From NCBI GenBank assembly GCA_902384455.1, contig CABMCB010000084.1, positions 1 through 11,062 of the forward strand: a stretch of 11,062 bases of DNA. The letters are read 5' to 3'. This stretch comes from an uncultured archaeon. Lineage in GTDB: Archaea; Altiarchaeota; Altiarchaeia; IMC4; SCGC-AAA252-I15. The notes below the pieces were generated by a model that was given only the letters and a program-made list of their open reading frames with translations, was not told the DNA's origin and searched no databases. This document shows positions 1 to 11,062 of the stretch, one piece after another. Position 1 is the stretch's first letter, and every line of letters begins with the position of its first letter. A program made the translations under genes and the position numbers.

Positions 1-1
1 G

Positions 2-625
2 GTTAAGGCGGCTTTGAAGGCGGCTGAGTGTGTGGATGATTCTGGTTTGAAGGCGGCTGAGAATGAGGTTGCGGCGTTGAAGGAGGCGCAAAGTTCTTTG
101 GAGTTGAACGCGTACGGTCTTCTTTCTCCTTTGAGGAGGTTGTTGCGCAAGTTTGTGAAGTGGACTCCTTCAGAGGGGGTTGATTTTGCGGTGGTTTCCG
201 TCGCCAAGAAAATTGAGGAGGATCCGGTGGCGGCTTATTTTGACGGTGATGTGGACGTGCAGGGAGTCCTTAAGGCGCTTGAACTTTATTGTGGGCTGAA
301 AGAGAGCGGTTTGTCTGCTTCTGAGAGGAAGAAATTTATGGAGCGCATAGGCGTTGCGGGGAAGTTGCGCCCTAAGGAAGACCGTGAGAAACGTAAGGCG
401 CTTGTTGAGCGTTTGCGTCAGCTTAAGGATGCGACGGAAAATGACCTGTCAATTGTTAAGCGGAAGCAGCTTTTCAAGGAAGCGGAATCTCAGGCTGAAA
501 TCGTCAGGGAGCTAGCTAAGAAGGAGGAAAACATAAAGCATCTTCTGAGTCAGGCCGAAGATAAGTCAGTGCGGAAGAAGGATGAAATAAGCGTTCTTAA
601 GGCAAAGCTTGCTTCAGGCGGCTAA
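2..625 (+). CDS. Hypothetical coiled-coil protein, 5'-truncated
   Basis: The frame is open from position 2 (V-K-A-A-L-K...), so the TTG at 14 is probably not the true start. K/E/A/L-rich helical periodicity flanks a short globular segment (LSPLRRLLRKF...EEDPVAAYF). Stop TAA at 623-625, convergent with mvk across a 23-bp gap. Confidence 0.75.
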   Translation, partial: VKAALKAAECVDDSGLKAAENEVAALKEAQSSLELNAYGLLSPLRRLLRKFVKWTPSEGVDFAVVSVAKKIEEDPVAAYFDGDVDVQGVLKALELYCGLKESGLSASERKKFMERIGVAGKLRPKEDREKRKALVERLRQLKDATENDLSIVKRKQLFKEAESQAEIVRELAKKEENIKHLLSQAEDKSVRKKDEISVLKAKLASGG

Positions 626-648
626 TCCTTACTCCTAATCAATGGCGT

Positions 649-1578
649 TTAAACGCCGATTGTGGTTTTGAGTACTTGGAATCCTTCCGCTTCTATCGCG
701 GCTGCGACTGTGTTTTGAAGCTTTTTTCCTGGCGTCAAAGCGACCATGTATCCGCCTAGTCCTCCGCCCGTCATCTTGGCGCCCCATGCGCCGTTGGATT
801 TTGCCAGGGAAACTAGGAAATCAAGCTCATTGCTGCTTACTTCAATCAACTTAAGCAGCTCGTGAGCGCGGTCCATCAAGGCGCCGACTTCCTTCATGTC
901 GCCCGCCTCAAAAGCAGTCCGCGCCTTACCTGCAACTTCCCCTGCCTCATTGAATATCATGGTGTATTTGCCGGGAAACTTATCCTTGCGCTCTTTGACT
1001 CCTGCGACTGCCGCCTTGGTGTCTGCGACTTTGCCGGTGTTTCCCATCACAATCTCGACCGGCTTCTTAGTCTTGATGCGGTCCATGACGTTTGGCGAAC
1101 CTTTGACGAACCAGATGAGGCCTCCGTATGTTGCTGCGGTGTTGTCTATTCCGCTTGGTGTGCCGTGGTATCCTTTTTCTCCTTCGTATGCTATTTCGTT
1201 GATTTTTTCGTCGTTTAGTTTGAGTTTGAATTCGTCTGATAGGGCGCGCGCAAGTGCTGTGCATGATGCGGCTGAGGCTCCTACTCCGCTTGCGGCAAGG
1301 AGGTTTCCTGCGAACGTTATGTTGATGCCTGTTTTTGTTGGGTCTATTCCTGCTGCTGTTAGAACTCGGTTTATGCTGTCTTTCTGTTGGTCTAGTTTTT
1401 CCGTTTTGTATCCTGGCGTTGCGGGGCGGTCGTCTTTAAGCGTCCAGCCGGGTGTTTGTTTGCGGATTACTTCGCATGTGGTAGTGTCGCCTATTGCGGA
1501 AACAATCGACGGAACGCCGTGCACAACAAAATGCTCTCCAAAAAGAATTACTTTGCCGTATCCTTCACCGTTGCCCAT
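649..1578 (-). CDS. mvk: Mevalonate kinase (GHMP kinase family)
   Basis: Motifs GKVILFGEHFVVHG, ATP loop ASGVGASAA, HGTPSGIDN (catalytic Asp) and GAKMTGGGLGG; 309 aa; GGGTGG ribosome-binding site 7 nt upstream. Confidence 0.93.
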   Translation of the reverse strand: MGNGEGYGKVILFGEHFVVHGVPSIVSAIGDTTTCEVIRKQTPGWTLKDDRPATPGYKTEKLDQQKDSINRVLTAAGIDPTKTGINITFAGNLLAASGVGASAASCTALARALSDEFKLKLNDEKINEIAYEGEKGYHGTPSGIDNTAATYGGLIWFVKGSPNVMDRIKTKKPVEIVMGNTGKVADTKAAVAGVKERKDKFPGKYTMIFNEAGEVAGKARTAFEAGDMKEVGALMDRAHELLKLIEVSSNELDFLVSLAKSNGAWGAKMTGGGLGGYMVALTPGKKLQNTVAAAIEAEGFQVLKTTIGV

Positions 1579-1585
1579 TTAAAAT

Positions 1586-1591
1586 CCACCC
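1586..1591 (-). promoter_or_regulatory. Shine-Dalgarno-like site for mvk
   Basis: Minus strand reads GGGTGG-ATTTTAA-ATG. Confidence 0.55.
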
Positions 1592-1605
1592 GTAAAACAA
1601 TAGTT

Positions 1606-1652
1606 AAATAAAAAATAAAAAGAAAGTTGGGCGGAAACCCGCGGTCTCCGCC
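1606..1652 (-). terminator. Hairpin plus U-tract terminator downstream of ftsZ
   Basis: Minus strand stem-loop GGCGGAGACC-gcg-GGTTTCCGCC (10 bp, one G-U pair) starts 11 nt after the ftsZ stop and is followed by CAAC-TTTCTTTTTATTTTTTATTT. Confidence 0.7.
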
Positions 1653-1663
1653 TATTGTCCAGC

Positions 1664-2746
1664 TCAGACGAAACGTAAGCCTACTCCGTCGTCTCTTGAT
1701 ATGTATGGGGCTGGTTCGTCGTCGAATTCTACGGGGCCTTTTTGCGACATTATGTTGCGGGGTTTTACGCCTGAGACTATGCTTATGACTTCGAGTTTTC
1801 CTTCGAGTTCTTCTCTTATTCGGGCTCCCCACATTACGCTTCCGTGTTCGTCGAATCCTTCTGTCAGTAGTTTTCCTACTTCGTTGGCTTCTCCGATTGT
1901 CATGTCTGGGCCGCCTGATATGTGGATTATGGCTCCTTTGGCGCCTGTCATATCGACGTCTAGTAGCGGGTGGCTTCTTGTGTTTTTGACTGAGAGTGCT
2001 ACTCTGTCTGGTCCGTTTGCTTCTCCTACGCTTATTACTGAGACTTTGCCTCCTTCGAGTACGGCTTTGATGTCTGCGAAGTCGAGGTTGATTAGGCTGG
2101 GTTCTTTTATGGTTTCGGTTATTGCTCGTACTGCTCTTGCTACGACTTCGTCCGCCACCATGAATGCTTTGTCTACCGGCAGGTTGGGTACGTACTCCAT
2201 TAGTTTGTTGTTGTCTATGATTATGACGCTGTCGGATACTTTCTTTAGTTTTCGGATTCCTTCCTGCGCTCGCTCCTGTCTGCTTCTCTCCAGCTTGAAT
2301 GGGTAAGTCACCATTCCTACGACTATTGCGCCTTGGGCTTTGGCGATGTCGGCTATGATTGGCGCGCTTCCGGTGCCTGTTCCGCCTCCCATCCCAGCGC
2401 ATAAAAAGCATAGGTTGGTGTCCTTGAGTGCCTCCTCAATCTCGTGCGAACTCGCCTCGGCGGCCTTTGCTCCGATGTCGGGGAATCCGCCTGCTCCGAG
2501 GCCTCTCGTTATTTTTCCGCCGATTAGAACCTTGGAGATGTTGTTGTTGAGCTTTTGCAAGTCTTTTAGGTCGGTGTTGAATGCTAGCAGTTGGGCTCCT
2601 CCGATGCCCATCCGGCTTAGTCGGTTTACGGTGTTTCCTCCTCCTCCTCCTGCTCCCACAACTACGATTTTTAGGGAGTCTGAGTCGATTCCTTGTCCAG
2701 AATCAATTTTTGTTTCCAATGCCTCCTTAACTAAACTATCAAACAT
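1664..2746 (-). CDS. ftsZ: Cell division GTPase FtsZ, archaeal FtsZ2-like
   Basis: Motifs GAGGGGGN, NTD, GLGAGG, tubulin signature GMGGGTGTGSAP and T7 loop INLDFAD. Segments YVPNLP, ETIKEPSLIN, HPLLDVD and WGARI resemble FtsZ2 more than FtsZ1 (from recall of the families). GAGGG ribosome-binding site upstream. Confidence 0.97.
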   Translation of the reverse strand: MFDSLVKEALETKIDSGQGIDSDSLKIVVVGAGGGGGNTVNRLSRMGIGGAQLLAFNTDLKDLQKLNNNISKVLIGGKITRGLGAGGFPDIGAKAAEASSHEIEEALKDTNLCFLCAGMGGGTGTGSAPIIADIAKAQGAIVVGMVTYPFKLERSRQERAQEGIRKLKKVSDSVIIIDNNKLMEYVPNLPVDKAFMVADEVVARAVRAITETIKEPSLINLDFADIKAVLEGGKVSVISVGEANGPDRVALSVKNTRSHPLLDVDMTGAKGAIIHISGGPDMTIGEANEVGKLLTEGFDEHGSVMWGARIREELEGKLEVISIVSGVKPRNIMSQKGPVEFDDEPAPYISRDDGVGLRFV

Positions 2747-2867
2747 AGTGGTCCCTCTGGTGCTCTAAAATTACTTCCGACGCCTTAATTAACCTTCCTT
2801 AGCCGGCTGAAAATACGCGACTGGAAAACATTAAAACCCTTTTTACCTTTTAATCCAACATCACTAT
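2747..2867. promoter_or_regulatory. Divergent promoter region between ftsZ and rnp2
   Basis: 121-bp AT-rich gap between divergent starts. Candidate BRE/TATA elements: GGAAAACA-TTAAAA and TTTTTA on + (2823-2845); AAAAAGGG-TTTTAA and AAGG-TTAATTAA on -. Exact boxes cannot be resolved. Confidence 0.45.
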
Positions 2868-3221
2868 GTGCCAGCTGCAGTAAAGCCTACGCGGAGAGAA
2901 AGAAACCGCTACGTAGCCGTAACATTAGACTCAAAAAGGCCGTTGGACCGCAAAGAAGTGGGTCAGGCGTTGTGGGATTCTTACCTGCGCCTGTTTGGAG
3001 AATCCGGGGCAGCGGATGCGGGACTGTGGCTTATGGACTGGGAGGAGAACCGCGGAGTAATCAAAGTAACCCACAAATGCGTCGAAACACTAAGGCAAGC
3101 AGTCGCAACACTGCAATCAATAAACCAAACCCCAGTTCGGCCCCGAATAATCGGCGTGTCGGGGACGCTCAAGAAAACGCGCGAGCACTGGCTGAAAACA
3201 TCCACTAAAAAGAACTTATAA
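2868..3221 (+). CDS. rnp2: Ribonuclease P protein component 2 (Pop5/Rpp14 family)
   Basis: Motifs KPTRRERNRY, LFGESGAA, GVIKVTH and IIGVSGTLKK; 117 aa; GTG start with no obvious RBS (possibly leaderless). Confidence 0.92.
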   Translation: MPAAVKPTRRERNRYVAVTLDSKRPLDRKEVGQALWDSYLRLFGESGAADAGLWLMDWEENRGVIKVTHKCVETLRQAVATLQSINQTPVRPRIIGVSGTLKKTREHWLKTSTKKNL

Positions 3222-3223
3222 AT
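3207..3223 (+). promoter_or_regulatory. Putative BRE-TATA promoter of tRNA-Ile
   Basis: AAAAAGAAC-TTATAAA lies about 40 nt upstream of the mature tRNA 5' end and overlaps the last codon and stop of rnp2. Confidence 0.5.
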
Positions 3224-3259
3224 CCCCAACCCCCAATCACTACAATCCCACCAAGTCAC

Positions 3260-3334
3260 GGACCTGTAGCTCAGCTTGGTTAGAGCGTTCGACTGATAAT
3301 CGAAAGGCCCGGAGTTCAAATCTCCGCAGGTCCA
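3260..3334 (+). tRNA. tRNA-Ile (anticodon GAT), no intron
   Basis: Acceptor stem GGACCTG/CAGGTCC plus discriminator A; D-arm GCTC-AGCTTGGTTA-GAGC; anticodon arm TTCGA-CTGATAA-TCGAA (GAT at 3295-3297); T-arm CGGAG-TTCAAAT-CTCCG. It is followed by CCT, so CCA is not fully encoded. Confidence 0.97.
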
Positions 3335-3339
3335 CCTGA

Positions 3340-3354
3340 TTTTTTCTTTTTTTT
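3340..3354 (+). terminator. Oligo-T terminator after tRNA-Ile
   Basis: TTTTTTCTTTTTTTT lies 5 nt after the discriminator base, typical of archaeal U-tract terminators. Confidence 0.65.
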
Positions 3355-3461
3355 GGAATTTTGTCTTATCCCTGTGTTTTTGCTGAATTTTTCTCGTAAT
3401 TTGTGGGCGCTGTTTGTTTTATTTACTATTGGTTACGAATTTATTACGGGGGTTTTGTGTG

Positions 3462-3536
3462 ATGCAGAGAGGTCTTACTGTCTCTTTTGTTTTTCTTGCG
3501 GCAGTCTTTTTTTTGATCTCCCCTTTGGTGGATGCG
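3462..3536 (+). other. Sec signal peptide of the giant protein
   Basis: Basic N-region (MQR), hydrophobic core (LTVSFVFLAAVFFLI), Pro, then a V-D-A cleavage motif. Confidence 0.8.
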
Positions 3537-6500
3537 GTTGCGTGCGAGTTCCTTGACAATAGGGTGGATTGTTGCGCTGTTGAGGCTTGTGACTGGAGGG
3601 AAGACCGCTGTGGCGACGCCTTATTCGGGTTGAGGCCTGGATGCGAGGAGGTTGTTCCGCCTACGATCGTCTCTTGCACTCTGAATGAGACGAATGTGTC
3701 TGCTGGCTCTCAGGTTGCGGTTGATGTCGTAGTCAGTCACGGAGACCTTCATGTGGCGGAAGTAACTGTGACTTTCGATGAGGTTGCTTACGGATGTTCC
3801 GACGACCAACCTCACTGGTACACAGTATTGAACACGTCAGGTAAGGAGGGTTCTTACGGTTCGGAGGCGAACGCCCGCGATGAGGAGGGTAACAGGGCCG
3901 ATTCTATCAAGTGCGATTCCCTCAATGTTTATGTTGTTCCGCCTTCGATTTTAGACTGCTTCCTGTCTCCTGATGACGTCGAGCAAGGCGAGGATGTAGT
4001 CGCCAACGCTTCCGTGAGCGCAGGCTCGTACTCCCTCTCTTCAGTCTGGTTCGAGTACGACGGAACAAACAAATCCTATGACGGAAACGGAGGCGGCCGC
4101 TTTTGGGCGTCTTTGGCGACGTCTGCGCTTGAAGGAGTCTATCCGGTATTGGCTCGCGCCAACGACACGGACGGAAACTTTGCTTTGGAGTTTCCGTGCG
4201 GAAACTTCACTGTCACGACAACGACCACCACGACTACTACCACCACTACGACGACCACTACTACGATAAGCGGGTGGCTGGGTAACACACGAATTGCGGA
4301 AACATCCGAAGTATCCCTTAACCCCGTAATCGCCATTTTAGGCGGCGTACCCCACGTTGCTTGGGAAGACGCCAACGGCAGCGCAAGCCGAATATTCTAC
4401 TCCTCCTTCACCGGCAGCTGGGCTACCGCCGTCAACCTCACTTCACTTGGAACAGCCCGCAGGCCAGCCCTAATATCCAACGGCTCGGCATTAACGTTAA
4501 TTTGGGACGACAACCGCTCAGGAACCCGCAGAGTATACGCGAAGTGGTTTACTTCCTCATGGGGCACATCAAGCCAGGCAAGTGCCGGCGCAGCGGAAAA
4601 CGCCTCCGCCTGCTTCTCATCAGACGGAACACTACACGCAGCATGGCAGACGTCAGGCAGAATAACGTCACGCGCATACGTCAACGCCAACTGGACCACC
4701 GAAGAAAACGCGTCAAATGCCGGGTCAAGACCTGTCGTAGCTTACGACCACTCAAATCGCCTCAACATAATATACGCGGGAAGCCCGCTGGCTTACAGGC
4801 GCGGCACAGTCTCAGGAGTATCATACGGATTCACAGACACGGACGTAGACGGCCTGCCTGATTCGGTGGAGCTTGGTTACGCCAACCAGTCTCACAGCGA
4901 GTACAACGACGCCGACGCAGGAGCCACAAAGACTAATTCCACTGAATACGACACCGACGGCGACCACGTGCCCGACGGGTGGGTGGACGGCTGGACTTTT
5001 CTTTCAAACGGCACGTGGGGCCTTGACCCGACACTTAAGGACGGCTTGTTTGAGAAGTGGGAGGGCGAGGATGGCGACACAGACGGCGCCGTTGATGCGG
5101 GTGAAACAGACCCAAATTACGCCGACAGCGACGGCGACGGGCTGCCTGATGGATGGGAAGCTTGGTACGGACTCAACCCGCTGATTGCGTCCGGCGTGGA
5201 CGGCGCGTCAGGCGACTTCGACGGAGATAGTGTGGTTAATTCAGTCGAATACGCGCGGGGAACAGACCCCTCCAAATCCGACACTGACGGCGACGGCATA
5301 GGAGATTCCACCGAGATTTCCTACGGCTCAAACGCCACTTTCTACGACACGGACGGAGACGGAGTTGCGGACGGAAGCGAATACGCGCCTTGGACCGACT
5401 CAAACATCGACGGAGTAATAAACATCAAAGACTCAGACAGCGACAACGACGGCCTAATCGACGGCAAAGAATTAAGTCCGACGCTCGACTCGGACGGCGA
5501 CGGAAAAGCCAACGTCGTAGACTCAGACAGCGACGGCGACAACGTCACAGACGGCAAGGAACAATCATATAACATTGACTCCGACGGCGACGGGAAAGTC
5601 AACATGCTTGATTCCGACAGCGACAACGACGGAGTAAACGACGGAAACGAAGACTTAGACCGCGACGGAACAATAGAAGCATACAGCTATGAGACATCGC
5701 CAACAACCCCGGACACAGACGGAGACGGACTCTGGGACGGGGAAAACATCACAGTAGCCGGAACGTTCCACGGAGGCGAAACATCATACGGCACACTCAA
5801 ACTCGACGCAGACACAGACAACGACGGCCTAACCGACGGAGAAGAAGCCGGCGGCTACGAGCTGCACATACAAAACTCAAGCGGATACGTAAGGACAGTC
5901 ACTGCATATTCCAGCCCGCTACTAACGGACACAGACTCAGACGGCCTCTCAGACAACATAGAACGCGACTTCTCCGACCCATCCTCATCAGACACAGACG
6001 GCGACGGATTATCCGACGCTTTGGAGGACGCAAACGCCAACGGCATAACGGACGGAACAGAATCAAGCCCCACAGACGCAGACACAGACGACGACACATT
6101 AAGCGACTACTACGAAGTCATGGTGTCGCATACCCTCCCAAACAACAAGGACACCGACGGAGACGGCCTGTGGGATTACGAGGGCAGGCGGGTCGTATTT
6201 AGGACGAACGCGTCGGACTTTGACGCATTAGGCGAGTACGAGGAAACGTGGGTTTACGGCCGAAGCTTCCTTTTGAGTTGCATTCCCTCCGCCATGAACC
6301 GCGTTGTTTACGCAACGTACAATCTCACTTTCAACAGGTCTCTTACTACGGTGGGGAGCCCGCCTCCTGGAGCGAACCAAGTGTGGTACAACAGCAGCAA
6401 CGGATTTATCACCCTTGGAACAAACATAACCCTCCAGCAGACTGTATGCTGCAACTACACGTTCTACGGCTCATCCCACCAGTACAATGAATGCCATCCG

Positions 6501-9500
6501 GGCCCGGGAAGAACATACAATTTGGACATGGCGTTCGGAGGATTTGCGCCCGTAAGCGAACTTGCCTGCTGGGTCGTCAACAACAGGTCAAGCACACAAG
6601 CCCTCACCCGGACGTCTGGTACTCCGCAGGCGGGGCAATACCACCTCTCCGAGTCAGACCGCAACTTATCATTAAGCGAAAACGTCAACGACGTTTCAGG
6701 CCGCACCCTCACTTTCAATTATACTTGCCGCCCCTACTTTGACTACGCGGATTCACGAAACGATAATTCGTGGATTGCTTTCCATTTGTCCGGCGACACG
6801 CTTTATGGGTTGGGCAGAATCGACGGGAAAACGTTCTCAGACGCGGATTTAGTGAGGCGCCAGATGACTCCTTACTCAACCACCCCCGAAGAGTACGTCC
6901 TCTACGCGATGCTGAACTCCACCACACCCTACGGCGACGTATGGCAGGCGACATACGACGTAGGCTGGAAAAGCGACGGGGTAATAGCATTGTTTGTGGG
7001 GGCCAACGGAAGCGTCTACCGCTACAATGCGACGTCAGATTCAATAGAGATTCTTTCGTCGCCCACCACAAGCATCCTGCGCGGCGTAGACTATCGGCCT
7101 AACAGCAACACCGCGTTGATTGTGGGAGACGGGGGGACGCTGTTGGTATATAATGGAACTAGCATATACTCGCGTGCGTCAGGCACAAACGACAGTCTGC
7201 GGGACGTCGCTTGGAAGCCGGACGGCTCGTACGCGTTGATTGTCGGCGGAGACGGGTTAGGTGTTGGGCGCGTCCTAATCTACTACTCAAACGGCTCAGT
7301 CTCAACCCTCAATTCCGGCGTAACCGACCTCAACGCGGGAGCATTCACATACCTGAACTCCGTAGCCTGGCACCCAAACGGCACTTACGCATTGATAGCC
7401 GGAGACTGGCGCTCAACAAACAGAAACTACACTCAACTAGACGACAGAAACCGCGCCGGAGGAATAATCCCCGCAAACTGCACAATCACATACAACCTCC
7501 CCGCGCTACTCCTCTACAACGGCACTTTCACTCAAATAGACAAGCCGGGAATACGCTGGTACACGGGAATGCCATTCGGCAGGATAGAATGCTACCCCGA
7601 GTACCGCTACCTCTGGTGGACCCTCCAAGGCATCGCATTCAAACCCTCAACATCAACCGCAGCAATCACGGGACGAGGAAAACTCTACACATACGACACA
7701 TCATACGCCTACACCGAAACAAACATGGAAGGCGTTCTAGAATACAACAGCACATTCGGCCTGTACACAAACGAAGGAACAGTCACTTTAGGGAGGATTT
7801 CATTCACCGCCGACGGTAGTTACGCCTACTTCGTGGGCGGCAATGCGACGTACCGCCACAGCCCAGGCTACGGGTGGTCTTCCTACTTCAGGGCGCCATT
7901 AGTGGGCTCAACATACATGCGGGCCGCATCCATGAACCCCACCAGCAACATAACAATAAGCTTCTTTGCGGGAGACGTATTCCTCCTATACGGCAGCGTA
8001 ACATCAGTCCTAAAACACGATACTGCCCCATTCGCAATAGACGTGCCCGGAGACGCAAACCCCGCATACGGCTACGCATCAACAAACCCCCTTGCATGGG
8101 AAGGCTCACACGCCGAAACATCCGCGATACTCCAATCAGACTACGCAACCCGCCACCAAGAAAAATACGACGAAAACCTCGCAACCGACCCCCTCAACAG
8201 CGACACAGACGGAGACTACCTACTAGACGGCGACGAAACATCAATCCTCGAATACACAGACCCAGACGCAGACGGCCTCGCAAACCCACTCGACTCAGAC
8301 AGCGACAACGACGGACTACTCGACGGAGTCGAACCCCTCTGGAACGTGGACACAGACCACGACGGACTTGTGAACGCACTCGACTCAGACAGCGACAACG
8401 ACAACAATACCGACGCAACAGAAGTCCGCGTAATATTCCGCGTAGGAAGCACAAACTACACATCAGCCGGAAACTGGCTCGGAATATACAACGCAAGCAG
8501 CAGCACACTAGACGCATACAACTACCTCAATCCCACCGCAGGAAACACCACACCCATAACCCCAATGACATACACATTCCTTGGCGTAAACACCACAATC
8601 AAAACAGCCGAAGGATACGTAATATCCAAAACCGCAGACATATACGGCGGCATAATCCACATACCACTCGCAGAAGGAGGATACGCAAAATACGGCCACG
8701 TACAAACAATACCAAACAACACCCGCACACGCATACCAGAATACTCACTAACCGGCCGCGAAACATACGACGGAAGCCTAATGATAGGCACAGACCAAGA
8801 CGCAGACGGACTCGCAGACGCCGCAGACCCCTACCCAACCAACCCCGACGCAGACAACGACAGCCTCAAAGACGGATTCGAACATAACTGGAGCATAGAC
8901 ACAGACGGCGACGGCCTCACAAACATACTCGACGTCGACAGCGACAACGACGGTTTGCCTGACGGTTGGATAGATGGCTGGTGTTATAATGCGACGCGCG
9001 AAGGATTGCACCAGCACGCAAACGGCAGCATAGACGGGTGGGGCGTATGGTGCAATAGGACTGAAGGCATTAAGCAACGTTTTGAGGGAGAAGACTTGAA
9101 CCTCGACGGGGCCACGCTAAACGAAACAGACCCCTTAAGAAACGACACGGACGCCGACGACATCCTAGACGGCGCAGAAATCGCCATATACTCCACTGAC
9201 CCACTCATAGACTCAGACAGCGACGGCGACCGCGTATCAGACGCCGACGAACTAACAGGCTACTTCTGCGCAGGCGTCCTCGAAGCCGAAGACTTCTACT
9301 TCGGAAGAAACATAGCAGGATACTCCGAAATACTCTACCTCGCAGGAGGACTAGGCGCAAGAATACCCTACGGCAGCAGCATAACACTAAGAACAGTCGT
9401 CGAAACACCCGGCTACTACAACATAACCCTCTACGGATTCAACCTAAACAACACAATACTGCTGACCATAGCAAACGAAACAAACAAAACATCATACACC

Positions 9501-11062
9501 CTATACGTCGGCCCAAACAACAGCATCATTTACATGGGCAACCTCACTGCAGGCCTCCTTAACATCACCATCTACCCGTGGGAGTCGGGGAAGACCGCTC
9601 AGTTGGACCGCGTAGTCCTGTGGAAGCTGGGGTTGAACGCGTCAAACAACGACTCTGACGGCGACGGCATACTTGACGGCGACGAACGATTCAGGCTCGT
9701 GTCGCTTTCCGGCGGGACGACCATAATTGGGACTGCGCCGCTTTCAACAGACACGGACGGAGACGGCATGGGCGACGGCGAAGAACTGGCTGCCGGCACG
9801 TCAGGTTGGACGCAGGACTCCGACGGAGACGGAGTATCGGACACGTACGACTCCCAGCCGACGGAATTTATCGACGCTGGAAACAGCGAGTGGACGGACG
9901 AATTCCAGACGAACCTATTGGAATACAACGCTGAATACGTCATTTGGTGGCTTAACGGAACATCCTACTCCACAGGATACGGAGGCACGGAAGGCAGCCT
10001 CGGAAACGAGGGAGTCAAAGACAGCGACGTAACAGAAGAAGGAATCATCTCGTCATTAAATGGCCAGTACGACGCCGCAGACAACGCCACATTCAAGAAC
10101 TCGTACGTAGTGCGCGACATAGAACGCGACCCCTCACGATACAGCCACTCCGACAGCGACTTCATATACGAGCACGAATACGACCCATACCCAAAATACC
10201 GCCTGCACTACGACTACAACGGCTGGTTCTACAACGTCACAGTCACAAACAAACAGTCAGTCAACGTCGTCGCAGGAAGAGGAATGGTCCCAACATACCC
10301 GTGGACAATCTCGGACTACAACAGGGAAACCCACTACGTCCACACAACCAACGAAATATTCATAGAACGCGGAAAACCCCAAAGCGTCATCATAGAATTC
10401 AGCATATCCACCGAAAGAGACATAACATTCCGCGACTCAGACACATACTACGCGCTCCCAGCGGTAGAATACGTTTTCTACAAAAACGGGGGGCTAAACA
10501 ACGGAACAAACAACATCCTATACGGAGGAACAGCCGTAGCATCCAAACTCGACCCTGCACCCTGGGCCCACTCATACAGAATCTCAATCAACCTGCCGGC
10601 ATCCTACGCAACCCAAGACTCAGCAATACTCTTCATGATGCCCATGTTCATCCGAAGAACAGGCAACGAATACCAAAAGGAAAACATATACCTATCAGAC
10701 TTCTACGTCGCCTCCCTCCAAACCCAAGTCCCACAACACTCCTACGCAGCAATAACCAAAACAGAAGGCAACCTCACCCTGCTCACCGGCTCAATACCCA
10801 CAAACATAACTTCATACCACACAGGCACCAACACATTCGGAGCATTCAACACATACGTATTCAACTACGCAAACGAAACAGACACGCAAGACATACCAAC
10901 CAGCCAGATAGACACAGCGCTCACATCATCAGACGCAGTAGTCATAATCGCCACAACCGATGCATTAGTCGCCCAAATACAAAACACCGTAAACTGGACC
11001 GCCGCATGGTACATAGAAACAACAGACGACGACAACCTAACAAGCCGCACATTCAAAAAGAC
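3462..11062 (+). CDS. Giant secreted multidomain glycoprotein with DxDxDG Ca-binding (TSP3-like) repeats and beta-propellers; 3'-truncated, at least 2533 aa
   Basis: Manual translation from ATG 3462 (MQRGLTVSFVFLAAVFFLISPLVDA...) meets no stop before the window end (...DDDNLTSRTFKK). The ORF track lists nothing in this frame after 3221, consistent with a run-off ORF. The previous in-frame stop is TGA at 3384 and GGGGG lies at 3448-3452. Domain content is coherent and N-x-S/T sequons are abundant. Confidence 0.95.
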   Translation, partial: MQRGLTVSFVFLAAVFFLISPLVDAVACEFLDNRVDCCAVEACDWREDRCGDALFGLRPGCEEVVPPTIVSCTLNETNVSAGSQVAVDVVVSHGDLHVAEVTVTFDEVAYGCSDDQPHWYTVLNTSGKEGSYGSEANARDEEGNRADSIKCDSLNVYVVPPSILDCFLSPDDVEQGEDVVANASVSAGSYSLSSVWFEYDGTNKSYDGNGGGRFWASLATSALEGVYPVLARANDTDGNFALEFPCGNFTVTTTTTTTTTTTTTTTTTISGWLGNTRIAETSEVSLNPVIAILGGVPHVAWEDANGSASRIFYSSFTGSWATAVNLTSLGTARRPALISNGSALTLIWDDNRSGTRRVYAKWFTSSWGTSSQASAGAAENASACFSSDGTLHAAWQTSGRITSRAYVNANWTTEENASNAGSRPVVAYDHSNRLNIIYAGSPLAYRRGTVSGVSYGFTDTDVDGLPDSVELGYANQSHSEYNDADAGATKTNSTEYDTDGDHVPDGWVDGWTFLSNGTWGLDPTLKDGLFEKWEGEDGDTDGAVDAGETDPNYADSDGDGLPDGWEAWYGLNPLIASGVDGASGDFDGDSVVNSVEYARGTDPSKSDTDGDGIGDSTEISYGSNATFYDTDGDGVADGSEYAPWTDSNIDGVINIKDSDSDNDGLIDGKELSPTLDSDGDGKANVVDSDSDGDNVTDGKEQSYNIDSDGDGKVNMLDSDSDNDGVNDGNEDLDRDGTIEAYSYETSPTTPDTDGDGLWDGENITVAGTFHGGETSYGTLKLDADTDNDGLTDGEEAGGYELHIQNSSGYVRTVTAYSSPLLTDTDSDGLSDNIERDFSDPSSSDTDGDGLSDALEDANANGITDGTESSPTDADTDDDTLSDYYEVMVSHTLPNNKDTDGDGLWDYEGRRVVFRTNASDFDALGEYEETWVYGRSFLLSCIPSAMNRVVYATYNLTFNRSLTTVGSPPPGANQVWYNSSNGFITLGTNITLQQTVCCNYTFYGSSHQYNECHPGPGRTYNLDMAFGGFAPVSELACWVVNNRSSTQALTRTSGTPQAGQYHLSESDRNLSLSENVNDVSGRTLTFNYTCRPYFDYADSRNDNSWIAFHLSGDTLYGLGRIDGKTFSDADLVRRQMTPYSTTPEEYVLYAMLNSTTPYGDVWQATYDVGWKSDGVIALFVGANGSVYRYNATSDSIEILSSPTTSILRGVDYRPNSNTALIVGDGGTLLVYNGTSIYSRASGTNDSLRDVAWKPDGSYALIVGGDGLGVGRVLIYYSNGSVSTLNSGVTDLNAGAFTYLNSVAWHPNGTYALIAGDWRSTNRNYTQLDDRNRAGGIIPANCTITYNLPALLLYNGTFTQIDKPGIRWYTGMPFGRIECYPEYRYLWWTLQGIAFKPSTSTAAITGRGKLYTYDTSYAYTETNMEGVLEYNSTFGLYTNEGTVTLGRISFTADGSYAYFVGGNATYRHSPGYGWSSYFRAPLVGSTYMRAASMNPTSNITISFFAGDVFLLYGSVTSVLKHDTAPFAIDVPGDANPAYGYASTNPLAWEGSHAETSAILQSDYATRHQEKYDENLATDPLNSDTDGDYLLDGDETSILEYTDPDADGLANPLDSDSDNDGLLDGVEPLWNVDTDHDGLVNALDSDSDNDNNTDATEVRVIFRVGSTNYTSAGNWLGIYNASSSTLDAYNYLNPTAGNTTPITPMTYTFLGVNTTIKTAEGYVISKTADIYGGIIHIPLAEGGYAKYGHVQTIPNNTRTRIPEYSLTGRETYDGSLMIGTDQDADGLADAADPYPTNPDADNDSLKDGFEHNWSIDTDGDGLTNILDVDSDNDGLPDGWIDGWCYNATREGLHQHANGSIDGWGVWCNRTEGIKQRFEGEDLNLDGATLNETDPLRNDTDADDILDGAEIAIYSTDPLIDSDSDGDRVSDADELTGYFCAGVLEAEDFYFGRNIAGYSEILYLAGGLGARIPYGSSITLRTVVETPGYYNITLYGFNLNNTILLTIANETNKTSYTLYVGPNNSIIYMGNLTAGLLNITIYPWESGKTAQLDRVVLWKLGLNASNNDSDGDGILDGDERFRLVSLSGGTTIIGTAPLSTDTDGDGMGDGEELAAGTSGWTQDSDGDGVSDTYDSQPTEFIDAGNSEWTDEFQTNLLEYNAEYVIWWLNGTSYSTGYGGTEGSLGNEGVKDSDVTEEGIISSLNGQYDAADNATFKNSYVVRDIERDPSRYSHSDSDFIYEHEYDPYPKYRLHYDYNGWFYNVTVTNKQSVNVVAGRGMVPTYPWTISDYNRETHYVHTTNEIFIERGKPQSVIIEFSISTERDITFRDSDTYYALPAVEYVFYKNGGLNNGTNNILYGGTAVASKLDPAPWAHSYRISINLPASYATQDSAILFMMPMFIRRTGNEYQKENIYLSDFYVASLQTQVPQHSYAAITKTEGNLTLLTGSIPTNITSYHTGTNTFGAFNTYVFNYANETDTQDIPTSQIDTALTSSDAVVIIATTDALVAQIQNTVNWTAAWYIETTDDDNLTSRTFKK
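3651..4214 (+). repeat. Two tandem 94-aa Ig-like beta-sandwich repeats
   Basis: 3651-3932 (VVPPTIVSC...NTSGKEGSY...ARDEEGN...CDSLNV) and 3933-4214 (VVPPSILDC...ATSALEGVY...ANDTDGN...CGNFTV). Each is 282 nt with conserved first and last Cys. Confidence 0.8.
4215..4265 (+). repeat. Poly-Thr linker (17 Thr, ACN x17)
   Basis: 17 consecutive ACN codons with mixed third positions. Confidence 0.95.
4275..4805 (+). other. Four BNR/sialidase-like propeller blades
   Basis: Roughly 45-aa repeats of W...P-x-[IL]...H[VA]AW...[IV][FY]: PHVAWED, LTLIWDD, LHAAWQT, LNIIYAG. Confidence 0.6.
4836..6182 (+). repeat. DxDxDG Ca-binding repeat tract 1 (about 18 units)
   Basis: Runs from DTDVDGLPDSVE to DTDGDGLWDYE; consensus D[TS]DGDG[LVI]xDGxE...TDPxxxD. 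Confidence 0.9.
6945..8012 (+). other. Seven-bladed WD40-like beta-propeller
   Basis: Blade starts: YDVGWKSDG, LRGVDYRPNS, LRDVAWKPDG, LNSVAWHPNG, LQGIAFKPST, LGRISFTADG, MRAASMNPTS; each is followed by an ALIVG-like strand. Confidence 0.8.
8202..9860 (+). repeat. DxDxDG repeat tracts 2-4 (about 14 units), interrupted by inserted domains
   Basis: Tracts at 8202-8423 (5 units), 8793-9251 (6 units) and 9651-9860 (3 units). Confidence 0.85.
9276..9623 (+). other. CBM6/CBM35-like jelly-roll domain
   Basis: Begins VLEAEDF, contains TPGYYNITLY and GNLTAGLLNITI, and ends QLDRVVLW. This matches the EAE...G-x-Y...L-x-x-G...[LI]D-x-[IV] pattern of galactose-binding-like folds. Confidence 0.6.

What the first reader, a model, noticed from the sequence alone, without database searches (positions are those of the whole stretch)
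3462..11062. Hidden >2500-aa secreted archaeal giant protein absent from the ORF track
Seen: one stop-free frame covers 69% of the window, with a signal peptide, about 32 DxDxDG units, two propeller regions and Ig-like and CBM-like domains. Known: DxDxDG/TSP3-like repeats bind Ca2+, and propellers and CBMs are common adhesion modules. Inference: a Ca-stiffened surface adhesin or cell-contact filament, a large investment if the host is a small-genome archaeon.
Basis: partly seen in the sequence, partly recalled or inferred. Interest (0 to 1): 0.8.

Follow-up and report, generated by a model that had tools for sequence, protein, structure and literature searches.

The report
Large calcium-repeat archaeal surface protein gene
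The long open frame is a real gene for a roughly 2,860-residue secreted, sugar-coated, calcium-binding surface protein of an uncultured archaeon, cut in two by a contig break, and its conserved tail end belongs to no described protein family.

Summary
Frame +3 is stop-free from 3414 to the window end, with an ATG at 3462 and a signal-peptide-like N-terminus. The window is a whole contig (C84). The gene continues on contig C90 through an exact 16-nt end overlap that keeps the frame, giving 8,577 nt, 2,858 aa and about 309 kDa.

The protein carries 34 Ca-loop units in four TSP3 arrays, a 4-repeat and a 7-repeat propeller-type region, weakly supported Ig-like domains, and a beta-sandwich whose predicted fold matches CBM35/CBM6. 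N-glycosylation sequons are enriched 2.4-fold over shuffles.

It is not an orphan. Co-linear but uncharacterised homologues of 2,050-3,308 aa (28-35% identity) exist in metagenomes; two are labelled archaeon and Micrarchaeota. All share a C-terminal module of about 700 aa: a beta-rich domain plus a terminal helical bundle with a Gly/Ala-rich hydrophobic hairpin. This module has no Pfam, NCBIfam or PDB match, and always sits at the extreme C-terminus.

Best reading: a membrane-tethered, Ca-stiffened adhesin or tether. The host assembly is 2.41 Mb, so it is not a small genome. Function and anchoring are inferred, not shown. Novelty: a new variant of a known kind.

The parts
3260..3336 (+). tRNA-Ile (anticodon GAT), immediately upstream and followed by a T-rich run. 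It is a neighbour, not part of the gene.
   Evidence: ARAGORN. Rfam tRNA, 74.1 bits against a gathering score of 29. Sequence read.
3462..3542 (+). Start codon ATG and signal-peptide-like N-terminus (aa 1-27). A G-rich run lies about 8 nt before the ATG.
   Evidence: Translation and sequence. KD19 maximum 2.49 at aa 5-23. The G017 orthologue also starts with a hydrophobic leader. No signal-peptide predictor was run.
3543..3677 (+). Cys-rich N-terminal knob (aa 28-72; 7 of the 23 Cys in the protein)
   Evidence: Cys positions. A similar Cys-rich stretch is present in the G017 orthologue.
3678..4226 (+). Two tandem Ig-like beta domains (aa ~73-255)
   Evidence: Big_13 E 5.5e-4, 20.8 bits, below the cut-off of 27. 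Stretches within aa ~153-285 match large open frames in related genomes at 32-43% identity. Weak; not folded.
4227..4277 (+). Poly-threonine linker (about 17 Thr)
   Evidence: Translation. The G017 orthologue has a much longer Ser/Thr linker.
4278..4826 (+). First propeller-type region: 4 repeats of about 45 aa (aa ~273-455)
   Evidence: Repeats read. 32% identity (E 2e-9) to the N-terminus of the next gene on C90. That gene scores weakly on TIGR04275 beta_prop_Msarc: 32.9 bits against a cut-off of 85. Not folded.
4827..6206 (+). TSP3 array 1: 20 Ca-loop units with a Trp-rich insert (aa ~456-915)
   Evidence: Loop count. TSP3_bac 28.3 bits against a cut-off of 25 on this piece. The Asp/Glu ligand columns are invariant across the 10-row family alignment. 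A PDB profile search hit only Ca-repeat proteins (5wtl, 3fby).
6207..6941 (+). Middle domain opening with the conserved v-x-F-R-T-N motif (aa ~916-1160). No family match.
   Evidence: No Pfam hit and no PDB hit. 47% identity to the G017 orthologue over this domain plus the second propeller.
6942..8186 (+). Second propeller: 7 repeats of the 'W-K-P-D-G-S-Y-A-L-I-V-G' type (aa ~1161-1575)
   Evidence: WD40 24.0 bits against a cut-off of 27, plus other sub-threshold propeller models. 14 database proteins match this region, and most carry propeller Pfam families. Repeat-by-repeat alignment to P0003. Not folded.
8187..8417 (+). TSP3 array 2: 5 units (aa ~1576-1652)
   Evidence: conserved ligand columns.
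8418..8786 (+). Second domain opening with the F-R-x motif (aa ~1653-1775). No family match.
   Evidence: No Pfam hit. It shares only a 12-column motif with the middle domain (hhalign probability 23.6%).
8787..9257 (+). TSP3 array 3: 6 units with a second Trp-rich insert (aa ~1776-1932)
9324..9635 (+). Beta-sandwich with a CBM35/CBM6-type fold (aa ~1955-2058)
   Evidence: AlphaFold2 model mcc805629e3d0, residues 24-122, eight strands, block pLDDT 60-83. VIA-align: 2w47_A CBM35 Z 10.6, rmsd 2.2, 99 aligned; 2cdp_B CBM6 Z 10.4. Also 3zm8_A Z 10.2. No CBM family listed for this piece at E <= 1; only a weak TIG hit.
9636..9863 (+). TSP3 array 4: 3 units (aa ~2059-2134)
   Evidence: TSP3_bac 34.1 bits against a cut-off of 25 on this piece.
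9864..11062 (+). Family-defining beta-rich C-domain (aa 2135-2533), cut by the contig end. The gene continues on contig C90, nt 17-989, with the stop at 990-992. That part holds a linker and a 175-aa helical bundle.
   Evidence: 19 hits at E <= 1e-3 among 1.84 billion representatives. No Pfam, NCBIfam or PDB match. Model mostly pLDDT 70-95 with strands of 18-22 residues. Junction. Tail model.

Best explanation
One real gene encodes a 2,858-aa, ~309-kDa, very acidic, Sec-exported and N-glycosylated cell-surface protein of an uncultured archaeon. It spans window 3462-11062 and continues on contig C90 to a stop at nt 990-992.

Proposed working. The N-terminal signal peptide takes the chain across the membrane. 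The conserved terminal helical bundle, with its Gly/Ala-rich hydrophobic helix hairpin, holds the C-terminus at the cell membrane. Four arrays of 34 TSP3-type loops bind Ca2+ and stiffen the chain into an extended stalk. The stalk presents binding modules outward: a Cys-rich knob, Ig-like domains, two propeller-type regions and a CBM35/6-fold sandwich. These would bind glycans, surfaces or other cells.

Shown here: the gene, its continuity, its repeats, the sequon enrichment, the family, the CBM-type predicted fold and the helical predicted tail.

Inferred: calcium binding, glycosylation, membrane anchoring, orientation and adhesion.
For: GENE IS REAL.
- The frame is open for 2,549 codons, log10 P = -44, while the other five frames are full of stops.
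- A same-family genome holds an orthologue at 50% identity over aa 272-1595.
- Eight co-linear homologues of 2,050-3,308 aa match at 28-35% identity.

CONTINUITY ACROSS THE CONTIG BREAK.
- The tails of 8 of 9 family proteins hit only C90, nt ~66-986 (the ninth, P0018, gave no C90 hit).
- The last 16 nt of C84 equal the first 16 nt of C90, and the frame is kept.
- That 16-mer occurs nowhere else in the assembly. Only 5 junctions in the assembly have end overlaps of 10 nt or more.

EXPORT AND GLYCOSYLATION.
- The N-terminus looks like a signal peptide.
- There are 74 sequons against 31.2 +/- 4.8 in shuffles; 0 of 2,000 shuffles reach 74.
- Sequon density is 2.92 per 100 aa against 0.79 in the genome's long open frames. 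The tail's only 2 sequons lie in its first ~35 residues, by inspection of the printed translation.

CALCIUM.
- The 34 loops are confined to four arrays.
- TSP3_bac passes its cut-off on two pieces.
- The ligand Asp/Glu columns are invariant or nearly so in the family while the flanks vary.
- The only PDB profile hits are Ca-repeat proteins.

BINDING MODULES. The CBM35/6 fold scores Z 10.6. Propeller repeats are seen.

ANCHOR.
- The tail core sits at the extreme C-terminus in 37 of 37 metagenome loci, and in the database homologues apart from P0028, which ends inside the tail.
- The predicted tail is a bundle of six helices at block pLDDT 73-93. Helices 213-234 and 238-259 coincide with the family's hydrophobic maximum.
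- No other strongly hydrophobic segment exists after the signal peptide. One 1.58 window lies inside propeller 2.
Against: - The tail's hydrophobicity is borderline for a membrane span: the family-mean KD19 maximum is 1.48, and 1.62-1.71 in this protein, with Asp, Glu or Lys inside the segments.
- No membrane-topology predictor was available.
- The tail fold has no significant structural neighbour: Foldseek best E 0.31; VIA best Z 5.9, below the noise level the tool states for helical bundles. So 'anchor' rests on position and composition alone.
- One homologue (P0025) carries an N-terminal SLH wall-binding domain. That would put the N-terminus, not the tail, at the cell.
- The genome's other large surface proteins end in a classical single hydrophobic helix plus a basic tail. 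This protein does not.
- No ligand, calcium or expression data exist.
Confidence: 0.55

Rival explanations
1. The protein is a structural envelope component: an S-layer-like or canopy protein, or a tether between the membrane and an outer layer. On this reading it is not an adhesin for outside targets. The calcium arrays would set the spacing or rigidity of the envelope.
For: Archaeal surface-layer proteins built from propeller, PKD and CARDB modules are described for a Micrarchaeota strain (PMC5498576, passages read). The next gene on C90 encodes a propeller-plus-CARDB secreted protein. One homologue has both an SLH domain and the tail, as a two-ended tether would.
Against: The C-domain is rare: it was found in 1 of 61 genomes of the phylum, and the N-terminal two-thirds in one more. 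It is a single copy in its genome. The architecture varies between homologues, some of which lack propeller 2 or the middle domain. A core envelope protein would be expected to be more widespread and uniform.
Confidence: 0.15
2. The protein is released rather than anchored. It would be a secreted matrix or biofilm glycoprotein that cross-links polysaccharide and calcium. The C-terminal bundle would then serve oligomerisation or folding.
For: The tail's hydrophobicity is borderline for a membrane span. Thrombospondin-family proteins, the source of the TSP3 motif, are secreted oligomeric matrix proteins; COMP was among the PDB profile hits. A CBM-type fold is present.
Against: The tail core is strictly terminal and conserved across very different N-terminal cargoes. 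The tail's only 2 sequons lie in its first ~35 residues, so its conserved part has none, unlike the rest of the chain.
Confidence: 0.15
3. The C-terminal helical bundle is a membrane-inserting device aimed at another cell. A hydrophobic hairpin sheathed by amphipathic helices would work like colicin-type or Bcl-2-type pore formers. The stalk would deliver it during cell-cell contact, for example between a symbiont and its host.
For: The predicted bundle is all-helical and contains one conserved hydrophobic hairpin with a Pro-x-Tyr-Gly turn. Homologues occur in an archaeon labelled Micrarchaeota, a group with host-attached members (PMC5498576 passages). The SLH-bearing homologue would place the tail distally.
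Against: No sequence or fold match to any pore-forming family was found. The tail is conserved rather than polymorphic. No membrane-protein immunity-like gene follows it: the conserved 180-aa downstream ORF in the soil-type loci is soluble, and it is absent here. Burial of the hairpin in the model was not measured.
Confidence: 0.1
4. The long frame is an assembly artefact: a chimeric contig or a false join of C84 and C90. On this reading it is not one gene.
For: The genome is a 103-contig metagenome assembly, and repeats are hard to assemble. The overlap is only 16 nt. No read evidence spans the junction.
Against: Homologues are co-linear over the whole length and across the junction. The 16-mer is unique to the two contig ends. 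An independent public run holds three short pieces of the gene, 504 nt in all, with no differences.
Confidence: 0.03

Closest known systems
Uncharacterised metagenomic homologues P0017, P0018 (NCBI MFH0961098.1, 'archaeon'), P0019, P0021, P0022, P0023 (MFH1285064.1, 'Candidatus Micrarchaeota archaeon'), P0025 and P0020
   Same: Co-linear domain order from the first propeller-type region to the terminal bundle, at 28-35% identity. They share the TSP3 arrays with Trp-rich inserts, the CBM-type region, the C-domain and the tail.
   Different: All are annotated only as hypothetical. The Cys-rich knob, two Ig-like domains and poly-Thr linker are found only here and in the G017 orthologue. Some homologues lack propeller 2 or the middle domain, or carry CARDB, FG-GAP, PKD or SLH domains instead.
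Bacterial TSP3-repeat surface proteins, e.g. Myxococcus CglD (NCBIfam NF033765) and the OmpA-family TSP3 protein 5wtl
   Same: The same D-x-D-x-D-G-x-x-D-x-x-E loop arrays.
   Different: The CglD score of 177 bits is far below the cut-off of 400, and the best stretch (aa 456-737) lies inside TSP3 array 1. No Pfam or NCBIfam model other than the repeat families was reported for the whole protein. This protein is archaeal, N-glycosylation-rich and has a different C-terminus.
Ca2+-stiffened giant adhesins of bacteria (RTX adhesin type; recalled, not fetched)
   Same: The proposed logic is the same: a calcium-rigid repetitive stalk that holds ligand-binding modules away from the cell.
   Different: No GGxGxD nonapeptide repeats are present: 0 matches. 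Export uses an N-terminal signal peptide rather than a C-terminal type 1 secretion signal. The stalk is built of TSP3 loops, not Ig-like repeats.
Archaeal surface proteins built from propeller, PKD and CARDB modules (Mia14, PMC5498576) and giant nanohaloarchaeal surface proteins of 8,880-9,409 aa (PMC10266531)
   Same: [quoted passage not shown]
   Different: No VirB4/TraG-like ATPase domain was reported by Pfam. This protein is one third the size of the nanohaloarchaeal ones. TSP3 arrays and the C-terminal module are not mentioned in the passages I read.
Dockerin-type giant proteins of Omnitrophota (bioRxiv 10.1101/2023.11.21.568195)
   Same: Predicted membrane-anchored extracellular proteins rich in bacterial TSP3 repeats (passages read).
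   Different: Those are bacterial, 30,000 aa or more, and carry dockerin and discoidin repeats. This protein, at 2,858 aa, lies below that paper's 10,000-aa threshold for 'large'.

Membership tests
Bacterial TSP3 repeat (Pfam PF18884) | HMM score at or above the gathering cut-off (25 bits) | tested here: met
   28.3 bits on aa 454-923 and 34.1 bits on aa 2064-2133. The whole-protein score is only 19.7. 9 of 10 family-alignment members match.
Bacterial TSP3 repeat (Pfam PF18884) | Arrays of D-x-D-x-D-G-x-x-D-x-x-E loops that bind Ca2+ | tested here: inconclusive
   Motif present: 34 loops, of which 13 are fully canonical, with the ligand columns conserved. Calcium binding itself cannot be tested with these tools.
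CglD gliding-motility lipoprotein (NCBIfam NF033765) | Equivalog score at or above 400 bits over the full length | tested here: not met
   177 bits. The best stretch covers aa 456-737 against model positions 104-415 of 1,124, which is repeats only. No lipobox motif.
WD40-type / YVTN-type beta-propeller | Family HMM above cut-off and a closed 6-8-blade fold | tested here: inconclusive
   WD40 24.0 bits against a cut-off of 27; other propeller models are far below theirs. Seven repeats read; strong repeat matches to proteins with precomputed propeller Pfam families. PDB best hit is a WD40 protein at E 0.2. Not folded.
Carbohydrate-binding modules CBM6 / CBM35 / CBM36 | Beta-sandwich fold of the family | tested here: met
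   Predicted model residues 22-125: 2w47_A Z 10.6, rmsd 2.2 A, 99 of 135 aligned; 2cdp_B Z 10.4; 3zm8_A Z 10.2. The same fold also appears in non-lectin proteins in those lists (Cry toxin domain III, GOLD domains, collagen-binding domains).
Carbohydrate-binding modules CBM6 / CBM35 / CBM36 | Sequence-family membership and sugar- or Ca-binding residues | tested here: inconclusive
   No CBM family listed for this piece at E <= 1; only a weak TIG hit. phmmer against PDB gave nothing relevant. Binding-site residues were not examined. Identity to the hits is 14-16%.
RTX adhesins / type 1 secretion substrates | GGxGxD nonapeptide repeats and a C-terminal secretion signal | tested here: not met
   0 matches to GG.G.D in either part of the protein. 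An N-terminal signal peptide is present instead.
PGF-CTERM / archaeosortase or LPXTG sorting signals | PGF or LPXTG motif, then a hydrophobic helix and a basic tail at the C-terminus | tested here: not met
   No PGF or LPxTG motif. NCBIfam finds no family in the 329-aa tail at E <= 0.1. The protein ends in an acidic, non-hydrophobic stretch.
Nanohaloarchaeal giant surface proteins (SPEARE type) | VirB4/TraG-like ATPase domain inside a giant surface protein (as stated in PMC10266531) | tested here: not met
   No ATPase family was reported by Pfam or NCBIfam on the whole protein or its pieces.
Colicin-type / Bcl-2-type pore-forming helical bundles | Sequence or fold match to the family; a buried hydrophobic hairpin | tested here: inconclusive
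   No Pfam or NCBIfam hit on the tail. These families are not among the listed fold neighbours; best Z 5.9 and best E 0.31. A hydrophobic hairpin exists, but its burial was not measured.

The most novel reading that the evidence does not exclude
The conserved C-terminal module of about 700 aa may be an undescribed membrane device. It consists of a beta-rich domain with 18-22-residue strands, plus a terminal six-helix bundle around a Gly/Ala-rich hydrophobic hairpin. It is shared by archaeal proteins and by proteins in bacteria-like contexts. It could be a new class of C-terminal anchor, or a bundle that inserts into a partner cell's membrane at the end of a calcium-stiffened stalk, as host-attached archaea would need.
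Probability: 0.12. Interest if true: 0.8.

Novelty: new variant of a known kind. Interest (0 to 1): 0.42.

Why it matters
Large modular surface proteins are how uncultured archaea touch their surroundings and each other, and almost none has been studied.

This one gives a complete, well-delimited example. It has a clear stalk-and-module design, a testable calcium dependence, and a glycan-binding-type fold. It also defines a conserved terminal module with no entry in Pfam, NCBIfam or the PDB. That module was seen in 19 cluster representatives and 37 metagenome loci.

If the module proves to be a membrane anchor or an inserting device, it would add a new way of fixing proteins to prokaryotic envelopes. 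It would also provide a sequence marker for finding such proteins.

Practically, the case shows that open-ended frames at contig ends hide the largest genes of draft genomes. Short exact end overlaps, checked against homologues, can rejoin them.

Tried and rejected
SEARCHES THAT FAILED OR FOUND NOTHING.
- A whole-length search of the 5.8-billion-protein set timed out.
- The same set found nothing for the C-domain among proteins of 1,393-4,433 aa, nor for the tail among longer proteins. This is a word-filter limit, because the exhaustive search did find relatives.
- The genome-contig scan returned only the G017 contig, titled 'uncultured archaeon'.

GENOMIC CONTEXT.
- No paralogue exists in the host's own genome.
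- The tail is not a general sorting signal in this genome: it hits 1 of 16,139 six-frame segments.

STRUCTURE AND FAMILY SEARCHES.
- PDB sequence searches on single domains and on profiles gave only Ca-repeat hits or nothing.
- The two F-R-T-N-led domains were not shown to be homologous.
- The tail model has no significant structural neighbour.
- In searches with the 600-residue model, the CBM-type domain filled the lists. The C-domain was therefore barely tested. Foldseek and viral-library rows spanning it have TM-scores of 0.06-0.15 and rmsd above 20 A, and were set aside.

IDEAS DROPPED.
- A colicin-like immunity gene was considered for the 180-aa ORF downstream of the soil-type loci. It was dropped because that ORF has no hydrophobic segment.
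- The sigma-70 promoter scan found nothing, and it does not apply to archaea anyway.

READS AND EXPRESSION.
- No RNA holder was listed.
- The single DNA run holds only 504 nt of the gene and says nothing about the junction or the habitat.

LITERATURE. Searches listed no paper that describes this family. That library lacks most subscription journals, and supplements were not seen.

Full report
OBSERVATION.
Frame +3 of the window is open from 3414 to 11060, which is 2,549 codons without a stop, and it runs off the end. That is 69.1% of the window. With the region's own base composition the chance of no stop is about 1e-44. The other five frames over the same stretch hold 54 to 130 stops each. 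An ordinary ORF list misses the frame only because it has no stop in the window.

The ATG at 3462 lies about 8 nt after a G-rich run. It opens a protein with one basic residue, a hydrophobic core of about 17 residues (KD19 2.49) and an A-V-A site before Cys28. No signal-peptide predictor was available, so this part is read from the sequence.

THE GENE IS LONGER THAN THE WINDOW.
The window is the whole of contig C84 of a 2,411,449-base, 103-contig assembly (91.9% complete, 0.9% contamination). An exhaustive HMMER search with the last 399 residues found 19 proteins at E <= 1e-3. Eight of them are 2,050-3,308 aa long and carry the match about 350 residues before their end.

I ran nine of these proteins against the host's own genome. 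The C-terminal parts of eight hit one other place, the first ~990 nt of contig C90. The last 16 nt of C84 are identical to the first 16 nt of C90. The reading frame is kept across them, and the frame then runs 329 codons from the C90 start to a stop at C90 990-992. The 16-mer occurs nowhere else in the assembly, and only five contig junctions have exact end overlaps of 10 nt or more.

The gene is therefore 8,577 nt. The product has 2,858 aa, weighs about 309 kDa, has 405 acidic against 160 basic residues, and has a pI near 4.1. No read evidence spans the junction. The only public run found holds three short pieces, 504 nt in total and identical to the window, elsewhere in the gene.

HOST AND NEIGHBOURS.
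Upstream lie mevalonate kinase, FtsZ, an RNase P Pop5 subunit and tRNA-Ile(GAT), so the host is an archaeon. Its phylum holds 61 species genomes in the collection searched, all in one class, with rounded sizes of 0.8 to 2.5 Mb. I could not name the phylum. The host is not a small-genome organism by the standard of its relatives, and the gene takes 0.36% of the assembly.

Two genes follow on C90. The first encodes a secreted protein with propeller-type repeats and a CARDB domain. The second encodes a 630-aa polytopic membrane protein with no family match. Housekeeping genes come after them.

ANATOMY, FROM N- TO C-TERMINUS (residues counted from the ATG).
- Signal peptide, aa 1-27.
- Cys-rich stretch, aa 28-72.
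- Two Ig-like domains, aa ~73-255. Support is weak: Big_13 scores 20.8 bits against a cut-off of 27.
- Poly-Thr linker.
- Four repeats of about 45 aa, aa ~273-455. They are of the kind seen in the neighbouring gene (32% identity, E 2e-9), which itself scores weakly on TIGR04275.
- TSP3 array 1 with 20 Ca loops.
- A 245-aa domain with no family match.
- A seven-repeat propeller, aa ~1161-1575. WD40 scores 24.0 bits against 27; strong repeat matches to propeller proteins appear.
- TSP3 array 2 with 5 loops.
- A 123-aa domain with no family match.
- TSP3 array 3 with 6 loops.
- A beta-sandwich.
- TSP3 array 4 with 3 loops.
- A 399-aa C-domain.
- On C90: a linker of about 150 residues and a terminal bundle of 175 residues.

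All 34 loops fall inside the four arrays. Strict DxDxDG occurs 26 times. TSP3_bac passes its cut-off on two pieces.

Sequons number 74 against 31.2 +/- 4.8 in 2,000 shuffles, none of which reaches 74. Their density is 2.92 per 100 aa against 0.79 in the genome's long open frames. The tail has 2 sequons in 329 aa; by inspection of the printed translation both lie in its first ~35 residues, so the conserved tail core has none.

PREDICTED FOLDS.
Two AlphaFold2 jobs were available.

The model of aa 1934-2533 used 32 alignment rows and reached mean pLDDT 77.0 and pTM 0.65. It shows:
- an eight-strand sandwich at model residues 24-122;
- TSP3 loops;
- a beta-rich C-domain with strands of 18-22 residues and a small alpha/beta end.

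The sandwich matches carbohydrate-binding modules: CBM35 2w47_A (Z 10.6, rmsd 2.2 A, 99 aligned), CBM6 2cdp_B (Z 10.4) and GH26-CBM35 3zm8_A (Z 10.2). The same fold also occurs in non-lectin proteins in those lists, so sugar binding is a lead and not a result. Because this domain filled the hit lists, the C-domain was barely tested. The rows that span it have very low TM-scores and were set aside.

The tail model used 31 rows and reached mean pLDDT 61.5. Residues 1-87 and 101-154 are below pLDDT 50. From residue ~160 to the end, the 10-residue block means are 73-93. That part consists of six helices and one small hairpin. Helices 213-234 and 238-259 are joined by a conserved Pro-x-Tyr-Gly turn. 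They coincide with the family's hydrophobic maximum, a mean KD19 of 1.48. No structural neighbour is significant: Foldseek best E 0.31, and VIA best Z 5.9, below the tool's stated noise level for helical bundles.

The alignments had misplaced rows at the query ends. This may lower confidence there.

FAMILY AND SPREAD.
Eight long homologues align co-linearly at 28-35% identity, and the same-family orthologue at 48% over the rows aligned (50% by tblastn). The Asp/Glu loop positions are invariant or nearly so, while the residues between them vary. Some homologues lack propeller 2 or the middle domain. Others carry CARDB, FG-GAP, PKD or an N-terminal SLH domain. Only two carry names, 'archaeon' and 'Candidatus Micrarchaeota archaeon', and both are labelled hypothetical.

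In the host's own phylum the C-domain was found in 1 of 61 genomes, which is the host itself. Among 40 relatives, only G017 has a long orthologue. It covers aa 272-1595 at 50% identity, then diverges, apparently after a frameshift. The other 20 relatives that matched share only single Ig-like or TSP3 stretches.

The C-terminal module also ends shorter proteins with different N-terminal parts. A motif scan of metagenome contigs confirmed 37 of 117 candidate stretches. In all 37 the tail core lies at the extreme C-terminus. A tree of 35 C-domains splits into two well-supported clades (99/98). This protein lies on a long branch among the long TSP3 proteins.

Some of the shorter, soil-type loci look bacterial, with a QueA gene nearby, and one homologue has an SLH domain. 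This is only a hint that the module crosses domains.

Neither the tail nor the C-domain has a second copy in the host genome. The tail is therefore not a general sorting tag there.

MECHANISM.
The best-supported reading is a cell-tethered stalk. The chain is exported by its signal peptide and glycosylated outside. It is held by the terminal bundle, stiffened by calcium in the four loop arrays, and it presents binding modules outward.

Shown: the gene, repeats, conservation, sequon bias, predicted folds and terminal position of the tail.

Inferred: calcium binding, anchoring, orientation and adhesion.

Against anchoring stand three points: the borderline hydrophobicity, the lack of any fold relative, and the SLH-bearing homologue, which could put the other end of the protein at the cell.

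The rivals are a structural envelope protein, a released matrix protein, a tail that inserts into another cell's membrane, and an assembly artefact. Each is set out with its evidence in the Rival explanations section.

COMPARISON WITH WHAT IS KNOWN.
- The protein works like the calcium-stiffened giant adhesins of bacteria (recalled, not fetched). It is not one of them: it has no GGxGxD repeats, and it has an N-terminal signal.
- It shares only its repeats with CglD: 177 bits against a cut-off of 400.
- It belongs to the broad class of modular archaeal surface proteins described for a Micrarchaeota strain (PMC5498576, passages).
- It is far smaller than, and lacks the ATPase domain of, the nanohaloarchaeal giant proteins (PMC10266531, passages).
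- TSP3-rich membrane-anchored giants are described for Omnitrophota bacteria (bioRxiv 10.1101/2023.11.21.568195, passages). By that paper's 10,000-aa threshold this protein is not 'giant'.
- For the Dx[DN]xDG motif review (PMC3123361) I saw only the search listing and the start of the abstract.
- Five literature searches listed no paper that describes this family. Supplements were closed, and the library is incomplete.

VERDICT.
This is a real, ordinary-in-kind but well-defined large surface protein gene. Its most interesting feature is the undescribed conserved C-terminal module. I rate it a new variant of a known kind, of moderate interest.

Noticed in passing
window 649-3221: Housekeeping archaeal genes lie upstream: mevalonate kinase (649-1578, minus strand), FtsZ (1664-2746, minus strand) and the RNase P Pop5 subunit (2868-3221, plus strand). 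The 5'-open frame 2-625 has no family beyond a weak VirB4-like hit (E 0.005).
   Followed up: partly
L019 (G000:C90) 985-2370: The next gene after the giant encodes a secreted protein with propeller-type repeats (like aa 273-455 of the giant) and a CARDB domain. It ends in G-G-W-N-L-I-S-L. A near-identical G-W-N-L-I-S-I motif ends the out-of-frame continuation of the G017 orthologue. This may be a lineage-specific C-terminal motif.
   Followed up: partly
L019 (G000:C90) 2470-4362: A 630-aa protein with about eight or nine hydrophobic segments, a large C-terminal soluble part and a final hydrophobic segment. It has no Pfam or NCBIfam match. Its position beside a sequon-rich glycoprotein gene suggests a glycosylation or export helper, but nothing supports this yet.
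   Followed up: partly
L003 (G017:C12) 475-6055: The only long orthologue (1,703 aa) stops shortly after the second propeller. Another frame continues through a D-S-D-G-D unit and an Ig-like stretch to 6055. This suggests a frameshift or sequencing error, and a C-terminal half different from the window's protein.
   Followed up: partly
L028, L038, L033, L022 (metagenome loci): In the soil-type loci the tail-bearing protein (1,235-1,580 aa; Big_7 plus TSP3) is followed directly by a conserved, soluble, basic 180-aa ORF with no family. In three of the four (L028, L038, L022) a ~950-aa ORF comes next, and Pfam calls it an Lhr-type helicase in the two that were scanned (L028, L038).
   Followed up: partly
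G000 contig ends: Four other contig pairs share exact end overlaps: C63/C53 42 nt, C14/C103 34 nt, C96/C39 25 nt and C51/C12 13 nt. These could be used to scaffold the assembly.
   Followed up: no
G000 contigs C51, C17, C47, C32: Other large 5'-open frames run into contig starts: 1,698, 1,003, 826 and 276 aa. The ones on C51, C47 and C32 end in a classical hydrophobic helix plus a basic tail. The genome therefore holds several more truncated large surface proteins with a different anchor.
   Followed up: no
G024:C6, G024:C20, G016:C24 (relatives): Related genomes of the same order hold open frames of 3,622, 2,640 and 2,205 aa. They share only the Ig-like domain of aa ~153-285 (32-43% identity). 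Very large surface proteins seem common in this order.
   Followed up: no

Follow-up and report, generated by a model that had tools for sequence, protein, structure and literature searches.

The giant open reading frame (ORF) of the window, by which we mean the whole 11,062-nt stretch of DNA analysed, probably carries one small domain twice: an upstream copy (positions 6192-8180) in which two loops have been opened, and a whole downstream copy (8424-8780). One opened loop of the upstream copy holds a 173-aa cassette and the other a seven-bladed WD40-like propeller. None of Pfam, NCBIfam and the PDB names the domain. Its two copies appear from sequence to be members of one family, joined through intermediate relatives.

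Results

The host ORF spans positions 3414-11060 of the forward strand (2549 aa), as do all features described below, and is open at its 3′ end, running past the end of the window. An ATG at 3462 is likely the true start and is followed by a signal-peptide-like hydrophobic stretch. The ORF contains 74 N-x-S/T sequons, a density of 2.90 per 100 aa compared with 0.46 in P0005, a metagenome protein of 1936 aa that, because its sequons are few, may stem from a different kind of organism. A poly-Thr linker is also present. The gene product would be a giant secreted, heavily N-glycosylated archaeal surface protein, with globular modules threaded along thrombospondin-type-3-like (TSP3-like) Ca-binding repeat arrays. 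The FtsZ and mevalonate kinase genes that adjoin the ORF both exceed their NCBIfam cut-offs and point to an archaeal host.

Three repeat arrays frame the two domain copies. The first (4824-6191), placed by Pfam TSP3_bac, NCBIfam CglD and the positions of its DxDxDG motifs, closes with a complete unit right before the split copy. A TSP3-like linker (8181-8423) separates the split copy from the intact one, and a third array (8781-9383) contains a DGWIDGW element that also occurs at aa 521 of the window protein and in P0005. The pattern D.D.[DN][GNDS] is matched 38 times, spread over the three arrays. With Pfam TSP3_bac (PF18884) the window protein, P0001, scores 19.7 bits, short of the gathering cut-off of 25, and P0005 scores 108.4 bits; judged by their sequence, the window repeats behave as TSP3 repeats, though formally sub-threshold. 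The NCBIfam CglD equivalog (NF033765) gives 176.7 bits, below its curated cut-off of 400, in a match restricted to aa 472-753 (E 5.9e-52), and partial CglD and MtsD matches run through the repeats. The sequence-only reading had the domain inserted in a Ca-repeat. Motif positions place it instead between complete TSP3 units, and the supposed third nesting level is therefore an ordinary modular array.

The unnamed 'VFRT...ETYDG' domain was defined from the intact foreign copies in P0013 (aa 2964-3104), P0019 (aa 2972-3111), P0020/P0030 and P0021 (aa 239-378). It would constitute one module type of about 120-140 aa, probably beta-rich, with the landmarks VVFRTNA, W, TPEGYxVY, Y-K-Y and HQETYDG in that order. 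P0005 contributes a split, cassette-free copy (aa 496-578 plus 926-972). The family is tiny, comprising four effectively distinct intact sequences, the window's two copies and P0005, and all profiles are consequently shallow. The earlier impression that the domain had no name was borne out: Pfam gave no domain match on the five intact copies beyond an EF-hand loop (E 0.26) in a single copy, NCBIfam gave no match, the best match among PDB sequences reached only E 0.082, and no precomputed Pfam entry covers the domain in its carriers P0020 and P0021. The suggestion of similar motifs in DPANN proteins found no support; those relatives that have a name are MAG proteins of Thermoplasmata or Thermoplasmatota, together with one record labelled Planctomycetota.

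The intact copy (8424-8780, aa 1671-1789) is 119 aa long and resembles its relatives mainly in the C half, where hhalign against the four foreign intact copies gives E 1.4e-5 and a probability of 80%. An HMM of the C half, built from the four foreign copies, scores 15.8 bits on it. Its first strand is weak, with 5.0 bits from the first-strand HMM against a background of 5.6.

The motif strings of the split copy lie where the sequence-only reading had put them, in order and sharing a single reading frame of the ORF. The N piece (6192-6221, aa 927-936) is the first strand with the VVFRTNA motif and directly follows a TSP3 unit; the first-strand HMM, from four foreign copies, peaks there at aa 926 with 20.7 bits, the next best value being 5.6. 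The middle piece (SWIAF ... TPEEYVLY; 6741-6905, aa 1110-1164) scores 2.2 bits alone against the intact-family HMM, within background, and is tied to the family only via P0005. Here phmmer matches it to P0005 aa 513-549 (i-E 4.2e-6), and the N plus middle region of P0005 in turn matches positions 2-84 of the intact-family HMM (i-E 5.8e-7). An HMM of the middle region alone also stays within background on both window copies (4.1 bits intact, 2.2 bits split); the conserved W and TPEGYxVY-type motifs are visible in both in a seven-sequence alignment.

The C piece (IDVPGD..NPAYGY ... YATRHQEKYDENL) occupies 8034-8180, with aa 1541-1586 corresponding to 8034-8171 and the conserved end reaching about 8180. 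When the C-half HMM was scanned over 2495 windows of the protein, the two top peaks were the C half of the intact copy and the C piece, the latter at 8.4 bits over a background of at most 3.4. The domain i-E of 0.03 covers about 11 residues (aa 1576-1586), and phmmer links the piece to P0005 aa 926-952 (i-E 0.0027). These similarities argue modestly for its membership of the unnamed domain. An HQETYDG-like C half directly precedes the next TSP3 unit in both copies, though its scores in the split one are modest.

Compared directly, the two window copies are not significantly alike. The stitched and intact sequences reach a Smith-Waterman score of 30 (shuffles 28.5 +/- 5.0), a value attained by 688 of 2000 shuffles and equalled by 1301 of 3000 random ordered triples from the same protein, and their end-free global score is marginal (26/2000 shuffles). 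Aligned by hhalign, the split profile and the window intact copy give E 0.044 and a probability of 1.2%; this was the comparison that the sequence-only reading had itself set as its refutation test, and the outcome goes against it. Homology rests on bridging sequences, and at that level the proposed relationship of split and intact domain held up. An HMM of the four foreign intact copies assigns 16.4 bits to the stitched copy and 14.5 bits to the window intact copy (full score set 16.4, 23.1 and 14.5 bits), and 0 of 6000 controls reach 14.5 bits, the best control standing at 13.6. Split profile against intact profile, hhalign returns a probability of 95.6% and E 1.2e-8 in an alignment that spans the cassette junction. 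Against the P0013 domain, z is 6.2 for the window intact copy (0/1000 shuffles), 5.1 for the window stitched copy (1/1000) and 11.4 for stitched P0005 (0/1000); the two stitched copies match each other at z 27. With the pieces left unjoined, as in the native protein, the four-copy HMM finds, in their expected order, aa 927-971 (model 2-42), 1571-1587 (model 120-136) and 1693-1787 (model 36-136), plus one stray weak match at 1983-2029, and hhalign on the unjoined split region recovers the first strand only (E 6.2e-4, probability 28%). The window protein would hold two old, very divergent copies of the domain.

The idea that the domain hosts two inserts stands. Insert 1, the 173-aa cassette (6222-6740; 6 Cys, 8 sequons), lies in a length-variable loop after the first strand that is DxDGDG-like and possibly Ca-binding in relatives. 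It is missing from six of the seven known copies; in P0005, alignment A5 shows one clean gap over it, with pieces 1 and 2 contiguous. The cassette does not resemble the host domain (z -1.4 to 0.3), no relatives of it were found (Atlas scores <0.9), and Pfam offers only Ig_7 at E 0.042.

Insert 2 (6906-8033, 376 aa) replaces the 8-9-residue hairpin after the EGYxVY strand, at a point identical in P0005 and the window (alignment A5), and is missing from five of the seven copies. The length of the cassette agrees with the earlier reading, and structure prediction supports its seven-bladed propeller. This stretch of the AF2 model contains 27 strands, with pLDDT 72-90 across blades 1-3 and only moderate confidence in blades 4-7. 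With the confident part, Foldseek matched seven-bladed WD40 propellers at target-normalised TM 0.72-0.79, among them 7bie_A (E 2.7e-13, TMt 0.78), 5yzv_C (TMt 0.77) and WDR5 (TMt 0.72-0.75) in the PDB. Pfam WD40 scores 24.5-24.9 bits, below its gathering cut-off of 27, and blades 4 and 5 carry window-specific loop expansions (alignment A6). Each insert occupies a loop of its own, beside the other and not inside it, and so the Russian-doll nesting proposed from sequence does not hold.

One alternative is that nothing has been inserted into a fold. The N part (VVFRTNA ... EGYxVY) and the C part (IxxP ... ETYDG) would then be two small independent modules, standing as neighbours in the 'intact' form and flanking the propeller in the 'split' form. 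The half profiles do behave independently, the split copy being strong in N and weak in C and the window intact copy the reverse, and the C-half HMM fails to detect the C piece of P0005. Nor do the AF2 models show a single globule: pLDDT is 36 and 49 for the two models (36.4 over the intact copy, <50 over all host pieces and the cassette), giving no usable model of either copy. However, the N and C parts occur together, in the same order and between TSP3 units, in 7/7 copies, neither half was found alone in the 30 proteins scanned, and only the 8-9-residue hairpin joins them in intact copies. Two modules would also leave unexplained why a cassette should lie within the N part. We therefore consider this arrangement unlikely.

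Less probable still is an ancestral long form, with propeller and/or cassette, from which compact copies arose by deletion and of which the window is a relic. The presence of the split form in two very distant proteins (32% identity) would suit such a history, but the propeller occurs in just 2/7 copies and the cassette in 1/7, with no relatives. In addition, related propellers are free-standing between TSP3 units or form long tandem arrays in P0002, P0003, P0010 and P0017, which fits a mobile inserted module. Chance resemblance among short motifs, selected visually from a long protein of biased composition, would account for the shuffle and random-triple counts and the direct hhalign probability, but it is largely refuted, and hardly credible, given the empty set of 6000 controls, the E value across the junction, the contiguity of pieces 1 and 2 in P0005 and the top two C-half peaks at both predicted places.

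Discussion

We favour a model in which the upstream copy is the same domain as the downstream one, with two loops opened. In this model the loop after the first strand took up a lineage-specific Cys-rich cassette and the hairpin after the EGYxVY strand gave way to the propeller. The propeller insertion would be the older, as it is common to P0005 at about 32% identity, and the cassette insertion the younger, as it is seen only in the window protein. The three pieces are expected to fold into one globule and, since its two ends would lie close together, the domain may form a knob flanked by complete Ca-repeat units. The loops on its far side could then act as sockets from which binding modules point outward, either to bind matrix or to adhere in a Ca-dependent way; both the adhesive role and the Ca-binding loop are ones that we infer. 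A broader form of the model, which we regard as a rather long shot, makes the domain a dedicated insertion-tolerant socket in Ca-repeat surface proteins, with the first loop a Ca-binding DxDGDG site, the distal hairpin a second port, and different lineages fitting different binding modules into the two. If it were true, swapping inserts rather than whole proteins would tune what these archaeal cells stick to.

Domain-in-domain insertion is well known, with integrins as the textbook case, and the principle is thus not new. What is new is a small, rare, unnamed domain family, to date met with in no proteins but giant Ca-repeat surface proteins, mostly of Thermoplasmata-type archaea, and the occurrence of a closed and a doubly opened form in one gene. 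If the two are indeed one domain, they make a natural before-and-after pair for the tolerance of a small fold to guests of 376 and 173 residues. The two permissive loops that they mark could guide the annotation of largely unannotated giant proteins. The attachment of archaea, wall-less or with an S-layer, to surfaces or partners is touched on only indirectly.

Some of the closest known proteins carry the domain themselves. P0013, P0019 and P0030 (about 3970 aa, Thermoplasmata/Thermoplasmatota), annotated as 'choice-of-anchor J domain-containing protein', each hold one intact copy between TSP3 units, with 32-35% aligned identity to the window intact copy. Their domain is insert-free, the window protein has two copies, and their overall architecture, which combines a beta-helix with an HExxH region at the C terminus, is different. 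Across the split domain P0005 and the window protein are collinear (32% identity over 490 aa), but P0005 lacks the 173-aa cassette and a second, intact copy.

CglD has been reported to be a surface adhesin that depends on Ca and has DxDxDG repeats like those of COMP (10.1101/2023.10.19.562135). Like Myxococcus CglD/MtsD, the window protein has long DxDxDG arrays bearing globular modules. The similarity covers the repeats only, and the window protein showed neither a VWA domain nor EGF modules nor a lipoprotein signal.

In integrins the PSI domain in turn encloses the hybrid domain. Our comparison with the integrin beta hybrid/beta-I arrangement is one of analogy only. No sequence relation was found, and Pfam gave no VWA, hybrid or PSI match in P0001 or its parts. 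In the window protein the propeller is the guest and not the host, the inserts are parallel and not nested in each other, and the organism is an archaeon. In integrins, the beta-I domain is inserted in the hybrid domain and alpha-I between propeller blades 2 and 3 (PMC9856412). The analogy lies in an extracellular adhesion-type protein whose small, beta-rich host domain would carry a ligand-binding module in one of its loops, with propellers and Ca sites combined in both (PMC9856412).

Layout of the two domain copies

The giant open reading frame (ORF) runs in a single frame from position 3414 to the end of the window, encoding 2549 aa, and is open at its 3′ end. The listed start is the TTG at 3414; the first in-frame ATG lies at 3462 and is followed by a signal-peptide-like hydrophobic stretch, and the sequence around it suggests that this ATG, not the TTG, is probably the real start. 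All motif strings quoted in the sequence-only reading were found at their positions, in the frame of this ORF. An unnamed domain of about 120–140 aa occurs twice, both times on the forward strand. The split copy (window 6192–8180) comprises an N piece (aa 927–936), a cassette of 173 aa (insert 1, 6222–6740), a middle piece (aa 1110–1164), a propeller of 376 aa (insert 2, 6906–8033) and a C piece (aa 1541–1586). A forward-strand linker of 84 aa, made of thrombospondin-type-3-like (TSP3) Ca-binding repeats, then leads to the uninterrupted, intact copy (aa 1671–1789, window 8424–8780).

The split-domain observation is real, and its interpretation as one domain interrupted by two inserts appears largely right. 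The Russian-doll nesting proposed for it survives in part: one domain does hold two inserts, but these are parallel to each other and the domain sits between repeat units rather than inside one, which removes the claimed three levels. That reading was largely correct in substance, over-counting the nesting and misplacing the taxon.

Homology through bridging sequences

Direct similarity between the stitched copy (the N, middle and C pieces joined) and the intact copy, set beforehand as the test, stands at chance level. A BLASTP search of the full window protein with the intact copy returned nothing beyond scraps: the best, at E 0.021, lay at another site, and the N and C pieces came at E 0.53 and 13. 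Among 2000 shuffles, 688 reached the local score of 30, as did 1301 of 3000 ordered triples drawn at random from the window protein, while the end-free global score was marginal (26 of 2000 shuffles). Pairwise comparison gave z 1.9, with 55 of 1000 shuffles reaching the score, and when hhalign compared the window intact copy with the split profile, E was 0.044 and the probability 1.2%.

We then compared both copies with two relatives, using 1000 shuffles per pair: P0013, a giant protein with an intact copy, and P0005, a metagenome protein with a propeller-bearing split copy. The P0013 domain matched the window intact copy at z 6.2 (0/1000 shuffles), the window stitched copy at z 5.1 (1/1000) and the P0005 stitched copy at z 11.4 (0/1000), and the two stitched copies matched each other at z 27 (0/1000). 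An HMM built solely from four foreign intact copies, with no window sequence, scored 16.4 bits on the window stitched copy, 23.1 on the P0005 stitched copy and 14.5 on the window intact copy; the best controls were 8.8 bits for 2000 shuffles of the stitched copy, 13.6 for 2000 shuffles of the intact copy and 10.9 for 2000 random ordered triples. On the native, unjoined protein the same HMM found aa 927–971 (model 2–42), 1571–1587 (120–136) and 1693–1787 (36–136) in the right order, along with one stray weak match at aa 1983–2029.

In profile comparison the split profile aligned to the four intact copies with a probability of 95.6% (E 1.2e-8), over 38 columns that continue without a break across the cassette excision point, and the window intact copy aligned to the four foreign copies over its C half (probability 80%, E 1.4e-5). 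For the unjoined region, hhalign found the first strand and then entered the cassette (E 6.2e-4, probability 28%).

Support is uneven from piece to piece, and this is the main weakness of the case. Part-HMMs from the four foreign copies were slid in windows along the protein. The first-strand model scored 20.7 bits at aa 926 in the split copy and 5.0 in the intact copy (next best 5.6), and the C-half model scored 8.4 bits at aa 1555 in the split copy and 15.8 in the intact copy (background at most 3.4). For the middle region, neither score rises above background (2.2 bits for the split copy, 4.1 for the intact copy). P0005 alone connects the split middle piece with the family (phmmer i-E 4.2e-6), and the N and middle parts of P0005 itself match model positions 2–84 (i-E 5.8e-7); the P0005 C piece was not picked up by the C-half HMM. 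By these profiles the split copy clearly belongs to the family by virtue of its N part and the window intact copy by virtue of its C part, and for this reason the two are barely alike directly.

Such a division could also mean that the N and C halves are separate neighbouring modules and not one fold. The structure predictions leave room for this, as AlphaFold2 (AF2) gave pLDDT below 50 for the host pieces and the cassette in a model of aa 920–1595, and an unusable 36.4 for the intact copy from a 5-row alignment. However, both halves co-occur in 7 of 7 copies, and in intact copies a short hairpin of 8–9 residues is all that lies between them, which argues against separate modules.

Two inserts in one probable host domain

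The propeller occupies an identical insertion point in the window protein and P0005 (32% identity over the aligned region), and the 7-copy alignment shows that it replaces the 8–9-residue hairpin after the EGYxVY strand; it is absent from five of the seven copies. In the AF2 model of aa 920–1595 (5-row alignment, overall mean pLDDT 49.4), only the propeller is confident, with pLDDT 72–90 at model residues 260–410 and 50–75 in later blades. Foldseek returned 7-bladed WD40 neighbours, namely 7bie_A (E 2.7e-13, TMt 0.78), 5yzv (TMt 0.73–0.78) and WDR5 (TMt 0.72–0.75). Where confidence drops within blades 4 and 5, the propeller alignment shows loop expansions specific to the window. Two of these lie in blade 4 (window 7400–7540 and 7580–7620, about aa 1332–1378 and 1388–1401), where AF2 is unconfident; one contains a Cys pair, and P0005 and three other propellers lack both. 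In the relative P0017, Pfam detects the propeller as two blocks (aa 231–341 and 589–656), and the ~250 residues that separate them match nothing in Pfam; this propeller may itself host an inserted domain.

The cassette lies in a length-variable loop after the first strand. It is absent from six of the seven copies, and a 490-aa stretch of P0005 aligned to the window region shows a single clean gap over it. In P0013-type copies this loop carries a DxDGDG Ca-loop-like sequence, matched by the Pfam EF-hand at E 0.26 only. The cassette contains six Cys and eight sequons, and none of the fetched proteins is related to it. Pfam Ig_7 matches it at only E 0.042, and ESM Atlas scores were all below 0.9 with mixed Ig-like labels, which are leads at most. 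Its internal repeat is weak, with a score reached by 52 of 2000 shuffles. A W-V motif near its start suggested that the cassette might be a duplicate of part of the host domain, an idea rejected by z-scores of −1.4 to 0.3 against the middle piece, the P0013 domain, the intact copy and P0005. With a GC3 of 0.647, the same as in the surrounding sequence, the cassette shows no sign of having come recently from a foreign source.

An 8-nt direct repeat, ACTTTGAC (coding for F-D), lies across both cassette junctions (window 6217–6224 and 6736–6743) and resembles a short target duplication. At an empirical rate of 2.5e-4 per position pair and a few hundred placements, ~0.07 such repeats are expected; the repeat is not significant, because the ORF is repeat-rich and junction placement is free.

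Relatives and family size

A search with aa 920–1800 returned 18 proteins at E ≤ 0.001 among 7995 scored candidates, the majority sharing only the propeller or repeats with the window. P0005 (1936 aa) has contiguous N and middle pieces followed by the propeller and the C piece, and P0013 and P0019 (~3970 aa) each carry one uninterrupted copy between TSP3 units. A profile search of 248–2000-aa proteins (8000 scored candidates) added P0021 and P0020, the latter represented at full length by its cluster member P0030. Across all 30 fetched proteins, one copy each was found in P0005, P0013, P0019, P0020/P0030 and P0021, and no half-copies. Searching with the intact copy gave 0 phmmer matches at E ≤ 0.001 against 1.84 billion representatives and no usable ESM Atlas match. 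The P0013 domain, queried against 2182–6946-aa proteins (229 candidates), found itself and P0019 alone, and of five stretches matched by a pattern scan of genome contigs, one was confirmed, the P0019 contig. As far as these protein and genome-contig searches reach, the family is very small.

The domain does appear to lack a name, as proposed: Pfam, NCBIfam and PDB sequence searches were all without a match, and among the literature matches listed for TSP3, archaea and propeller, nothing concerned it. The suggested occurrence of similar motifs in DPANN proteins found no support; the names in the P0013 and P0019 clusters are those of Thermoplasmata or Thermoplasmatota MAGs, plus one record labelled Planctomycetota.

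Repeats, further modules and genomic neighbours

The window protein has 74 N-x-S/T sequons and 38 matches to the DxDxDG-type repeat pattern in three arrays; Pfam TSP3_bac scores 19.7 bits on these repeats, below its cut-off of 25. Two N-terminal tandem repeats of ~92 aa each (window 3640–4210; 32% identity, E 1e-11) are followed by a run of 17 threonines (aa 268–284, window 4215–4265) that looks like a glycosylated linker. A small unnamed module, DGW[IV]DGW...W...EGED, occurs twice inside the TSP3 arrays (window 4974 and 8961, aa 521 and 1850) and twice in P0005. TSP3 units also flank another unnamed domain (window 9384–9803, aa 1991–2130), which has 31% identity to P0017 aa 831–947 (E 3e-9) and, judged by eye, resembles a carbohydrate-binding jelly roll. 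Complete relatives carry an HExxH motif in their C-terminal region (P0013 aa 3835, P0019 aa 3834, P0030 aa 3823, P0017 aa 1614), which is possibly a metalloprotease; the corresponding C terminus of the window protein lies beyond the contig end.

Upstream, on the opposite (reverse) strand, are genes for mevalonate kinase (window 649–1578; NCBIfam 230.3 bits, cut-off 163.05) and FtsZ (1664–2746; 373.8 bits, cut-off 295.2). The mevalonate pathway is an established pointer to an archaeal host, and an archaeal host is therefore likely from these adjoining genes. The ORF at 2–625 on the forward strand matched no Pfam or NCBIfam family.

Proposed working and comparison with known systems

A complete repeat unit immediately precedes the unnamed domain, and the next unit follows as soon as the domain ends. 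Bounded in this way on both sides, the domain probably has adjacent termini and would form a knob on a string of repeats. The Ca-binding repeats would make this string semi-rigid, as described for COMP and CglD (10.1101/2023.10.19.562135). Two loops away from the termini would serve as guest sites, the propeller being the putative older guest and a likely binding module, and the Cys-rich cassette, with its predicted glycosylation, the younger. The whole protein would then have a Ca-dependent role at the cell surface, as an adhesin or as part of the matrix.

Integrin subunits offer a parallel to the split copy in having inserted domains: their beta-I domain interrupts the hybrid domain, and their alpha-I domain interrupts the propeller (PMC9856412). 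The window protein has no VWA or hybrid signal in Pfam and is not a member of that family. It also differs from CglD, the Myxococcus adhesin, whose NCBIfam model matches the window repeats partially at 176.7 bits, below the equivalog cut-off of 400. With bacterial TSP3 proteins it has the repeat scaffold in common.

Follow-up and report, generated by a model that had tools for sequence, protein, structure and literature searches.

How do globular domains come to sit within long arrays of calcium-binding repeats? The question is raised by an open reading frame that occupies most of the window (the whole 11,062-nucleotide stretch of altiarchaeal DNA analyzed here) and in which DxDxDGxxDxxE loops alternate with other domains. 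An earlier note on this locus, every quoted string of which is correct to the base in the frame 3414..11060 (+), described a stalk with one permissive loop, whose flanks re-close around an insert so that exchangeable heads are displayed sideways, an interpretation that our results support in part. On balance, we think that the protein is probably a calcium-stiffened adhesin assembled from loop-flanked cassettes, this region forming the middle of a giant archaeal secreted surface protein whose modules are fixed.

The frame opens with TTG at 3414, and the likely start of the gene is the ATG at 3462 (residue 17, MQRGL...), from which it extends to 11060, its 3' end open where it runs off the end of the contig. 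All features given here lie on the plus strand. Judged against P0209, a complete homologue of 2621 amino acids (the ORF of locus L008 is 99.96% identical to it), about 350 residues are absent from the C-terminal end, and the protein, more than 2549 amino acids long inside the window, would reach about 2900 by homology. The signal peptide (3462..3542), found as a Kyte-Doolittle segment at residues 13 to 48, is the sole hydrophobic segment by this measure within the available part of the protein. It is followed by an N-terminal region (3543..4835) made up of a weak Ig-like match (Big_13, 19.3 bits, under the cutoff of 27), a poly-Thr linker that is a tandem repeat at the DNA level (4214-4266), and a Trp-containing beta-repeat region; residues 407 to 474 of this region can be aligned to P0209. 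At the other end, at least 403 residues of one or more C-terminal domains (9852..11060) precede the truncation by the contig end; they match no family in profile searches, and profile searches of every segment of the giant protein found no enzyme family. The equivalent region of P0209 extends to a hydrophobic anchor segment (residues 2518 to 2539), and by this homology the window copy may carry a membrane anchor that would fall past the contig end; a single C-terminal anchor would direct the N terminus away from the cell. The neighboring genes differ among the window and loci L006 and L008, so that synteny gives no functional hint.

It is very improbable that this frame is an assembly chimera or a decaying repeat pseudogene rather than a functional gene, for it runs uninterrupted through 2549 codons (7.6 kb), it is collinear with the complete P0209 along about 2000 residues (33% identity over 1090 columns and 35% over 948), and its DNA-level tandem repeats are limited to the poly-Thr tract and one 90-bp unit (5421-5651). 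What would favor such an origin is the incomplete 3' end of the window copy, together with the orthologue G046, which halts one loop past the first insert and resumes in another frame, a break that is present in an independent metagenome contig as well.

A regular expression picks out 30 DxDxDGxxDxxE loops in the protein, whereas 1000 shuffled versions of its sequence contain 0.17 on average and never more than 2; the figure of 30 is an undercount, at least two more loops (at residues 1597 and 1935) having been seen in a separate scan. They are arranged in four arrays: array I (4836..6182), with 19 regex loops and the 90-bp DNA repeat; array II (8181..8423), with 5 loops; array III (8793..9251); and array IV (9651..9851), with 3. 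The DxDxDGxxDxxE sequence is a complete 12-residue EF-hand-type Ca2+ loop. Judging from this motif, self-contained loops of the bacterial TSP3 type would bind calcium and form the backbone of the protein, and the Ca-bound loops would most likely act to stiffen the chain and set its spacing. The match to the corresponding profile, PF18884 (TSP3_bac), is 19.7 bits for the whole protein (E = 7.8e-4, two stretches), which does not reach the gathering threshold of 25 bits, and many loops in the window are joined by compact linkers of 1 and 5 residues, not in the 22-residue unit. A PDB sequence search with one of the arrays gave no match at an E value of 0.001 or below. Two repeats of array I are long and hairpin bearing, their linkers being residues 778 to 799 and 812 to 838 (the hairpin GYELHIQNSSGYVRTVTAYSSP is encoded at 5853-5918), and array III contains a conserved Trp/Cys-rich module (8934-9143, residues 1841 to 1910), the fourth stretch of this region that is not repeat, in which the long run DVDSDNDGLPDGW.DGWC is identical in the window and L008.

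The three larger segments that interrupt the arrays measure 666, 123, and 133 amino acids, bearing out the earlier description of about 665 residues, about 120 residues, and a CBM-like domain. The first insert (ins1; 6183-8180) lies between DTDGDGLWDYE (residues 913 to 923, 6150-6182) and ATDPLNSDTD, which begins at 8181; the second (ins2; 8424..8792) follows DSDNDNNTDATE, which ends at 8423, and is left through GTDQDADG, beginning at 8787; and the third (ins3; 9252..9650) follows DSDGDRVSDADE, which ends at 9251, and is left through GLNASNNDSD, beginning at 9630. Each of them starts directly past Glu-12 of a loop, as do the two hairpins, so that the observation of a shared slot stands, and it speaks for the plug-in stalk. 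The repeat unit that had been proposed ends in a (T/N)xP return, which holds for ins1 only: ins2 returns as GTD-Q-DADG, since 16 residues that L008 has there, a TNP linker and one loop, are missing from the window, and ins3 returns as GLNASNN, without proline. From what is established for DxDxDG loops, the calcium loop is moreover whole before each insert; this would leave no half-site to be rejoined and counts against a stalk whose flanks re-close.

The second insert is a stand-alone domain of a type, which we call VVFRTNA, that is about 125 to 150 residues long, is embedded in TSP3 arrays, and carries four motifs in a fixed order: VVFRTNA, (N/D)Y..W[IV]A, TP[DE]GY, and Y.ANHQETYD. It can be aligned end to end with members in P0209, P0038, P0086, P0004, P0054, and P0048, and it belongs to no Pfam family (window ins2 and its L008 counterpart searched). 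Homologue searches with ins2 in its own genome and phylum recovered only itself and one 17-bit noise match containing stops, and the ESM Atlas gave no usable match.

The first insert is a nested composite consisting of a VVFRTNA frame, a subdomain of about 170 residues, and a seven-bladed WD40-like beta-propeller. Its N-terminal block, GRRVVFRTNASDFD (6183..6224), corresponds to positions 2 to 25 of the ins2-family HMM (residues 926 to 946, i-E of 0.1), and its C-terminal block, IDVPGDANPAYGY ... DYATRHQEKYDENL (8031..8180), corresponds to positions 108 to 136 (residues 1568 to 1599, i-E of 0.24), so that this HMM touches both ends of ins1 in the correct order, although weakly. Between them lie the extra subdomain (6225..6740, residues ~938 to ~1109); a middle block, DYADSRNDNSWIA ... 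GRIDG ... TTPEEY (6741..6947), which aligns with P0189 from its residue 513; and the propeller (6948..8030, residues ~1179 to ~1539), recognized from the AlphaFold2 (AF2) model and Foldseek. The subdomain occurs in the window, in G046, and in P0209 but not in P0189, and its AF2 pLDDT is mostly below 50. The propeller reaches a pLDDT of 85 to 98 across most of model residues 320 to 460 (the first blades), with lower values thereafter, and matches seven-bladed WD40 propellers in Foldseek at an E value of 2.6e-12 with TMt of 0.74 to 0.76; in Pfam, it scores 24.4 bits against WD40, short of the gathering threshold of 27. The kinship of the two inserts appears to be transitive, through P0189, residues 496 to 583 of which match ins2-family HMMs at E values of 1.3e-6 and 2.2e-6 in a set of 272 proteins. 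A direct search for ins2-ins1 homology with a two-sequence HMM stripped of loops gave no significant match (E of 1.1 for P0189 and 3.8 for P0122); a match obtained with the flanking loops included was discounted, its score having been inflated by the loops. We conclude that ins2 is the VVFRTNA domain of ins1 minus its inserts. In seven-bladed propellers, as in galactose-binding-like jelly-rolls, the N and C termini usually lie side by side, which speaks for plug-in heads. What hosts the propeller, however, is another domain and not the repeat, which tells against a plug-in stalk: the nesting is real, and it lies within ins1.

The third insert resembles the jelly-rolls of CBM6/CBM35 modules, for which an N-terminal xEAEDy strand motif is typical. 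In ins3 this motif reads VLEAEDFY and lies 9 residues past Glu-12 of the preceding loop, the ESM language-model features score 0.94 to CBM_6/CBM_35 clusters, and the model (pLDDT of about 60) scores Z of 8.5 to 10.4 against solved jelly-rolls, the CBM35/CBM6 chains 3zm8, 4qb1, 2wz8, 8j3x, and 2cdo falling at 8.7 to 10.2 in a flat ranking that also takes in PPC, GOLD, and Cry domain III folds. The label CBM-like thus holds for language-model features and may hold for fold, but not for Pfam CBM_6/CBM_35, which have no match at E of 1 or below in ins3 of the window or L008, nor at E of 0.5 or below in six proteins with xEAEDy modules. Similarity among these modules is weak as well: phmmer E values between ins3 and the others range from 0.002 to 0.2 in a nine-sequence set, and an HMM search linking them gave nothing below E of 0.27. 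No homologues of ins3 were found by a word-indexed search among longer proteins (234 to 2000 aa), and a search across 61 genomes of the phylum recovered only ins3 itself.

Whether these modules are cargo that can be exchanged is best judged from homologues. P0209 has the same modules in the same order as the window (ins1, ins2, the W-rich module, ins3, and the C-terminal domain), and no homologue has different cargo in the same slot, so that the three inserts look like fixed binding modules, contrary to the interchangeable heads proposed earlier; the family comprises the window, G046, P0209, and partly P0189, and the fixed cargo thus refers to a single full-length homologue. In G046, ins1 and its junctions are kept at 46% identity, and the conserved 11-residue loop DGDGLWD(Y/S)E precedes ins1 in all four homologues. 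Beyond these, a whole-protein search gave 437 matches, all through TSP3 loops and with at most 22% query coverage, and no orthologue in the length range searched, and nearly all of the 452 matches of a homologue search fall on the propeller part of ins1. When metagenomes were scanned with the ins1 alignment, the sole match was a 1385-base contig that is identical to the G046 locus. For the C-terminal domain, a search of longer proteins (707 to 2015 aa) and a metagenome scan found no homologue, and a genome-contig scan found the P0209 locus only. In all, the family's own module set occurs in only three or four lineages.

The junctions themselves recur much more widely. VVFRTNA sits 2 to 4 residues past a loop-like segment in every distinct protein that carries it, and in seven distinct giant proteins xEAEDy starts exactly 9 residues past the last loop residue (Glu-12), the module closing with L(D/N)Pxxx and a loop. 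That two or more module families, in several proteins, occupy the one slot is compatible with the plug-in stalk, as is the enrichment of Trp-8 loops (DGDGLWD) before linkers of at least 20 residues (23/40, versus 1225/4482 for other loops; Fisher p of 1e-4 on non-independent data). Across other TSP3 proteins, however, the 276 domain-sized gaps (at least 120 aa, present in 89 of the 120 proteins surveyed) are of head type in 97 cases, tail type in 35, both in 13, and neither in 131 (rough, non-independent counts from regular expressions on related proteins). A GTDP linker precedes the domain in the 97, and the varied phases do not fit one permissive site. Insert boundaries are therefore fixed relative to the repeat in homologues and within each module family and not across TSP3 proteins generally; from the sequences compared, the constant junction is best regarded as a trait of each module family rather than of one permissive repeat site. 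With its cargo identical in P0209 and its flanks modeled at a pLDDT below 50, the plug-in stalk seems to us unlikely.

We hold it to be just as doubtful that the modules are merely ordinary domains, strung like beads on flexible acidic linkers, with a constant junction that reflects shared ancestry and has no structural meaning. TSP3 domain boundaries in general show no fixed phase, as this model would have it, and AF2 yields no confident packing of the flanks: over residues 860 to 1660 (42-row alignment; mean pLDDT of 59.6), the propeller alone is modeled with confidence, both the N-terminal part of ins1 and the flanks staying below 50, and over residues 1616 to 2146 (2-row alignment), the mean is 32.7 with flanks again below 50. 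It would also suit the giant "tandem-repeat scaffold" proteins that are described as very long and TSP3 dominated with variable remaining content (10.64898/2026.06.07.730766). Against it stand the 9-residue spacing between Glu-12 and xEAEDy, kept in seven proteins whose modules can otherwise barely be aligned, and the constancy of DGDGLWD(Y/S)E before ins1, both of which point to packing of the preceding loop onto the module.

Under the cassette reading that we prefer, each module family would travel with its flanking loops, the module starting 0 to 9 residues past Glu-12 and returning through an L(D/N)P-type linker, which would account for the recurrence of its junction among giant TSP3 proteins unrelated to one another; in ins1, a VVFRTNA beta domain of about 130 residues would accommodate the subdomain after its first strand and the propeller further in. 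The module types make calcium-dependent attachment to glycans or other surfaces a likely function. A bolder "charm-bracelet" rule, which we offer tentatively as a rather unlikely extension, is that VVFRTNA domains, xEAEDy jelly-rolls, and hairpin "LWD" repeats coevolved with Ca loops and could be built into any TSP3 wire without interrupting it: the wire would run on beyond the module, which would hang from it, calcium acting as the switch for its presentation, the VVFRTNA domain would serve as a second-order socket for the propeller and another subdomain, and the construction would be general to giant archaeal and bacterial adhesins.

Among characterized systems, the animal type 3 repeats of thrombospondin and COMP are built of Cys-containing N- and C-type units and end in one lectin-like domain. 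The window protein shares with them (and with PF18884) the long tandem arrays of acidic DxDxDGxxDxxE/D loops in a secreted protein, but its arrays are Cys free and broken three times by other domains. Integrin I-domains, globular heads carried within a loop of a different extracellular domain, offer a parallel to the propeller and subdomain inside the VVFRTNA frame, with no relation in sequence or fold. Although ins3 is like CBM6/CBM35 in ESM features and xEAEDy strand, and may be so in its modeled jelly-roll, it differs from them in lacking a Pfam match. The best named family match is CglD (NF033765), the integrin-like gliding adhesin of Myxococcus xanthus, likewise found at the cell surface and carrying a long DxDxDG array (176.7 bits, residues 472 to 753, model positions 104 to 415), but the score is far from the equivalog cutoff of 400 bits, the VWA domain and EGF-like Cys-rich stalk of CglD were not found in the window protein by profile searches, and CglD is a bacterial lipoprotein whereas the window protein is archaeal and of signal-peptide type. 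In the CglD preprint, the DxDxDG arrays are matched to COMP structure 3FBY. Another close system is that of the giant TSP3 scaffold proteins of uncultured bacteria and archaea, the kind to which the 437 TSP3-only matches belong, from which the window family is distinguished by its own set of VVFRTNA domain, nested propeller, xEAEDy jelly-roll, and unnamed C-terminal domain. We found no evidence of a link between the window protein and the altiarchaeal hami or S-layer, and literature searches brought up no study of domain insertion into the TSP3 repeats of bacteria or archaea.

Uncultured archaea and bacteria commonly encode giant TSP3-repeat proteins, which are almost entirely unstudied. The layout seen here is real and conserved, but its loops do not have the look of a universal socket into which heads could be swapped. 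The locus provides a clear case of domain nesting and, in compact and conserved form, an example of three module families that lack annotation (VVFRTNA, the loop-flanked xEAEDy jelly-roll, and the C-terminal domain). Its present value is that of useful annotation rather than surprise. If the cassettes are structurally coupled to the Ca loops, this would explain how modules are gained without loss of a stiff stalk, and it would give an annotation rule for giant TSP3 proteins.

The giant protein encoded in the window contains 30 DxDxDGxxDxxE-type loops detectable by regular expression, whereas 1000 shuffled versions had 0.17 on average and never more than 2, in agreement with an earlier note that described a calcium-type repeat scaffold. 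The linkers between loops fall into three classes: those of 1 and 5 residues, which alternate in a compact array; 6 to 11 residues, of the canonical xxxGTDPxxx type; and 20 to 27 residues, forming hairpins. The compact array coincides with a DNA tandem repeat at 5421 to 5651 (90-bp unit, 2.6 copies, 71% matches) that codes for its loops and suggests a fairly recent local duplication within the first array. Family profiles recognize the scaffold in part: TSP3_bac (Pfam) scores 19.7 bits over the whole protein, below its 25-bit threshold, and CglD (NCBIfam) gives a partial match over the first array (176.7 bits versus a cutoff of 400).

The window is an entire contig (C84; 11,062 bases) of a 2.41-Mb genome in 103 contigs, estimated to be 91.9% complete. 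A single frame of 2549 codons begins at 3414 and is still open where the contig ends (residues are numbered from TTG 3414), with ATG 3462 as the likely start codon. Upstream lie a gene for an Rpp14/Pop5 RNase P subunit and two ORFs that, by eye, we take to be mevalonate-kinase-like and FtsZ-like, neighbors that mark the host as an archaeon. A hydrophobic signal peptide follows ATG 3462 and is the sole hydrophobic segment within the available part of the protein, in which D, T, G, and S are abundant (each about 9 to 10%). There are 74 N-x-S/T sequons in 2549 residues (3462 to 11060), many of them within modules, which fits a heavily N-glycosylated archaeal surface protein. AT skew runs from about -0.34 at 1 to 2.5 kb to +0.49 at 8 to 9 kb (window 1 to 11062). 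A 17-residue poly-Thr linker lies at 4214 to 4266; in its place, the ortholog in a second genome, G046, has some 250 residues rich in Ser and Thr (locus L006, about 850 to 1600).

Three non-repeat segments interrupt the arrays, namely, ins1 (residues 924 to 1589; 666 aa), ins2 (1671 to 1793; 123 aa), and ins3 (1947 to 2079; 133 aa), and in each case no residue separates the segment from the end of the preceding loop. The observation in the earlier note is confirmed, down to the placement of every string that it quoted, whereas its interpretation, a permissive insertion site for interchangeable heads, is partly supported. The (T/N)xP return linker that it described holds for ins1, which has a true TDP, but ins2 and ins3 return without it. 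Two further parts lie outside the repeat: a Trp/Cys-rich module (residues 1841 to 1910) and, at the C terminus, a domain that spans 403 aa or more.

The center of ins1 is a seven-bladed WD40-like propeller (model pLDDT of 85 to 98 over the first blades; Foldseek E value of 2.6e-12 and TMt of 0.74 to 0.76 against seven-bladed propellers), with a subthreshold WD40 match in Pfam; no Pfam family matched ins2, ins3, or the C-terminal domain. Segment ins2 belongs to an unnamed family, here called the VVFRTNA domain, with the ordered motifs VVFRTNA, (N/D)Y..W[IV]A, TP[DE]GY, and Y.ANHQETYD and full-length members within the TSP3 arrays of P0209, P0038, P0086, P0004, P0054, and P0048. The first of these motifs stands at the start of ins1 and the last at its end; HMMs of the family match the N-terminal 85 residues of ins1 in a partial homolog, P0189 (E values of 1.3e-6 and 2.2e-6 in a 272-protein set), a stretch that BLAST aligns with window ins1 from residue 1110 on. 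Because of these shared end motifs and alignments, the best reading of ins1 is a VVFRTNA domain into which two additions are nested, the propeller and a subdomain of about 170 aa that follows the first strand and is missing from P0189. The direct match between ins2 and ins1, loops excluded, is weak, so their homology is transitive. The VVFRTNA domain has its own DxDxDG-like loop after the first strand (P0038, 2965 to 2985; P0086, 2973 to 2993; P0189, 497 to 515; e.g., VDTDGDGKLNY), and in window ins1 the subdomain is located at this internal loop (SDFD ... FDYAD); here a calcium-type loop would itself have received a domain.

Segment ins3 is CBM-like in its language-model features (score of 0.94 to CBM6/35). 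Its model, of modest quality (pLDDT of about 60), superposes on CBM35, CBM6, and other jelly-rolls alike (Z scores of 8.5 to 10.4, in a flat ranking), and no CBM profile match was found. The Trp/Cys-rich module (DGWIDGWCYN...GWGVWC...EGED; window 8934 to 9143) may be a disulfide-stapled functional site. It is the stretch best conserved between the window protein and P0209, a full-length homolog, the two being identical over a long stretch around DVDSDNDGLPDGW.DGWC; a copy lacking Cys occurs near the N terminus of the window protein (residues 517 to 552), and another Trp-rich copy occurs in P0189. The C-terminal domain, of 400 to 740 aa (window 9852 to 11060; P0209 locus L008, 9965 to 12184), is common to P0209 at 28% identity, and homology searches returned no other relatives.

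The whole-length search gave 437 matches, all via TSP3 loops, with coverage of at most 22% among the 120 matches listed, and these 120 TSP3 proteins were surveyed for the slot. Gaps of at least 120 aa between loops number 276, in 89 of the proteins: a canonical (T/S/N)(D/N)P linker precedes the domain in 97, follows it, as in the window, in 35, flanks both sides in 13, and is absent in 131. A looser pass over 494 gaps of at least 50 aa, many of the short ones being loops missed by the regular expression, gave 144 with the linker before and 167 with it after, each including the 46 with both. From these mixed counts, the scaffold itself has no single insertion phase. Junctions are nonetheless nonrandom for given module families. 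The VVFRTNA motif lies 2 to 4 residues behind a loop-like acidic segment in every distinct protein carrying it. The strand motif [IVL]EAED[FYA] of jelly-roll (xEAEDy) modules, present in nine distinct proteins, begins exactly 9 residues past the last loop residue in seven (P0001, P0004, P0038, P0054, P0082, P0086, and P0116), the other two having no preceding loop; the modules finish with a hydrophobic strand, L(D/N)Pxxx, and then the next loop. They are only loosely alike (in a 9-sequence set, phmmer E values span 1e-12 to more than 0.1), window ins3 linking at 0.002 to 0.2. Linkers of at least 20 aa follow 23 of 40 Trp-8 loops (DGDGLWD) and 1225 of 4482 other loops, proteins being related, so that a P value overstates the effect; in the window protein, Trp-8 loops precede ins1 and the hairpins.

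A 12-residue DxDxDG loop is a complete EF-hand-type site. Since this loop is complete and lies wholly before each module, no half-site would need rejoining. The constant junctions are better explained by loop-flanked cassettes: module families, each bringing along the loop before it and the linker by which the chain returns, that have been shuffled among giant TSP3 proteins.

Relatives do not support interchangeable cargo: in none of the homologs found does any of the three slots hold different cargo. P0209, a complete protein of 2621 aa from another archaeal MAG (locus recovered), shares 33% identity with the window protein across one alignment of 1090 columns and 35% across another of 948, and it keeps the order of parts: arrays, ins1, array, ins2, array with Trp/Cys module, ins3, array, and C-terminal domain. 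It extends about 350 residues past the window's end point and there has one hydrophobic segment (2518 to 2539), from which the family is probably anchored C-terminally. An exhaustive ins1 search returned 452 proteins, with the G046 protein (P0122) as the sole full-length match; P0209 matches residues 4 to 376, and nearly all remaining matches are propeller blades alone. Only 10 of 151 scanned proteins (150 ins1 matches plus the G046 ORF P0272) have at least two calcium loops. Searches of 61 genomes of the phylum found ins1 in this genome and G046 (46% identity), ins3 in this genome alone, and ins2 in this genome plus one 17-bit noise match; no paralogs of the three were found in the same genome. 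The G046 ortholog is collinear until one loop past ins1 and then ends; either the gene is truly frameshifted or split, or the protein is naturally shorter. At L006 5560 to 6104, the next frame resumes with an SDSDGD loop and a He_PIG/cadherin-like domain whose end reads GWNLISIPLVI, and an independent metagenome contig (L009, 650 to 1193) has the same break. P0189 has arrays and the Trp-rich module in common with the window protein, along with an ins1 that is shorter; its tail is unrelated.

TSP3-type arrays like those of the window protein occur in thrombospondin/COMP and CglD, the array of the latter having been matched to COMP structure 3FBY in a CglD preprint, and one report presents them as tandem-repeat scaffolds in giant proteins of uncultured bacteria (10.64898/2026.06.07.730766). 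Literature searches returned no account of domains set within repeats of this kind, and family databases gave no annotation for the window protein's family, the VVFRTNA domain, or the loop-flanked xEAEDy module.

As to whether the chain runs through or past each module, both AlphaFold junction models had unusable flanks. Propellers and galactose-binding-like jelly-rolls usually have neighboring termini, so the sideways display proposed earlier is plausible for those two modules; it would stem from their folds, not from the repeat. Searches of Pfam and NCBIfam with the protein, whole and by segment, found no enzyme families. From the signal peptide, the P0209 anchor, the acidic loops, and module kinds without an enzyme family, we infer that the window protein is a surface adhesin, glycosylated and stiffened by calcium, whose binding modules are fixed.
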